A stretch of DNA of 64,000 nucleotides from a virus. The notes under the pieces were generated by a model. It had not been told where the DNA came from, searched no databases, and was given only the letters and a program-made list of their open reading frames with translations. This document shows, one piece after another, positions 1 through 64,000 of the stretch. Position 1 is the stretch's first letter; every line of letters begins with the position of its first letter. The stretch lies in IMG/VR virus record IMGVR_UViG_3300008516_000159. The stretch is one strand, 5' to 3'. The translations under genes and the position numbers were made by a program.

Positions 1-67
1 TTTTAACGTTCAGCTCCGATAGATTTACAGGAGCTCTTGAGTCCTGCGTTTCCGGCGTTTTAGCCAT
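1..67 (-). CDS. 5' end of a gene running off the window (MAKTPETQDSRAPVNLSELNVK...)
   Basis: ATG at 67 with GGAGG RBS upstream; frame open to window edge; lies downstream of the tail tube gene. Confidence 0.55.
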   Translation of the reverse strand, partial: MAKTPETQDSRAPVNLSELNVK

Positions 68-70
68 TAT

Positions 71-241
71 TTACACCTCCTCATTCTGTTCCGAGAGCAC
101 ACCAAAGTTTCCTTCTTTGTATTCTCGGATTACGTGTTTTGCACCCATATCTGTTAGCTTTTTTATGGAGATTCCAGTTTTTTTCGAAATCTCCTGTAAC
201 TCTTTCTTTTCTTTTTCAGAAATTCGGGTGGTTTCTGACAT
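71..241 (-). CDS. 56-aa ribbon-helix-helix-like DNA-binding protein (not in ORF track)
   Basis: Hand translation MSETTRISEKEKKELQEISKKTGISIKKLTDMGAKHVIREYKEGNFGVLSEQNEEV; AAGGGGG RBS; CopG/Arc-like pattern. Confidence 0.55.
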   Translation of the reverse strand: MSETTRISEKEKKELQEISKKTGISIKKLTDMGAKHVIREYKEGNFGVLSEQNEEV

Positions 242-331
242 TTATACTACCCCCTTCTGTTGTTACTCCCTGTATCCAAATGTTACTCATTGCTTACCTT
301 TGAACTCGAAATAAAATCTTAGCGTTTTCGC

Positions 332-358
332 AAAAAAAAAGGGCCACGTGGCCCTTTT
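332..358 (-). terminator. Rho-independent terminator
   Basis: GGGCCACGTGGCCC followed by T9 on minus strand. Confidence 0.8.
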
Positions 359-377
359 CCCTTATACAACAATATGT

Positions 378-662
378 TTATAATTTCAACTTAAGTTCTT
401 TGGCGAGATCTAGTTTTTGTTCCAAACTCATTTCCTCAACTTTTTCCCTTTTCACTCTGGCTGACAACAATGCTTTTGTAACAATATTATCGGCTTCTGT
501 TTTTGGTACCATTTTGTCGCCGACTTTCCAGAGATCCCTCACTCCTGGCGGAAGCTTACTTTTCTCCCAACCCCTGGACATTTTTTGTGTCGCGCGAAGA
601 CCACCATATTCCGAACCAATAGTTGTTGCGCGCAACTCATTCAACGCGGTTGACAGTTTCAT
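378..662 (-). CDS. Hypothetical protein with capsid-targeting-like N-terminus
   Basis: MKLSTALNE|L; ORF between tube terminator and next terminator. Confidence 0.6.
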   Translation of the reverse strand: MKLSTALNELRATTIGSEYGGLRATQKMSRGWEKSKLPPGVRDLWKVGDKMVPKTEADNIVTKALLSARVKREKVEEMSLEQKLDLAKELKLKL

Positions 663-681
663 GGTTTTATCCTTACGTTAT

Positions 682-709
682 AAAAAGGCCCGAGTTGCCC
701 CGGGCCTTT
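682..709 (-). terminator. Rho-independent terminator after tail tube gene
   Basis: AGGCCCG-loop-CGGGCCT plus T-run on minus strand. Confidence 0.8.
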
Positions 710-736
710 CTATGATCAGATTATATATAACTTCTC

Positions 737-1276
737 TTATGAAGAAGGTATATTGCCCTGGGTTGTATCTTCCTGCAAGATAGCATAGTCAAAATTTAAC
801 GTCATGTTCGCCTGTAAGGCTTCATAACCACCGTAAGTAACTTCATTGTATGTAACATTGTCTGGATAACATCCAAACAAGTCCCAAGTCTCAGCGATTG
901 AACCATCAGGAGACAGGATAACGAGAGTTGCGTTAGTTTTATACTGAACGGCAAAACCCATTGCGCCTGTGACCGGATCATACACTGAGCGAGCCCAATT
1001 CCAAAGAATTTGAGCCGATGAATCTTTACCTTTGTCGTAGTCATAGAACACACAGGCAATTTGGTCCCATGTGGGGTTTGCTGCAAACTTGAATTGTTCA
1101 TTCAAGCGGTTGATGACCGTGCTGTTGAAGCTTATCGACGGTCGACTTGCAGATAGTAAGTCGAGTGCCAGAGCCTCTGGATCTCCACCGGGAACCGAAT
1201 CGAACTTCAAGATGAACCTATTTTGACGCTTAGGCTCTTTAATTGATTGTTCGGCTGTACTGAGTACTATAGGCAT
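737..1276 (-). CDS. Tail tube protein (T4 gp19-like)
   Basis: EPKRQNRFIL, W...VYDPVTGAMGFAVQYK, W.L.GCYP...LNFDYA motifs; directly after sheath gene. Confidence 0.9.
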   Translation of the reverse strand: MPIVLSTAEQSIKEPKRQNRFILKFDSVPGGDPEALALDLLSASRPSISFNSTVINRLNEQFKFAANPTWDQIACVFYDYDKGKDSSAQILWNWARSVYDPVTGAMGFAVQYKTNATLVILSPDGSIAETWDLFGCYPDNVTYNEVTYGGYEALQANMTLNFDYAILQEDTTQGNIPSS

Positions 1277-1293
1277 TTAAGCACCCCCCTATT

Positions 1294-3357
1294 TTATTCA
1301 GTAATGAATGTCTCGCCGGTGGAGGTAATAGTGAAATATACCTCAATAAACTCGGCGGTCTTTACGGGCTGTAAGAAAATGTAGCCTATCATTCTGTTCT
1401 GATCGATTGTTTCTGATGTATTTGTATTTGAGTCCATAACAACCGTGTAGCTGTATAGACCTCTACGAATTCTAATTGGCTCGAGAATAGCGTTGGCCTT
1501 TCTGGTGAAGTCTGCCCAAGCTGTTTCATCATTAGGCTCGAACACAAAGCTCTTTGCCATTTTAGCGACTAATCTTTCGGCGTAAATGAGAAGTCTTCGT
1601 ACATTCACCCTGTTCGTAGCTTTTGTATCTCTTAGTAATGTCTTCTGACCCCAAATTGTGAGACCTTCGCCAACAAAGTTGACGATTGGGTTAACTGCAT
1701 TCATTCCACCATACAGCAGGTCCCTCTGAGATTGAGATGCCGATTGCTCTACATCCAAAGCTGTTACACGACCTCTCGTCATACCGGCTGGTGCCTGCCA
1801 TGGGTCTGAAACGCTGTCAGTATATACATACTGTTTAGCAACATATCCAGAAGGCGGCAACCATACATACTGCTTGTTGTACGGATCATAGTCATACAAC
1901 CATGGCCAGTACAATGCTGCGTAAGATGTGTTGAAAGCTGCTGCGTTGCCATGACCTTCGCCATTGTGCCATACTGTTACATCCTCATGATTGAGACCGA
2001 ATGGAGGGTCTATTACCGCGATGCAGTCTCGTCTGGAACCAACCAGCGTAAGGGCTGAGTTGATAACCACCGAAGATGATTGACCTGGTACTAATATTGC
2101 GTCAAACTCGTTAGTTTCTGAGTTGGCTAAAGTATTAATACCCCTGAGGATTTCAGTGTACACCGCACTATTGAGTAGGCTGGCTTCAGTGCTTGATAGT
2201 CCATCGGACTGATCAACAACCGGAATACCATTGGCGCCGGCTGCTAGTGCGATAAAATCGTTAGGATCGTCGGCAATGTCTACTGGTGGATAATTGTCTG
2301 TGCCGGTGTTCTCGATAGAAACATAATCTGAACCCGAACCATATGTGTCTATAAACAAAGTCTCCACATAGTAGTCAGATGTTGCATCAATCCATTCAAT
2401 TTTGTCATATTGCTCAACGGCTTTGTCTTCATAGTAAATGGTAGCTTTGTAAATTGTCTCTGTGATGAACTCACCCAAGACAGCATTAAATTGCGAAGAT
2501 GTTTCACTGTAGAATCTGACGGTGATGTCATTACCCCAAGCACCATAAGTCTTGGCTGTGACAGTTACACTACTTTCGCCAGCTGCGGTGCCGTCACCAT
2601 AACCAACACCACGCGCAGAACGATTGTTCTCCAAGAAACCCAGCTGACTGATTGTCGTATCGCCACCCGTGCCTGATATACTTAGTGCGGCAAGATCATC
2701 TTTGTATTCGTCTTCATCCTTCATTGTTATCGTTAGATAATTGCCGGATGTTCCGAACTCAAAATAATCACCTGCGCCCGACGGGATAAGGGTGTTAAGT
2801 GCTGTGGCGAGTAAAGCTGCCGATGTTACCGACGGACCACCAATGCTACCAGTTATATCAGCTTCGTAACTAGTGCCAAGGTTACTGTTGTAGTATTTCA
2901 GAGTAAAATCAACATCAGTAATATAAGTCAGGCCGGAAGCATACGCTCTCGTGCCTGTGATTGTCGGCACTGCCGCGGTTTGCGCGGCTTGATCGGTTTT
3001 CTTGAAGGCGGCTATTAACCGGCCGGTCCAACCTGTGTCCTCTTCATCATCCACTCCGCCAAAGGCTGGTAAGTCTTTCAAGTCCCTATCAGTATAACCG
3101 ACTCTGGTCACTAGAAGCGTGTTGCCTTCTTCGAAGTACTTCAAAGCAGCTAGAGTCATATAAGGGTTATCTTCTGAGGGCTTTCCAAACTTATCGATAA
3201 AATCCTGGGCGCTTGTACAAAGTGTAGGAGTATCTACAGGGCCTTTTGAGGCGTAACCTACCATACTAACTTTCGTGACCGATGTTGTTACTGCGTATGA
3301 GCTCTGATCTTGTTCAAGTAGAATAACGCCAGGACTCATCAGAAAGTTGGTAGCCAT
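1294..3357 (-). CDS. Tail sheath protein (T4 gp18-like)
   Basis: SPGV...E.D, GYASKGPVDTPT, YAALYWPWL, WQAPAG..RG, RVNVRRLLIY, FVFEPND motifs. Confidence 0.95.
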   Translation of the reverse strand: MATNFLMSPGVILLEQDQSSYAVTTSVTKVSMVGYASKGPVDTPTLCTSAQDFIDKFGKPSEDNPYMTLAALKYFEEGNTLLVTRVGYTDRDLKDLPAFGGVDDEEDTGWTGRLIAAFKKTDQAAQTAAVPTITGTRAYASGLTYITDVDFTLKYYNSNLGTSYEADITGSIGGPSVTSAALLATALNTLIPSGAGDYFEFGTSGNYLTITMKDEDEYKDDLAALSISGTGGDTTISQLGFLENNRSARGVGYGDGTAAGESSVTVTAKTYGAWGNDITVRFYSETSSQFNAVLGEFITETIYKATIYYEDKAVEQYDKIEWIDATSDYYVETLFIDTYGSGSDYVSIENTGTDNYPPVDIADDPNDFIALAAGANGIPVVDQSDGLSSTEASLLNSAVYTEILRGINTLANSETNEFDAILVPGQSSSVVINSALTLVGSRRDCIAVIDPPFGLNHEDVTVWHNGEGHGNAAAFNTSYAALYWPWLYDYDPYNKQYVWLPPSGYVAKQYVYTDSVSDPWQAPAGMTRGRVTALDVEQSASQSQRDLLYGGMNAVNPIVNFVGEGLTIWGQKTLLRDTKATNRVNVRRLLIYAERLVAKMAKSFVFEPNDETAWADFTRKANAILEPIRIRRGLYSYTVVMDSNTNTSETIDQNRMIGYIFLQPVKTAEFIEVYFTITSTGETFITE

Positions 3358-3385
3358 TTATATTCCTCCCTTGTTGGCTTCTGTA

Positions 3386-3571
3386 TTATAGAGGTTGATC
3401 TGCTTCCTCTTGAATCTTTATGATTTGCAGAAAGCCTTTAAGTTCAAGATTTTTCATCTGTTTCGTAATCTTTGTTACCTTCATGGTCTTCCTGGCAGGA
3501 AGAATCGCATGATCGTTATCAATAATAAGCTCAATCGGCTGATATGTCTTATTCTTGATTTTGAACAACAT
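3386..3571 (-). CDS. Small hypothetical virion-associated protein
   Basis: In-operon ORF with RBS between gp15-like and sheath genes. Confidence 0.6.
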   Translation of the reverse strand: MLFKIKNKTYQPIELIIDNDHAILPARKTMKVTKITKQMKNLELKGFLQIIKIQEEADQPL

Positions 3572-3581
3572 TTTGCTCTCC

Positions 3582-4703
3582 TTAAATTACCATTTCCCTC
3601 AGGTAATGTCTATATTTTATCCAACGGTTGTAAAACAACCACTCGTATGAATATCCATTCCATCGGTAGTATTTCGATTCACTGTTGACGTATCTTATCT
3701 CGCCGTCTATATTTCCTGTTAACGGCAAATCATTCAAAGTAGCAACAGCTTGCCGATAAAACTCCGTATCTGGCGCTCCCCAAACATAAGGATCGCCATC
3801 TTCGAAATATTGAGTATCATCTTCTACTCGTCTGATATCTCCTATTGAATTTCCTACTAACGGCAAAGCGCTATAAGTCGCCACTGGTGGTAGCCAATCA
3901 TCATCATGAGTCATTAAATATTCGAAATCAGCCTCTGTTATCGCGAAGATGCTAATTCCTTCAGCTGTATCATAATCCAGAACGCTGTTAATTTCTAATT
4001 CATGAATAGGTTTATATTCGTACCCGCCTACTGGTAAATACGCCCTGTCGCAAACTATCGTGACGTCTGTCCGTATAAGCCTATCTCCTGCATCACCAGG
4101 CTCTAAATTAGATGCATCCGCTACCGACTCCATGAGCAGTGGAAACCATTGACCAGGTTTCTTTATCCAGTCGCCGTTTTCGTCCTTAGCTTTTCCTTGC
4201 TCAGGACCATCCTCAATAGGATAATATCGCTTGCGGTTCTCATAACTATTATAATCCACATTAGAATCAACCGCCAAGTAACGAAATGGAGTAAATTGCG
4301 ATACAAGTTGGTAAAGAACAATGTCCATATCCATCTGAAGCTTTGTCCAGATGTTTATAACATATGTCAAGGAGTATGTCAAGAACGGCTTCATTCTCTT
4401 TGATATGTTATTATCTTGGTCATAAACAGTCTCTAAGTTTTCAATAGCTGTGTTTTTTTCCAGTTGATATGCAAAGTTAGCTAAATAAAAACTTACAATC
4501 GGTATATCTGTTTGCTTATTTCTGAGTGGTGCGACATACTTGGCTATAGCTCGCTCTGGAGACGCATAAACTACCTTTACTTGTGATGTGCTACTGCCAA
4601 AGGTAGGGTGTTCATCCAATCGCGGCACGTGAAAGATGGAAACGAGCCATCTTTTGACTTCCACACTATACTTTTTAAATAGAAAATATACTGGTGGTGC
4701 CAA
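3582..4703 (-). CDS. Tail terminator / sheath stabiliser (T4 gp15-like) with C-terminal accessory modules
   Basis: VVYASPERA, LTYVINIWTK...DIVLYQL pattern; position upstream of sheath. Confidence 0.75.
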   Translation of the reverse strand: MAPPVYFLFKKYSVEVKRWLVSIFHVPRLDEHPTFGSSTSQVKVVYASPERAIAKYVAPLRNKQTDIPIVSFYLANFAYQLEKNTAIENLETVYDQDNNISKRMKPFLTYSLTYVINIWTKLQMDMDIVLYQLVSQFTPFRYLAVDSNVDYNSYENRKRYYPIEDGPEQGKAKDENGDWIKKPGQWFPLLMESVADASNLEPGDAGDRLIRTDVTIVCDRAYLPVGGYEYKPIHELEINSVLDYDTAEGISIFAITEADFEYLMTHDDDWLPPVATYSALPLVGNSIGDIRRVEDDTQYFEDGDPYVWGAPDTEFYRQAVATLNDLPLTGNIDGEIRYVNSESKYYRWNGYSYEWLFYNRWIKYRHYLREMVI

Positions 4704-4707
4704 CTTG

Positions 4708-4992
4708 TTACCTCACCCATTTTTTTATATTCCCGCTTATTCTTCTTTTGAGTTTTATAACTCTATGAGCAGGATGGTGTTGATCCGATCCAAACTCTTT
4801 TTGTAGAAAATCTTTATCTTCACTGACCACTCTGACGCGGCTGCCGCTCTCATCGGAACTTATTGTCCCAACTTCCTCCGCAGGAAAAGCGCTCTTAATT
4901 TCAGCCTCAACATGTTTGACGAGCGTTTCTCCAGAAGAGCGCACAGTATCTCTGAGTTGATCCATTATTTTATCGAACGCATCTAGTGCCAT
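4708..4992 (-). CDS. Hypothetical protein, possibly HK97-gp10-like tail completion protein
   Basis: KEFGS..HPAH resembles EFGT..P motif; weak. Confidence 0.4.
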   Translation of the reverse strand: MALDAFDKIMDQLRDTVRSSGETLVKHVEAEIKSAFPAEEVGTISSDESGSRVRVVSEDKDFLQKEFGSDQHHPAHRVIKLKRRISGNIKKWVR

Positions 4993-5309
4993 TACGGAAT
5001 CTCTGGAAAAGCCGGATTAATGTGCTTTAATTGTTCCTTTGATTGCTGACTCTTGACGTCGGCCTTTGTTTGAACAGTAACACCATCCATCGATCTTATT
5101 TGATCGATCACTTGACCAAACTTGTCTTTTTGGATCTTGAATTTATATTCTTTTTCCAATTCTTTCTCGGGACTTTCCATCGAATCCTTATCAAACGCGC
5201 CATCGCCAACCATGAGTATTGCTTCTATATATTTTGGCGTAGGAGCATTGGAAACACTCTTACCTTGCTTTAAGTCTTGCTCAATGATAACTTGTCTCAA
5301 TGTCCTCAT
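4992..5309 (-). CDS. Hypothetical internal head protein candidate
   Basis: MRTLRQVIIE|QD N-terminus; translationally coupled. Confidence 0.6.
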   Translation of the reverse strand: MRTLRQVIIEQDLKQGKSVSNAPTPKYIEAILMVGDGAFDKDSMESPEKELEKEYKFKIQKDKFGQVIDQIRSMDGVTVQTKADVKSQQSKEQLKHINPAFPEIP

Positions 5310-5635
5310 TAAACCTCTCCTTGATGTTTTGTCGCCAAAAGCTTATCGTTATAATCTTTTATCTTAGTTAAAGTTTCGTTAATCTTATCTTTGTCATAAA
5401 GATGCCTTATGAAGCCATCATATTTATTATCTGGCGGAAGTTTACGAGACAGATCTTGCATCTGTCGGGCTAGAGATTGAACGGAAACTTTGCGCTGCTC
5501 GTCTGAAAGATCTTTCTCGTACTTCAAGTATTCGTCTATATTGGTGTTTATTATATTTAGATCGTCGGCAGGAATGGTTTGATTAGCCGCTTCTGTATCC
5601 TGCTCCAGAAGAGCTAACATATCAAAAAATCTCAT
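5309..5635 (-). CDS. Hypothetical internal head protein candidate
   Basis: MRFFDMLALLE|QD N-terminus; coupled overlaps. Confidence 0.6.
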   Translation of the reverse strand: MRFFDMLALLEQDTEAANQTIPADDLNIINTNIDEYLKYEKDLSDEQRKVSVQSLARQMQDLSRKLPPDNKYDGFIRHLYDKDKINETLTKIKDYNDKLLATKHQGEV

Positions 5636-5742
5636 TTTTCTTCCGTCGGTTTGGTTTCCTTTTTCTTTTCGTCTTTCTTTTTTTTCTTATCTGGAGCGTG
5701 ATTAAGTCCACAAGCTTTGTCTAACACTTCTTTGAGGTTCAT
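5632..5742 (-). CDS. 36-aa lysine-rich micro-protein (not in ORF track)
   Basis: MNLKEVLDKACGLNHAPDKKKKKDEKKKETKPTEEK; AGGAGG RBS; ATGA overlap with next gene. Confidence 0.6.
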   Translation of the reverse strand: MNLKEVLDKACGLNHAPDKKKKKDEKKKETKPTEEK

Positions 5743-5758
5743 TATACCCTCCTAATAT

Positions 5759-6817
5759 CTACGCATACCAAGGACCTTCACCCACCGTCCAAGCCTCATC
5801 CTCTGGTAAGTTCTTCATCAACTGATCATAAACATCCAATGGTATCTTGTCGGCTGTGACGTTGTAGTTGACGTAATGCCATGTTGGAGTTTCGTTCGCG
5901 ACAAACGCATATCTTACTTCATATATCTTACCTCTCACTTCTGTGCTGCCGGTTACTGGGTCGTGAGTTGGGGAACCGTCCAACCCCTCGATGGGCTCTA
6001 TTTCGTTTCTCGTTCCTTCATGACGCCTGAATGTTTCAATTAAATCGCCGGCCTCCAACACGTCAGTTACGTTGTCATAAACACCACCGGTTCTCTCTAG
6101 CATGATTATATGCTCGCTTCCTTTGATGTCTATCCAATCGTTGAATTGTATCATTCTCGAAGAAAGAACATCAGAATTACTTCCGGTTACAAGTTGTGCT
6201 GAATAATTCGAAATCCTATCTATGAAATCAACAAGCTTGTCTACAGTGTACACGCCCGAATGATTCAAGTCTATGATGCCGCCTTGATCCGCGTAATTCA
6301 ATTCAAACAGAGGATCCATGTATTCATCGCCACCCGTATAAATCAACTTGGCGTATAATCTACCCTCACCGTCATGATACAAAGCTAACTCATCTGGTTC
6401 CTCATAACTTATACCAGTAGGATCCTCCCAGTCATATGTTATTCTAATACTCGCTTCGGCCGAAGAAGATACCACTTTTGCGTTCTGTATGGTGTCTATC
6501 AATCTTTGTAGGTTGGTTGAGAATACAACTTCTTCTGGCATGTTGATGCCGAGTCGCGAGAGCTCTTCGGTCCAGGTAGGTTCGATATAATACATGCCCA
6601 CCACAACAGGTGGTAAATAGGTTCTGTAAATCAATTCTTCATATATGCCATCCGGGTCTTTGACGCTCTGAACCTTGTCAAATTTGTAGATACGACACGG
6701 TGCGGCGGATATCTTATGAAGTTCGTCGTTCACCGCGTTCATTAAGTCGAAGTCCGGGTTTTCGCGGTGGAAAGTTTTTAGTAGATTGTCGTCATCTTTA
6801 TTATAAGGATTAGCCAT
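5759..6817 (-). CDS. Neck/head-closure protein (T4 gp14-like) with insertion
   Basis: YLPPVVVGMYY...ELSRLGI...E..F and GDLIE...IYEV...E.P motifs; start placed at second Met. Confidence 0.7.
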   Translation of the reverse strand: MANPYNKDDDNLLKTFHRENPDFDLMNAVNDELHKISAAPCRIYKFDKVQSVKDPDGIYEELIYRTYLPPVVVGMYYIEPTWTEELSRLGINMPEEVVFSTNLQRLIDTIQNAKVVSSSAEASIRITYDWEDPTGISYEEPDELALYHDGEGRLYAKLIYTGGDEYMDPLFELNYADQGGIIDLNHSGVYTVDKLVDFIDRISNYSAQLVTGSNSDVLSSRMIQFNDWIDIKGSEHIIMLERTGGVYDNVTDVLEAGDLIETFRRHEGTRNEIEPIEGLDGSPTHDPVTGSTEVRGKIYEVRYAFVANETPTWHYVNYNVTADKIPLDVYDQLMKNLPEDEAWTVGEGPWYA

Positions 6818-7070
6818 AACTTTTCCTGAAAAAATCAAACAGTTTTACGACGTATGCTCTTTTTACTTCCTTCGGTGCATCATATTCAATAAGTGTGGGT
6901 GGAAAATCATGACCAATATCAAACAACAACCTGTATTTTTCCGGGCCCATGAAATGTATCTGATGTTTTATTATTTCTTCACCAAAGTCTCCCATCTCCA
7001 GCCTAGCAAGACAGATGGCAAGATTATAAATAGCGCCTCCTTCAAAAGTCGCTATGGCATAATTAGACAC
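6810..7070 (-). CDS. Small hypothetical protein, C-terminal basic-helix family
   Basis: Ends KRAYVVKLFDFF. Confidence 0.55.
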   Translation of the reverse strand: MSNYAIATFEGGAIYNLAICLARLEMGDFGEEIIKHQIHFMGPEKYRLLFDIGHDFPPTLIEYDAPKEVKRAYVVKLFDFFRKSYG

Positions 7071-7353
7071 GTTTGTTTACTCTAGCGTTCGGGTGTTTAT
7101 TTGAGCTGGCTGATACACACCGTTGAACCGCCGACCCGGCTAAAACCGATTCGGGATCCAGAGAAATATATTTCGAGGTCATCTTTGCAAGACGATTTCT
7201 TTTTACCAGCTTTCGCCCCTTTTTTTTTAGCTTCTTGATGGGTTTCGCGATATTAGTAAGGGGCATGAACTCGGTCTTTTTAGCAGGACCGCCCATTGCG
7301 CTCGTGCCAGCTACTTGTTCTTCTATGGAATTTAGCATTTCATGGAAGGTCAT
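7063..7353 (-). CDS. Basic internal head protein candidate
   Basis: MTFHEMLNSIEE|Q; Lys-rich. Confidence 0.55.
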   Translation of the reverse strand: MTFHEMLNSIEEQVAGTSAMGGPAKKTEFMPLTNIAKPIKKLKKKGRKLVKRNRLAKMTSKYISLDPESVLAGSAVQRCVSASSNKHPNARVNKRV

Positions 7354-7815
7354 TCAGTCCACCATCTTTGCGTGTTCTGCGGCAAGCTTGTACACTGCGG
7401 CTTCGGCTTTATGTACATTAAAACCCATACCTTCGGCCCAATCATGAAATTCATCGTCTGTCGGGCTGGTGTTCTTTTTTAAGAATTTGATTATATCATT
7501 TCTGGATGGAGTTTCACCACCAGAGGCCTCTCCACCGTTCTCTCTGATGCTTTTCAGAAAACTGGAAAGCTTTATGCTTTCTTCTTTCTTTTCTTTTTCG
7601 GCCTCTTTCTCCATCTTCGCCAATCTTGTGTAATAATCTGGTACTTCTTCCAGATGATCTTTTGCTATTTCTTTGGCGATCTCCGCACTCTTGGCGTGTT
7701 CTTTTTCTACTTTCATACCCATTGCCAACTCTTTCGGATCATATGCGTCATCAGGTTTATGTTTTGACAAACCTTGTTTTTTTAATAAATCAATGGCTGC
7801 TTGTTCAAGTTTCAT
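7354..7815 (-). CDS. DUF5661-like protein
   Basis: ELAMGMKVEKEH...AKEIAKDHLEEVPDYYTRLAKME motif. Confidence 0.7.
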   Translation of the reverse strand: MKLEQAAIDLLKKQGLSKHKPDDAYDPKELAMGMKVEKEHAKSAEIAKEIAKDHLEEVPDYYTRLAKMEKEAEKEKKEESIKLSSFLKSIRENGGEASGGETPSRNDIIKFLKKNTSPTDDEFHDWAEGMGFNVHKAEAAVYKLAAEHAKMVD

Positions 7816-8003
7816 GATAGGAACTCCGCGGACTGTTTTTTCTTTTTCTTCTTTTTTTTATCATCAAGTGGATCTGCTATGTTTATAGGCTTGACCATCA
7901 CCCTTCGTCTGACAACAGGGCCCATTACTCTAGGCAACCCTTCGACATTAGCGGCCGCAGTCGCACCGCCGTCGGATTCTAACACTGCTTGTTCAAAGAT
8001 CAT
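7812..8003 (-). CDS. Lysine-rich small internal protein candidate
   Basis: MIFEQAVLE|S; poly-K; ends SAEFLS. Confidence 0.55.
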   Translation of the reverse strand: MIFEQAVLESDGGATAAANVEGLPRVMGPVVRRRVMVKPINIADPLDDKKKKKKKKQSAEFLS

Positions 8004-8229
8004 TTAAGAACTCCGCAGGACTTTTCTTCTTTTCCTTCTTTTTGGAAACTTCTTGTTTGATTTGAGCCCTCAGTGAAACATCATTAGTGGTGTTGGCAAT
8101 CTTGGTAAAATTAGAAATAATTCCAGTAGCCGGATTGACACCTGCGCGTCTGAATCCTTCCCCTGAAGGAGGCACAAAAAACCCGCACGGTGCGGCAATC
8201 AACTCGCTCAACACTTGTTTGAACTTCAT
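7993..8229 (-). CDS. Lysine-rich small internal protein candidate
   Basis: MKFKQVLSE|L; ends PAEFLNDL, similar to neighbour. Confidence 0.55.
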   Translation of the reverse strand: MKFKQVLSELIAAPCGFFVPPSGEGFRRAGVNPATGIISNFTKIANTTNDVSLRAQIKQEVSKKKEKKKSPAEFLNDL

Positions 8230-9005
8230 TATCCAAGAATTTCCTGTTTGCCCTCGTATTCAAAGGTTGTTACCGGTTGTTTTTCCTGCACCGCGTCATA
8301 CACATTAATATAAGTCTTGTTTCTCGCGGTATCATAAATCTGAACAACCCATATTCTATAACGAACTAAAATGGCTTTTTTGCCCTTCTCTTTGGCCATG
8401 CCCTGATATTTCCAACGCGCCAATAAGGCCGCGGCTGGCGGCAAACCAAACGCCTCGTCCAATATTTCTTCTTCTAACAAGTCGAGCTCGTTGTATTCCA
8501 TGTTCAAGGACTCGACCTCTTTCTGTATTTCGGCCGCCTTTGTTTTAGGTTCTTTTTCTGGTTCGGCTAATTTTGGCGTTATTGACTTGGCCTCATCTTT
8601 ACCGATACTAGTTTGTACCAGCTTTTGACCCGCCGGCGCATAGTAAACTACATTATATCTATCTTCGGCGTGAAGATCTGGATAAAGTAAAACCCATAGA
8701 TTAAGAAGACGAAGCTTCATATCGGGTGCCTGGCGCCATAGCGTATACAGTTGTCGTCTGACTTCTCTCGGCGCGATACTAAAAGCGTATACGGTCTTGA
8801 CGGCTTTTCCTACGCCTCTCAACATTTGTCCGCCCTGCGACATAAGCTTTTTGAACGGACCACCTTCTTTTTCAGAGCCTGCGCCAACCAACGCTTTTAT
8901 CGGCATGCCGCCAACTTCTCCGACAGCCTTGGCGGCTCCGGCGAAAGTTCTCGCAAACGGAACTTTGCTAATCTTTCCGGCACCCTTTTCCTGTTCATTT
9001 ATCAT
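8229..9005 (-). CDS. Hypothetical protein
   Basis: 258-aa ORF in coupled operon. Confidence 0.65.
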   Translation of the reverse strand: MINEQEKGAGKISKVPFARTFAGAAKAVGEVGGMPIKALVGAGSEKEGGPFKKLMSQGGQMLRGVGKAVKTVYAFSIAPREVRRQLYTLWRQAPDMKLRLLNLWVLLYPDLHAEDRYNVVYYAPAGQKLVQTSIGKDEAKSITPKLAEPEKEPKTKAAEIQKEVESLNMEYNELDLLEEEILDEAFGLPPAAALLARWKYQGMAKEKGKKAILVRYRIWVVQIYDTARNKTYINVYDAVQEKQPVTTFEYEGKQEILG

Positions 9006-9015
9006 CGTTTATTCC

Positions 9016-9321
9016 TTAAAAAGAATAAAGTTCCATCTTGATGCCGTACTCTTGCTCAACGCGCTCTATTACTGCATCTACGGCCTCTCTATACATTGGA
9101 TATTCCAAAGTTTCCTTTTCAACCTTTATGCAGGTCGGGTACACATCGATAACATCATCACTAAAAGCTATTTTTCTTTTTTGAAGTTCTTCGGTTAAAG
9201 CTTCTTTGACGAGCTCGACGGTTTTCATCTTTTTATGTCTTTCTTCTGCCGATTCCGTGTAAGAACCAAAATTAGGCGAAGAAATCGCTTCATTGATTTC
9301 ATCGAATCGATCGTTGTTCAT
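9016..9321 (-). CDS. Hypothetical protein
   Basis: RBS; INE|A motif near N-terminus. Confidence 0.6.
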   Translation of the reverse strand: MNNDRFDEINEAISSPNFGSYTESAEERHKKMKTVELVKEALTEELQKRKIAFSDDVIDVYPTCIKVEKETLEYPMYREAVDAVIERVEQEYGIKMELYSF

Positions 9322-9335
9322 TGCACAATCTCCTA

Positions 9336-9515
9336 TTACTGTTTAGGTTCTCTGGTGCCTGTTCTTGGCAGCTCCGGAGCACCTAGTTTTATCCTTCTTT
9401 TTCTGGTTTGTAGACTATTCTTCTGTGTGTCCACAGGCTCTTCTTCTAGAACATTGTCTACAAGTTTTTGATAGCGCAGCATTTCTTTCGCGCCGTCACT
9501 ATGAATATCGGGCAT
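9336..9515 (-). CDS. Hypothetical protein
   Basis: Start moved to MPDIHS, which has an AGAGGGG RBS. Confidence 0.5.
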   Translation of the reverse strand: MPDIHSDGAKEMLRYQKLVDNVLEEEPVDTQKNSLQTRKRRIKLGAPELPRTGTREPKQ

Positions 9516-9573
9516 GGTGCACCCCCTAGATTTATCAGTATTATCTTTGCTGAGATTACATAAATGCTGAGCA

Positions 9574-10776
9574 TTACGGTAGTGGTATAGTAACATCACA
9601 TGTCGCGATTATACCGGCAATGATCAAATCTACATCATGTGTGCTCGACTCCTCAATCAGCAACCAGTAGTGATATAAAGATCTATCAATGAGATCTGAC
9701 CCTGTGGCGAAGTCGGTTGTATTAATAGTATCAAAATCCGTCGTGCTTGTGGTATGAGTAATCTGTGCCATTTCAGAACCAAGACCGCTTACCATATCGG
9801 TTGCCATTAGTTTGATCAGAAGATCGTGTACGCCCTCAGAATAAAGGGCTATCTCGAGTTCAGTAATCATAGCGTCATGCGGCAGCTGTAGCCCCACTAC
9901 ATATTGGCCTGTTCCAAAGTCGCCGCCGGTCGGATTAGTGTAAGCAGCACCATTCTCATTTATCTGCCAGTCACCAATACCGAATGGAGAGAATGAATAA
10001 GGTCTGCTTTGAACATTCTTGAATGACGCGTCATCAGCAAGACCAGCTTCTTGAACCTCGCCATCGGTGTGAGCATGAACCGTATTAGCTTTGCCACCCA
10101 AGAGAGTGTCGACCGTACCCTGAGCATAATATCTGTCATCGTGAGTGTGGTCGCCTTGAGCAACCTGATTAGAAAGCACTCCAATGTCTCCGTTGTTGGA
10201 GAGATTGTCATACGTAACACCGGCAGATGTAATGTATGTTGCAGAGTGATACGTATTGTTGTGAGAGGTAGGAGTTCTAGCATCAGACAACCTGGCATCA
10301 TTTGCTTGAATTATTTTTGATGCGTCTGCTCCTGCCGATATGATGTTGTCGAGCTGAGTGTATACTATGTCTCCGGTAATATCTGTAAACGGGTGATTAT
10401 GTGCATTAGGATCCCTGCTGTCGGATAACCTGGCATCATTGGCTTGAATTATCTTCGACGCTTCTGCCGCTGCCGATATGATGCTATCGAGCTGAGTGTA
10501 TACTATGTCCCCGGTAACTTCAGTAAACGGGTGATTATGCGCTGATGGCGCAAATGTACCGGGTATACTATCCAAATTGGCATAGGTTACCTTTTGGCCA
10601 TCTAAAATTGTGCCGCTGTGAGTGTGACCGCCGGTCGGACCACCCTCGTTGAACCGGGCGTCTATGCTAGCCTCTACTTCATCGCTAGCACCGCCGGTTT
10701 CAACCGCGGTACCAACTTTATTGTCAAATTGTGTTTCGTCGACTTGATAGTTTAGGTTTATTTTTGTCTCTGCCAT
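9574..10776 (-). CDS. Fibre/spike-like structural protein with His-rich repeats
   Basis: HxH repeats (GHTH, AHNH, DHTH) typical of trimeric fibres; N-terminus shared with 60381 and 62764 proteins. Confidence 0.7.
   Translation of the reverse strand: MAETKINLNYQVDETQFDNKVGTAVETGGASDEVEASIDARFNEGGPTGGHTHSGTILDGQKVTYANLDSIPGTFAPSAHNHPFTEVTGDIVYTQLDSIISAAAEASKIIQANDARLSDSRDPNAHNHPFTDITGDIVYTQLDNIISAGADASKIIQANDARLSDARTPTSHNNTYHSATYITSAGVTYDNLSNNGDIGVLSNQVAQGDHTHDDRYYAQGTVDTLLGGKANTVHAHTDGEVQEAGLADDASFKNVQSRPYSFSPFGIGDWQINENGAAYTNPTGGDFGTGQYVVGLQLPHDAMITELEIALYSEGVHDLLIKLMATDMVSGLGSEMAQITHTTSTTDFDTINTTDFATGSDLIDRSLYHYWLLIEESSTHDVDLIIAGIIATCDVTIPLP
10267..10542 (-). repeat. 138-bp (46-aa) intragenic tandem duplication
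   Basis: AHNHPFT[E/D]..GDIVYTQLD.IISA.A.ASKIIQANDARLSD.R.P twice; period 138 bp. Confidence 0.9.
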
Positions 10777-10787
10777 TATTTATTTCC

Positions 10788-11102
10788 TCATTTGAATAAA
10801 AAATCAAATATTTTAGGATAATGTTTCATCTCTAATACGTCTGGTTTTTCAAAAGTCCAATCAGACTTACACAATCTCACGTCTTTGTTAATAATTATTC
10901 CAGGTCTGCCTTCTTTTATTTCGAATATCGAAGCTTTGATTGAAAATAATGTACCATACTTCTTTTTTTCAATAAAAAGTATGTGAAGACGATCCATAAG
11001 GATTCGATACTGCGGTAGTATAATAAACTTCTGTCCGGCTCCAACCTGCTCATAGGCCAACCCTTTCGTTTCCTCGTCCAATCTGGTCTGTCCTGTCTCC
11101 AT
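10788..11102 (-). CDS. Small hypothetical protein, C-terminal helix family
   Basis: Ends KHYPKIFDFLFK. Confidence 0.6.
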   Translation of the reverse strand: METGQTRLDEETKGLAYEQVGAGQKFIILPQYRILMDRLHILFIEKKKYGTLFSIKASIFEIKEGRPGIIINKDVRLCKSDWTFEKPDVLEMKHYPKIFDFLFK

Positions 11103-11104
11103 TG

Positions 11105-11410
11105 TTATTTAAATATCATATCGAATATCATTGAATAGTGTTTTCTTCGGAGCACATAAGCGTTCGGAAACCTTCCGTGATACTCGCCTGGATAAATAAT
11201 CGTACTCTTGCCAGTTTGCGTGAACATTCCACTGATACTCGAATAACTCACGTTGAGCCATTTTATAAATAATCCCCTTTTAAAAGGGAGTGATCCCTTT
11301 TCTTCTTTGTGCGTGACCAGGAATATCATATAATCGACGGAAGTTCGCCTGGAAAAATATTTCTTTCCCACTTCTAGTTCTTCAAATGATATTCTCGGTT
11401 GATCACTCAT
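11105..11410 (-). CDS. Small hypothetical protein, C-terminal helix family
   Basis: ELEVGKKYF N-terminal motif; ends KHYSMIFDMIFK. Confidence 0.6.
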   Translation of the reverse strand: MSDQPRISFEELEVGKKYFSRRTSVDYMIFLVTHKEEKGSLPFKRGLFIKWLNVSYSSISGMFTQTGKSTIIYPGEYHGRFPNAYVLRRKHYSMIFDMIFK

Positions 11411-11508
11411 TTAGACTTCCAATCAAGCTTATCTTGTGATTATTTTATCTCTACATTATCTTTGGGAACACATATATAATATATATAAAAGCTTATGTGG
11501 AGGCTCTT

Positions 11509-11904
11509 GTGATATTCGAATTTGACATTGACAACACTTTGGTAACGCAGGGAACACCTGGAGAATACAACACGTGCTCTCCGATAGACGGCGCTGTGGA
11601 AAGAGTAAACAAATTACACGATTTGGGCCATGTCATAATTCTACACACGGCTCGGCACTGGATGCACTTTGACGTAACATACAATCAAATGAAGAGATTT
11701 GGTTTCAAGTTTCATTCTCTCTTGATGGGTAAAGTCAATGCTGACGTCATAATAGACGATAGAGCTGTGCCAAGCATCTATGATTTATCAGTTGACCTAT
11801 TTAAAAGAGCCTACAAGCTGTGCTTGGTTTGTGATAAAGAATGCGACGTCCAGGAAAAAAAGAAGCAAGATTTAGCCGTATTAGAAAAAGAATGGGATTT
11901 TTGA
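11509..11904 (+). CDS. HAD-family phosphatase (capsule-biosynthesis BcbF-like)
   Basis: FDIDNTL (DxDxT), ILHTAR, GK..ADVIIDDRA; GTG start after GGAGG. Confidence 0.8.
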   Translation: MIFEFDIDNTLVTQGTPGEYNTCSPIDGAVERVNKLHDLGHVIILHTARHWMHFDVTYNQMKRFGFKFHSLLMGKVNADVIIDDRAVPSIYDLSVDLFKRAYKLCLVCDKECDVQEKKKQDLAVLEKEWDF

Positions 11905-11990
11905 CGAGATATGTTTGTCAAGAAAATATAAATAAAATGTCCGAAAACATAAGATATCCTTTGTTGATGTGTTTGAGGTAGTAGAGTAAG

Positions 11991-12218
11991 ATGGGATCGG
12001 TAGAAATCAAAGTTGTTATAACATCTGGAAAGTTGTTGTGCCCGACTGCTAACGGAGGTTGTGGCAACGACACGTTTTATGCTGGAATAATGAACACATT
12101 TACGGGAAGCAGAGTTTATTTAAAATGCACTGAGTGTGAATACAAAATGTCTATTCCTATAGATCGGATCAACTTTGTCGAAGAAAATACAGGTCCACTC
12201 GAAATTCTTGAGGACTAA
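11991..12218 (+). CDS. Small Zn-ribbon protein
   Basis: CP....GC and CTEC motifs. Confidence 0.55.
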   Translation: MGSVEIKVVITSGKLLCPTANGGCGNDTFYAGIMNTFTGSRVYLKCTECEYKMSIPIDRINFVEENTGPLEILED

Positions 12219-12316
12219 GAATAACTAAACAGTAGACAGGCAGGTAGAAAATAGATAGTAAAAAGGAAGAAAAATATTACTCAAGTATTAATACTGGTTA
12301 ACTGGGCGCTTATAAA

Positions 12317-12997
12317 ATGAATATATGTGTGATTCCTGCTCGTTCTGGTTCTAAACGAATCAAAGACAAAAACATTCGTGATATTGCGACAAAGCCGTTG
12401 ATCTACTGGTCCATGAAAGCGGCTGAAGAAGCGAAATGTATAGACAAGACCCTTGTTTCTACCGATAGCCCTGATTATATCACTATAATCAAAGGTATCA
12501 ACACTTTGTCTGGATTCAAGAACACTTACCCCATAACCCGCAAAGCGCAGTACTCCACCGCCAGAGCGCAGTTAGAAGAATTCATAATTCCTTTGTTGAA
12601 AAAAAACAAGTGCGATAACCTCATTCTTTTGCAACCCACTTCGCCCGTCCGACTGCCTGGAACTATAGACAAAGCATATGATTATTTCAAAGAACAAAAA
12701 GCCGATAGCTTGGTTTCTGTCGGTAAAATAAAGAGTTTTATTTGGAGAGATGGTGAACCCAACTACAACCCCGAAAAAAGGCCTCGTTCTCAAGAATATT
12801 ATTCTGGCCTGTATTTCGAAACAGGGTCTATTTATGTCACGAGCTATAAAGCGTTTATGGAACACACCAATAGATTAGCTGGAAAAATAGTCACCTTTGA
12901 AATGCAGCCAGAGGAGCTCTTCGAGATAGACGACGAACTGGATTTCGTTATCTGCGATGCTATTCTAAGAAATTACAACAAAGACGCCAAAGAATAA
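12317..12997 (+). CDS. neuA: Acylneuraminate cytidylyltransferase (CMP-sialic/nonulosonic acid synthetase)
   Basis: VIPARSGSKRIKDKNI, VSTDS, LLQPTSPVR, ETGSIY, EIDDELD motifs. Confidence 0.9.
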   Translation: MNICVIPARSGSKRIKDKNIRDIATKPLIYWSMKAAEEAKCIDKTLVSTDSPDYITIIKGINTLSGFKNTYPITRKAQYSTARAQLEEFIIPLLKKNKCDNLILLQPTSPVRLPGTIDKAYDYFKEQKADSLVSVGKIKSFIWRDGEPNYNPEKRPRSQEYYSGLYFETGSIYVTSYKAFMEHTNRLAGKIVTFEMQPEELFEIDDELDFVICDAILRNYNKDAKE

Positions 12998-13017
12998 CCG
13001 CTACATATATATACAGG

Positions 13018-13284
13018 ATGGAACGTAGCGATAATTTATTTGATATGTGTCCCACTGATACGTCCAGGAAATTACTGTCCTTGATCGTAGAAGAACATAT
13101 TTGGGATCTCGAAAAGCTTAAAGCCCGTTGTTCAGAGGACTTCATTAATCGCGTATTGCTTGAGGCTTTGGATGATCTTATTAAGTATAAAGTGATTGTT
13201 GTTGTTCCATCCTTCCGAATAAATAAACGAAACAAATGGGAAACGTATGATAAAATAACACTAGGGGTCAATAATGAGCAATAG
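13018..13284 (+). CDS. Hypothetical protein (possible winged helix)
   Basis: ORF coupled to downstream HTH gene. Confidence 0.5.
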   Translation: MERSDNLFDMCPTDTSRKLLSLIVEEHIWDLEKLKARCSEDFINRVLLEALDDLIKYKVIVVVPSFRINKRNKWETYDKITLGVNNEQ

Positions 13285-14197
13285 TAGTTATGATAGTGCG
13301 CTGCAAAATCAAATCAAAACAGCCGGGTTCGATGTGAGGAAAATACCGAAAAGCTTGGACCTTCACTTCAAAACAGATAGCTTCGCAAGTATACCAACCT
13401 GGATAATTAAATTATGTTCTAGCAGAGAAATCAGCCCAGGATCCTTGGCTTTATACTGTGCTGTATCTAATATGTGCTACCACAACAAAGCATTCGCCTG
13501 GGCATCAAGAGAAGAGTTGGCCAGACGGAGTGGATTATCAGTACGCACTGTATATACCAAGCTAAACGAACTTGTAGATGCTGGGGCCATCGTTATTTTA
13601 ACGCAAATGACAAGTATTAACAAAAGCAAATCATTAATATTCAGACTGCCTAAGAGAAACGTGCCTGGCACAAACGAATTCATATCATCTCACAGAGGAA
13701 ATAATGGAAGACAAAAAGAGAGCATGCCGAAATCGGCACGAGGAGCATGCCAAATCCGGCACGAGGAGCATGCCGAATCCGGCATGAGAGAGCATGCCGG
13801 ATTTGACATACGAAGCATAGGAACTAGTAACCATAGGAAGGGAAGCAGAGGAAGGGAAGTAGTAGTACCGAATTTTTCCGCTACGCAGAAAAATTCATCA
13901 AAGAGAGTGAGTAATGTCGCTAGTGAAGCAAAGCTGTTAATCAAAAACTACTATGCTTGGATTAACGATGAGTTGGATTTGTCTTTAACTCCAAGAAAAG
14001 GAGATTTTGATAACGCTCATGAGTTAATCGATCGCAAGGGAGCCAATCCGGAAACATTCTTAAGATTTATAAAAGAGAATGTTAATGATCATTACTTTGC
14101 CAAGACAGACAAACACTTTTCCATTTGGACCTCAGATGGTTTTATATCTTATTACAGCGAAAAATATAACGACATTTTTACAGATGATGTAGAATAA
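13274..14197 (+). CDS. Helix-turn-helix replication-initiator-like protein
   Basis: ALYCAV...AWASREELARRSGLSVRTVYTKLNELVDAGAI (HTH_36/lambda O-like); internal DNA iterons. Confidence 0.7.
   Translation: MSNSSYDSALQNQIKTAGFDVRKIPKSLDLHFKTDSFASIPTWIIKLCSSREISPGSLALYCAVSNMCYHNKAFAWASREELARRSGLSVRTVYTKLNELVDAGAIVILTQMTSINKSKSLIFRLPKRNVPGTNEFISSHRGNNGRQKESMPKSARGACQIRHEEHAESGMREHAGFDIRSIGTSNHRKGSRGREVVVPNFSATQKNSSKRVSNVASEAKLLIKNYYAWINDELDLSLTPRKGDFDNAHELIDRKGANPETFLRFIKENVNDHYFAKTDKHFSIWTSDGFISYYSEKYNDIFTDDVE
13720..13808. repeat. Four 23-24 bp iterons, putative replication origin
   Basis: GAGCATGCC cores at 13720, 13743, 13766, 13790, most with TGCC-N-GGCA dyad; first two periods (23 bp) not a multiple of 3. 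Confidence 0.8.
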
Positions 14198-14262
14198 GTC
14201 AACGAATTGACACTCGAAGCATATATATAGGAGCAATAATATATTAATCGGAGGTGATAAGT

Positions 14263-14850
14263 ATGCCTATCCCACGTGAACTGTACGATAAGGTTAAAAA
14301 GGTAAAAACGCCGGACGACTTCAAAAAGTTTTATGTAGAGGTGTCCAAGATTATAACAGAGAAAAACTCAGAGGAGATTATAGCAGCAATTATTCTGGCG
14401 GCCGCTCAAATGGCTGTCGGAGATTTTCCGAAATTAATTAGTAAGAAAAACAAAGCCGGTGCTATTATGTGGAACTTTATCAGGCATTGGATGCCCGAAT
14501 TCGCTTTTTCTCCATTGAGAATATTAATATACGAGGACCTGCTTTATCCTCAATTTGAAAGGAATTTTAGGACCATCGACGACAGTATAAACGTTTGGAT
14601 TGTAGATCAAGCCAAAAGGTTACTGGAAAGTCAAAAGGCTTCGAGTCCAACATTAAAGGCTCATTGGCAAAGTATTGTCGATGGTTATATTCCATATGGT
14701 TTAGAATTGGAAAAAGACTTTCTGGAAAGAATGGCAACAAAACAAAAACCAACAACCGCGGTCAAGGTCGCTGGCGGCACCGAAAAAACCGAAACCAAGA
14801 CTGACGCAAAACCAGAAACAACAAACACGACGAAAAAGAAAGGCGAATAA
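14263..14850 (+). CDS. Hypothetical protein
   Basis: GGAGGTG RBS; long ORF. Confidence 0.7.
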   Translation: MPIPRELYDKVKKVKTPDDFKKFYVEVSKIITEKNSEEIIAAIILAAAQMAVGDFPKLISKKNKAGAIMWNFIRHWMPEFAFSPLRILIYEDLLYPQFERNFRTIDDSINVWIVDQAKRLLESQKASSPTLKAHWQSIVDGYIPYGLELEKDFLERMATKQKPTTAVKVAGGTEKTETKTDAKPETTNTTKKKGE

Positions 14851-14852
14851 AC

Positions 14853-15488
14853 ATGGGGATGTACGACACTGTAGAGTTGGAAAGGTCTATAACGTGCGCT
14901 AGTTGCAATTGTGTGATCAATGATGTTCAGACCAAGTATTTCAATTGTGCGCTCATGAAATATTGTGTTGGCGATTTTGTTATGGGAACATTTGATACAC
15001 ATATATTTCGAGAAATTGTGTATTGTCGCGATTGTAGGAAAGACATTCAAAACGCATTTATTGTTGTCAAGAATGGAATATTGATAGCAGTAGAAGAAAC
15101 TTGTAATGCCGCTGAACGCATGTTAAAAGCTTTTGACAAATTAGACATGTTAGAGTTGTACAGTAGAATATCCCATAAAAAAGATGAGTATGTGGAAAAA
15201 TTCAACGGATTACATCATGACATTTATAACATAGTGTCATGGTATAGCAAGACTTCGAAGGAACAAGAAGAAATCAAAGTCCACCACGCGTGGTCTTTTG
15301 CGTATAATAATTATATGAATAAAGACATATTAACTGTTCTTCGCGGCTTGCTAGAGGAGTATGATGACGATGGCGAGTTTATCGATTGTGAATGCGAGCC
15401 TTCTGCTGAAGGACCACCAGTCGAAACTGACATTGGTGATGAATCTGCTGACGGGGAAGATTCGAGTAGCGAAGGGTCTAATTCTTGA
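14853..15488 (+). CDS. Hypothetical Zn-binding protein
   Basis: MGMYDTV...CASC...QTK and CRDC motifs. Confidence 0.65.
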   Translation: MGMYDTVELERSITCASCNCVINDVQTKYFNCALMKYCVGDFVMGTFDTHIFREIVYCRDCRKDIQNAFIVVKNGILIAVEETCNAAERMLKAFDKLDMLELYSRISHKKDEYVEKFNGLHHDIYNIVSWYSKTSKEQEEIKVHHAWSFAYNNYMNKDILTVLRGLLEEYDDDGEFIDCECEPSAEGPPVETDIGDESADGEDSSSEGSNS

Positions 15489-16188
15489 TGAAAAAAGCAA
15501 GGATTTTTGGAGGTTATTAGGAGCCAACATTTCAGAGCTTGGGAATTTGTATGTGGCTCGAAAGAAAAGAAATATAAGTAAGAGGTTTCTTCATGGAGAA
15601 AAGGTTCAAGACGAGCTTTTCGATCCGGAACCACTCGAAACTAGTGTATATCTATCGGAATCAGATGTCAACTTAGCCGGGCATACTGTTGAGAATCCAA
15701 CAGACTGGCACTTTGTAAATCCGAGTGATGGTTTGACATCAGACACGCCTCTTTTAGATAACACAGTATGGGCCGGCATTACCACTGGCAGCAACAGCGA
15801 CGACGTGCCTCTTTTTGCGGTTAATAATGACCCACAGTATACAAATCAGACATATACAATCGGCAGTGTTTCTTCTGGCAGCTGGACGACAGGAATTATC
15901 GACCCCTATCCAAACGCGTTGGATCAACCCACATGGACTACGGGTACTTGTAACACAACAACAAAACCTCTAAACGGTGTTACAACTTTCGACAAGGTTT
16001 ATGTCAATAAAAAAACACGTCGCATGACCAATGAACAATCTAGTGGCATCTCTATTGATCCATGCTCATTGAAAGTCGCGATTGACAGAGATATAAAAAA
16101 CCCGTGTAGACTTTTCTATAGAGCCTTGTTGGATAACTTTACTTTTGATGAAATATTTTATTACAGATACGGTCTCGAGGAATTATAA
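15439..16188 (+). CDS. Hypothetical protein (start uncertain)
   Basis: Long open frame; Thr-rich middle. Confidence 0.55.
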   Translation: MNLLTGKIRVAKGLILDEKSKDFWRLLGANISELGNLYVARKKRNISKRFLHGEKVQDELFDPEPLETSVYLSESDVNLAGHTVENPTDWHFVNPSDGLTSDTPLLDNTVWAGITTGSNSDDVPLFAVNNDPQYTNQTYTIGSVSSGSWTTGIIDPYPNALDQPTWTTGTCNTTTKPLNGVTTFDKVYVNKKTRRMTNEQSSGISIDPCSLKVAIDRDIKNPCRLFYRALLDNFTFDEIFYYRYGLEEL

Positions 16189-16760
16189 TGAAAAAAATAT
16201 ACCCTTTCAATATGAAGCCAATTTGCCGCATATACTGCGGCTGTGGTTGTGAAGATTATATTGAAATACATCGTTACTTATTTGGTACAGATGAAAAACC
16301 AGAATATGGATTTAGTTTCGTAAGCGATAGTTTCTATGATTTCAAGCATCGCTTGAAATTGTTCTTAACCCCTAAAAAAAAGTATGACGATAGCTTAGGC
16401 CTCATAATGCGCGATGATCAATACAAGGATACAATAGCAGTACTTCGAAATGAACTTGGCGACATCCCTCATAAAAAGTTTGAATTCAAGAAAGACGAAG
16501 ACGGACAATGCCTAAGACTTTTGGAGATCAAAGAGATAGAAAATGGTCATTTGTACGGAGAAATCTTCGTGGATTCCATAGTTTATTCTATAGATACTCC
16601 CGGGGATAGATGTGAAATAGATATCTATCCTGGACCTGCGAGCGTCTATAAACCCCGTGGTCTTTTTAGTCCCACGTTTCGAAAGACTAATCAAATAATG
16701 ATATCCAAAGAAAATTTAATAGAGTTTGCCCAACTCCTCGATTTTTATTGGGGAGATTAA
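16188..16760 (+). CDS. Hypothetical protein
   Basis: Coupled ORF, 190 aa. Confidence 0.65.
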   Translation: MKKIYPFNMKPICRIYCGCGCEDYIEIHRYLFGTDEKPEYGFSFVSDSFYDFKHRLKLFLTPKKKYDDSLGLIMRDDQYKDTIAVLRNELGDIPHKKFEFKKDEDGQCLRLLEIKEIENGHLYGEIFVDSIVYSIDTPGDRCEIDIYPGPASVYKPRGLFSPTFRKTNQIMISKENLIEFAQLLDFYWGD

Positions 16761-19117
16761 ACCAACAGGAGCAACGAGTGAAGAACGAGGATTTCTTCGA
16801 ATCGGAGTTTGCCGAAGCGATATTTAACTCCAAATATGCGAAAACGAAAAAGAACAATAAAAAGGAAACCTTAACAGATGCCGCCAAACGAATAGCAATT
16901 AATGAAAACAAGTACGATCCCGATCCGATAAAAAGAAAAGAAATGGAAGAGAAAACAGTTGCTTATATCCAGAAGAAGTGGTTTTCTCCAGGAGGTGGAC
17001 AGTGGAGGGCGGCTGGAAGTCCTACTAATAAAATATCAAATGTAAACTGTACTACCTCTATACCACCAGAGGATAATCTAGAAAGCATATTTAATGCGCT
17101 TTACTGGTGGGCAAAATTTGCCGCGTATGGTCAAGGAAATGGCGTAGATCTAAGTTTTCTGAGACCCGCAGGCGCGCCTCTACATAACACAGCAAAGACC
17201 TCAACAGGCGCCGTATCGTTTATGCCATGTTTTGACACTGTGCTTTCTACCATAGCCCAGGCCGGCAGACGCGGAGCCAGTCTTATTTCTATCCACGATG
17301 ATTATCCAGATTTTGAAAGCTTCTGCAAAATAAAAGAAGACGGCGATAGTATATCTACAGCCAACATTTCTGTTCAGATATCAGATGCGTTTATGAAAGC
17401 GGCGCTCAATGATCTTAAGTGGGTCCTAAAATGGGAGAGTAAAGAATATCCCGATGACAGAGTTGTTATAGAAAAAAAAGCCAAGGCGCTTTTTGATTTA
17501 CTCGTTAGTCAGGCGTGGCATACTGGCGATCCTGGTGTTCAGTTCATCAGCAGGATGCGACAGTATTCTAATTCAGATGTATACGGAAAAAAGTATCATG
17601 TTGTAAGTTCAAATGCTTGTTCGGAACAGGTGTTAGACCCACACAACACATGCGTGCTAGCTTCTTTATCGCTAGTACACGCTCCCACAGAGATAAATGA
17701 GTTTCTAAAATGGCTCGAAGAAATGTCACACTTTGGCGTTCGATATTTAGACAATGTAGTTTTGAATGAAGTAAATGAAAATCGCAGTCCATCTAAAATC
17801 CAAATTCAAAAAATGATCGACATGACCCGAATCGGCTTGGGAATGACGGGCTGGGCAGATTGGCTTATTCGTCAAAAGATACCATACGACAGCACGCGCG
17901 CTCTTGCGCTGGCTCAAACAGTATTTTCAAACTTTAGGAAGTTCACTATTCAAGCCTCCAACAAGCTTGGAGCCGACAGAGGAACCTTTGGCAGGTTTGA
18001 GCACAAAAAAGCATTAAAGTCTCGGCATTATAAAGAACTCATCGAGGAAGGTTTAATAACCTCCGATGATATCAAACATTTAAGGCATGTTGCGTGTACC
18101 ACTTACGCACCAACCGGTAGTGTGTCCATCATATTGGGTTGTGGCGGTACAGGCATAGAGCCTCTCTTCTCAAAATATTACGTGAGAAGGGAAAGGAGTT
18201 CAGGCGACGGGAAATGGAATGAGTGGTTTGTTTTCAATGATGCGGCCAGTAGATATTTGAAAGAACATCACCACGCCGTAAACAAAGAAAACGTTGAAAA
18301 ACACTGTAACGATGATTTTTGGTCTACGGCATACAGCGTAGATAATCTTAAAAAGATAGATTTTCTTAAAATAGTGCAACATTATTGTGATAGTTCTATT
18401 TCTACCACATTCAACCTCCCTATGGATTGTACCAAAGATAATATCGCAGAGATTTACACTTCGGCGTGGAAGGCTGGCCTAAAAGGGGCAACTGTCTATC
18501 GCGAAGGTTCAAAAACCGGCGTGCTAATAACTGAAAATAACTACGGGAAAATAGTTGAGGCCGGTCGCAAACCATACCAGATAAAAAGACATTATGCCCC
18601 ACCGAGACCAGTGGAGCTTCCGTGCGATATATATCATATGATATCAGAAAAGAAAAACTGGTTAGTAATGGTTGGCAAGATGGGCGATGAGCCCTATGAA
18701 ATATTTGCGGGTTTAGAAGACAAAATAAACATACCTAAGAAGTACAAAGAGGGGAAACTGGCCAAGGCGGGCAGAAGAAAATACTCACTTAAGATCCCCA
18801 TTGATGAAGAAGAAAATCTTGTATTCAACGATATACTATCTTTGTTTGAGAACAATGAATATAATGTACTTACCCGAATGATATCGATGAGTCTAAGACA
18901 CGGTACTCCAATCGAATTTATATCCGATCAGCTAGCCAAAGAAAGACAAGATTTTACCGCCTTTAATAAAGCAATTGCCCGGGTGCTCAAGAAATATCTC
19001 GTTGACGGCGAAAAGGTCGAAAGCAGAGGAGGTTGCCCGGAATGCGGCGGACAGGAAATGGTATTTCAGAACGGGTGCGCAACATGTGTTAGATGTGGGA
19101 ACTCTAAATGCTCGTAA
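16748..19117 (+). CDS. nrdJ: Class II (adenosylcobalamin-dependent) ribonucleotide reductase
   Basis: FSPGG, NCT, G.GVDLSFLRPAG, RRGA, TANISV, SSNACSEQ (NxCxE), TYAPTGSVS, SISTTFN, GATVYREGS; C-terminal CPECGG...CVRCGNSKCS. Confidence 0.92.
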   Translation: MGRLNQQEQRVKNEDFFESEFAEAIFNSKYAKTKKNNKKETLTDAAKRIAINENKYDPDPIKRKEMEEKTVAYIQKKWFSPGGGQWRAAGSPTNKISNVNCTTSIPPEDNLESIFNALYWWAKFAAYGQGNGVDLSFLRPAGAPLHNTAKTSTGAVSFMPCFDTVLSTIAQAGRRGASLISIHDDYPDFESFCKIKEDGDSISTANISVQISDAFMKAALNDLKWVLKWESKEYPDDRVVIEKKAKALFDLLVSQAWHTGDPGVQFISRMRQYSNSDVYGKKYHVVSSNACSEQVLDPHNTCVLASLSLVHAPTEINEFLKWLEEMSHFGVRYLDNVVLNEVNENRSPSKIQIQKMIDMTRIGLGMTGWADWLIRQKIPYDSTRALALAQTVFSNFRKFTIQASNKLGADRGTFGRFEHKKALKSRHYKELIEEGLITSDDIKHLRHVACTTYAPTGSVSIILGCGGTGIEPLFSKYYVRRERSSGDGKWNEWFVFNDAASRYLKEHHHAVNKENVEKHCNDDFWSTAYSVDNLKKIDFLKIVQHYCDSSISTTFNLPMDCTKDNIAEIYTSAWKAGLKGATVYREGSKTGVLITENNYGKIVEAGRKPYQIKRHYAPPRPVELPCDIYHMISEKKNWLVMVGKMGDEPYEIFAGLEDKINIPKKYKEGKLAKAGRRKYSLKIPIDEEENLVFNDILSLFENNEYNVLTRMISMSLRHGTPIEFISDQLAKERQDFTAFNKAIARVLKKYLVDGEKVESRGGCPECGGQEMVFQNGCATCVRCGNSKCS

Positions 19118-19127
19118 GGAGGAAGCC

Positions 19128-19562
19128 TTGAAATTACAGAGCTTACTCAGAGAGGTGTCTGAGTCTAAAAAAGTAAAGCTTATGTTTACAAATTTCAATG
19201 ACAGATCGCAAGACAAAGTTTGGCGATTGACCGCTTACAAGTTGGATCGCATTGTTGATGTGCATGACTTATTGGCTTTTACAGAACGAAGGCATTCCGA
19301 TGAAACGGTTGCCGCGGCTAGTACTGCTGTGTCGGAGTCAATTAAGACGGGGCAGCCTGTGCCAGATGAGAACCTGTGGGGCATGCACTTTGCGATAGAT
19401 GTCAAGTTCAGTGATACAGCCAGAGGTGTTAGTTTCATAATAGAAGATACCGGTATAGTGAAATTCAAAGTAAGGGTGGATGAGAAAGACCAGGCGGGCG
19501 TGATCAACTTCGATGATAATTTTACCGAGTACAAAGCCTATGTCAAGAAAAGTTTAGAATAA
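19128..19562 (+). CDS. Hypothetical protein
   Basis: TTG start after AGGAGG (LKLQSLLREVSE...), shorter than the tracked ORF. Confidence 0.65.
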   Translation: MKLQSLLREVSESKKVKLMFTNFNDRSQDKVWRLTAYKLDRIVDVHDLLAFTERRHSDETVAAASTAVSESIKTGQPVPDENLWGMHFAIDVKFSDTARGVSFIIEDTGIVKFKVRVDEKDQAGVINFDDNFTEYKAYVKKSLE

Positions 19563-20171
19563 ATGCCCCTGTACTTTAATAATAAAGAAGTACAGGAGTC
19601 GATCCGCCAATATAAGTCTGAAGAAGACGCAGCAGTCAGGAAAGCACTCAGAGATGACATACTGCGGCATGTGCAAGATATAGTCAACGGTATTATATTT
19701 ACCCACAAGTTTGTGGCGTTTGAGCCGTATGATGATTTGCTACAAGAGGCCATGCTTGCTTGTATCATCGCTCTGGAAAGGTTTGACCCAGATAAAGGAA
19801 CAGCGTTTAACTACTTCAGTCTTGTCGCCAAAAAGTCTTTGACTTACTATACCCTTAAGAACCGTAAGAACAGAAACAATCACTCTATCGATGATTTGAG
19901 CTACTTCTTGCATACGCCGCGGGAGTTAGAGGACTTCGATATAGAAATTCTGGTTAATCAGTTGCGAACTTATTTCGAAGAGAATAAGTTTAAGAAACTG
20001 CAGTCGCTTAACAATATACTTGAAAACTATTTGATGAAAAAGCGTAGGTATAACAAGCGAGATTTTTTCAAATTCGCGAAGGGCTATGGATTTTCTCAGA
20101 ATTTGATACGCAAGTATCTCAAGATTATTCATGCTAACAGAGAGGAGGTGTACGGGATCTATGGCCGATGA
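19563..20171 (+). CDS. Sigma-factor-like protein (probable late-transcription sigma)
   Basis: DDLLQEAMLACIIALERFDPDKGTAFNYFSLVAKK matches sigma70 region 2; at head of packaging/head operon. Confidence 0.75.
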   Translation: MPLYFNNKEVQESIRQYKSEEDAAVRKALRDDILRHVQDIVNGIIFTHKFVAFEPYDDLLQEAMLACIIALERFDPDKGTAFNYFSLVAKKSLTYYTLKNRKNRNNHSIDDLSYFLHTPRELEDFDIEILVNQLRTYFEENKFKKLQSLNNILENYLMKKRRYNKRDFFKFAKGYGFSQNLIRKYLKIIHANREEVYGIYGR

Positions 20172-20589
20172 AGAAAGCAAAGAGCTGACACCAGAAGAAG
20201 AGTTCGATAAAATAGAAGAGGAAATAGAGGCCGCCACAAAAAGGGGCCTGCGTGGTGAACGAATTGAACTCAACGTAAGTGCTATTGCTAACGTTATAGA
20301 TTTTATCAATCGCGATCGTGAAAAAGCCGACGAGCTTATTAACTACTTTCGCAACAAGATAGAAGTTGATAATGACCGCTTGAGCGCCACAAGAGAAGCG
20401 ATGACCAAAAGCCTTGAGGTTAGAAACAAGGCGATAGATCAACTCCTCAAGTTTTTGGAAATCCAAGCGAAGATGGCTATTGCTCAAGCCGAAAAGAAAT
20501 CAGCAGATGTTACTGTCAATGTTTTTGATGGTGAAGTTAGAATAGATAAACGCACTTTGATAGAAAAGATAGAAAAAGGTGAAGTTTAA
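20161..20589 (+). CDS. Hypothetical helical protein, possible terminase small subunit
   Basis: Position between sigma-like gene and terminase; coiled-coil character. Confidence 0.4.
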   Translation: MADEESKELTPEEEFDKIEEEIEAATKRGLRGERIELNVSAIANVIDFINRDREKADELINYFRNKIEVDNDRLSATREAMTKSLEVRNKAIDQLLKFLEIQAKMAIAQAEKKSADVTVNVFDGEVRIDKRTLIEKIEKGEV

Positions 20590-21404
20590 TGTATACATTA
20601 CAAGAATTATTAGATGACGCTCTCTTTGGCAAGAAGAAAAGGGCCAGCAAAAGCCTACCAAAAGAAACGGAAGATGCAAACATTCCCACCCTTCAAGATT
20701 TTGGGAGCATGGCACTGGCAAAGCGCAAGATCAAAAAAAAGAAAAACGAGGCTGAAAAACCTCAGCTGGACGAGGCCAGAAGCGGTCTCGCTTGGAAGCA
20801 TTTCTGGTGGGTGAAAAAGGGCGATGATGTAGGTCATGCTACTTTCTCAGTTAAGGCTGAGCCGGTCGCCAGGCCTGGTAGTGGAACAAGCGGTGACGTG
20901 CCGGCAACTGCTCGCGTGAAGCGATATGTTCCTTTGTATCAGAAACCGTTAATTATACAATGGCTCGCAACACCAAAGGATCTTGCCAAGGTGGAAGCCA
21001 AGGATATGTGGGATTATGTCAAAACAAAAAAGTTGCCCACAAGCATACCATTGAGCGTAAGCGCCACCAATCTTATCATGAGAGAGGTTGAGAGTTTTCT
21101 AAGGAGAACCGTTGGCAACATAGACTTGGCTGACCTTTCGCCTAAAGAAATCAAGGAATTGGAAAATCTCGAGGATCAAACCGCTGCGGCAATGAAGCAA
21201 CTCCCGATTGATCTGGATAACAAGAAGCTTACATCCGGGCAGACAGAAAAACTCAAACAGTTGATGGCCAAGGGAACAGGTGGAAAGTATGCTGCAGCAA
21301 ACGTTCCTCCGGTCTTGAAATCTGAGGATATACCCGCTGTTAAGTCTATGGCGAGGAGAGCGTTAGGCGGTGTCAGCAAAACTACCGAAACTAAAAAACA
21401 GTGA
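20589..21404 (+). CDS. Hypothetical internal head protein candidate
   Basis: MYTLQELLDD; LDE|AR; basic. Confidence 0.6.
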   Translation: MYTLQELLDDALFGKKKRASKSLPKETEDANIPTLQDFGSMALAKRKIKKKKNEAEKPQLDEARSGLAWKHFWWVKKGDDVGHATFSVKAEPVARPGSGTSGDVPATARVKRYVPLYQKPLIIQWLATPKDLAKVEAKDMWDYVKTKKLPTSIPLSVSATNLIMREVESFLRRTVGNIDLADLSPKEIKELENLEDQTAAAMKQLPIDLDNKKLTSGQTEKLKQLMAKGTGGKYAAANVPPVLKSEDIPAVKSMARRALGGVSKTTETKKQ

Positions 21405-21537
21405 GTGGGACGCGCTGATAGATATCCTTAATGATGATGAAATAGCCAACAGCATTAAAAAAGAATATGTCAAAAGAGAGTATGGTATAACGCCCGCTCA
21501 GCTGAAAAAAATAAAGCAAAAATTGATACTCAAATAA
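21370..21537 (+). CDS. 55-aa small protein (not in ORF track)
   Basis: GTG start after GAGGAG; MSAKLPKLKNSEWDALIDILNDDEIANSIKKEYVKREYGITPAQLKKIKQKLILK. Confidence 0.45.
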   Translation: MSAKLPKLKNSEWDALIDILNDDEIANSIKKEYVKREYGITPAQLKKIKQKLILK

Positions 21538-21543
21538 AGGAGC

Positions 21544-21579
21544 GCCTTCTGCTAAGATAAGAAGAGCAGGAGGTTTTTT
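21544..21579 (+). terminator. Terminator hairpin whose 3' arm contains the AGGAGG RBS of the next gene
   Basis: GCCTTCTGCT / AGCAGGAGGT stem plus T6, directly followed by ATG 21580. Confidence 0.6.
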
Positions 21580-21849
21580 ATGGAATTTCCTCTAGACATA
21601 GGAAAGTTATATTTTTATGTTTTTAACCTCTATGGTTCACCCGTAGGCAAAGGCGGCAAGCCATTGCTAATATGGCCTCATGCTATACAAACAAGAACGG
21701 CTCGTGCTGCATCAGTTTATTTTCCAGATAAAAAAACATGGTGGCGTGCTGCCACAGTAAGGTCTCAGCAAATAGTGGATGAGATTGCTCCTACACCGAA
21801 ACTTAAAAAGCGTTCTATAATAGATCTTATTGAAAAAGGATTCAAGTGA
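21580..21849 (+). CDS. Small hypothetical protein, C-terminal helix family
   Basis: LDIGKLYFY; ends KKRSIIDLIEKGFK. Confidence 0.6.
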   Translation: MEFPLDIGKLYFYVFNLYGSPVGKGGKPLLIWPHAIQTRTARAASVYFPDKKTWWRAATVRSQQIVDEIAPTPKLKKRSIIDLIEKGFK

Positions 21850-22124
21850 AAATGAAAAGGGCCTGGTACTATAATAGGATGGAGTACAAAGGTTTTTGGT
21901 ATCCAATGTTGTACGATGTTGATATCACCGGCTACCAATATAATTATCCTAATGTAACTATAAAAAGAAGATACACAGAAGCACCTGGCCACGCATTCAA
22001 AGTCGGCGAGAGTTTTCAGCCATCGAGAGAAATTTTATACGATAGTGTAGCTGAAGTAAAGAAAGTCATAGTAAGAGATCTTTTCAATTTAGACGCTCCT
22101 GTAAAAATAATTTGGATCAAATAA
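21846..22124 (+). CDS. Small hypothetical protein (paralog of next)
   Basis: KRAWY...LYDVD...IKRRY...VKKVIVRDLF. Confidence 0.65.
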   Translation: MKMKRAWYYNRMEYKGFWYPMLYDVDITGYQYNYPNVTIKRRYTEAPGHAFKVGESFQPSREILYDSVAEVKKVIVRDLFNLDAPVKIIWIK

Positions 22125-22417
22125 TGAAAGCTTGGTATTCTAATAAAGTTTTAATAGGTAATGTCTGGCATTTGTTGTTATATGATGTTGACGTTAAGAA
22201 AGGCCAATTTGGTCCGAAGACCGCGATATCCTTTCGTCAGAATACCACGATCAAAAGAAAGTATCTAGACGTACCGGCGAACACGTACTCCAAGAGTCAC
22301 AAGATCATATCGGGTGCAGCTCTTGTTTGGCATGACATAAGCAAACTTAAAAAACACATTATAAATGATTTAATCACCGCAGATGAGCCCGTCGCGCTGG
22401 CGTGGGTTAAAAGGTAA
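22124..22417 (+). CDS. Small hypothetical protein (paralog of previous)
   Basis: KAWY...LYDVD...IKRKY...LKKHIINDLI. Confidence 0.65.
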   Translation: MKAWYSNKVLIGNVWHLLLYDVDVKKGQFGPKTAISFRQNTTIKRKYLDVPANTYSKSHKIISGAALVWHDISKLKKHIINDLITADEPVALAWVKR

Positions 22418-22423
22418 TCGACA

Positions 22424-23710
22424 ATGAAACTAAATGATTTTTTGAATGGATTGGAAGAAGCAAAATCCGAGAAGATGCCAGTCAAAGATCTCGTCAAGCT
22501 TCTAAAAAAACTTAATTTTAAAATAAACCACGAGGATGAGCTGACCCCCAAAAAAAGTGTTGTAACCATCAATCCTTTGAAGGGTTTTTACGAGACAAGA
22601 AAAGACGCCGCGGAGGCGCTTATGAAAGCGACGTCTGTTCATGGCCCTACTATCGAGTGGGTTCATCAAGGTCGAAGGCCTGTTGTTTCTTTTGCCAAGT
22701 GGAAGGTTCAGATATCAAAAATAGAGGGAGCGAAACAGGTCAAGGCGGCAGATTATGAAGAGGCAATCGCCGCGGCGTGGAACGACGAACATGGTTATGA
22801 ACACAGTATAAAAGTCAAAAAGGAAACAGAAGAAGTAGGCAAAAAAATAGCTCAAAAAATAAAGAAAGACACAGAAGGAAAAGCCCGGCCCACAGGCGAA
22901 GTGCGTGTTAAAGCTGTGAGTGAGTTCTGGAAAAAACACACCACTAGAGCCAACACTACACCTAAGACAGATATACTTTGGGAAGGCCCAAGAGTTTCCC
23001 TTAAAATGGGCAAAAGTACACAGCTGTGCTCGGCGAAAATAGTCGGCGGTGAGGGCGAAGCTATTTTATGGTATGCTTTACAAGCGTCCGGCGCCGAGGA
23101 TAAGTTAGTAAAAGATGTATCTGAGATATTCGATGCCAAGAAGCTGACGGCCAAGCCTCCGAAAACATCGAAAGAATTAGAGCAATACAAGCTGAATCAC
23201 AAAGCTATAGAATCCGCTTTTAGGAATGTGATAAACACTCATCCGAAATTTCGCAACGCGTTCGTCAGGGAAGCGCTCACGGGCGAAGGCAAGTTTCAAG
23301 GAGTGGCTTTAGAGCCAATAGCTAACGTTGTTTTGGCGGCTTCATTCGACGGAGATAGAGTTGCGTGGCATCCAATCACAGATGAATACATCGCAAAAAT
23401 AGCGCCTCAGGTGGAGATAGGTGTAAGCTTCAAATCGTTCGGTGCTAGTAAATATTCTTCTTTGAGAGGGCACCAAAGGGGACTGTTGGATGATATTCAA
23501 TATGAAAAGCAAATAACCGAACGCGAAATGATAGATTTTTGCGAGGAGCATGGTATAGATATTTCCATGAATGAGGACATAAAAGACGCGTTCGCCCGAA
23601 TGTTTAATATGCTCAAGGCTACTGCGCAGAAAGGCATTGATTTGTTATTCAAGTTGATAAGTATAGATATAGATGTTAAGTTTACTCATACGGGGATAGA
23701 TTTCTTTTAA
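22424..23710 (+). CDS. Hypothetical protein with capsid-targeting-like N-terminus and restriction-endonuclease-like motif
   Basis: MKLNDFLNGLEE|AK; ADYE...TPKTDI...RVSLK resembles PD-(D/E)xK core. Confidence 0.55.
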   Translation: MKLNDFLNGLEEAKSEKMPVKDLVKLLKKLNFKINHEDELTPKKSVVTINPLKGFYETRKDAAEALMKATSVHGPTIEWVHQGRRPVVSFAKWKVQISKIEGAKQVKAADYEEAIAAAWNDEHGYEHSIKVKKETEEVGKKIAQKIKKDTEGKARPTGEVRVKAVSEFWKKHTTRANTTPKTDILWEGPRVSLKMGKSTQLCSAKIVGGEGEAILWYALQASGAEDKLVKDVSEIFDAKKLTAKPPKTSKELEQYKLNHKAIESAFRNVINTHPKFRNAFVREALTGEGKFQGVALEPIANVVLAASFDGDRVAWHPITDEYIAKIAPQVEIGVSFKSFGASKYSSLRGHQRGLLDDIQYEKQITEREMIDFCEEHGIDISMNEDIKDAFARMFNMLKATAQKGIDLLFKLISIDIDVKFTHTGIDFF

Positions 23711-25344
23711 TGGACATTCAAGTTAAATTAAATGATGGCAGAACCATGGTTGTGGACGCTCTTGAGGAATTCAAGCGCTGCAAAAATGACCCCATGTATT
23801 TCATAGACAATTATTGCTATATCATAGATCCTATCAAGGGCGAGCTTCCGTTCAAGCTGTTTGATTATCAAAAGAGAACCGTCAGGGATTTTCAGAACTA
23901 TCAGTTCAATATAGTCAAGAAACCTAGGCAAATGGGTCTTTCCTGGATAACAGCCTGTTATGGTTTATGGCTCATAAATTTTCATAACGACAAGACCGTT
24001 CTTATCATCTCTATTAGAGATCATGAAGCCATGGAATTCAAAGACAAGGCTCGTTATACGTATGACAGGATGCCGGATTTCTTGAGAGTAGAATCGGACG
24101 ATCGCACAAAACACGGTCTTAATTTAGACAACGGTTCATCGTTTCTGTCGGTTCCTCAAACAAGGACCGCAGGTCGTTCAAAAGCGCTATCTCTCTTGAT
24201 ATTAGACGAAGTAGCGTTTCAAGAATACGCAGAGGACATATGGGCCTCAGCGTGGCCTACTTTGTCCACAGGCGGTAATGCCATATTAATATCTACCACC
24301 AATGGCATGGGTAACCTGTATCACAGAGTATTTGAAGAAGCCGTCGAAGACGCTAATGATTTTAATCCTATATCTATTAAATGGAGCGAATTTCCTGGCC
24401 GCGACGATGTCTGGTTGCTCAAGCAAAAGCGCCAACTAGGCGATAGAAGATTTAGATCTGAAATTTTGTGTGAGTTTCTTGGCTCTGGCAATACTGTTAT
24501 ATCTGGAGATGCCTTGACCAAACTCAAAGATAACCAATTGGATCCACTCTATAAGTATAAGATGCCAATGGATAGCGCTATAATAAAAATCTTATTTGAA
24601 GAAATGCCAGGTCAGATACCTGGCTTGTGGGCGTGGGAAGCCCCTAGGGTAGGGGAGCAATATATACTGGTGGCCGATGTAGCGACTGGTAACGAAAAGG
24701 ATGCGTCCGCGTTTCAGGTGGTAAAAATATCAGATAACTCGCAGGTGTGTGAATATAAAAACAAAGCTGTTGCGAGCCATGATTACGCTAAGATAATTAA
24801 GGTGATAGCAAGTTACTATAATGAAGCCTATGTTGTTATAGAATCGAACAGCTGGGGCCTGGCGACATTCGAAAAAGTTTACAGGGACGAAAATGACCCT
24901 TACAATAATATATATCTCACAAAACACGGTAAGGCTAGTTGGGAAACCACAGGTAAAACAAGACCGCAAATAATTGATAGTTTAATCAACAGCATAGAAG
25001 GAGAACAATATAAGATAGTATCACCTAGGTTAATAGCTGAGCTAGAGACTTTCGTGTGGCACGGAAACAAACCAGAGGCCATCAAAGACTACAATGATGA
25101 TTTGGTTATTTCGTTTGCCATACTTACTTTTATAAGACCGATGTTAAGTTCATTTGTGCCAATGGGTTTAACAAGCAGTAAAGATGTTAAGGCTTTCAGA
25201 TATGATGACGAAGCGTTAATACAAATAGCGAAAGAAGACGCATATAGGCCTCCGACAGTGTTCTCGGAAGATGACGATGATGATATGTACGATGAAAGTG
25301 GAAACATGACACAAAAAGCCATCTATAAATGGCTCAGCAGGTAG
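23710..25344 (+). CDS. Terminase large subunit (T4 gp17-like)
   Basis: KPRQMGLS (Walker A), LLILDEVAF (Walker B), ISTTNG, ADVATG...DASA, DDLVIS; no intein seen. Confidence 0.95.
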   Translation: MDIQVKLNDGRTMVVDALEEFKRCKNDPMYFIDNYCYIIDPIKGELPFKLFDYQKRTVRDFQNYQFNIVKKPRQMGLSWITACYGLWLINFHNDKTVLIISIRDHEAMEFKDKARYTYDRMPDFLRVESDDRTKHGLNLDNGSSFLSVPQTRTAGRSKALSLLILDEVAFQEYAEDIWASAWPTLSTGGNAILISTTNGMGNLYHRVFEEAVEDANDFNPISIKWSEFPGRDDVWLLKQKRQLGDRRFRSEILCEFLGSGNTVISGDALTKLKDNQLDPLYKYKMPMDSAIIKILFEEMPGQIPGLWAWEAPRVGEQYILVADVATGNEKDASAFQVVKISDNSQVCEYKNKAVASHDYAKIIKVIASYYNEAYVVIESNSWGLATFEKVYRDENDPYNNIYLTKHGKASWETTGKTRPQIIDSLINSIEGEQYKIVSPRLIAELETFVWHGNKPEAIKDYNDDLVISFAILTFIRPMLSSFVPMGLTSSKDVKAFRYDDEALIQIAKEDAYRPPTVFSEDDDDDMYDESGNMTQKAIYKWLSR

Positions 25345-25389
25345 TCTGCAACAAAGATAATTGGGAATAATTCCCATAGGAGCAATCAA

Positions 25390-25776
25390 ATGGAAGGTAA
25401 GGATATCTTCACAGAATCGTTATCACTTTTCAACGATATGGAAAACATGACGAAAAAAAAGCCGGGAGAAATTGAATTACAGTCAATCAACGAAGCAGAG
25501 AAAGAAGAGGGAATAACTCGCAAGATCAAATATGATATGCCGAGCGGTGCTCGAAGAATGAAGTTCACATATGCGGGTAACATTTTCTATGTGAATATGC
25601 CGACAATTCTCTCTAACAAAGATGAGATTTACAGCTTTGTAAGTTCTATTTTACAAAAAGTAAATCCGGCTATATATCCTGCCAGATTTGTCAATATGTA
25701 TGAAAAAACAAAAGAGGAACCAAAGCCAGACGAAAGTTTACCTGGAAAGGAAGAGAAACCAAAAGAGGAAGAGTAA
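25390..25776 (+). CDS. Hypothetical protein
   Basis: INE|A motif; RBS. Confidence 0.6.
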   Translation: MEGKDIFTESLSLFNDMENMTKKKPGEIELQSINEAEKEEGITRKIKYDMPSGARRMKFTYAGNIFYVNMPTILSNKDEIYSFVSSILQKVNPAIYPARFVNMYEKTKEEPKPDESLPGKEEKPKEEE

Positions 25777-25777
25777 A

Positions 25778-26101
25778 ATGAATTTAAAAGAACTTTTAGA
25801 CGTTAATCTTCCATCTGACAAAATCTTGAGCAGGAAGCCCGGCTCTCCTAATGCTATAATAAATAAGAATCGAAATGGTCGAGGAAGCAACGTGAGGAAG
25901 CTTCGTGGCCGCAGCATCAACGCTGCTGAACCGCCAGAAGTAGGTTCTGAAATTATGGTGAGACAAGGAGACGGATCAGAAAAACAATATAAAATCATTA
26001 GAATAATCAACGACGATGAAATAGGCGCGCCCGTCAAGGCTCTAGTGGCCTTGCCGGGAGGCGGAGATAAAAGAGTAGTAAGATTGAATATAGCCAAGTA
26101 A
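25778..26101 (+). CDS. Hypothetical protein
   Basis: Start moved to MNLKELLDVN. Confidence 0.6.
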   Translation: MNLKELLDVNLPSDKILSRKPGSPNAIINKNRNGRGSNVRKLRGRSINAAEPPEVGSEIMVRQGDGSEKQYKIIRIINDDEIGAPVKALVALPGGGDKRVVRLNIAK

Positions 26102-26115
26102 TTGGAGGGCATACG

Positions 26116-26535
26116 ATGAAGTGGAAGGATTTCTACAAGGGTCTGATGAAAGAGATCAAAGACATCGATATTGAGTTCGACGCAATGAAGGAAAATGTTA
26201 CTGTCGGTAAGGCAGATTCATACCCAGATAAATCCAAGAGCCAGTACCCAGGCAAGTCGGTTAGTTCAACAACCGCTAATACTTCTGTGAACGACCCGGA
26301 GGTTACCAGCGTTGCCAAGTCTAAGTTTGTCAAGCCTGGCTACAAGGAAACTGAGGGTGAGCCAGAGAAAAATCCGCCAAAGCATAGTGCGAAAACGGTT
26401 GACCCTGATGAGGACACGGCCAAGACGACGTTCGCAAAAGGCGATCAAAAACTAAAAGCGAAGGCTCTGTTTCCTGGCATAACAGCCAGTGGTGGAAAGA
26501 CGATCGAAACCACAAAAACATCAGCCAAAAAGTAA
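26116..26535 (+). CDS. Basic internal head protein candidate
   Basis: MKWKDFYKGLMKE; K/T/S-rich. Confidence 0.6.
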   Translation: MKWKDFYKGLMKEIKDIDIEFDAMKENVTVGKADSYPDKSKSQYPGKSVSSTTANTSVNDPEVTSVAKSKFVKPGYKETEGEPEKNPPKHSAKTVDPDEDTAKTTFAKGDQKLKAKALFPGITASGGKTIETTKTSAKK

Positions 26536-26562
26536 TCATTACTTAGAATCTCGAGGACAAAT

Positions 26563-26934
26563 ATGAAAACATTGAAAGAAATTATAAAAGCAAAGGGCCT
26601 CGAAGAAAAGACTGTCCTAGAACAGATGCTAGAAGAGGCGGATGATCAGGAAAAAGAGTTCAAGAAGCGACTTAAAAAAGCCTGCCAAGCGGCAGACGTA
26701 GATTATAAATCAATATCAATTGAAGAGAAAAACGATACAATTGTTATTGGTATCCCACTAAAACAGCTTTTTGGTCCACAAACTCGTGCTTTTTGCGCTG
26801 ATCGCTGGAACGTCTTTTTCAACAAGGCAGGGATAGAAGTAGATTTCTCGGATAATGTGGAGAAGGCCGTTTCTGGAATCAATATTATTGTGCCTTTGGT
26901 ATTTAGGCGCGATAATTTTAGTGAAATAGAGTAA
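26563..26934 (+). CDS. Internal head protein candidate
   Basis: MKTLKEIIKAKGLEE, close to T4 CTS pattern MKTYQEF..E. Confidence 0.6.
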   Translation: MKTLKEIIKAKGLEEKTVLEQMLEEADDQEKEFKKRLKKACQAADVDYKSISIEEKNDTIVIGIPLKQLFGPQTRAFCADRWNVFFNKAGIEVDFSDNVEKAVSGINIIVPLVFRRDNFSEIE

Positions 26935-26964
26935 ATATATCATTTCAAAAGGCAATAGTGTATA

Positions 26965-28842
26965 ATGGCCAGTAAGCGGAGTCGACAGTACCAAGAATTC
27001 TTCAATAGACTCAAAATTGCCGCAAAAGACCTTGATTCGAGCAGAGCCATAGAGCTACTCAAGGGCGACGGCGGCTTCGATCTCAACACGTGGCATTGGA
27101 TGACAAGCTACGTTACCGTCACCAACGACAGACGCGAGAGGTACCAAGATTTTGAGAATATGATACAGGTGCCAGAACTCAATCTGGGCTTGGTGAGTTA
27201 CGCCGATGACGGCACGCAGCTAAACGAAAACAATAAAGTTATAGAGATAACCTCTAACAACGAAGATATCGTCAAAACACTAGAGGAAACGTTCTTTGAC
27301 AATTTAGATATGAACGCGGATTTGTGGAGGATCTTTTTTGGCACATGTCAATATGGCGATAATTTTTATGAGCTCATAGTCGACGATAAGAAAAAGAACA
27401 TCATGGCTTTGAAGTATTTGCCGCCTATGAATGTTGAAAGAATCGAAGTCGACGGTAATCTAATGAAGTTTACTGTAGAGAAGCAGGTTACTCAACAAGG
27501 CCAAGAAAAAACAATCTATGCTCATCCGGGCAATCAACAGAAAATTCCATTAGAACCGTGGGAAGTTGTACACTTCAAAATCGAAGATAACAACTATGCC
27601 CCATATGGACGTTCGACATTCGAAGCCGGGCGAAGAACATATAAACAGTTATCCCTCATGGAAGATTCCATGTTGGTTTACCGGCTTGAGCGAGCCCCAG
27701 AAAAGAGAGTTTTTTATGTCGACATTGGTAACCTATCAACTCCAGAAGGCGAAAAATTCATTGAGCGAATTAAAGCCAAGTTTAGAAAGAAGAAATATAT
27801 AGACCCTGAAACGGGCAAAATTAATGAAAAAATGACACCTCTATCCATGTTAGAGGACTTTTGGATTCCAGTAAGAACCGGAGCACAAGGCACACAGGGG
27901 ACGAAGATAGACATCCTCCAAGGGGGAAGGCAGCTCAATGAGATAGATGATACAAAATATTTTAGAGATAAAATTTTAAAGACGATGCACATTCCACCGC
28001 AGTATCTTCAGGAGGGCGGTGGAATGGAGTCGCGCAACTCTCTGAGTCAGATGGATATTAAGTTCGCCAGAACGGTCGAGCGTATACAAAGATACATCAT
28101 CAAGGGCTTAGAGAAAATAGCCATTGTATCCTTGACGTTAAAAGGTTACACTGGTGACGATCTTAGAAATTTCGAGCTTGAGTTAACTCCTCCATCTAGT
28201 ATAGCAGAGTTGCTTGAGTTGGAAGTTATGACACAAAGGATTCAATTAGTTAGCTCTATGCTGACTCTTGAAAATTTTATGCCAAGAAAGTGGATTTACC
28301 GAAACATTATGAAGTTCTCCGACAAAGAGATCGCAGACATAGAAACAGGACTTCAACTCGAGTTGGCATCTCCTCTCAACAAAATGTCTCAAGGCGGCGA
28401 AGGTGGAGGATTTGGAGCCGCACCACCGCTCGGTGGTGTTGGAGAAGTGCCAGGAGCAGCAGGACCTGAGGCTGGCGGTATGGGTATGCCACTGCCGGGT
28501 GCAGAAGCTGGTGGCGAAGTGCTTCCACCTGAAGCCGGTGCAGAAGCCGGTGTAGAAGCTGGTGTTCCACCACCGGAAGCAGAGATGCCGGCTCCGGAAG
28601 CTCCGCTTGGTATGGAAGTTGCCGGTAAAATTATTGATATTGATAGAAAACAGTTCTTGTTTGAGAACCAAGCAGGCATCGCCAAACTGTTGGAATACGT
28701 TAAGCATCGATCAAATATGAACAAAGATAATGATAAGCAAACTATTTCTGAAGATAAAGATACGCCTACGCTATCAAATAGTTATCGCAAACAATTCATC
28801 AGAGGTGAATTCAGAGGACTCAATGAAAGCACAAAGAAATAA
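26965..28842 (+). CDS. Portal protein (T4 gp20-like)
   Basis: QYGDNFY, YGRS..E..RR.YKQL.LMEDSMLVYRLERAPEKRVFYVDIGNL, EDFWIPVR, KFARTVERIQ; Pro/Gly/Ala-rich C-terminal region. Confidence 0.95.
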   Translation: MASKRSRQYQEFFNRLKIAAKDLDSSRAIELLKGDGGFDLNTWHWMTSYVTVTNDRRERYQDFENMIQVPELNLGLVSYADDGTQLNENNKVIEITSNNEDIVKTLEETFFDNLDMNADLWRIFFGTCQYGDNFYELIVDDKKKNIMALKYLPPMNVERIEVDGNLMKFTVEKQVTQQGQEKTIYAHPGNQQKIPLEPWEVVHFKIEDNNYAPYGRSTFEAGRRTYKQLSLMEDSMLVYRLERAPEKRVFYVDIGNLSTPEGEKFIERIKAKFRKKKYIDPETGKINEKMTPLSMLEDFWIPVRTGAQGTQGTKIDILQGGRQLNEIDDTKYFRDKILKTMHIPPQYLQEGGGMESRNSLSQMDIKFARTVERIQRYIIKGLEKIAIVSLTLKGYTGDDLRNFELELTPPSSIAELLELEVMTQRIQLVSSMLTLENFMPRKWIYRNIMKFSDKEIADIETGLQLELASPLNKMSQGGEGGGFGAAPPLGGVGEVPGAAGPEAGGMGMPLPGAEAGGEVLPPEAGAEAGVEAGVPPPEAEMPAPEAPLGMEVAGKIIDIDRKQFLFENQAGIAKLLEYVKHRSNMNKDNDKQTISEDKDTPTLSNSYRKQFIRGEFRGLNESTKK

Positions 28843-28863
28843 GTTTGTAGGAGGAATGAGTCT

Positions 28864-30174
28864 ATGCAATTAACATATAATCAGTTCAGAAGGGTTGTGA
28901 ACAAGAGCAGTGAGAAACTGTTCGAAAAGTTCGCAGGTATTTTTGCTGAATCTGAAAACGCAGCCTTGATGGCACTCTATGATGATAAAATGATTCTTCT
29001 TGATGAAGAAACTGATCAGCCTTACATCTGTGAGTATGATTATACAGATGGTATCCTAAGCTTCGGTAAGCTCGAAGCTGTGGCGCTCGTTGAAAACGAT
29101 GAGACAGTTCTCGCCGACAAAGTCGGGGATCTTTTTGATATTGAGAACGACCCTCCAGTTTCAATGGACGAAATGGTAGAAGGCTTTAGACTCAGATTCT
29201 ACGACAACGCAAGAAGAGAAATCACAGAGGCTAAAGACAAGAAGTTGCGCAAGATTTATGAAAATCCTTCGATCGGAATGAAACACAACCTGAGAGAACT
29301 CAGAGATCGCAACTATGCAGATGTTCAGGAGCTTATGAGTAAGCCTTTTATGAAAAAAGTTACAGCCAAACTTCAACTAGAAGCCGCAGAGGCGCCTTCT
29401 CAGTTTATCGGCAAGGTTGACTGGAACCCAAAGAAAGGCTACAAGGTAGACACCAATGTCTATCAATATATTTCTCCTGACATAAGCAATCTCGAAGACA
29501 AAGAAATCAAGAAAAAGATGCAAGCTCTTGCAGGCAAGCTTTACAAGCTCTGGAAGACCGATGCTTTTAGAGACAAGTTCATGAACTTCAAGCTCGATCT
29601 CAAAAAGGCAGAGGATATGGACAGTGCTATCGAAGCTGCCGAGAATTTCTTCGAGGAGAACAAAGAGCTCTTTTTACTTGACCCTTCCAGGTTCGAAGAA
29701 GTGATGATCAAGACAGCTCTCATGACAGAAGCCAAAGACGCCAACGTTATGGTAGAAGTTGTGAAGGCTTTCATGCAGCAGGAAGATGTCAAGACGATCA
29801 GGGAAGAGTATTACGATTCTCTTGGTGTAAGCCCAGAAGAAATCGCTCAAATAATCTTCGAGCAAGATGATGAAGAAGCTGTCGAGCTCCCACCAGAAGC
29901 AGTTAAAGACCCAGACATTCCTGAGAAAGAACCAGAGGAAAAGAAGTCCAAGGCTGCTGACGATTTGGAAAACGAAGAGCTTAAGGAAATCATCGCCACG
30001 CTAAAGAAGATTAAGAAGCAAATTGATGCTGATTCAGAAGAGGCCGAGTTCCTAGGCGCTATAGTAGCCGATCTTGAAAACGCCAAGGCCAAGGGTATTG
30101 ACGATACCAGAATGAAAGAAATCGTCGATTGGTTGGCCGGAGCAAAAGAGCCTAAAGAAGAAGAGGCTGAATAA
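28864..30174 (+). CDS. Acidic prohead core-like protein
   Basis: Between portal and protease; highly acidic and helical. Confidence 0.55.
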   Translation: MQLTYNQFRRVVNKSSEKLFEKFAGIFAESENAALMALYDDKMILLDEETDQPYICEYDYTDGILSFGKLEAVALVENDETVLADKVGDLFDIENDPPVSMDEMVEGFRLRFYDNARREITEAKDKKLRKIYENPSIGMKHNLRELRDRNYADVQELMSKPFMKKVTAKLQLEAAEAPSQFIGKVDWNPKKGYKVDTNVYQYISPDISNLEDKEIKKKMQALAGKLYKLWKTDAFRDKFMNFKLDLKKAEDMDSAIEAAENFFEENKELFLLDPSRFEEVMIKTALMTEAKDANVMVEVVKAFMQQEDVKTIREEYYDSLGVSPEEIAQIIFEQDDEEAVELPPEAVKDPDIPEKEPEEKKSKAADDLENEELKEIIATLKKIKKQIDADSEEAEFLGAIVADLENAKAKGIDDTRMKEIVDWLAGAKEPKEEEAE

Positions 30175-30191
30175 TCCAGGGGGATAACAGT

Positions 30192-31136
30192 ATGGCAGAC
30201 AAGAAAATGATTACTGAAGACATGCCTGTTATCCAAGATGTAATGGATTTCGAATACGAGCTCACCGAAGATAAGGATGAGCAAGATCAAAAGGCATACA
30301 GGCTCAAAGGTGTCTTTCAGCAATCTGATGTAAAGAATGGAAATGGACGTGTTTATCCAAGAATCGTTCTGGAAAGAGAAGTTACAAGACTCCAGGAAGG
30401 TCTTGATCAAAAAAGGATTCTTGGTGAACTAGATCATCCAGCAGACGCTAAGATCCACCTTGAGAAAGTCTCTCACTTAGTGACGAGACTTGACATGAAA
30501 ACAAACGGTGAAGTATACGGTGAAGCGACCGTTCTTGAAACTCCTGCAGGCAAAGTGCTTCAGGAGCTCCTTAAGTCTGGCGTGAAGCTGGGTATTTCAT
30601 CTAGAGGGTTTGGCACCGTTAAGAAAAACAACGGTGTCGATGAAGTAGCGGAAGATTACAAAATGGTGACCTTTGATATAGTATCCGATCCATCAATAGC
30701 TGGCGCTTTTCCGCATGCTGTTTATGAGAACAACGAAGAGGCGGTCGAAACCGTAGAAGAGGACAAAGTGTCCTTGTCGTTAGTTCTCGAGGATGTCTTA
30801 GATGACATGCAAGAAGATGTTAAAGTTGAACTAAATCAGGAATATATTGGTGTAGCCGATGGTGTGAGATTTTATCTCGTCGAAGGCGGCTACGATTCTT
30901 ATGGCACTTTTCTGAAGAACGTAAGTCATCATTGGCATCTAGAAGTTAAAGATGGACAGGATAAGATCAAAGTCGGCATTAATGAAGCCAAGCTCAACAA
31001 GATTGGCGAAGAGTACGGTAATAAAATAGTACAAGAAATCTTAAACAAAATCGGGTATAAAGGCTATAATCCGGAAACGTTATCGAAAGATGAAACCAGA
31101 TTTGCAGCTGACGATCTCAAGGTTAAGGAGGTATAA
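30192..31136 (+). CDS. Prohead protease (T4 gp21-like)
   Basis: GVFQQSDVKNGNGRVYP, LGELDHP, VSH, TPAGK, LGISSRG.G, FDIVSDPS. Confidence 0.95.
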   Translation: MADKKMITEDMPVIQDVMDFEYELTEDKDEQDQKAYRLKGVFQQSDVKNGNGRVYPRIVLEREVTRLQEGLDQKRILGELDHPADAKIHLEKVSHLVTRLDMKTNGEVYGEATVLETPAGKVLQELLKSGVKLGISSRGFGTVKKNNGVDEVAEDYKMVTFDIVSDPSIAGAFPHAVYENNEEAVETVEEDKVSLSLVLEDVLDDMQEDVKVELNQEYIGVADGVRFYLVEGGYDSYGTFLKNVSHHWHLEVKDGQDKIKVGINEAKLNKIGEEYGNKIVQEILNKIGYKGYNPETLSKDETRFAADDLKVKEV

Positions 31137-31139
31137 TTC

Positions 31140-31982
31140 ATGGCACTAGAGAATATCGATCTTACCCCCGAAGAGACTGAAGAATTGAAAGAGCAGCTCG
31201 AAGCCTGGAAGCAGGGCGTTATAGATAAAGTCGAGGAAGAATTGACAGCTAAGTATGAGGAAATGGAAAGTGTCCTCAAGGAAGAATATACAGGACTAGT
31301 AAACGATCTTCGTGACAAAATGAAGAGAGTTTACACAAAGAGATTTGTTGTAGCTCTTAAAGAAATGTATGATCAGATTAAAGCTGAAGTTCTTGCCGAA
31401 AGTTTCGACTCCCCTGAACTTAGGGTCCTTGAGCAAGTAAAGACCTTAGTTTACCCACTCATCAACGGTTCAGAAGCAGAACGTTATGCATCTGAGTTCT
31501 CAAAGATGGCCGAGATGAATGAGGAACTCCAGGAAGAACTAGAGCTTACAAAGGGTCAGAAGAAACTCATGGAGCTCACAGAAGAGCTTTCTGACGAAGT
31601 CAAAGAGGTTGTTGCAAAATTAATCGGCGATGGAACTGAAGAAGAAATCGTTGAAAGGTACGCAGCAATCAAAACCGCTCTAAAGAAGGGCGAGGAAGAA
31701 GAGCCTGAAGAAGAGCCTGAAGAAGAGGAAGAGCCAAAGTCCAAAAAGAAGGGCAAGAAAAAGAAAGACGATGACGAAGAAGAAGACGAAGAAGATCTAG
31801 AGGTAGAAGGTAAAGAAGGCCCTGAGGACGAAGAAGAAGAGAATCTCGAAGAGGAACCGGAAGATGTGAAACTCGAGTCTAAAACTGGTGAAGTCGAGCC
31901 TCTAGGACAAGAGGACGAAGCGAAGAGAGAATTCACCGAGACTCTCAACGAAATGCTCGAACTCGCAGGCGTAAAAAAGTAA
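31140..31982 (+). CDS. Prohead scaffold protein (T4 gp22-like)
   Basis: Acidic coiled-coil protein between protease and MCP; C-terminal MLELAGV. Confidence 0.75.
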   Translation: MALENIDLTPEETEELKEQLEAWKQGVIDKVEEELTAKYEEMESVLKEEYTGLVNDLRDKMKRVYTKRFVVALKEMYDQIKAEVLAESFDSPELRVLEQVKTLVYPLINGSEAERYASEFSKMAEMNEELQEELELTKGQKKLMELTEELSDEVKEVVAKLIGDGTEEEIVERYAAIKTALKKGEEEEPEEEPEEEEEPKSKKKGKKKKDDDEEEDEEDLEVEGKEGPEDEEEENLEEEPEDVKLESKTGEVEPLGQEDEAKREFTETLNEMLELAGVKK

Positions 31983-32012
31983 ATATATTATTCAATTTTT
32001 AAAGAAGCGAAA

Positions 32013-32034
32013 TTTTTAAGGAGGGTATATACCC
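32013..32034 (+). promoter_or_regulatory. MCP ribosome-binding site with 12-bp perfect palindrome GGGTATATACCC; putative sRNA target
   Basis: TTTTTAAGGAGGGTAT at 32013-32028 is identical to 54102-54117; palindrome 32023-32034 ends at the ATG. Confidence 0.75.
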
Positions 32035-33555
32035 ATGGTAGATAAGAGACGTTTACTTAGGGAAGAGGAAGGACGTCTTCTAGGCAAGTGGGAACCTTTT
32101 CTTGAAGGTATCGAAGATAACTATGTCAAAATAAATACCGCAATGCTACTTGAGAATGAGGCCGAGTACCTCACTGAAGCAGCTGATAACACCGCGGCAG
32201 CTGACGTAGTCGGTATCCAAAAGATCATGCTTCCAATCGTAAGGCGTGTTTTCCCTAACCTTATTGCAAACAATATCGTTTCAGTGCAGCCAATGGCTGG
32301 ACCTGCCGCAGTAATCTTTTATCTGAAATATGTCTTTGGCACAACCAAGGGCAACGTGACACAGGGTGCTGAGTATTCTGCGTTTTCCGCAGCCGCACCG
32401 ATGAGCCACCCAGATGAAGGTTGGCAGGGATATTCTCCTTACTACTCCAAACAAGTTATAGGACCGTTTGTTTCTAGCACCACCGGCGCAACCGTTGTTT
32501 ACAACTTGGTCACGTTATCAAATGGTTTTACCAATACTGGCCATAAGTTCGCTGCATGTATCACTGCAACAGGAGCTATTACAGGTACTATTATTCGTGA
32601 AGTTGCTACAGACCTTGATACTAGCACACCTGGAGGCGAAATTCCTTATAGCTTCACAGGTACTGCTGGCACAAGCGCTGGCGTTGTTTATGATGTTTAT
32701 GGCAACGTGTCTACCGATTTCACAGTAACAGGCCTTGACGTTGGTACAGCTGTCACAATAACAAACGCTCTCAATAATGATGACTTTACTGTCGAGATCA
32801 ACTATGAGATCGACATGGAGTTCAGTACAGAGATTCCTGAAATGAAGATCACTATCTCCCAGATTCCAGTCGTTGCAAAGACCAGAAAGCTAAAGGCCCA
32901 CTGGTCCAACGAAGCTGAACAAGATCTGAAGGCTTATCACAACTTGAATGCTGAAGCCGAACTTACTTCTCTCGTATCTAATGAAATGATTGCTGAGATT
33001 GACCGCGAGATCGTGAGAAAGTGCATGTGGAGTTCAGCAACAAGAGATAAGTTTAATTGGAGATGGGATTCCAATAATAATACAGTAGGTAACTACCTTG
33101 ACAGACACCTTGCTCTGACAAACAAGATTATCGAAGTTTCAAACGAGATCTACAGAAAGAGTAAGATTGGTCCTGCCAACTGGATCGTTACATCTACAAA
33201 GATTGCTTCCCAGCTCGAAGTCCTTCGTGGCTTCATTCCTAACCCAGTTACAGCTACAGGCGGTCTCGGTATCGTCAAGGCTGGTAACTATGCTGGTAAG
33301 TTTGACGTGTACAAAGATCCACTATTTCCAGAAGAGAAGATTCTATTGGGTCACAAGAGCCCAATGTCTCCATTTGGCGCTGGTGTAGTTTACTCACCTT
33401 ACGTCACGCAACTGACGCCCGTAATTTATGGTCCTGAAGACTTCACACCAAGACGTGGTTTTATCGCTCGTTACGGCCTCACAAAGGTCCCACACGGCGA
33501 ATTACTCTACGCCTTAATGGATGTGGATTTCAGAACTGATGAAGGCACTGTGTAA
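32035..33555 (+). CDS. Major capsid protein (T4 gp23-like)
   Basis: LLGKWEPFLEG, AMLLENE, PIVRRVFPNLIANNIVSVQPM.GP, KTRKLKA.WS.E.EQDL, EIDREI, GVVYSPYV; probable cleavage LTE48|A49. Confidence 0.97.
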   Translation: MVDKRRLLREEEGRLLGKWEPFLEGIEDNYVKINTAMLLENEAEYLTEAADNTAAADVVGIQKIMLPIVRRVFPNLIANNIVSVQPMAGPAAVIFYLKYVFGTTKGNVTQGAEYSAFSAAAPMSHPDEGWQGYSPYYSKQVIGPFVSSTTGATVVYNLVTLSNGFTNTGHKFAACITATGAITGTIIREVATDLDTSTPGGEIPYSFTGTAGTSAGVVYDVYGNVSTDFTVTGLDVGTAVTITNALNNDDFTVEINYEIDMEFSTEIPEMKITISQIPVVAKTRKLKAHWSNEAEQDLKAYHNLNAEAELTSLVSNEMIAEIDREIVRKCMWSSATRDKFNWRWDSNNNTVGNYLDRHLALTNKIIEVSNEIYRKSKIGPANWIVTSTKIASQLEVLRGFIPNPVTATGGLGIVKAGNYAGKFDVYKDPLFPEEKILLGHKSPMSPFGAGVVYSPYVTQLTPVIYGPEDFTPRRGFIARYGLTKVPHGELLYALMDVDFRTDEGTV

Positions 33556-33583
33556 TAACAGTATAATCTAAGGAATATATAAG

Positions 33584-33611
33584 ACCCTCCCCTAAGGGGG
33601 AGGGTTTTTTT
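33584..33611 (+). terminator. Rho-independent terminator after MCP
   Basis: ACCCTCCCC-TAAG-GGGGAGGGT plus T-run. Confidence 0.9.
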
Positions 33612-33651
33612 ATTGTTCCTTGGGACATATATAACTGGCAAGAGGTGAGTT

Positions 33652-34410
33652 ATGAAAATAGAAGTTGTTTGTAAAAGCTGCGGCAAAAAGTTCATTCACA
33701 ATAGACAAAATCGGCCAAGAAAATATTGTTCGCAAGCTTGCGCCAAAAGCGATCCTGAACACAATAGAAAACGCGGAGTTGCGGTTAGTAAGGCTAAGAT
33801 GGGTAGAAACTGGGATGAACTATATGGCAGGGAAGAATCAGAGAGGAAGCGGGCCAAATTGAGTTTGAAGTTTGTTGGTGAAAATAATCCGTTTTATGGT
33901 CACAAACATACACCAGAAAGTTTAGAGTTGATGTCTAAAAGCAGAACCGGCAAAGGTGTCGGCCGCAAGCATTCTCCAGAAACTCGCGAGAAAATCCGTC
34001 AGGCCGCCACCGGCAGAAAGCTCTCAGAAGAAACCAAGCGTAAAATAAGTAAAGCCCGAATGGGTGTTTCACTCAAGCGCACCAAAGTTCAGAAACACTA
34101 TAAGACCTCTCAGTTAGAAGCAGAGTTTCAGCGCCGCCATCCGGACGCTATCCCTAAACACACTGCCTATGGCTACGAATGGGATTTTTGTTGGCAAGGA
34201 TGGTTGGTTGAAATAGATGGAGATTATTGGCACGGGCTTGACAGAGCCAAAGGTTTTACTCCAAGACAGCTCAACAATATGAAGAACGATCAGAACAAGA
34301 ATAAAGTTGTGGTTGAAAACAAAGCCAGCCTTTTGAGGTTCAAGGGAACACGGGGAGTGGATTTGGATGAGAAAGCATATGTAGTGATATGTGAAGGAGA
34401 GTTGAAATGA
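33652..34410 (+). mobile_element. Free-standing homing endonuclease-like gene (Zn finger + NUMOD3 repeats + DUF559/Vsr-like nuclease)
   Basis: CKSCGK...YCSQAC; NPFYGHKHTPES, GRKHSPETREKI, GRKLSEETKRKIS; WDF...LVEIDGDYWHG. Confidence 0.8.
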
Positions 34411-35000
34411 GTATTGAGATGAGTATAATCAATCTTGTATTATATACGGTTACCTTAGTCTTTGTGGGTGTATTTGTTTGGTGGTTTAGAACCTTAATCC
34501 AAAGACATCGGCTCATACTAGCTGCGGCTATTGAATCATGTCGTCAAATAGACGTCGTTCGGGAATACTTAAAAGATGTTAAATCGGTAGAGGATTTTGT
34601 TAAAAAAAATAAAAAAAAGAAGATTAAAATACCTAATCTTATTGCGCTGAACACATCAAAAACACGAGAGTTATTAGATGATCCAGTAATTTCAAAGAGG
34701 CTTTATAAGCGAGCGTATCCACTCCCGAAGCAGGAATTCATATTTACGTTTTCTTCTGATAATAAGATGTTACAAACACTGCAAAAATTAATAATAGATT
34801 ACAAGGCCTCCACTAATGTGAGTGATGAAGATAGAAACAGAATATTTGCTTATGTCGAGCTTATAAGGTTTTCTCTTGACAATTACTCAATGGCTTTCAA
34901 GAGATTAGAAAGCCGTTTAAAATACAGCAACAAGAGGGACAGAATGTATCGTCGAGGATGGTGGTGGCGTAGACGGCTTCGTATTAATTACGAGAATTAA
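34407..35000 (+). CDS. Membrane-anchored hypothetical protein
   Basis: N-terminal hydrophobic helix. Confidence 0.6.
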   Translation: MSIEMSIINLVLYTVTLVFVGVFVWWFRTLIQRHRLILAAAIESCRQIDVVREYLKDVKSVEDFVKKNKKKKIKIPNLIALNTSKTRELLDDPVISKRLYKRAYPLPKQEFIFTFSSDNKMLQTLQKLIIDYKASTNVSDEDRNRIFAYVELIRFSLDNYSMAFKRLESRLKYSNKRDRMYRRGWWWRRRLRINYEN

Positions 35001-35025
35001 TCTCTTAAGAAATCATAGGTGAAAA

Positions 35026-35574
35026 ATGGAAAATATTTCTCCTCAGCTCGCGAATCTATTGTTTATTCTTCTAGGTGCTTTTTTAGTGTCTATTAAAGAT
35101 ATTGTATTATATTTCGCGCGCCGTAAGCGTCAGAAAAAAGTTTTAAAAGACGAGTTAAATAGACTTTATGATTGGCTACTTTGTGTTATAGAATACTTAT
35201 GTAGTGTACAACGAACCATGAAGAAGCAGCAACCTCTCCTTTCGACTCTTGTATTGTTCTCATCTGCTCCAACAAAATTAATTAAAAAAATGATCGATGA
35301 AGGATCTGTATATAAAATCGCCAAAAATCATAAGCAAGTGAACCTACTGGACATAGTATATCACGATCTGCAGCGTCCAGATTTGCAGGAAGGGTATGAC
35401 AGTATGCATGCTAATTATCAAGAGTTTCAAAAAGGGAATATACAATCGCCAGACGATCTGGCGGTATATAATGACTGTTTGTCTCGTATTCAAATGTTTC
35501 GTATTAACATAGAAAAGCATCGCGATATGCTTAAAGAACTTATGCAAGACTGTGGGGTTAAAATAGTCGTTTAA
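35026..35574 (+). CDS. Membrane-anchored hypothetical protein
   Basis: N-terminal hydrophobic helix followed by RRKR. Confidence 0.6.
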   Translation: MENISPQLANLLFILLGAFLVSIKDIVLYFARRKRQKKVLKDELNRLYDWLLCVIEYLCSVQRTMKKQQPLLSTLVLFSSAPTKLIKKMIDEGSVYKIAKNHKQVNLLDIVYHDLQRPDLQEGYDSMHANYQEFQKGNIQSPDDLAVYNDCLSRIQMFRINIEKHRDMLKELMQDCGVKIVV

Positions 35575-35655
35575 TCTTTCTTTCACCACTTCAAAAGTTC
35601 TTTAGCTCGGGGGGGATGAGGCATATGTAGTAATAAAGAATGGAGGTAAAATATA

Positions 35656-35949
35656 ATGAAGAAAATGAAAGAATTAAAAAAAGATTTAGAGCAACTGAAA
35701 TCCTCCAGAAGTGGAGAATACGCAGCAGATATTCACAAGCGGTTTCGTGATTCTGACCTAGTAGAAAAATATGGTGATTCTAAATTCTTCAATAAACAGT
35801 TTCGTAAAGAGTATAAAAAATTGCCGGCGTCTTTGAAAATATTAAACGATCTTGTTGCCCCTGTTGAAATGATAAATTGGCTTAAGTGCATATTAGAAAC
35901 TAAGGTATCGCGCAGATCTACATTTGCATTGGTTCAAGAGTATTCCTAA
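35656..35949 (+). CDS. Hypothetical protein
   Basis: GGAGG RBS. Confidence 0.55.
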   Translation: MKKMKELKKDLEQLKSSRSGEYAADIHKRFRDSDLVEKYGDSKFFNKQFRKEYKKLPASLKILNDLVAPVEMINWLKCILETKVSRRSTFALVQEYS

Positions 35950-36201
35950 CATTATTAAGGTGCTTTTTTTGATTGTGGCTATTCTAGCTGTGGTTCTGCC
36001 AATAATAATTTTTTCGCCTTAGTTGTACTATTGAAAATAGCTCAGAGGAAAGAAAAATGAAGGCGCCTAGATATTCTTATACTGGTTCGGGTATGCCTAA
36101 TAAATTTCAATTAATAATGGATTGGATTTTCCATTTCAAAAGGCGATGGCGGGCATACAAATATGCCGCCAAGGTAATGAATGAGTAACTTTCTCACCCC
36201 T

Positions 36202-36375
36202 TCAAACCCTTTTAGCTCTCCTAAAGCACTTCCGCCAGACTTTATGCAAAAGCCTAATTTCTAAAACTTTTTTTCCCAAGTAAAAATCTATACCTACATA
36301 ACAATTATACCAGTTATAAAACATAATTCCAAGACCAAAATGATTTCTATGATGTTTCCATAAAATACGCTTCAT
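36202..36375 (-). CDS. 57-aa hypothetical protein (not in ORF track)
   Basis: Hand translation MKRILWKHHRNHFGLGIMFYNWYNCYVGIDFYLGKKVLEIRLLHKVWRKCFRRAKRV. Confidence 0.45.
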   Translation of the reverse strand: MKRILWKHHRNHFGLGIMFYNWYNCYVGIDFYLGKKVLEIRLLHKVWRKCFRRAKRV

Positions 36376-36425
36376 TCAAGTTCCCTTTTGGTCATTAACT
36401 CCCACTGATAATCTTTTTATATGCA

Positions 36426-36695
36426 TTATCCCTTTAACAGTTCCTTGGCCTTTATTGTATCTATTAGAATTGCTTTCTTTTGTAGAAGAACAAGAGCTTC
36501 CTGCAACATCTCGGAATTCCATTCTCCGTTTAATTGGAGAGCCTGCCACCTCACAAAGGCAACAGCCCCTTTTAGGGTGACAGGTCGTTTTTCTTTCCAA
36601 AAGCCAATCCCATCACATTCAGTATTATCTAGATATTCCTCAATAAATCCCTCTTCAGCTTTATTAAAAACCCTTGTAATTTCTTTTTTGGTCAT
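36426..36695 (-). CDS. Hypothetical protein
   Basis: AAGGA RBS; downstream of early promoter. Confidence 0.6.
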   Translation of the reverse strand: MTKKEITRVFNKAEEGFIEEYLDNTECDGIGFWKEKRPVTLKGAVAFVRWQALQLNGEWNSEMLQEALVLLQKKAILIDTIKAKELLKG

Positions 36696-36705
36696 GGAGC
36701 CATCC

Positions 36706-37077
36706 TTACGGTATTAGTTGACCTTTTTCTTTCAAAAGCCACTTTGCCTGTTGCTTTTTCAAGCTGCTGATCATCTTGATTATTACTTCGGCCGAATGAA
36801 GGCTGCATTTTAGTTTGCTGGCAAAATACTCCACCTTCCCGGCGTGAGCATTCCCGTCAAATTCATCCTGATGAAAGAAATACCAGCCGTTATTGTATAC
36901 TATCAAATGGTATTCGTCACCAGCTCCAGGAAAACCGAACCGGCCGACGTTCCAACCTACTAGTAATTTATATCTAGTCCCGTCGCCGGGTTGGAACTCA
37001 TAAAACCACATATCAAATGCACCCTTCATTGTAGGGGTACATTTGTACTCTGAACCATCGTTCATCTCTGTTTTCAT
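36706..37077 (-). CDS. Hypothetical early protein
   Basis: First gene after promoter at 37097; AGAGG RBS. Confidence 0.65.
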   Translation of the reverse strand: MKTEMNDGSEYKCTPTMKGAFDMWFYEFQPGDGTRYKLLVGWNVGRFGFPGAGDEYHLIVYNNGWYFFHQDEFDGNAHAGKVEYFASKLKCSLHSAEVIIKMISSLKKQQAKWLLKEKGQLIP

Positions 37078-37096
37078 TTTTCCTCTTTATATATAT

Positions 37097-37125
37097 AATA
37101 TATCATAGTATTATAACTTTGTAAA
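37097..37125 (-). promoter_or_regulatory. Sigma70-type early promoter
   Basis: TTTACA-N17-TATATT with TGn extended -10. Confidence 0.7.
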
Positions 37126-37177
37126 AGGTTTTTTTTGTGTCCCGATACATATATGTACACAAACAAGGGAAAATAGT

Positions 37178-37426
37178 ATGAATAAGAAGCCATGGCTTAT
37201 AAATCTCATGAAGAAACTAACAGAAAGAAGAAAAGGGGCCGAAGTGCCTGATGTTCCGAAGCAGTATAAAGCCGCAGTGGATCGCGGCGTATTTGAAATT
37301 ATGCGCGCCGCGGAAGGCTTGATGGTGTTTAGTGGAGAGCTTGGCGGCGATGTTGTAGAACTAGAGTCTGAAAACCTTACGGTGAAGATTACGCGTAAAG
37401 GAAAAAAAACTAGGGGAAATCAATGA
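37178..37426 (+). CDS. Hypothetical protein
   Basis: First ORF of plus-strand accessory run. Confidence 0.55.
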   Translation: MNKKPWLINLMKKLTERRKGAEVPDVPKQYKAAVDRGVFEIMRAAEGLMVFSGELGGDVVELESENLTVKITRKGKKTRGNQ

Positions 37427-37854
37427 AAAGAATGCTGATATTATTTATTATTTGTAGCTGTGTTGCTCTTTTACTTTTGTTTATTTCTGCTGTTGTCGCA
37501 AACGCAGATGAGCGCCCAGTTATAGTAGAAGTTCTCTGGGAAGAAGATCCGGATCTCTTCTTTCAGGCTCAATGTGTAATCATTAGTAAATCCGGCGACG
37601 ATGTTATAATGGCTCAAACAAAGCTGTTTAATGATCTTTTGTCTGAATCGCCACCTTGGGCGGCTGATGAAACCGTTCGAGGCGTGGTTTTGGAATTTTC
37701 TCTTGACGATGACGATATGCTGACTTTTCAGGTTGAGGCGAGTAAAAATGTTGACTTCGGTATCATGATTCACTATGATGGCCGTTTGTTCGGGGTTGAC
37801 TGCCAGACATATGGCTATTGTTATGTAGCTTTCAGAGATCTCGGGATAAGATGA
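37423..37854 (+). CDS. Secreted/membrane hypothetical protein
   Basis: N-terminal signal peptide ending ANA-DE. Confidence 0.6.
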   Translation: MKRMLILFIICSCVALLLLFISAVVANADERPVIVEVLWEEDPDLFFQAQCVIISKSGDDVIMAQTKLFNDLLSESPPWAADETVRGVVLEFSLDDDDMLTFQVEASKNVDFGIMIHYDGRLFGVDCQTYGYCYVAFRDLGIR

Positions 37855-38066
37855 TGAAAGAAAAATGGGTTAAAGTAAGCGACCGACTACCAGACCCCCA
37901 TGCTACGGTATTGGCTAAATGCACAAATGGTGATATATATCAAGCAAGAGTTTGTTATGGAATGCACGAACCATTCTGGTGCGGACATAGTGAACTCAAT
38001 TTTGGCGTAATTTTGAAACAACACGGTTTGGAGGTTGATTGTTGGACACCACTGAAGGACGAATGA
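37851..38066 (+). CDS. DUF551-like protein
   Basis: WVKVSDRLP...VDCWTPL pattern. Confidence 0.6.
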   Translation: MMKEKWVKVSDRLPDPHATVLAKCTNGDIYQARVCYGMHEPFWCGHSELNFGVILKQHGLEVDCWTPLKDE

Positions 38067-38155
38067 AAGGATTATGGAATAAATATAAGATTGAGAAAAC
38101 AAGCGGCAAGCCGTTAGACCCAAATCTTGAGTACGGTTGTGCTCAGATTACGTAA
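38063..38155 (+). pseudogene. Truncated copy of the 5' end of gene 39024
   Basis: MKGLWNKYKIEKTSGKPLDPNLE vs MKGLYNKYKIEKTSGKLLDPNFE; diverges then stops after 30 codons. Confidence 0.7.
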
Positions 38156-38182
38156 TTGGAAGATAGCAAAGGAGAAGAAAGA

Positions 38183-38761
38183 ATGAAGATACTAAGATTT
38201 ATTGGTGTGAGTATACCATTACTGTTTCTACTGTTGGTTTTAGTTTGTTCATGTTATAATCCGTGGTTTAATTTTCTTGATAACTCATTTAGTTCTTTAG
38301 GTAGTGTGAGTGAGCATGGTGCTACAAAACCGTGGATTTATAATATAGGGATGGTGGTTTTGGGAGCAATGGCGTGTGCTTATGCTGTTAGTTTTATACA
38401 TGATTCAATTAATAAGATTGAAACTGTTGCAGGTGTTTTCCTCATGTCTGTTGGATTATTTTTGGCCCTGGTAGGAATACATCCTATGGGGACTCCACAT
38501 CACGGAGTTATGTCGACTAAGTACTTTTACGGTGCAGAAATAACAATGCTCGTTTGTGGAACAAGTCTTTTTCTCAGCGAACATTGGAAAACCGGATTAA
38601 TAATTGTGGGAATAGAGCTTCCTGCGGTATTGATAGCACTTTATGTTAATTGGCCTTCTGTTGCAGTAGAAGAAGCATACGCAATTACTGTACTTGAGTT
38701 TAGACTTGTTTTATTAACGAGAGTTCAAATGTTGCGAGAAGTCTTAAAGAGAAAAAACTGA
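38183..38761 (+). CDS. DUF998-like multi-pass membrane protein
   Basis: PWFNFLDNSFSSLG...PWIYNIG..., LVGIHP..T..HG; about five TM helices. Confidence 0.65.
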   Translation: MKILRFIGVSIPLLFLLLVLVCSCYNPWFNFLDNSFSSLGSVSEHGATKPWIYNIGMVVLGAMACAYAVSFIHDSINKIETVAGVFLMSVGLFLALVGIHPMGTPHHGVMSTKYFYGAEITMLVCGTSLFLSEHWKTGLIIVGIELPAVLIALYVNWPSVAVEEAYAITVLEFRLVLLTRVQMLREVLKRKN

Positions 38762-38804
38762 AGGATGGGATGTTTGAAAGTTGATTGTTGGACACCACTG
38801 AAGG

Positions 38805-39011
38805 ATGATTAAAATAAAACAGTATAGTTATGTACAATTACACAATGACATACGAGACAAAAAGCTATCGTCAAATACAAGATTCTGTGATGTCGATGAG
38901 GTAGATGCTAAAGTAAAAAAGCTGAAAACACGTATTAATGATGCGGAAGGTGACAATAGCTTACAATTATTCCTTTATGAACAGTTTATAATAGAAATAT
39001 CGCAGCGCTAA
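38805..39011 (+). CDS. Hypothetical protein
   Basis: ORF begins at end of repeat. Confidence 0.45.
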   Translation: MIKIKQYSYVQLHNDIRDKKLSSNTRFCDVDEVDAKVKKLKTRINDAEGDNSLQLFLYEQFIIEISQR

Positions 39012-39023
39012 AAGAGGTGGAAG

Positions 39024-39242
39024 ATGAAAGGATTATATAATAAATATAAGATTGAGAAAACAAGCGGCAAGCTGTTAGATCCAAATTTTGAGGCAATTGT
39101 GTTAAGAATCGATGGTGGTCAATATCTACACGCGTGTAGAGTGGGGGTGGCTGCTTTTGCAGAAGCGGTTGAATCTCAAAATCCGCGGCTTGCTGGCGAT
39201 ATCAAAAAACGGTTAGTTGAATTAGAGAATGACCATATTTAA
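39024..39242 (+). CDS. Hypothetical protein
   Basis: GAGG RBS; GL..KY.I.K...G motif. Confidence 0.65.
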   Translation: MKGLYNKYKIEKTSGKLLDPNFEAIVLRIDGGQYLHACRVGVAAFAEAVESQNPRLAGDIKKRLVELENDHI

Positions 39243-39262
39243 AGAAAGGAAGATCCTAACTG

Positions 39263-39535
39263 ATGGAAAAAAATGGCTTCGGTGGCAGATCAGATGTTCT
39301 GATCGAAATGAAGAATCGATGTGACAAGGCCACGCGCAGCATACCTATAGACATGACAGCTGGAGAGCTGGATGATTTCTATAGTTGTATTGCTGATATG
39401 GAAAAACACATAACAAGCCAAAACAGAAAACTTGGTTTGGCAAGACGGGCTCTGAATAAAATCACGAGCAACTCTCTTGAAGAGAGAACGCTTGCCATGT
39501 GTAGACTTGCACAAGAAGAATTGGCACAAGACTAA
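39263..39535 (+). CDS. Hypothetical protein
   Basis: AAGGA RBS. Confidence 0.55.
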   Translation: MEKNGFGGRSDVLIEMKNRCDKATRSIPIDMTAGELDDFYSCIADMEKHITSQNRKLGLARRALNKITSNSLEERTLAMCRLAQEELAQD

Positions 39536-39557
39536 CAGCATTTGATTTAAAAGGAAA

Positions 39558-39809
39558 GTGAAAATGAACCGATATGAGTATATTTCCTTCGACGAGAAAG
39601 ATGTCCCAGGACGAAAAACAAAAGTCTGGGAATGCAGCAATAACAAATCAAATGTCGTTTTGGGTATTGTAAAGTGGCATCCTCAATGGAGGCAATATTG
39701 TTATTTTCCTACAGCACAAGCTGTTTACAGTGCGGGGTGTTTAAAGGACATTGCTGATTTTATTCAAAAAGCGATGGCAGACCGACAAATAAACAAAGCC
39801 CAGAGGTAA
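39558..39809 (+). CDS. Hypothetical protein
   Basis: LGIVKWHPQWRQYCYFP...GCLKDIADFI motif, which I recognise as common in phages. Confidence 0.6.
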   Translation: MKMNRYEYISFDEKDVPGRKTKVWECSNNKSNVVLGIVKWHPQWRQYCYFPTAQAVYSAGCLKDIADFIQKAMADRQINKAQR

Positions 39810-39810
39810 G

Positions 39811-40101
39811 GTGATGTGTAGACCCGGCAACACTCGAACACTTAAGATCGACGGCAAACCGAGAGGAATCGATTCCTGCATTTATGATTTTGTGAAAATG
39901 CTGAACGATAATGGCTACAAGACTTTTGCATCCTGCTGCGGCCATGGAAAACAACCAACAAGAATATCTTTCGAGGACAATGGAACAGACAAAGAAATTA
40001 TAATCTGTACTTATGATCAAGCTACAAAAATTGGAAACTTATTCCCCCCTATAGGTAAGGTAACTCACGACGCGTCAGGAGTACATTTTGAAGACAAATA
40101 G
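39811..40101 (+). CDS. Hypothetical protein with IDSCI...LN...T.ASCCGHG motif
   Basis: Motif loosely resembles the Tyw3 N-terminal segment. Confidence 0.55.
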   Translation: MMCRPGNTRTLKIDGKPRGIDSCIYDFVKMLNDNGYKTFASCCGHGKQPTRISFEDNGTDKEIIICTYDQATKIGNLFPPIGKVTHDASGVHFEDK

Positions 40102-40112
40102 GGGGGAGCAAG

Positions 40113-40601
40113 ATGAAAAAGTTACTTGTTATTCTTATTGGAGTTTTATTTCTGGCAGGGTGTGTAACCTTACAGCCAATAGCGCACGAAGCTTGGTTGA
40201 ACATACATGATCTTTTCTACTCGAGAATAGAGCCCACAAGCTATGATGGTCCTGTGGAGATTATTGTTAATCCTGTTTTCAACCATGGCGATGATCCTTA
40301 TCTTGTGATACGATTCGGAGGACTTCAACCAGACGAGTATAATGTTGTACACTGGACCGTAACTCTGGAGATTACGTGTAATATGTCTTCATATGGTAGT
40401 GTCAGTAATTCTTTTGAGCTTGACCTTAATGATCCCGATGTCACTCGTGACAAATACAAGAACACTGTGCCATTAACAGTGGCTCCGAGTTTATTACCAG
40501 GCGTTTATTCGATTACAGTTATAATTAAAGATGAGGAATCCACGGCGGTAGCTGTAAAGTCTATCGAGTTTACCTTGAGACCGCGGAAATTGTCCATATG
40601 A
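40113..40601 (+). CDS. Lipoprotein
   Basis: MKKLLVILIGVLFLAG|C lipobox. Confidence 0.75.
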   Translation: MKKLLVILIGVLFLAGCVTLQPIAHEAWLNIHDLFYSRIEPTSYDGPVEIIVNPVFNHGDDPYLVIRFGGLQPDEYNVVHWTVTLEITCNMSSYGSVSNSFELDLNDPDVTRDKYKNTVPLTVAPSLLPGVYSITVIIKDEESTAVAVKSIEFTLRPRKLSI

Positions 40602-40625
40602 CGCTTAGAATATATTACATTGTGA

Positions 40626-40874
40626 ATGGATTTGAGGAGAATAAAAATGCAAAGCTATAATGAAAATGAATTAGTTTCTACAAAGCGAGGCAATCTCGAT
40701 GAGTTAAAAAATGAAATTGAAGACTTGGATGGAAAAGCGACTCATCATGTTATTGGGCTTATACCAAAAAAAGGTGACCACATCACCATAAACGGTTTGC
40801 AATATAAAGTAGTGGCTGCCGATCCTATAAAGGGGACAGTAAGAGCGAAAATATTAAAACCGAAAGGAAGATGA
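40626..40874 (+). CDS. Hypothetical protein
   Basis: ORF in operon; start uncertain. Confidence 0.5.
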   Translation: MDLRRIKMQSYNENELVSTKRGNLDELKNEIEDLDGKATHHVIGLIPKKGDHITINGLQYKVVAADPIKGTVRAKILKPKGR

Positions 40875-41443
40875 TTATGAGTAAAGCTTTTGATTGGTAT
40901 TCTCTCACTGAAATTCAGCAAAAAGACGTGTTGCTCGCTTATGAGACCTGTGTGGCGTTTATAAACCACGAGAAACATCTAACCCACTTAACACTAGAGG
41001 AGTTCAGAAAAGGTTGTTACTTGCTAGTAGGCCGAAGGATATATGAGTGCAAAAGCTTGGAGTTTTGGAGCGGCTTGTGTAGCGAAAATGTACTAAAAGA
41101 AATAGAAGAAAAGGGATGGTCCAAGGCCAGAAAAACAAGGGAGCATGCGCTTGGCCGCGGCAACTCCGCTAAAGTATTGTATGATTACATGCTGCGCCCT
41201 GGCTCAAACTTTGAGGAATTCAAGGAGTTGTTTGTTGAATATTGTTTTTATCACTGGACAACTTATGCCGAAAACAACGCCGTCAAAGTTTACGTGGACC
41301 GCGGCATGGACTGGATATCCGCATATGCGAAAGTCGGCATATTATTATATGAAACCATTTTTGTGAGACAAGGCATCCGAAAGGTCATCAAGAAAAAGAT
41401 CAAGATGACACCCGCCAAATTACGTATGCGTTTCGCATATTGA
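40871..41443 (+). CDS. Hypothetical protein
   Basis: 190-aa ORF; TREH motif. Confidence 0.6.
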   Translation: MIMSKAFDWYSLTEIQQKDVLLAYETCVAFINHEKHLTHLTLEEFRKGCYLLVGRRIYECKSLEFWSGLCSENVLKEIEEKGWSKARKTREHALGRGNSAKVLYDYMLRPGSNFEEFKELFVEYCFYHWTTYAENNAVKVYVDRGMDWISAYAKVGILLYETIFVRQGIRKVIKKKIKMTPAKLRMRFAY

Positions 41444-41468
41444 TTAAAGATTTATCAAGGAGAGCAAT

Positions 41469-41669
41469 ATGACTGTCGGTGAATTGAGAAAACAATTAAC
41501 TTTGTTAGTTGACAAACACGGTCTTAAAGAAGAGGATATAGTTTACATTTTAGGAACTGGAGACAAGGATACTCAGTGCTTGTCTGGTGTTGCCATGCCG
41601 TTGGTCATTCTTAAAGAGAGAAAAGAAAGTATAAAAGGATACTACTGTCTCGGATTTGTGAGAGGTTAG
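41469..41669 (+). CDS. Hypothetical protein
   Basis: AAGGAG RBS; MTVGEL...L. Confidence 0.55.
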   Translation: MTVGELRKQLTLLVDKHGLKEEDIVYILGTGDKDTQCLSGVAMPLVILKERKESIKGYYCLGFVRG

Positions 41670-41670
41670 A

Positions 41671-42123
41671 ATGATTAGAGTCTTCGATGAAGAATACAAA
41701 TTCCTTTCAAATTTCTATCCAAGCCCAATTTCTATAAATGGAAAAAGCTACGCTACGGTTGAGCACTTTTTTCAAGCATCAAAAACCGCTGATGAAAATG
41801 AAAGTGAGCCAATCAGAAAGGCAACTACTCCAGCCATGGCTAAAAAACTTGGAAGGCAATGCTCTTTAAGAAAGGACTGGAATAGTATTAAAGAGAAAAT
41901 TATGCTAGTCGGGCTAACAAGTAAGTTTAACATTCCAGAATTGAAAGACAAGCTATTAGCCACAGGAAGTTCTGTAATAGAAGAAGGTAATGATTGGAAC
42001 GATACTTACTGGGGTAAAGATTTAAAAACCGGTAAGGGCCTAAATAGACTTGGCTATCTTTTAATGAAGCTGCGCAAAAAACTAAGGGACGCTTTGGATT
42101 CTAAGTTTCAAGATCAGCAATAG
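41671..42123 (+). CDS. NADAR (YbiA-like) family protein
   Basis: FLSNFYPSP, TVEHFFQASK, TPAMAKKLGR..LRKDW, LLATG...EEGNDWNDTYWG...GLNRLG. Confidence 0.9.
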   Translation: MIRVFDEEYKFLSNFYPSPISINGKSYATVEHFFQASKTADENESEPIRKATTPAMAKKLGRQCSLRKDWNSIKEKIMLVGLTSKFNIPELKDKLLATGSSVIEEGNDWNDTYWGKDLKTGKGLNRLGYLLMKLRKKLRDALDSKFQDQQ

Positions 42124-42395
42124 GAATAACAATCTTTCTCCCAACTATGTGATCGTTTCGCGTATTGATATAATAAAACACCGCAGAAATAAACTACTTT
42201 CGGAAAATACTTTGTTGAATCACAGTTTCTGACCCCAAGGTAATATTGGTTCCGACCGGAACCTCAATAATTTCTCACCGAACACACAACACACATTTTC
42301 GATTTAACTTCGCATCATAACTTCAAAACAGGAGGAGTTGTGATATATAAGTTTTACCTATTTCAAACCAATCTTATTACAGGAGGGAATTGCGT

Positions 42396-42848
42396 ATGGC
42401 AACCCTATTGCTAGACAATGACCCGGATGTTTATATCCTGCTAGGTGGTATTGGCATTGGTACGAATGCTCCGGGATCAGAATTAGAAGTTGTTGGTGAT
42501 GTTCAACTTAGTGGCAACATAATCGTTGGTGGTACAGTAGATGGTGTTGATGTCGCGGCTCACGCGGCAGACGGCACTGTTCACTTTGTCGAAGCTGCTA
42601 TCGACCACGGCGCTATTGCTGGATTAGGCGACGATGACCACGCACAGTATATCCTAGCAAGTGGCGCGAGAAGCATCGCGGTGTTAGACGTAACAGGCAA
42701 TATCACCGTTGGTGGAACAGTAGATGGCCGCGACATCGATGGATGGCTAGGTCAGAATATTAGCGCAGCTGCTTCACCAAGTTTTACTGGCTTAACGGTA
42801 ACAAATACCATCGTGGGTAGAGCCCAGACAGCCTACTACGCTGACTAA
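42396..42848 (+). CDS. Short fibre-like structural protein
   Basis: GIGT..P...LEVVG, GTVDGVD repeats, DDDH.QY motif. Confidence 0.7.
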   Translation: MATLLLDNDPDVYILLGGIGIGTNAPGSELEVVGDVQLSGNIIVGGTVDGVDVAAHAADGTVHFVEAAIDHGAIAGLGDDDHAQYILASGARSIAVLDVTGNITVGGTVDGRDIDGWLGQNISAAASPSFTGLTVTNTIVGRAQTAYYAD

Positions 42849-42861
42849 GGAGGTGGGCTTT

Positions 42862-44892
42862 ATGTCATGGACAGATCCTATATTAGATAACACTACAGAA
42901 ATAAGAGACGAACATATTGAAGACATTAGAGCGGCCATAGAGACCGAATTAACAAGCCGCGGCAAGGATCTAGGAGATGTAGCTGATTGGTTGAATTCTC
43001 AGGGTCTTAGGTGGAGATTCAATGAGACTGTTGGATCAACAGCCAGCGAGGATTATGATTCTAATGATATGACTCTGACCAGCACCAGTTGGATTACCGG
43101 AGAATACGGTAACGGTGTTCACTTCAATTTTTCCGGTTACGGTACGGCAAGTACTGCGGTAACAGATGCCTACGACGTGACATTCTGGCTAAAGAGAGAT
43201 GGCACAACTACCCATTACAAGGTCATTTTGGCTATTGATGACGAGCATTGTCAGATTATGTGCAAGGATGAAGACAGAAGAATGTATGTTAGATGGAAGG
43301 ATGGTTGGGGCGTTGTTCAAAACACAATGCTTTCCCCCGGTTATATGCCCGACGATACTGACTGGCACTTTTATCACATTAAGCTCGAGTCCCAATCACA
43401 CGGTTTCGATTCAAACACGGTTTATGCTTATGTAGATAAAACAACCTACTTGGGTTCTTCTACTTTTTATGACACTGAGCCCAAGAACATCAACATCTAC
43501 GGCAACTACGATGACACAGGCAGCCCAATGGGAGGCCTCGCTGATATCGATGATCTGAGGGTTTTCTACAGACACCTAACATCAAGAGAAATAGACATCG
43601 TTGAAGCTGGTGGAGAGATCGGCGGCTATCCTGGCATAGGGTTATTTCCTTCGGATGACTGGACAGATAATCCTGTTTCTGTTAGCGTTGAAATCAGAAA
43701 CAAGCACATTTATGAACTAAGGGCGTGTGTGGATTATTTCAAGTTTCTGGACAACGAAGACTTCGTGAGCTGGACAGATCCAGTTCTTAGACCTTACACC
43801 GATCCGAGCCCAGTTGAGGTTAGACACGTTCACATCACAGAAATAAGAGATTTGCTTGCGGCTTCTGTTCCTACAACCATGATTGCCTTCTTTGATACCC
43901 CAAGTGAATTGCCTAGCACAACCGATTGGCCACTCTGTGATGGAGACAGCGGTCGACCAAATTGTATCAACGTTCATATGAGAGGCAGTAACGCTCAAGG
44001 CACCCAGACCGGCTCAGATACTCACACAGACAGTGCGGTGGGTAATATAAACACAACCTCCGTTGGTGGACCAGCTGTCGCGCAATTTGCAGTCTGGGGG
44101 ACTCTTCGCGAAGTCTACACCTCGGCTCACTATCATACAGTTAGTGGACATAGTCACGGCAGTGCCGATCATAAGCCAAGAGGTATTAGAGTGGAGGCTA
44201 GAGTGGCTGGCGATGGATTCCAAAAAGCCAAATCACTCATATACTTCAGAGGCAGCAGCGCGCCGAGCGGATGGGCTGCTTATTCATACACTGGATATTA
44301 TTTCTACGGCGTTCAGAATCCAGGCGGAAGCACTGGCAACCCCACACACTATCATGGAAACGCGTATCCATCTATTAGTCTGGGTAATTATGTTAATCTG
44401 AAGCAACAAACAACTCGTACAAACAGTATGCCCGGCCATAATCAACACGACCTCATACAACCTAGGGGTTGGAAACACAATTGTTCAGGATCCAATGATC
44501 CAGTACATGTTGATCTCATGGTTATACAGGCAGATAGTAAAAAGAGTCAGATACCATCTGGTGCGGTTGCATTTTTCATTGGCAACACTGCTCCGACTGG
44601 CTGGAGTGTATGTGACGGCACAGGAGGGACACCTAATTATCAAAACGCGTTTGTAAAAATCTCCACCAGTTACAATGACACTCAAACGGGCAGCAATACC
44701 CACACCGACACGAGTCCTGCAACAGATGGAATAGAGTATCCAAACTACTCTGCTTATGGCAACACACCATTCTACGGCACCTATGTTCTGAGGCCTCAAG
44801 CTCACAATCACACTTTGCCTCAGCATAATCATGGCGCAGGCCACGACAACGTGCCAAGATACATTCCATTGTTAATCTGTATCAAGAATTGA
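42862..44892 (+). CDS. Tail fibre/receptor-binding protein (LamG-like domain + repeated tail-collar-like modules)
   Basis: W.FNE..G..A.D, DWHFYH, IDDLRVFYRHL; IAFF...P.GW..CDG..GTPN repeats; WTD...IR..HI.E.R motif three times. Confidence 0.8.
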   Translation: MSWTDPILDNTTEIRDEHIEDIRAAIETELTSRGKDLGDVADWLNSQGLRWRFNETVGSTASEDYDSNDMTLTSTSWITGEYGNGVHFNFSGYGTASTAVTDAYDVTFWLKRDGTTTHYKVILAIDDEHCQIMCKDEDRRMYVRWKDGWGVVQNTMLSPGYMPDDTDWHFYHIKLESQSHGFDSNTVYAYVDKTTYLGSSTFYDTEPKNINIYGNYDDTGSPMGGLADIDDLRVFYRHLTSREIDIVEAGGEIGGYPGIGLFPSDDWTDNPVSVSVEIRNKHIYELRACVDYFKFLDNEDFVSWTDPVLRPYTDPSPVEVRHVHITEIRDLLAASVPTTMIAFFDTPSELPSTTDWPLCDGDSGRPNCINVHMRGSNAQGTQTGSDTHTDSAVGNINTTSVGGPAVAQFAVWGTLREVYTSAHYHTVSGHSHGSADHKPRGIRVEARVAGDGFQKAKSLIYFRGSSAPSGWAAYSYTGYYFYGVQNPGGSTGNPTHYHGNAYPSISLGNYVNLKQQTTRTNSMPGHNQHDLIQPRGWKHNCSGSNDPVHVDLMVIQADSKKSQIPSGAVAFFIGNTAPTGWSVCDGTGGTPNYQNAFVKISTSYNDTQTGSNTHTDTSPATDGIEYPNYSAYGNTPFYGTYVLRPQAHNHTLPQHNHGAGHDNVPRYIPLLICIKN

Positions 44893-45026
44893 GGAGTATA
44901 ACACATGATTTAAATCAAAAGATCAGATTACCCCAAAGGTTTCAAATACGGATTCGGATTTGTAATAATTAAATTATTTCCGTTTCTGGTACGTAAAAAA
45001 ATAAAGTAATTTCGATTAACTATATA

Positions 45027-45062
45027 AATCCCATCTTTCCTGTCAAGGTGGGATTTTTTTTT
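45027..45062 (+). terminator. Rho-independent terminator
   Basis: AATCCCATCTT / AAGGTGGGATT stem plus T-run. Confidence 0.8.
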
Positions 45063-45179
45063 ACGTTTATACCAAAGATAAGGCATATATATACAGCTGG
45101 CGCCAAGGTGCCCTGGCGCCACTATCTCAACAAGGAGGTTCTCATGAGATGGCGTAAATAAACACAAGGAGGCCTAATC

Positions 45180-45386
45180 ATGGGCGGATCAAGCAGTCAG
45201 ACCGGAAAGGGCACCAAAAAGTACGGTCGCAACAAAGATAAGTGTGCGAGGTATCGCGCAGAGCACAGAAGTGAAAAAAACAAGGCTCGCAGAAAGACAC
45301 AGCTAGAAAAGAAGTACGCAAAAAACAAGGCAAGAAGAGAGGCTCAGGCGGGTGGCAATAAAAAAATCGGAACTAATACGAGGTAA
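45180..45386 (+). CDS. Small very basic protein
   Basis: AAGGAGG RBS; K/R-rich. Confidence 0.6.
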   Translation: MGGSSSQTGKGTKKYGRNKDKCARYRAEHRSEKNKARRKTQLEKKYAKNKARREAQAGGNKKIGTNTR

Positions 45387-45654
45387 AAAATACTTTTATT
45401 TTTATATTTTTAAGATTGGTTGGGTGTCAGAATTTACCAGTATGCAGTTTTATTTGGTAGAGTATGAAAAAGTGGGCCCAGCTGATCATTATTTTTTCAG
45501 GGTAGTTAAAGATTATTCCGAGATTTTTCAAGGAGGTAGGGTACCCAACTGGTCGGGCAAGCAAACCTATAGATTTCTTAAACATGTTTACAAAGAAAAT
45601 TACAAAACCATGAAGCGTCGGTTTATACGTGCTGTGTTAGAACCAGGACGATGA
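45352..45654 (+). CDS. Cassette paralog 1
   Basis: MAI..EL..GKKYF ... YKENYKTMKRRF. Confidence 0.7.
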   Translation: MAIKKSELIRGKKYFYFYIFKIGWVSEFTSMQFYLVEYEKVGPADHYFFRVVKDYSEIFQGGRVPNWSGKQTYRFLKHVYKENYKTMKRRFIRAVLEPGR

Positions 45655-46279
45655 CAAACAAATTGAGTTCATAAATGGCAATAACTAGATCTGAACTAGA
45701 AAAAGGTAAAAAATTTTTTTATTTCAGAGTAATTAAGATTGGTTGGGACGAAAAGCTTCTCAGCATAAGCTTCTATTTGGTGGAATACGAGCAGTACAAC
45801 CCGCCTTATTTTTTCAAGGTGTTAAAGGACTATTCCAAGATTTTCTCGTCAGGACTGCCGTCCGATTGGTCAAGCAGGCAAACCGCTAACTCACTTAAAA
45901 ATGTTTATAAAGAAAATTACAAAACCATGAAGCGTCGGTTTGTACGTGCACTATTAGGACCAGGACTATGACAAACAAATTGAGTTCATAAATGGCAATA
46001 AGAGAATACGAATTAGACGACGGCGAAAAATATTTCTTTTTCGCAGCACATAAATTTCCGAGTGGTAGTGTGTCAATCAGATTGCTGCTGATGAAGTATA
46101 TTTATGAGCATCAATATAGAGTGGGTGGCCGTTGTTACAAATTTAAAATCTTGAAAGATTATTTTGATATTTGGCCCGGAGCTTCTGTAAAACCGCCGCA
46201 AAAACCCGGCGATCTATATCAAGTATATGTTTTGAAGCATCTATACAAAGAAAATTACAAAACCATGAAGCGTCGGTTT
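45592..46279 (+). repeat. 33-bp perfect repeat x3 (45592, 45909, 46247) and 34-bp junction repeat x2 (45651, 45968)
   Basis: AAAGAAAATTACAAAACCATGAAGCGTCGGTTT; ATGACAAACAAATTGAGTTCATAAATGGCAATAA. Confidence 0.9.
45675..45971 (+). CDS. Cassette paralog 2
   Basis: Same terminal motifs as paralog 1. Confidence 0.7.
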   Translation: MAITRSELEKGKKFFYFRVIKIGWDEKLLSISFYLVEYEQYNPPYFFKVLKDYSKIFSSGLPSDWSSRQTANSLKNVYKENYKTMKRRFVRALLGPGL

Positions 46280-46309
46280 GTACGTACAATATTAGGACCA
46301 AAAATGTGA
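45992..46309 (+). CDS. Cassette paralog 3
   Basis: Same terminal motifs as paralogs 1 and 2. Confidence 0.7.
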   Translation: MAIREYELDDGEKYFFFAAHKFPSGSVSIRLLLMKYIYEHQYRVGGRCYKFKILKDYFDIWPGASVKPPQKPGDLYQVYVLKHLYKENYKTMKRRFVRTILGPKM

Positions 46310-46611
46310 TAAGCGATGTTAAGCCAGGGATGTGGGTTTACCAAAATCTGATTTCCCACCAAAACGACTATTTCATCGGCAGAATAGACAGAATAGAAAA
46401 AGCCAGGCATTATTATCGTTTTCCCGTAGTTGTTTTCAGGCTATATTTCGGATTTCACAGGTACGGTCGCGATCTCTCCGGATCAATGTTCGCTGGCGAG
46501 TCTAAATGGCCTCAAAATGTCCTCAAGATGGACTTTAGTGAAGTTAAGAGACCAAGAAAAGAAATAAAGTGGGCGATGATACGCGCAGCGATGCGAGCTT
46601 TAGACAAATAA
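46306..46611 (+). CDS. Small hypothetical protein, related SH3-like/C-terminal helix family
   Basis: GTGA overlap start; DVKPGMWVY; ends IKWAMIRAAM. Confidence 0.6.
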   Translation: MISDVKPGMWVYQNLISHQNDYFIGRIDRIEKARHYYRFPVVVFRLYFGFHRYGRDLSGSMFAGESKWPQNVLKMDFSEVKRPRKEIKWAMIRAAMRALDK

Positions 46612-46630
46612 CAACGCATTATACGTAAGG

Positions 46631-46658
46631 CCCTACGCAAATCGCGTAGGGTTTTTTT
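46631..46658 (+). terminator. Rho-independent terminator at convergence point
   Basis: CCCTACGC-AAATC-GCGTAGGG plus T7. Confidence 0.85.
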
Positions 46659-47025
46659 ATTGGACTATTACTTTTTCCAACAGGATTTGTTTGGCTAAAT
46701 CTTCTTTGGAGGCATTTTTTGGTAGGAAAGCATATTTGTCATCAGGAATAATGATTTCTGCGAAGTAATCAAGCCTATAAGCGGCTAACTCTTCTAATAC
46801 TGCAGTAAAAATTCGCAGGCATCGTTTGGCCACATAACTCTGACCACCTGATTGGAAATAAATATCTAGACTAACGCTAGCATCGAGCTCTTTCGGTATT
46901 TTATATGTATCGTTAAATGTTAAGCTTAACTCAATTTGGTTATATGATTCATTCACCACTACTCGGCCAGCTCTTAGGATGAGATCTTTCTTGTTTTTAG
47001 CTTTGATCACTATTGGGTGTGTCAT
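46657..47025 (-). CDS. Hypothetical protein
   Basis: ORF in minus-strand run. Confidence 0.6.
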   Translation of the reverse strand: MTHPIVIKAKNKKDLILRAGRVVVNESYNQIELSLTFNDTYKIPKELDASVSLDIYFQSGGQSYVAKRCLRIFTAVLEELAAYRLDYFAEIIIPDDKYAFLPKNASKEDLAKQILLEKVIVQ

Positions 47026-47497
47026 GCTCTATTTCTTTTACCGTCCCTTTTTCGTCTGAACAGTATTCCTTGATTATTTTTCCGTCCTCGTAAAATCGCA
47101 TGCGAACTCCTGAGCCGCCTTTCATATCTCTTATGTAATCTAGCGAACCGTCCTTGCTGTATACTTTTACCTCTCCCACAGTTACACCGTGTAGAAATTG
47201 GAACTCTCTGTGTTTATTGCCGTTTTTCCACCATTCTTTGCCGGGACCCTCTAGGACTCCATTTACATAAAAGAATTTCTTTATAAGGGTACCGTTCTTA
47301 GCATAACCCAAAAGTGGTCCATGCTGTTTATTGTTTTTCCAAAAAGTTCTCGTTTTGATTTTGCTGCCGCCTTTGAAATACGAAACGGCTCCACTGTTCC
47401 ACGGCTCACCCTTCCACACCATAACCTCATCGGCGTAGTCGCAGAAATCATCTTTTAGTATGGACTTAGCAAACTCTGCTTTGTTAATCTCTAACAT
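46997..47497 (-). CDS. MORN-variant repeat protein (YwqK antitoxin-like)
   Basis: Repeats W.KNG......Y.NG..EG...Y..DG. Confidence 0.8.
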   Translation of the reverse strand: MLEINKAEFAKSILKDDFCDYADEVMVWKGEPWNSGAVSYFKGGSKIKTRTFWKNNKQHGPLLGYAKNGTLIKKFFYVNGVLEGPGKEWWKNGNKHREFQFLHGVTVGEVKVYSKDGSLDYIRDMKGGSGVRMRFYEDGKIIKEYCSDEKGTVKEIEHDTPNSDQS

Positions 47498-47583
47498 CGA
47501 CTTTACCGTTCCTTATGTAAAACTCCCGAGTGTAGTCGCTCAACGATCATATTTTCTACTTCTTTACTGCAAACTCCGGACTG

Positions 47584-47982
47584 TTATTCTTCTGTATCCG
47601 GGATATTGTTCAACCAGTCGATCGTCTCTTGAAGATTCTCTTTTGTCGCCCAGACCGATACACTACCCTTTTTCAAGAATATCTCATAGCCATCGCCTTT
47701 CCTCTTGAGAATGCTCCAGCTGTCTACGGTTAACATATCGAGCGCCATGATGAGACCGTCGGCAAATATTCTTTCTTCAAGCAACGCATTTTCAGCCTTG
47801 AGCTCTTCAATCTCCTCAATTTGTCTGTTGTTTATTTCCATGTCGACATGGTTTTTATCGTTGACCCCAGCGACCACAGCTATTGCCACAACCAACATAA
47901 CGGCAATTGACATAAAGAGAACAGCTGCACGTTTCCAGTTCTTTATTCGTTGTTCATAATCAACTTGTTTCTCAGTAGGCAT
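47584..47982 (-). CDS. Membrane-anchored coiled-coil protein
   Basis: Single TM helix then coiled coil. Confidence 0.6.
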   Translation of the reverse strand: MPTEKQVDYEQRIKNWKRAAVLFMSIAVMLVVAIAVVAGVNDKNHVDMEINNRQIEEIEELKAENALLEERIFADGLIMALDMLTVDSWSILKRKGDGYEIFLKKGSVSVWATKENLQETIDWLNNIPDTEE

Positions 47983-48208
47983 ATATCCATCCTTTCTCTG
48001 TTATAATATAAAGCCAGGTAAGCATCAGTGGCGCAACCAAAATAAGACCAATCATGATTGGGTAGGCCCATTGTAAAACAACGGATTTGACATGATTTGC
48101 GCACCATTTAACAATGTAGTACATTCCTATGATCATACCCATAAATGGCGCGACCGTAAGAATTATCACCTTTAGGTACCTAAAACCAAACTCCAGCAGT
48201 TCCTGCAT
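47972..48208 (-). CDS. Small two-TM membrane protein
   Basis: Hydrophobic; AGGAG RBS. Confidence 0.55.
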   Translation of the reverse strand: MQELLEFGFRYLKVIILTVAPFMGMIIGMYYIVKWCANHVKSVVLQWAYPIMIGLILVAPLMLTWLYIITEKGWIYAY

Positions 48209-48220
48209 ATAATCACTCCT

Positions 48221-48436
48221 TTAAAATAATTTATCTACAAACCATTGCATATACACAAGCGAACCCGATAACAGAAAGAACGTGATCACCACTGTTGGTA
48301 TTGCGGATATGGATTTTTTTAGACCAAAAGTATCGTTAAAAAGCGTGAACACAGCGACCGCTCCAATAGCGGTTATAACTAAAGGCACTAAAAACGCTAT
48401 CATTTTTAAAAGAAAAACAATGGCCTCGATGTACAT
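48221..48436 (-). CDS. Small two-TM membrane protein
   Basis: Hydrophobic; start moved to MYIEAI. Confidence 0.5.
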   Translation of the reverse strand: MYIEAIVFLLKMIAFLVPLVITAIGAVAVFTLFNDTFGLKKSISAIPTVVITFFLLSGSLVYMQWFVDKLF

Positions 48437-48446
48437 TATAATTTCC

Positions 48447-49331
48447 TTAGAACACCAAGCTCGCCGGGTCATCCCACTCGGAATAGAGCTTGCAGTTTCT
48501 TCTCAATATGAGATATTTTATATCTTTTTTGTTTCCCTTGCTCATGCAGTCTTTATCTATCACGGTAGAAAGTCCATGAATGGAATACTTGATTGCACCA
48601 AAAGGAAGCACATTCAGAACCCGGCCTTTTTTTACAATGTACTTTTCTAGATCATCCCACCATTCATCCGACATACTGTTTTCTTCAATCCATTTGTTCT
48701 TCTCGGATTTGCCTTTGGTAGAATAGAGCTTTCTAAAAGTAATTTGATCGGCTTCGAGCTCTTTGGCTATTCTAAAATAATCTTTGAAGTCCTTGATCAT
48801 GCCAAAACCCGGCCTATTTATATTAAGGCTGAGTCTAAGATTGAACCCATGTTCTTTGATGGCTTTACATAGTCTAGGTATATTCACCTTAAGTTCTGCA
48901 GGAGAGCCATTCAGTTCGGCATTTTTGGGACTCCCAAAAGACGAAATAGACAATGAAACAGTCTTGACTCCAATTGTATTTTGCAAATATTTCATTGTGT
49001 CTTCAGTAAAATTTACGCCAGATGTTTGTATTTCTATGTTCTTGAACCTGCTTACGAGTTCGCGATTGGCTTGGGAAAATGCCTCAAGGTATAGGCGATT
49101 CATATGAGGTTCAGAACCGGTACCTGTCAAAACTAGGGTGTTGATGCCAGAGTCTCTTAGGTATTCCAACCTGTCTATAAACTCTATTTCAATCCATCTG
49201 GCATGATCATAATTACCTTTGATAAAAACATTCTTCAACATGGTACTGGAGCCACTGGCCTCAGATACGCAGAACTTACAATTATTCGGACAACCACCTG
49301 GAACATCAAGACTGGCGCTTTGAATTTGCAC
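48447..49331 (-). CDS. Radical SAM protein
   Basis: CPNNCKFC (CxxxCxxC), LTGTGSEP, EIQTSG. Confidence 0.85.
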   Translation of the reverse strand: MQIQSASLDVPGGCPNNCKFCVSEASGSSTMLKNVFIKGNYDHARWIEIEFIDRLEYLRDSGINTLVLTGTGSEPHMNRLYLEAFSQANRELVSRFKNIEIQTSGVNFTEDTMKYLQNTIGVKTVSLSISSFGSPKNAELNGSPAELKVNIPRLCKAIKEHGFNLRLSLNINRPGFGMIKDFKDYFRIAKELEADQITFRKLYSTKGKSEKNKWIEENSMSDEWWDDLEKYIVKKGRVLNVLPFGAIKYSIHGLSTVIDKDCMSKGNKKDIKYLILRRNCKLYSEWDDPASLVF

Positions 49332-49623
49332 TGGCTTTTATCCTTTTTTTTATTCTACCACGAATAAATGATTTTGTAAAGTCCTCTTCATGCTTCCAAT
49401 CAGGAAACCAATACTCGCAAATTCTTTCCTTTGGAAGCTTCATAAAGGCGTTTTGTTTCATTTTGGCTTTAGCTCCGACAGCATCATACAATCTTTCGGA
49501 GGATGCGCATAGTTTCTCACCGGTCGCGAGCGTTATTTGATTGTAGCTGCAAGTGCTGCAACTGAGATTCTGCAACAGGTACTTGGCTATCTCACTTTTT
49601 GAGAAAGTGTTTGATTCTTTCAC
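49306..49623 (-). CDS. Small Cys-containing protein (paralog of 51821)
   Basis: EIAKYLL....CSTC...CEYW. Confidence 0.6.
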   Translation of the reverse strand: MKESNTFSKSEIAKYLLQNLSCSTCSYNQITLATGEKLCASSERLYDAVGAKAKMKQNAFMKLPKERICEYWFPDWKHEEDFTKSFIRGRIKKRIKASANSKRQS

Positions 49624-49786
49624 GGTTTGTCTCGCAGGCCTCTATAAATATTGTTCGGTAATCTTTGTACGTTTCTATGAGTTCCCTATATTCCTCTACA
49701 GTCCATCCAAGATCGCTTGAATCATTCATTACTTCTCTTAGTTCACGCAAGGTGTTTGCCATAGCCCCTATTTCCTCTATTGTCAT
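49592..49786 (-). CDS. Small protein, tandem paralog
   Basis: Ends FIEACETNRERIKHFLKK. Confidence 0.6.
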   Translation of the reverse strand: MTIEEIGAMANTLRELREVMNDSSDLGWTVEEYRELIETYKDYRTIFIEACETNRERIKHFLKK

Positions 49787-49789
49787 TCG

Positions 49790-49978
49790 TTATTCCTTTT
49801 TGAGAAAGTGTTTGATTCTTTCACGGCTCACCTCGCAGGCGGTTAGAAATATGTCTTCATATTCTTCCTGGAGATCATTGGCCCTCTGCCCTGTGCGATA
49901 GGTATTGCTGTATTTTTTCACAATGACGTTTATCTGCTTTAGTACTATAGCCAGGTCTCTTAGTTCGTTTAATTTCAT
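49790..49978 (-). CDS. Small protein, tandem paralog
   Basis: Ends FLTACEVSRERIKHFLKKE. Confidence 0.6.
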   Translation of the reverse strand: MKLNELRDLAIVLKQINVIVKKYSNTYRTGQRANDLQEEYEDIFLTACEVSRERIKHFLKKE

Positions 49979-50059
49979 TTCGTATTGTATATATGTTTTA
50001 TGGTTTGGACGAAAGATAAATACGTAAACACATATATATATTGGAGCATATATATCCCT

Positions 50060-50899
50060 ATGAAAAAATTGCGTCTATTTTTCAATCCAATAAAGTTAGG
50101 CATTTTTGCTCTCGCTTTTATCGCGATATTTGTCTTTTCTACCGTCAGGATATCCAACTATTTAGCGGAAAAGAAAAGTATCACTATCGTGCAAAACGCG
50201 AAGGATGAGATACAGACTCTTGAAATACAGCTCAACGAATATAAAAAAGAATACGAAAAAGTAGTCAATATAAGGGACAAATATCGTTCCTCTATAAAAG
50301 AAATAGTTGACCTGTTGTATAACAAGGATTCCCACCTTGGTGTGGGTATGCCTGAATATAGCGAGATAACCGAAACTGATGAGATAACCTTGCTTACGAT
50401 CCGCAATATGGTCGCCGGTATGCAAGACGATCAAAGGCTGTTGACTGAAGTGAAAAACTATCTGACGGCTCGGCAAAAGTTTATCGATAGTTTTCCATTT
50501 ACCTGGCCTGTCGCGCGCGATGGAGCGTTGGATATATCATCCAGTTTCGGTTTTCGCAAAGATGCATTCGGGAAGGACACCATAAACTTTCATAGTGGTA
50601 TAGATATAGGTGGTGAAAAAGGGGAGTCTGTTATAGCGACAGCCGACGGTGTCGTCAAAACGACATATATGGGCACATTATCAGGAAAACTGATAATACT
50701 AGAACACGACAATGGGTTTGAAACAGTATATGGGCACTTGCACACGATCGACGTTAGGAGAGGGCAGAAAGTAAAACGAGGTCAGAAAATAGGCACGATG
50801 GGTTCAACAGGCCTTTCTACTGACGATCATCTTCACTACGAAGTGAGGTTGAATGGTGTGGCCATAGATCCAATGAACTTGTTAGGAATAAATTACTAA
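50060..50899 (+). CDS. Membrane-anchored M23 family metallopeptidase
   Basis: N-terminal TM, coiled coil, WPV...ISSSFG.R, HSGID (HxxxD), YGHL, STDDHLHYEV (HxH). Confidence 0.9.
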   Translation: MKKLRLFFNPIKLGIFALAFIAIFVFSTVRISNYLAEKKSITIVQNAKDEIQTLEIQLNEYKKEYEKVVNIRDKYRSSIKEIVDLLYNKDSHLGVGMPEYSEITETDEITLLTIRNMVAGMQDDQRLLTEVKNYLTARQKFIDSFPFTWPVARDGALDISSSFGFRKDAFGKDTINFHSGIDIGGEKGESVIATADGVVKTTYMGTLSGKLIILEHDNGFETVYGHLHTIDVRRGQKVKRGQKIGTMGSTGLSTDDHLHYEVRLNGVAIDPMNLLGINY

Positions 50900-50920
50900 T
50901 ACTATATTTTAGGAGATAAA

Positions 50921-51820
50921 ATGGCAGAGCAGGAGCAGCAAAAGAAGAACCTGGACGTAGCCAAAATAAAAAGAGAGGTTATTGCTCAGGTCAAAAACGA
51001 ACTCACCAAAGATGTTATTATCAATAAGGTTTTTCAACAAACCGAAGACGTCAAGAAATCCAACATGATGTTCAAACTCTCTCTTATAGGTGCCGCGGTG
51101 GTGTTTGCTATCGCGATGATTTTTGGCTTCCATATGATGAGGAACACAATAAACGACATGTATACCACATACATTAAGAACACCGAGGAAATTATAATAG
51201 CCAAGTCCGACCTAGAGCTGGCGAACTCTTGGGAACGGTTGCCCGTACAACAGCGCAAAGAAAGACTAAGAAATCAATATTTTCAGATTGTGCGTTATTA
51301 TACTAACGCTGTTCCAGAAGAGCAAAAAATGTCTAATGAACAGATAACCGATTCGTTTAATAAAATATGGACATGCTCCCAGGAAATTCCCTCGATAAAC
51401 TTTTTTATGCCTGTGGCTTATATGAAAGTAGCTACAAATTTTAATCCTGTGTATAACGCAAAGTATAAAATTGGCATTGCCAGTATGTTTAGAAAAACAG
51501 GCGAGGCTGCGGCCAATCTGGCTTTGGTGAAGCATAACAAGGCGTTTTTTGTGGAGTTCAAGGGACCACGGACGCTAACCAATCCAGTAGAGGCGATAAC
51601 CTTGTTGATTGCCCGCATGGACGATCTCATGACTACATTCAACAACAGAGAGGATTGGATATTCTTGGCATTGTTCACTAACGAGTACACCGTAATCGAA
51701 AAGCATTGGGATGGTGGTAAGGGCAAGATCCCCGACAGCCTTTATGAGAGTGGAGATTTAGCAGAGGTTTTAAAATACTATCATGCTTTCAAAAACTGGC
51801 AAATACCTGCGGTAGAGTGA
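50921..51820 (+). CDS. Membrane-anchored protein with degenerate SLT-like domain
   Basis: VAYMKVATNFNP...IGIASM..KT aligns by eye with xESxFNP...GLMQ.MP.T. Confidence 0.5.
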   Translation: MAEQEQQKKNLDVAKIKREVIAQVKNELTKDVIINKVFQQTEDVKKSNMMFKLSLIGAAVVFAIAMIFGFHMMRNTINDMYTTYIKNTEEIIIAKSDLELANSWERLPVQQRKERLRNQYFQIVRYYTNAVPEEQKMSNEQITDSFNKIWTCSQEIPSINFFMPVAYMKVATNFNPVYNAKYKIGIASMFRKTGEAAANLALVKHNKAFFVEFKGPRTLTNPVEAITLLIARMDDLMTTFNNREDWIFLALFTNEYTVIEKHWDGGKGKIPDSLYESGDLAEVLKYYHAFKNWQIPAVE

Positions 51821-52015
51821 TCACTTTGTCAACTCTCCGATTTCTTCTTTTGTGACAAAATGTTCTCTGTCTACCCATTTCTCGCATGTATCATTTGGAC
51901 CGGGTTTTTTACCAAATAGCCTTTCGTTAGCATAGCATGTTTTTGTTATATAAAAGTGGCATGTACTGCAGGTGATTCCAGTGAGAAGGATCTTTGCTAG
52001 TTCTTTTTTATCCAT
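51821..52015 (-). CDS. Small Cys-containing protein (paralog of 49306)
   Basis: ELAKILL....CSTC...CEKW. Confidence 0.6.
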   Translation of the reverse strand: MDKKELAKILLTGITCSTCHFYITKTCYANERLFGKKPGPNDTCEKWVDREHFVTKEEIGELTK

Positions 52016-52158
52016 ATAATCTTTTCAATTGAGTTATCTTGCTTTTTGGCCATCTTTTTCATTTCAGTTAAACCAAAAGGTAGATTATCTTCCAGCTTGA
52101 ACACTTCTAGGTTCTGCGTTCCGTCTTTATGTACGACGATAGCGTAAGCTTTTCTCAT
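51997..52158 (-). CDS. 53-aa hypothetical protein (not in ORF track)
   Basis: Hand translation MRKAYAIVVHKDGTQNLEVFKLEDNLPFGLTEMKKMAKKQDNSIEKIIWIKKN; overlaps both neighbours. Confidence 0.55.
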   Translation of the reverse strand: MRKAYAIVVHKDGTQNLEVFKLEDNLPFGLTEMKKMAKKQDNSIEKIIWIKKN

Positions 52159-52415
52159 TTATTACCTTCGGAGTATTTCATCTTCAAAAGGATCTTGATC
52201 ACACCGTCGTAATCTTGAGTAGAACCAAAAGCCTCGAAAGGCCTGCCTGTCTTGGTCATGATGGTGAACCGGCCCATTGTGACGCCGTCTAATCTTTCTT
52301 GGGCATGTTCAAATGGACCTACCTCATAAATGTCGGTGTCCTTTAAACTATACTCTTTGAAAGAACCATATTCTTGAAGAACGATCACGGCTCCTGTTTG
52401 AGTAGTTCTGATCAT
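52155..52415 (-). CDS. Hypothetical protein
   Basis: AGAGGGG RBS. Confidence 0.6.
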   Translation of the reverse strand: MIRTTQTGAVIVLQEYGSFKEYSLKDTDIYEVGPFEHAQERLDGVTMGRFTIMTKTGRPFEAFGSTQDYDGVIKILLKMKYSEGNK

Positions 52416-52427
52416 CTCAATCCCCTC

Positions 52428-53552
52428 TTATTTGGCTTTGAAGTTATAAACTGGTTTTATTATATCTTCTACCTCAACAGTTTCCTTGAGGTATTCTATA
52501 ATCTCGTTAGGATCCTTGTAAGCATCAGGGGCTTCGTCGAGAGTTGCGTTGGACAAGGACCAGGTTTGTACATCTTTCATTTGTTCTTTTACGTCTTCAA
52601 GTTTCAACTCTTCCTTGGCCTTTCTACGAGACATCTTTCTACCAGCGCCATGAGGAGCCGACTGGTTCCAATCATCATTTCCCTTGCCGTGGCCAATAAC
52701 ATTACCAAAAGCCATGTGCATAGGGATTATGACTCTTTCATTCTTGTGGGCAGATATAGCTCCCTTGCGAATAATCTTGTCGCCAAAGCTGATGTAGTTG
52801 TGAACAGATTCTATGCTTTCAAGCTTATCTACGTTGAGCTTGAAATATTTTTCTATGATGTAGTAGCCCATAACCTTGCGGTTGAGATGAGCATATATCT
52901 GAGCCAGGTTCATATCCTCGAGATATCTGCAAGCCGCATCGCCTTCAAGATACTCAAGTCCACCCATTTTACCTACCTTTGCGATGGCTTTCTTTTGATG
53001 CCAGTTTGCAACTTTGAGTCCAAAGTTTCTTGAGCCAGAGTGAATAGCAAGCCAACACTCGCCGTTTCCATCTTTGCCTATCTCAATAAAGTGGTTTCCA
53101 CCACCGAGACTTCCTATAGAATATAACACTCTGTCGTGATTTTGTTCGGTTCTGTCTGAGAGAGCCTCTATCTGTTCTAAGAAAGATTTAGTTATTCTGA
53201 ACTTGTCGTTCTTGAAGTTTATTTTCTCAGCTCTTACGGAGAAACCAGAAGGAATAACGTGCCGTATGAACTTTTCAAGATTATTGAAATCTTCGTCAAC
53301 ATTACCGAGTTTCCATGAGCAAACGCCGCAACCAATATCAACGCCGACAACGTTCGGAATCACTTTGTTTCCGAGAGGCGCGGTAAAACCTATGACCGCT
53401 CCTGCTCCGGCGTGTACGTCAGGCATTATTGCGATGTTGCCGTGTTGGAAAGCTTCGTGGTTGAGAAAGGTTATAATCTGTCCAACAGCGGTTTCCTCTA
53501 CAAAATCGTTGTAGACTTTTGCTGAGTTGTATTTTCCTCTAAGTTCTATCAT
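52428..53552 (-). CDS. rtcB: RtcB RNA ligase
   Basis: MPDVHAG, VGVDIGCG, SLGGGNHFIE, HSGSRNFG, HNY, RKGA, HGAGR.MSR, DEAP.AYK. Confidence 0.95.
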   Translation of the reverse strand: MIELRGKYNSAKVYNDFVEETAVGQIITFLNHEAFQHGNIAIMPDVHAGAGAVIGFTAPLGNKVIPNVVGVDIGCGVCSWKLGNVDEDFNNLEKFIRHVIPSGFSVRAEKINFKNDKFRITKSFLEQIEALSDRTEQNHDRVLYSIGSLGGGNHFIEIGKDGNGECWLAIHSGSRNFGLKVANWHQKKAIAKVGKMGGLEYLEGDAACRYLEDMNLAQIYAHLNRKVMGYYIIEKYFKLNVDKLESIESVHNYISFGDKIIRKGAISAHKNERVIIPMHMAFGNVIGHGKGNDDWNQSAPHGAGRKMSRRKAKEELKLEDVKEQMKDVQTWSLSNATLDEAPDAYKDPNEIIEYLKETVEVEDIIKPVYNFKAK

Positions 53553-53570
53553 AACTCACTCCTGTTATAT

Positions 53571-53599
53571 AATATAACACGGTTTTATGGGATTGTAAA
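53571..53599 (-). promoter_or_regulatory. Sigma70-type early promoter for rtcB
   Basis: TTTACA-N17-TATATT with TGn. Confidence 0.7.
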
Positions 53600-53602
53600 G
53601 GA

Positions 53603-54013
53603 CTATGTGCCGAGCTGACCGTCCGGGTATATTATGCGAACATCTTTATTTTGCCGTCTAGCATATCTTACCGTCATCCAGGTGCCGCTTCTTAGTTCTT
53701 CTTTGTTTCCTTTAGGACAGGCAAGTAAGATTTCTGTAGCATCAACAATATCTCGGTTTCTAACCCAATACTCCTTGTCTTTGTATATCTTTGCGGCTCC
53801 CTTTGAGTATGCACACAACACCTTTTTTATGGGAGGGTGCTTATGCACCGGTATACCTAAATGTACCAAAGCTATAATATGCGCCTGGGCATCAGCACCG
53901 ACGCAATCTCCGTGATGGAACTCCTCAGGGTCCAGCTCGCTAAGAATCGCCTCGACAATCTTGCGTTGTTTAACAGTCATGCCGATTTTTGTTCCAGTAA
54001 ATCCTACCTTCAT
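53603..54013 (-). CDS. SLOG/DprA-like family protein
   Basis: VGFTG, HHGDCVGAD..AH, RNRDIV, LRSGTW.TVRYAR. Confidence 0.75.
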   Translation of the reverse strand: MKVGFTGTKIGMTVKQRKIVEAILSELDPEEFHHGDCVGADAQAHIIALVHLGIPVHKHPPIKKVLCAYSKGAAKIYKDKEYWVRNRDIVDATEILLACPKGNKEELRSGTWMTVRYARRQNKDVRIIYPDGQLGT

Positions 54014-54063
54014 GATAATCTCCTATATGTAACATATTATATATATGTAAAGTGGTAAAGCAT

Positions 54064-54091
54064 AAAAAAACCGGGTTCGGATGAACCCGGT
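54064..54091 (-). terminator. Rho-independent terminator ending the putative sRNA
   Basis: ACCGGGTTC-ATCC-GAACCCGG-T7 on minus strand. Confidence 0.85.
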
Positions 54092-54178
54092 CTAAACTGG
54101 TTTTTTAAGGAGGGTATTTTACCAGTTTACTCAACGTGCGGTTGAGTTGTGATTTAAATATTCATCCTCAATAAGATT
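54064..54178 (-). ncRNA. Putative ~115-nt trans-acting sRNA antisense to the major capsid protein RBS
   Basis: Own promoter and terminator; no meaningful ORF; hairpin loop AAAAUACCCUCCUUAAAAA complementary to 32013-32028. Confidence 0.7.
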
Positions 54179-54184
54179 ACCTGT

Positions 54185-54213
54185 ATAATAACACATATTA
54201 CTAATATTGTAAA
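54185..54213 (-). promoter_or_regulatory. Sigma70-type early promoter for putative sRNA
   Basis: TTTACA-atattagtaatatgtgt(17)-TATTAT with TGn. Confidence 0.75.
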
Positions 54214-54251
54214 GATAAAGATATATAGCTATATATGCGTCGAGAAAAACA

Positions 54252-54524
54252 ATGTCTATCCCCAATCTAGTGTTTGGCCAGTTTTTATTAGAGTTTGACA
54301 AACTCGCGCCCGAAATACTGCACAAGGCCTTGGCTATACAAGCCAAGGAGCGCAGTGCTCGTCTCAGAACAAGCCACCGTCTTTTGGGACAGATTCTACT
54401 AGAAGATTTCAAAGTGTTTAAGAATAGAGTAGAGTTGGAACACTATCTCGTAAAGTTCAAAGAATATAATAGTTATGTTGAAAATCTTTATGGCGATCTA
54501 AAAATCATACCGAAGAGAAGCTAA
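54252..54524 (+). CDS. Stand-alone MshEN-like protein
   Basis: FGQFLLEFDKLAPEILHKALAIQ and RLLGQILLE match the spacing of RLGxxLLxxGLIxxxxLxxxLxxQ. Confidence 0.55.
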   Translation: MSIPNLVFGQFLLEFDKLAPEILHKALAIQAKERSARLRTSHRLLGQILLEDFKVFKNRVELEHYLVKFKEYNSYVENLYGDLKIIPKRS

Positions 54525-54773
54525 ATGTGGTATAAAGAAATGATAGGCGAGGTACCTGTATACTGGTTTTTGATGTCGGGAGGTCCTGATCTCTTTTATG
54601 GAATAGTCGCTCAAGAAGGAACTATCTACTCCGGCACAATACGAAGCTCTTTACGTGCCAAGGTAAAATCAGGTCAGGTTTGTGTAAAACCTTTTAATTT
54701 CAAATTGGATGACGCCGAAGACAAGAAGAAAACCATAAAGGAAGTATTTACTAAGTGGGTAACAAATAAATGA
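54525..54773 (+). CDS. Small protein, C-terminal helix family
   Basis: Ends KKKTIKEVFTKW. Confidence 0.6.
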   Translation: MWYKEMIGEVPVYWFLMSGGPDLFYGIVAQEGTIYSGTIRSSLRAKVKSGQVCVKPFNFKLDDAEDKKKTIKEVFTKWVTNK

Positions 54774-55075
54774 AGCTGAACGATCTTATAACCGAAAGCA
54801 TCTTGGACTTGGGAAAATGGCATGCCGAAGAAAGTTCTCGGTGGTCGATGACTTACTGGTATTTCATAGATATACAACATACAAATAGCACGATGGGGAT
54901 ATACACACATGACGGATATATATATGTTGGTCTATTAAGCGATCGTCATTTAAAGAGAGTTGCGGGTCGCTCCAAGACGCTCATTAAACCTCCATTGATC
55001 AAACTCAAACATCATGTAGAAAAGAAAGAGACCATTAGTAAAATATTTTCACCATATGGCATAAGGCGTTCCTAA
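54770..55075 (+). CDS. Small protein with both CTS-like N-terminus and C-terminal helix
   Basis: MKLNDLITE|S; ends KKETISKIFSPY. Confidence 0.6.
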   Translation: MKLNDLITESILDLGKWHAEESSRWSMTYWYFIDIQHTNSTMGIYTHDGYIYVGLLSDRHLKRVAGRSKTLIKPPLIKLKHHVEKKETISKIFSPYGIRRS

Positions 55076-55926
55076 TGAAACTAAACAACTTTTTCAATGA
55101 CATAAACGAGAGCGTGTTAGACCCCATACACGAAGATTTATCCAAAGACATATGGACAAAAACCAGACGGCTAAAGCCCGATGTTAGAAACCACATATTA
55201 AGCGCTCTAAAAATATGGCTTTCTTTGTATACCAACGAGGAGCCCAAGAATGTCTATCTAGCCGGCAGTATGACCGGCTACCAGTATACCAGCTATTCTG
55301 ATATAGATGTTAATGTTGTAATAGATCTTCCAGACGATAAAATCAAGGCCATGTCTAAGCTACTTCCAAATGGAAATAATCTTCCAAAAACAGAACATCC
55401 AGTAAATTATTATATAGCCAACAAGTTCCAACTCGAAGAGGCCGGTTCTTTATATGACATAGTGGACGATAAGTGGAAAGTAAAGCCAGAGAAAAAGGAC
55501 GTCAACGTTCACCACAAGGCTGTTTTGGAAATCACTATTTCATGGATGCGCAAAATAGATTTAGATGTAAATGAACTCAAGCGCGATGTGATGGAATATA
55601 AGCTATACGAAGATTATCTTACTCAGCAGGATCTAGAGATAGATGTAGATGAAGTGAAGCAATACCTACAACTCAAAGAAATCGAAATCAAGGCCGACAT
55701 AGACACCATTCATATTACATACCATATGATCAAACAGTTCAGAAAAGAGGCCTTTAAAGAAAAAGAATTCAAATCCAGCTTCCTAACGCAGGTAAATGCG
55801 ATAAATGCCAATTACGCTATCAACAATTTAGTATACAAGACGCTGGAAAGGTTTGGCTATTTGGATATACTACATAAATATGCCGGCATGGAATTTGAGG
55901 ACGCGCTTAAATTAAAGGCGAATTAA
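55075..55926 (+). CDS. Pol-beta-superfamily nucleotidyltransferase with CTS-like N-terminus
   Basis: VYLAGSMTGYQYTSYSDIDVNV (hGS-x-DhD); MKLNNFFNDINE|S. Confidence 0.8.
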   Translation: MKLNNFFNDINESVLDPIHEDLSKDIWTKTRRLKPDVRNHILSALKIWLSLYTNEEPKNVYLAGSMTGYQYTSYSDIDVNVVIDLPDDKIKAMSKLLPNGNNLPKTEHPVNYYIANKFQLEEAGSLYDIVDDKWKVKPEKKDVNVHHKAVLEITISWMRKIDLDVNELKRDVMEYKLYEDYLTQQDLEIDVDEVKQYLQLKEIEIKADIDTIHITYHMIKQFRKEAFKEKEFKSSFLTQVNAINANYAINNLVYKTLERFGYLDILHKYAGMEFEDALKLKAN

Positions 55927-55952
55927 CAAAGATAATAAAACAGGAGAACACA

Positions 55953-56411
55953 GTGCCTGAATACGTGGTTGTGATAGACAGAGGCGGGTTAGATACTGTT
56001 ACTGAGATCCCTGCTGGTGCCGCTTATAAAAGTAAACCAACCGATATGATAGCCAAGAAGGCTGGGCTTGTTATAGGATCGTTTGAGCGAGAAGAAGTTG
56101 AGGATCCAAAAAATCCTAGCGTTACCGCATTCAAAGCCTACGAAAGAATAGTCAAGGGAGTTACTAAAGCGGGTATGAATTTGGGTCAGGCCTTGTCTAT
56201 GATGAACATGCGCGCAATGACACATTCGGGTGGCGATTATCTGCAACTAAAGGTAAAAATGCCATCATCTGAAATGAAGCGAATACGCTCCATGGATTCC
56301 CATGATGGAGCTTTAGAGGCTATGATGAGAGCAACCACCGTTATGCATGGCCGTAAGGATGATTTGCCAAAGTGGATGAAGAGAATGGAAATCGAAAAGG
56401 AAATGAAGTAA
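55953..56411 (+). CDS. Hypothetical protein
   Basis: GTG start with AGGAG RBS. Confidence 0.6.
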   Translation: MPEYVVVIDRGGLDTVTEIPAGAAYKSKPTDMIAKKAGLVIGSFEREEVEDPKNPSVTAFKAYERIVKGVTKAGMNLGQALSMMNMRAMTHSGGDYLQLKVKMPSSEMKRIRSMDSHDGALEAMMRATTVMHGRKDDLPKWMKRMEIEKEMK

Positions 56412-56421
56412 GGGGAGACAA

Positions 56422-57456
56422 ATGAACCTCGAGGAACTAAGAGATTGGGTGCGCCGAAAATTGGGTGCTCCGGTTATTAGAGTAGAACTAACGGATGAAC
56501 AAATAAATGATGCTTATAATACGGCCGTCGACAAATACCTATATTTCAGAAGGCCACGCGAAGATTATTACTACTTTCAGACGACCCCTGGTCAAGTTGC
56601 TTACGGGCCTCCAGATGAGTTTGTAACTTACGAAGAGTCGGTACAATCTCTTTCGGATTTGCCAACGGACAACACCTTGGGCGACGTTGGATACGTCAGA
56701 AATGAAACCAAGTATTATGAATGGGCCTATGATGAAATGATAAGCTCGAAATCATATTGGAAGTTGTTGGATCCAGATCCAACTGGAACTCCAGACGTCA
56801 TAGCGGATACGTTTTTAGGGTTGCCACAAGACAACAAGGCTAATGACGTAAGAGAGGTTTTTGCGGAAGACGCTCAATACGTGTGGTCCGATGAAGGCAA
56901 TCCTGGTGTGTATTCGTGGCAGCTGTTCGATCAAGCTTCGTCTGTTCCGTTGGATGTTCTTTCTACAGTTCGCGAAATAGTTTATCAACCTACACTGGAT
57001 ATAATAAATCAATTGATACAATCTCAATCAGATTTCTTTTTGGCGTATTATTACAGAAGAAGCGGCGGCATGTATGTTGCTGATTTATGGATTGCCGCGG
57101 CCGCAAAAGAAGATTTCAATTTGGTATTAGGTTTGCAACCTACGTGGGAAGTACTGAACAACAAACTGTATCTGTATCCAGAACCACAGGCTGTTTTAAA
57201 AGTTGGAGTTAAATACATGGTGATTCCAACTGAAGAAGAACTGGCGTCTGAAGAGTGGGTTACAAAAGCCACTTTGGCTTTGTCAAAACAAACACTGGGA
57301 ATGGTTCGCAGAAAATACTCAAGTATACCAGGTCCGGCCGGCGAAGGTATCTCTCTGGATGGTCAGATCCTTCTCGACGAAGGCAAGGCAGAGTGGGAAT
57401 TTTTGCTTAATGATGCGGTTCAGCGTGGCGAACCATTGTCTTTTAGTGTAGGTTAA
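56422..57456 (+). CDS. Neck/head-tail adaptor protein (T4 gp13-like) with inserted module
   Basis: RRKLGAPVIRVELTDEQI, WV...T.ALSK..LG.VR.KYSSIPGP....SLDG..LL.EG..E. Confidence 0.85.
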   Translation: MNLEELRDWVRRKLGAPVIRVELTDEQINDAYNTAVDKYLYFRRPREDYYYFQTTPGQVAYGPPDEFVTYEESVQSLSDLPTDNTLGDVGYVRNETKYYEWAYDEMISSKSYWKLLDPDPTGTPDVIADTFLGLPQDNKANDVREVFAEDAQYVWSDEGNPGVYSWQLFDQASSVPLDVLSTVREIVYQPTLDIINQLIQSQSDFFLAYYYRRSGGMYVADLWIAAAAKEDFNLVLGLQPTWEVLNNKLYLYPEPQAVLKVGVKYMVIPTEEELASEEWVTKATLALSKQTLGMVRRKYSSIPGPAGEGISLDGQILLDEGKAEWEFLLNDAVQRGEPLSFSVG

Positions 57457-57458
57457 AA

Positions 57459-57710
57459 ATGGAACTGTATTATTCGCTTAATGATACTATTATAAGTCGT
57501 CCCGTAGCGGGCATAATTAATCGTAAAGGTATCGTAGATACGGACTCGATTAAAGGTGATTATATTAACGTAGCACACCCGGGCAAAGTACTTTTCAAAA
57601 AAGATTCTAGTTCTTTTTCTGTTAAACAGTTCGAAGCGGATTTTATAAAAGCCACAAAAGAAATAGTTGTAAAAGAAATGTTTGAGCGGCCAGAATATGG
57701 AACTGTATAG
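57459..57710 (+). CDS. Small protein, C-terminal helix family
   Basis: Starts MELY; ends KEIVVKEMFE. Confidence 0.55.
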   Translation: MELYYSLNDTIISRPVAGIINRKGIVDTDSIKGDYINVAHPGKVLFKKDSSSFSVKQFEADFIKATKEIVVKEMFERPEYGTV

Positions 57711-57927
57711 TCGTGTTAATCGTCACAAGGATGAAATGTCATTATCTCTTCACAGACCAAGAGTGCGTAAGCAAGAATGGGTTTATACTGAATACGTTTT
57801 CTTTGGTATCACTGGCCCACCGACGCACGAAAGAAATATTGGCATAAGAGAGATTGTTCTAAGAGAAAATTTCAAAAAAAGCGACAAGAAAGATGTCGTG
57901 ACCGCCATGTTTGATGTGATGTTATGA
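57697..57927 (+). CDS. Small protein, C-terminal helix family
   Basis: Starts MELY; ends KKDVVTAMFD. Confidence 0.55.
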   Translation: MELYSRVNRHKDEMSLSLHRPRVRKQEWVYTEYVFFGITGPPTHERNIGIREIVLRENFKKSDKKDVVTAMFDVML

Positions 57928-58289
57928 AATATATAATAATTGATCCAGGTCAGGTCTATGTATATGGTTTTGGTAACTTAAGAGACGTTAAGGATTTAAG
58001 CACAAAGATCTTGGCTGTTTTAGATAAATACAGTAATGCCGCCAGCAAATACATGAAGGTTGGCGAAAGTATGGATGCGACTATGCTTCAGGCCTGGGAT
58101 TTTTTAGCGCGCAAAGTTCAGCACGCAAGCGCTATGAGAGGCAAGATGGCTTATCTTTTGGCGGACCATGGAACCAAGGAATATATATACGTTAATGAGT
58201 TGGGACTCGAGCAAGAGGACGTCGTCGATAAAAAAGATCACATAAAGAATATATTCGAACGCGTTCATGTCCTAGAGGATGGATTATAA
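57924..58289 (+). CDS. Small protein, C-terminal helix family
   Basis: Ends KKDHIKNIFE. Confidence 0.6.
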   Translation: MKYIIIDPGQVYVYGFGNLRDVKDLSTKILAVLDKYSNAASKYMKVGESMDATMLQAWDFLARKVQHASAMRGKMAYLLADHGTKEYIYVNELGLEQEDVVDKKDHIKNIFERVHVLEDGL

Positions 58290-58310
58290 ATGATTTTCGG
58301 AGGAATTTCA

Positions 58311-58580
58311 ATGGATTTAAATAATTTTTTGTCTAAGCTTAATACGGAACTCGGTCTTGAAGAAGCCGACGTTCCTCCAACATTTCCTGGCGCAAAGGTA
58401 TCGAAAAAGAAAAAAACTGAGTTAATCAAAAGGGCCAGAAAGGGCGAGGACCTCGGCAAGAAAGGCAAAGGGTTCAAGAAAATTGCCGCAGCCGCCGCAA
58501 AGAAATATGGTTCCAAAGAGGCGGGCGAACGTGTGGCCGGTGCGCAATTCTGGAAAATGGCAGCAAAAGGTAAAATCTAA
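58311..58580 (+). CDS. Basic internal head protein candidate
   Basis: MDLNNFL...GLEE|A; KRARKGEDLGKKGKGF.KIA..AAKKYGSKEAG..VAGA..WK motif. Confidence 0.65.
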   Translation: MDLNNFLSKLNTELGLEEADVPPTFPGAKVSKKKKTELIKRARKGEDLGKKGKGFKKIAAAAAKKYGSKEAGERVAGAQFWKMAAKGKI

Positions 58581-58636
58581 CGAGAAGTAATCGCTATTAT
58601 TTTTAAAAGTACCCCATAATAGCGCGGAGGAAAAAA

Positions 58637-59062
58637 ATGGCAAACGTAATGAGTATTCTCAAGAAAATATGGAAGTATTTGGATCTAGCTCTGGTCGCGG
58701 TTCTCGCTCTACTCGCGGCGTTCGGTATGATATCTCTCAAGAAAAAGCTGCAACAAGATAAAGATGACGAAGGTGTCGTAACTCCTGATGAGATAAAACC
58801 GGGTACTGATGTTGTTGAGCCTGACAAATTTGACCCACAGCCGGATAATCCATTCGATGATGATTATACGGTTGTAACTCCAGCTGGTGATGAGATTGAT
58901 ACCCCAATACCTGATGACAAGATAGAGGAGATCATACAACCAGAAGGTCACATTATAGACATAAAACCAAAGCACGAAAAGAAGTCGAACAGTCTGCTTG
59001 ATAAAATCAAGAAATACAAAGCAGACATAATAGCGGCAAAAGGTTACGACCGGGACGAATAA
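58637..59062 (+). CDS. Membrane-anchored acidic Pro/Asp-rich protein
   Basis: N-terminal TM; PD-rich linker. Confidence 0.65.
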   Translation: MANVMSILKKIWKYLDLALVAVLALLAAFGMISLKKKLQQDKDDEGVVTPDEIKPGTDVVEPDKFDPQPDNPFDDDYTVVTPAGDEIDTPIPDDKIEEIIQPEGHIIDIKPKHEKKSNSLLDKIKKYKADIIAAKGYDRDE

Positions 59063-59063
59063 G

Positions 59064-59300
59064 ATGTACATGAACATGAGACGTGAGGGAAATCAATTGA
59101 TTGGTTTCGTTATCCGGGTATTAGTACCGATAATTGGACCCGATGGAACCGATAAGGTAAACATTGAGCTTGTCGCATTTGATCCCGACGGAGGCGTAAG
59201 GATTCGAGAACAAAGCATTCCTTATGGATACCTTACCTCGTCTCTGCTAAAAAAAGTGAACAAGAAGCAGATTATCTCTAAAATGATGGAGTTTTTTTAA
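59064..59300 (+). CDS. Small protein, C-terminal helix family
   Basis: Ends KKQIISKMMEFF. Confidence 0.55.
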   Translation: MYMNMRREGNQLIGFVIRVLVPIIGPDGTDKVNIELVAFDPDGGVRIREQSIPYGYLTSSLLKKVNKKQIISKMMEFF

Positions 59301-59314
59301 ATAGGAGTAAAAAA

Positions 59315-59992
59315 GTGAAAAAACTAATATTAATTTTGGCGGCTTTGCTATTGTTTGTTATGCCGCTATTCGCAGAGGAAGTCATAATCAATGACGAAAG
59401 TATACAATCAACTAAAGAAAATTATGAGCTCGGCCTTAGGATGTTGACGCAGGACGATCTCACAGAGTTGCAAAAAGAAGAGCTTATAAAGGATTTTGCA
59501 GATGCTTTAACCAAACTGTGGGTCCTTGAGAATGCTACCGTTAAGAACGGTATGTTTACTTTATATCTGGACGGCTCAGATATGTTTATTGACAAACAAG
59601 GTAACCTATACTTCGAAGCAGAATCTATGGGTTATATTAAAATAGGCAATGATGAATATAACCTCGAAGGCGACCTGGTGATTCTTACCGAATACGAAGC
59701 CTTGGTGCCAGAGACAGAGTCCAAGGGTATACTTCAAATAGCCCCTAAAATGGGCGTTGTGATAATTACTGACCTGAAGAGGGTTGATTTCGACGTAGTC
59801 TTTTTTATCCAATTACTTAAGATCAAAAAGATAAATACAGATATAGGCATCGGCTTCCGTAGCGGCGGCCTCAGAGTTTCCTATCAAATTACGGATAATT
59901 TTGACATAGGCATCTATGGTGGCATCGGTTACCCGAGAGAAGATTTGAAATGGCGCCCTGTTGTAGGTCTGGGTGCAGCTTTTAAGTTCTAA
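59315..59992 (+). CDS. Exported protein with C-terminal outer-membrane beta-strand signature
   Basis: Signal peptide ...PLFA|EE; amphipathic strands; terminal Phe (GLGAAFKF). Confidence 0.6.
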   Translation: MKKLILILAALLLFVMPLFAEEVIINDESIQSTKENYELGLRMLTQDDLTELQKEELIKDFADALTKLWVLENATVKNGMFTLYLDGSDMFIDKQGNLYFEAESMGYIKIGNDEYNLEGDLVILTEYEALVPETESKGILQIAPKMGVVIITDLKRVDFDVVFFIQLLKIKKINTDIGIGFRSGGLRVSYQITDNFDIGIYGGIGYPREDLKWRPVVGLGAAFKF

Positions 59993-60005
59993 CAGGAGTT
60001 ATATA

Positions 60006-60368
60006 ATGGAAAGAGAAACTGATAAGTTTCGCGAAATAGCTGAAATGTATGGGCCCGGAATGATGGGTCTGAAACTCGATCCCGAAATGGAAAACCCAGA
60101 AGCGTCAGCTTTTTATAAGAAACTGGACAGTCTCAGCAGCACGGTCAACGAGTTGAGAGGCGCTGTCAGGAAGCTTGAGGGCGCCGAGAACGAAGAAGAC
60201 GAAGCTCTTTACAGATCTATCGCCAAAAAGTATGCTGATCTTATCGATAGAGTATGGACAAACACCAGAGCGCAGATGGTTAAAATGTGCTCGATGGATA
60301 CAGAAAAGCCAGAAGGCGAGCCGGAAGTTCAACAACTAGTTTTAAAGCAGATAAAAACCGAAGACTAA
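60006..60368 (+). CDS. Hypothetical protein
   Basis: AGGAG RBS before MERETD. Confidence 0.6.
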   Translation: MERETDKFREIAEMYGPGMMGLKLDPEMENPEASAFYKKLDSLSSTVNELRGAVRKLEGAENEEDEALYRSIAKKYADLIDRVWTNTRAQMVKMCSMDTEKPEGEPEVQQLVLKQIKTED

Positions 60369-60380
60369 TTGGGGTGCAAA

Positions 60381-61646
60381 ATGAGTGGGACATTAATAAA
60401 TCTTGCCAATCAAACAAGCGAAGAAGAGTTCAACGCCAAGGTTGAAAATGCGTTAATAAACTCAGACGCGCATGATGTTATCTCTGATTTCATTGAGTTT
60501 GATATCGTCAACGGCCACGACCATAATGGGGTTAACGCGAAACTGGTGACATGGAACAACCTAAGCGGTGTTCCTGATGTCTTCGCGCCTGATGTTCATA
60601 GCCACAATTCACACACTAGCATAGGGTTGAGTGATCATCACGACTATTTAAGTACCGGTTATGCTATAGTTCCCGCTAGCGTTTCCGTCACGTCTTATGT
60701 AGAAGCGCCTGACGGCTCAACAATTAGGTTCGGCGATACCACATTGGGAGTCAAAGTAGAATATGATGATGTGTTGTCTGGTCTTGTTATTAAAGACTGG
60801 GGAAGCGGAACTTCAGGTCTTTATATCTTGAGTTCCATAGCCTCAACGACAATCGAGTCGCCTACTATTAACATAGGCTCTACTTCATCCAACTTGTATT
60901 TTAAAACCGCCAATTTAAATGCTACCAGTTGGAGTGTCACAGGTACTGGCGCGGCTTCTTTTCTCACCGTCAATGGGGTAACAATAGGCACCAGTGGGAT
61001 AACCGGAGTCAGCTATTTCAATGAAGTAGAAATTTTATCGTCTGGCACTCACAGCAAGATCCAGGTTGGCAACGCCACTTATCAAATCAGTCATTCTACA
61101 CACGCACAAAATACAGATGTTGGTACAACCAATTCTAAATTCAGAGTATATCAAGGTGGTAACCCATTAATAATCGCATCTGACGATTATTCAGAACCGA
61201 CAGCGTCTGAAGCTGCTATATATAACGATATAAACGTAAACGAGGCTTTGGTTATTGCCGGTAATAACTCTTCTGGCACCGGCAAAAAGATTATTATGCA
61301 TGATGATGTTCTGGTATCGGGCTTAATCACTTCCGCCGGCAAGACTGTTGTAACATATAGCGGACCTGCCTCAGCGTTAATAACTGATAATTCTACGATG
61401 CAGCGAATTAGAATAGGCGGCTGTCTGATTCAGTGGGGTACCACAAGCGGAACCGGCTGGAAGACGGTTACGTTTTCCCAGGTATACTTAAGCGCTCCGG
61501 CAGTAAGCGCAAGCTGCACCGACAGCAGCGCGTCCGATTATAGAACAAGAAACGTAACTATTACAGGTTTTGATGTAAAAGCCGTTAGTGGTATCGGCGA
61601 CGATGTTAGTGCAGATCTATCCTGGACAGCTATTGGAAATGGTTAA
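60381..61646 (+). CDS. Tail fibre-like protein with C-terminal gp53/H-lectin-like domain
   Basis: GHDHNG..HSH; GGCLIQWG...TVTFSQVY...PAV...W.AIG. Confidence 0.75.
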   Translation: MSGTLINLANQTSEEEFNAKVENALINSDAHDVISDFIEFDIVNGHDHNGVNAKLVTWNNLSGVPDVFAPDVHSHNSHTSIGLSDHHDYLSTGYAIVPASVSVTSYVEAPDGSTIRFGDTTLGVKVEYDDVLSGLVIKDWGSGTSGLYILSSIASTTIESPTINIGSTSSNLYFKTANLNATSWSVTGTGAASFLTVNGVTIGTSGITGVSYFNEVEILSSGTHSKIQVGNATYQISHSTHAQNTDVGTTNSKFRVYQGGNPLIIASDDYSEPTASEAAIYNDINVNEALVIAGNNSSGTGKKIIMHDDVLVSGLITSAGKTVVTYSGPASALITDNSTMQRIRIGGCLIQWGTTSGTGWKTVTFSQVYLSAPAVSASCTDSSASDYRTRNVTITGFDVKAVSGIGDDVSADLSWTAIGNG

Positions 61647-61658
61647 GGAGTTAATTAA

Positions 61659-62072
61659 ATGAAGCTTAAAAAAGCAATACATGAGCAGAGCAAGGAAAAT
61701 CTGGAAGTTTTTGCAAAGGACCTAAAGTTCTATCCGGCACCTGAAGCAATGTATGAGCCTAAAAAAGGCGACAAAGGAACAAATGGCGCCGAGACGACCA
61801 TGTCTGGTAAATACGCCAATCCTGATAACGAGGAGTTGGTTGTCGCAATAGAGAGACATTGCATGCTTGGTAACTTCGCAAAAGCAGAAGAGCTTATGAA
61901 AGAGCATTGGGATGAACTGAGTGTGCAGGATCTTAACCGTCTCATCCAGTTTTCCAAGTTCATTCATGGCGAGAACATTAGAAGCCTTGCTGATAAGAAA
62001 GAAAAACCGCCGTACGAAAAGTTCGGCCCTAGAATAATAAAGGTGATACAGAAAAAATTAGCACCAAAATAA
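61659..62072 (+). CDS. Internal head protein candidate
   Basis: MKLKKAIHE|Q. Confidence 0.6.
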   Translation: MKLKKAIHEQSKENLEVFAKDLKFYPAPEAMYEPKKGDKGTNGAETTMSGKYANPDNEELVVAIERHCMLGNFAKAEELMKEHWDELSVQDLNRLIQFSKFIHGENIRSLADKKEKPPYEKFGPRIIKVIQKKLAPK

Positions 62073-62077
62073 AAACT

Positions 62078-62722
62078 ATGATATTTATAATATGTGCAAC
62101 AGGGTCGTCGGTCAATGGCCTTGATTGGGAGAAACTTACACAATACAAAACCATAGGGTTTAACCAGTTTTTTCGCAAGGGAATACCGACAGACTATTAT
62201 TACATTTATGACAAAATGTGTATTCTTCGCGAAAACCCCAATTTCACGACAGTACTGAACGAGTGGCCGGGTACCACCTTTTTCATCGACAAAAGAGTTC
62301 CACTGCCGGATAAATTTCGCAAGAATACTAACATAGTTCGTACCATTTCGTGCTCGGTAACGAAAGAAGAGATCGCGAGGTTCGATAAGCACTGGGCTAA
62401 AACAATCGACGATGAATTGTACATTAACAAAAGTAGCGTTACTGCTACTATCAATTTGGCTCATATATTCGGCGCCAGTGATATTTATATAGCTGGTCTT
62501 GATGGATACGGTGGTTATTTTTACCCTCACAAGAAAAACCGATATGAGACTCGGCTTCATGATTCGTTAATTCATTATCCCAAGTATGGCACCTTGGCGA
62601 GAAGTCTGAAACACATTATCGAGCACCTCAAAGACAATCACATAAATGTTTATAGTCTTAATCCCAAGAGCTTCTTTGTTCAGAAAAAGATAATGACGTT
62701 TAAAATGCCGTGGGAAGAGTAA
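62078..62722 (+). CDS. GT42/Maf(DUF115)-like glycosyltransferase (putative sialyl/nonulosonyl transferase)
   Basis: IICATGSS...IGFNQF and SSVTATINLAHIFGASDIYIAGLDGY parallel CstII IIAGNGPS...CNQF and SG..M.AVA.ALGYKEIYLSGIDFY. Confidence 0.7.
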   Translation: MIFIICATGSSVNGLDWEKLTQYKTIGFNQFFRKGIPTDYYYIYDKMCILRENPNFTTVLNEWPGTTFFIDKRVPLPDKFRKNTNIVRTISCSVTKEEIARFDKHWAKTIDDELYINKSSVTATINLAHIFGASDIYIAGLDGYGGYFYPHKKNRYETRLHDSLIHYPKYGTLARSLKHIIEHLKDNHINVYSLNPKSFFVQKKIMTFKMPWEE

Positions 62723-62763
62723 ATGGCACAGACCCTGATTCGCTGGTTTTATAGGAGTAACAA

Positions 62764-63981
62764 ATGGCAAGAACGGAATTAAAAGCCGACCAAATAGAAG
62801 AGACATCGTTTGATGACGCCGTCAACACTGCAGTAACTACAGGTACATCTTCTGACGCTGTGGTCAACACAGCTGGCGACATTATGTCGGGAGATCTGGT
62901 AGTTCCTAATTTAGAAGTAACCGGAGACATAGACGCGGCAACAATTATTACTCTTAATTCTGGTCAAACTGGCGCAGCCTCTTTAGATGGAAATATTACA
63001 ATAGAAAGAGGTGATGATACTGATTCTAAATTGAGATGGAATGAAACAGACGACACTTGGCAATTTGATTTAGGAGATGGTGTTTCTAGAAATATATCTA
63101 CATTCACAAGCGCTGCTTCTTTTCCATCTCCAGCAAAAGCAGGAATGGTTTGTTGGAGGACAGATGAAGAAAAATTATACACACACAATGGTACATCATG
63201 GGAAAGTTGTATAACTCAAACAGTTACAAATGGCGTTACAAACAGGGTACCGTCAGAAGATGCTGTTTATGATGCAATCGACGCTCTATTCACAAGCGCT
63301 ACTTCTTTTCCATCTCCAGCAACAGCAGGAATGGTTTGTTGGAGGACAGATGAAGAAAAATTATACACATACAATGGCACATCATGGGAATTAGATGGGG
63401 GAAGTTGTATAACTCAAACAGTTACAAATGGCGTTACAGACAGAGCGCCGTCAGAAGATGCTGTTTATGATGCAATCGACGCTCTGCTGCCCATAGGTAT
63501 CGTTCTTCCGTATGGTAAAGCTGGGCAGATCGCGAATGTGGCTTCACGCTCGGTACAAATAGGTGATGACGGTAGTGATGTCATATCGATGCCGGGATGG
63601 TATGTCTGCAACGGTAATTCTGGTACACCGAATCTCATAGATAAGTTTATCAGAGGCGAAAGTACGGTAGGAAATATTGATGGAAGCGACAGTGCAACTC
63701 ATAATCATACCACACCTGCCCACTCTCATGGTGCGGGTAGTTATTGGGCCAAGATAGGACATGAAACCGACAATTTGTGTAACGTGCCTGTTGGAAACAC
63801 TTTTACGTCTGTTGGTCACCTCGACTGTGATTCTCCACAAGCTGCCAATAGGACTAATGTTCAGGGAAGTGATATTGCTGGTACTTCATCAACAGAGAGT
63901 CCGACTACGAATAATAACACGGTGGCAACTGACAACAGACCGGCTTATTATAGTCTAATTTTCATTATAAGGATATCATAA
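62764..63981 (+). CDS. Tail fibre-like protein with collar-like domain
   Basis: ITIERG...LRWNETDDTWQ; LPIGIVLPY...PGWYVCNG..GTPNL.DKFIRG. Confidence 0.8.
   Translation: MARTELKADQIEETSFDDAVNTAVTTGTSSDAVVNTAGDIMSGDLVVPNLEVTGDIDAATIITLNSGQTGAASLDGNITIERGDDTDSKLRWNETDDTWQFDLGDGVSRNISTFTSAASFPSPAKAGMVCWRTDEEKLYTHNGTSWESCITQTVTNGVTNRVPSEDAVYDAIDALFTSATSFPSPATAGMVCWRTDEEKLYTYNGTSWELDGGSCITQTVTNGVTDRAPSEDAVYDAIDALLPIGIVLPYGKAGQIANVASRSVQIGDDGSDVISMPGWYVCNGNSGTPNLIDKFIRGESTVGNIDGSDSATHNHTTPAHSHGAGSYWAKIGHETDNLCNVPVGNTFTSVGHLDCDSPQAANRTNVQGSDIAGTSSTESPTTNNNTVATDNRPAYYSLIFIIRIS
63103..63486 (+). repeat. 186-bp (62-aa) intragenic tandem duplication; second copy has a 12-bp (LDGG) insertion
   Basis: FTSA.SFPSPA.AGMVCWRTDEEKLYT.NGTSWE...SEDAVYDAIDAL twice; copies start at 63103 and 63289. 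Confidence 0.9.
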
Positions 63982-64000
63982 AGAAAGAAAAAGACACACG

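Follow-up and report, generated by a model that had tools for sequence, protein, structure and literature searches.

Most of what is known about trans-acting small RNAs (sRNAs) comes from bacteria, together with a few temperate phages and prophages; virulent T4-like phages have, to our knowledge, provided very few examples. Three described systems come closest to the locus considered here. The c4 RNA of phages P1 and P7 carries loops that bind around the ribosome-binding site (RBS) of a phage mRNA and block its translation (PMC12197685). In Staphylococcus aureus, RNAs of the Rsa/RNAIII class use unpaired UCCC-type loops to bind Shine–Dalgarno (SD) sequences and prevent the formation of the initiation complex (PMC2790875). 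CisR, an sRNA from the 3′UTR of prtV, is reported to act on the cep mRNA of CTXφ, and is thus a 3′UTR-derived sRNA controlling a phage mRNA (PMC13250501). Among the phage sRNAs covered by a 2025 review, none has a capsid gene as its target (PMC12197685).

The DNA analysed here (hereafter the window) is a stretch of 64,000 nucleotides from an uncultured T4-like phage with genes for portal, terminase, gp13 and RtcB; the longest contig carrying the window's proteins is 191 kb. A phage database gave no match to the window at the DNA level, and at the protein level returned distant relatives only, the best match of the major capsid protein (MCP) being 35% identical. Contigs L009–L013, which encode identical proteins, are 100% identical to the window and so represent the same phage, adding no comparative information. 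SRR3085416, SRR3085435 and JGI 3300008517 also contain the sequence of the window. A first-pass annotation had proposed an sRNA at 54064–54213 whose loop is antisense to the capsid RBS. The site falls within the region 54014–54251, which separates a block of minus-strand genes from a block of plus-strand genes starting at 54252. The reading that we prefer, with a probability of roughly 0.4, is that the unit found there specifies a functional trans-acting anti-SD RNA directed above all at the capsid RBS. The evidence for this reading, and for the explanations that compete with it, is set out below.

A predicted promoter-to-terminator unit

The locus comprises the following features, all on the minus strand:

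54185–54213, minus strand: sigma-70-type promoter TTTACA-N17-TATTAT, score 10/12, with TG before the −10 box and a predicted start at ~54178
54064–54178, minus strand: predicted non-coding transcript of ~115 nt, deduced from motifs only
54127–54166, minus strand: remnant of a gene termed geneX (last 12 codons and stop, ..SPMNIEIKTQLHVE and stop in relatives), with TAA at 54156–54154 in the window versus GAA
54147–54129, minus strand: hairpin 1, CUCAAC/GUUGAG, part of the geneX remnant
54093–54129, minus strand: hairpin 2, from folding, with a 9-bp stem (UAAACUGGU/ACCAGUUUA) and a 19-nt A/U-rich loop containing ACCCUCCUU
54102–54117, minus strand: seed AUACCCUCCUUAAAAA, a 16-mer with exact complementarity to the MCP RBS
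54064–54093, minus strand: intrinsic terminator with an 11-bp stem (6 G-C), a 4-nt loop and U7, 100% identical in relatives L014 and L016
54031–54059, minus strand: TTTACC-N17-TATGTT, a separate promoter serving the 136-aa gene downstream (relatives read TATATT here)
53603–54013, minus strand: 136-aa gene, SLOG/DprA-like, phrog_289, downstream of the unit and our anchor for finding relatives
53552–52428, minus strand: rtcB, next after the 136-aa gene

The promoter placed at 54213–54185 by the first-pass annotation is present, and has in addition a TG before its −10 box. The same pattern had been noted at other promoters, and a motif search of the window bears this out: four minus-strand sites fit TTTAC(A/C)-N17-TAT(A/T/G)(A/T)T (54213, 54059, 53599 and 37125), and in three of the four, 54213 among them, TGn precedes the −10 box. 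At 54059, 53599 and 37125 the motif is followed after 17–19 nt by an ATG that has a good SD; these starts are those of the 136-aa gene, of rtcB and of a gene at 37077, respectively. Because the same motif occupies this position before three real minus-strand starts, the 54213 site can be assigned to a small class of promoters with a fixed position, noise is an unlikely explanation for it, and a stand-alone unit running from promoter to terminator without an ORF is therefore plausible. The ~115-nt unit indeed contains no usable ORF, as had been claimed, its sole ATG opening the sequence MNI and then a stop.

The 119-nt stretch folds as three adjacent hairpins with an energy of −34.6 kcal/mol (z = −5.3), and none of 200 shuffled sequences was as stable. 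Folding reproduced the 9-bp stem and 19-nt loop originally ascribed to hairpin 2, with the arms at 54129–54121 and 54101–54093 and the loop, AAAAUACCCUCCUUAAAAA, at 54120–54102. The terminator was also correctly called strong: its 11 pairs at 54093–54064 form a G+C-rich stem-loop followed directly by the U-tract, as in intrinsic terminators generally. Scanning the window for other hairpins with a CCUCC loop and a following terminator yielded none comparable. Motifs and fold were computed, and it is from them that we infer transcription of the unit.

This layout resembles that of the C-rich-loop sRNAs of Firmicutes (RNAIII, RsaA/RsaE), with a 5′ hairpin, an unpaired and conserved C-rich loop and a terminator; the motif here, ACCCUCC, is unpaired in the loop and has no substitutions across three lineages. 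At the level of motifs, the unit also has the RNAIII/Rsa-type combination of its own promoter and a Rho-independent terminator with no ORF. The Firmicutes RNAs, however, are encoded on bacterial chromosomes and have several targets, whereas the unit belongs to a phage, shows only one C-rich loop and shares no homology with those RNAs.

Read in the opposite direction, the loop presents a perfect AAGGAGG on the plus strand. T4 RegB cleaves GGAG in SDs, and it is conceivable that a plus-strand SD in the loop of an antisense or late transcript acts as a decoy for ribosomes or for a RegB-type nuclease, or that it is the relic of a gene start. We regard this as very unlikely, since the minus strand carries the terminator, the promoter motifs and, in relatives, the genes on both flanks, since on the plus strand the strong stem is not immediately followed by a U-tract, and since no start codon is found at SD distance in any lineage. 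That last observation agrees with the view of the first-pass annotation that this AAGGAGG is not a working RBS. A plus-strand gene start was considered as a candidate and rejected for the same lack of a start codon, together with the minus-strand orientation of the relatives' genes on both sides.

Complementarity to the capsid ribosome-binding site

The proposed action of the minus-strand unit as an anti-SD RNA depends on its relation to two features elsewhere in the window:

32013–32028, plus strand: candidate target, the SD region of the MCP gene, with a 16-mer that is the exact complement of the loop
32035–33555, plus strand: Gp23-type MCP gene, from protein annotation, with its ATG at 32035

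The perfect 16-nt complement first reported between the loop and the SD region of the capsid gene was recovered at these positions and is unique in the window apart from the loop itself: TTTTTAAGGAGGGTAT has exactly two sites, 32013 and 54102, even when two mismatches are allowed, and none of 100 shuffles had two matches. The partial matches that had been reported at other RBSs are real, and lie at 5752 (minus strand) and 31127.

A loop-exposed complement to the RBS of a phage gene is a trait of the c4 type, here amounting to 16 perfectly matched nucleotides within a 19-nt loop. Like c4 from the immI operon of P1/P7, the unit is predicted to be a structured small RNA of a phage with a loop complementary to the RBS region of a phage mRNA. 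The differences are nevertheless substantial. The c4 RNA is processed from the transcript of its target's own operon, whereas here the RNA would come from 54064–54178 on the minus strand and the target lies at 32013–32028 on the plus strand; c4 controls an antirepressor in temperate phages, whereas here a T4-like phage is concerned, and the candidate target is a structural gene of the late class at a distance of 22 kb; and the unit has no sequence or Rfam similarity to c4. The unit is a member of neither the c4 family nor the Rsa/RNAIII class.

The chance of such a match had been put at ~3e-5 for a given 16-mer, with a warning that the true value would be higher. The warning was justified and the figure was too low: when CCUCC was held fixed and the 14 A/U-rich flanking letters were permuted, 14 of 5000 loops (0.3%) matched at least 16 nt in the 64-kb window. 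For a whole genome, the chance of a 16-nt loop match is ~1%, before allowing for the post-hoc selection of the case. Furthermore, the loop 18-mer has two unrelated matches in a viral contig collection, one of which is an ordinary RBS. The match is therefore unusual but not astronomically so, and given these chance levels, the post-hoc choice and the occurrence of the 18-mer as an RBS in an unrelated contig, it is not decisive alone. Its weight lies in the combination with the conservation of the loop and the promoter class.

The interaction scan against phage RBSs that the first-pass annotation had suggested was run on the window, which covers 64 kb of the ~191-kb genome. In a duplex scan of both strands, with the self-complement excluded, the MCP RBS was the best partner at −23.1 kcal/mol, 5.6 kcal/mol ahead of the next site. 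The second-best partner (−17.5 kcal/mol) is the RBS of a 36-aa lysine-rich ORF (5632–5742, minus strand), preceded by AGGAGGGTAT. The scaffold gene RBS reached −13.8 kcal/mol, and several other starts fell between −13 and −17 kcal/mol. When the 115-nt RNA was cofolded with 110 SD-bearing starts, MCP again ranked first, with a gain of −13.9 versus −10.8 kcal/mol. By these models MCP is the leading but unproven target. As a separate observation, the RBS of the 36-aa ORF is the only other one in the window with a capsid-type extended SD.

The spread of weaker partners raises a second possibility, namely that hairpin 2 is a functional anti-SD element that is not specific for the capsid. It might bind many strong SDs, whether of the host, of competing phage or of the phage's own late genes, or it might act in cis on its own message, at the upstream gene's SD in relatives or, after read-through, on the downstream gene. 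CCUCCUU is the motif at the 3′ end of 16S rRNA, and the CCUCCUU of the loop mimics this anti-SD. The several other starts that pair at −13 to −17 kcal/mol are consistent with broad action, as is the fact that the pairing potential shared among relatives consists mainly of the generic AAGGAGGG core. In one relative, L014, the predicted minimum-energy fold pairs CCUCC in cis with GAGGAG. On the other hand, the non-SD flanks AUAC and AAAAA are conserved to the same degree as the core, and their match to the MCP leader is exact both in the window and in the relative L019. Action on the downstream gene is opposed by that gene's own conserved promoter and by the pairing with its SD (UAGGAGAU), which by inspection extends over just 5 bp. 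Taken together, an anti-SD hairpin with no preference for the capsid seems to us rather improbable.

Anatomy of the locus in relatives

Two relatives of the 136-aa protein, at 83% identity, are found on short metagenome contigs, namely L016 and L014, the latter not differing from L015 over this stretch. Both carry the hairpin 2 loop and the identical terminator upstream of the 136-aa gene. In both, a same-strand ORF, geneX, enters the element, and its TAA stop forms the first three bases of the hairpin 2 5′ arm region. The ORF ends in ..YSPMNIEIKTQLHVE and stop in L016 and in ..YSPVDIEIKTQLHVE followed by a 14-residue acidic extension in L014, and because the two ends are homologous as proteins, geneX is taken to be real in these phages. 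It is the GAGGAG codons of this C-terminal extension with which CCUCC is predicted to pair in L014. With a stop codon directly before it, the module of hairpin 2 and terminator is thus a 3′UTR element in the relatives. An in-frame TAA in geneX of L016 (L016:77–79), with the frame open on both sides, points to a pseudogene or to an error (contig coverage 2.4×).

The window looks different. Homology with the relatives begins at ~54166, and the sequence upstream of ~54167, promoter included, is unrelated. The frame of the remnant reads ATG AAT ATT TAA (GAA in the relatives) and then ITTQPHVE-stop, and no second copy of geneX was found in the window. Since the end of geneX in the relatives aligns with hairpin 1, the small hairpin CUCAAC/GUUGAG described at first is present but is in fact the decayed C-terminal coding remnant, the last 12 codons, of a gene that relatives retain. 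The comparison indicates that geneX has been lost from this phage and that the hairpin–terminator module now stands directly behind a promoter. The original notion of a free-standing sRNA gene is plausible for the window, with its promoter-to-terminator unit, and fails for the relatives, where the element is the 3′UTR of an upstream gene. A degenerate gene start had also been entertained; a plus-strand start is excluded by the relatives' flanking genes, both on the minus strand, and it is a degenerate gene end that makes up the 5′ third of the unit.

A seed and terminator after a same-strand stop codon, the trait of 3′UTR-derived sRNAs, are present in both L014 and L016, and a seed hairpin and terminator directly after the stop in relatives recall CisR and the CpxQ/SroC type of enterobacteria; an RNA of this kind would have its terminator in common with the mRNA of the parent gene. 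The window differs in having no parent gene and a promoter directly upstream, from which independent transcription is predicted.

The same anatomy is open to a plainer explanation, which we rate as somewhat less probable than an anti-SD RNA: the unit may be the inert, leftover 3′ end of the deleted geneX, an internal deletion having joined geneX's own promoter to it. The role of hairpin 2 and the terminator would then be to end and stabilise transcripts and insulate the 136-aa gene and rtcB, and the capsid match would be a coincidence between an A/U-rich CCUCC loop and a strong, A/T-rich SD. The relatives' ORF, which stops at hairpin 2 in its 5′ arm, is expected on this account, and so is the nonsense-mutated remnant in the window, in which 19 nt separate the ATG from the −10 box, the spacing of real starts. 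A conditional match chance of 0.3% per window and the presence of the loop 18-mer at an ordinary RBS of an unrelated viral contig are compatible with coincidence, and the unit could be the recent product of a deletion, with its decay still to come. In the window, however, there is no same-strand upstream gene left to terminate, yet the module is undecayed while the adjoining remnant decays, and the capsid RBS stands 5.6 kcal/mol clear of the next site.

Conservation of the module

The relatives that carry the module make up three lineages in total, the window included. Compared with the window, the 136-aa gene of L014 and L016 is 88% and 86% identical in nucleotide sequence, respectively, and 82% and 75% identical at third codon positions. 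Variable columns among the three lineages are distributed as follows:

136-aa coding sequence: 77 of 411 (19%)
Downstream promoter and leader: 8 of 50
geneX remnant: 9 of 37
Hairpin 2 and terminator: 2 of 65

The two variable columns of the module are due to L014 and fall in the 5′ arm, at its overlap with the coding extension. Across the three lineages the 19-nt loop has no substitutions where ~3.6 would be expected (p ~0.02), and it changes only by single-base indels, located in the run of A that follows the 16-mer on its 3′ side. These indels all fall outside the 16-mer, so AUACCCUCCUUAAAAA is intact in the three lineages. Changes specific to the window number 4 of 37 in the remnant, all of them non-synonymous or nonsense, and the module has none in its 65 columns (Fisher p = 0.015), which points to a relaxed constraint on the remnant.

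These counts, from three lineages, give moderate support for purifying selection on the loop sequence, since a hairpin that serves just to stabilise or terminate a transcript has no need of an unchanging loop. With its G+C-rich stem and U7, and its position between codirectional genes in the relatives, the module does resemble a plain terminator with a stabiliser hairpin. Such modules, however, tolerate changes in the loop and compensatory changes in the stem, whereas the loop here is invariant and mirrors an RBS. The same point weighs against an inert leftover, for which a fixed loop is not needed, yet none of the 19 loop positions has changed as against 19% of neighbouring coding positions.

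Capsid leaders of the relatives

The leaders of MCP genes from related phages compare with the loop as follows:

L019, MCP identity 94%: leader with the identical 16-mer, match of 16 nt
L020, MCP identity 90%: leader TTTTAAGGAGGGaTAT (GGGaTAT), match of 12 nt and then a bulge
L018, MCP identity 84%: leader TTTTTcAGGAGGGTAT (TTcAGG), 10 nt perfect, one mismatch, 5 more
L025, MCP identity 80%: leader aTTAAGGAGGGTATT, match of 14 nt, shifted
L023, MCP identity 77%: leader TAGGAGGAAT, match lost

The core of the MCP leader, AGGAGGGTAT, is kept down to 80% MCP identity, and the predicted pairing with the unchanged loop amounts to −19 to −23 kcal/mol. Covariation between loop and capsid RBS, which had been put forward as a check on the proposal, was not seen: the loop is invariant and the RBS flanks drift, leaving a match of 10–14 nt in relatives. 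Among the known loops there is no compensatory change for the RBS changes of L020, L018, L025 and L023, although it is uncertain which contigs belong to one genome: sample 3300009488, which contains L015 and L020, also has a second related MCP, that of L025. The absence of covariation is one point in favour of an inert remnant of geneX, but it does not decide for or against a specific interaction.

Between the capsid SD and the AUG lies a perfect 12-nt palindrome, GGGTATATACCC (32023–32034), which is found in the window and L019 only, and not in L020, L018 or L025. It spans the end of the SD, so that the last SD bases could form a small hairpin.

Searches for further copies and known families

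No Rfam family was found at threshold, either for the region, searched to E 10, or for the whole window at gathering scores; the best sub-threshold matches were unrelated sRNAs with E of at least 0.28. A pattern scan for the element or its terminator gave 0 matches in viral contigs, L015 only (already known) in metagenome contigs, and eight matches in genome contigs, all of them unrelated palindromes. Syntenic relatives were also sought with gp13 as the anchor, which led to one usable candidate.

The IMG/VR relatives of the 136-aa gene (41–53% identity) are without the element, and two of them have three tRNA-like genes in its place. In one such contig (L001:2680–2925, equal to L002), whose homologue of the 136-aa protein is 53% identical, reading by eye shows the three tRNA-like genes followed by a TTTACA-type promoter at the position of the module.

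A possible mechanism and its implications

If the unit does act on the capsid RBS, an early promoter of the host type would drive a non-coding RNA of ~115 nt, with its end set at the intrinsic terminator. Its working part would be hairpin 2, showing ACCCUCCUU in the 19-nt A/U-rich loop, and this loop would serve in trans as an anti-SD seed for strong SDs, above all that of the capsid gene, where 16 contiguous pairs could be extended by UACC/GGUA. Pairing would block binding of the 30S subunit, so that capsid synthesis would be delayed or tuned. We infer the trans action, the direction of the effect and the capsid as physiological target from the complementarity and conservation computed above. 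The module would have originated as the 3′UTR of an upstream early gene, and with the loss of that gene here it would have come to lie directly behind a promoter. That all of these steps took place, so that a lytic T4-like phage, having lost an early gene, now uses the 3′UTR of that gene as an independent early sRNA occluding the phage's own MCP RBS, we consider unlikely as a complete scenario.

Were it true, the RNA would represent a timer or brake, at the RNA level, on the synthesis of virion protein, and it could act also on the near-identical capsid leaders of co-infecting relatives. Post-transcriptional control by RNA would be added to the early-to-late switch of large lytic phages, and the locus would illustrate the birth of an sRNA gene from a 3′UTR upon loss of the parent gene. 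The module would be a compact and portable device for masking an RBS, which can be placed in synthetic constructs even though the phage is uncultured.

Other features of the window

Several further observations concern other parts of the window. The portal-sized ORF (26965–28842) encodes 625 aa, and the portal of the 189-kb relative L018, contig Ga0206071_10095772 (L018:4217–6790), has 857 aa and includes an intein-splicing domain (PF14890). Dispersed exact repeats of at least 16 nt occur inside tandem paralogous genes at ~45.5–46.2 kb (window 45500–46300), and a fibre-like gene contains a duplicated segment at 63155–63370. Finally, the hairpin scan revealed close-spaced long inverted and direct repeats of the CATGCCGGATTCGGCATG type at 13723–13790 (minus strand), within a gene for a 307-aa protein.
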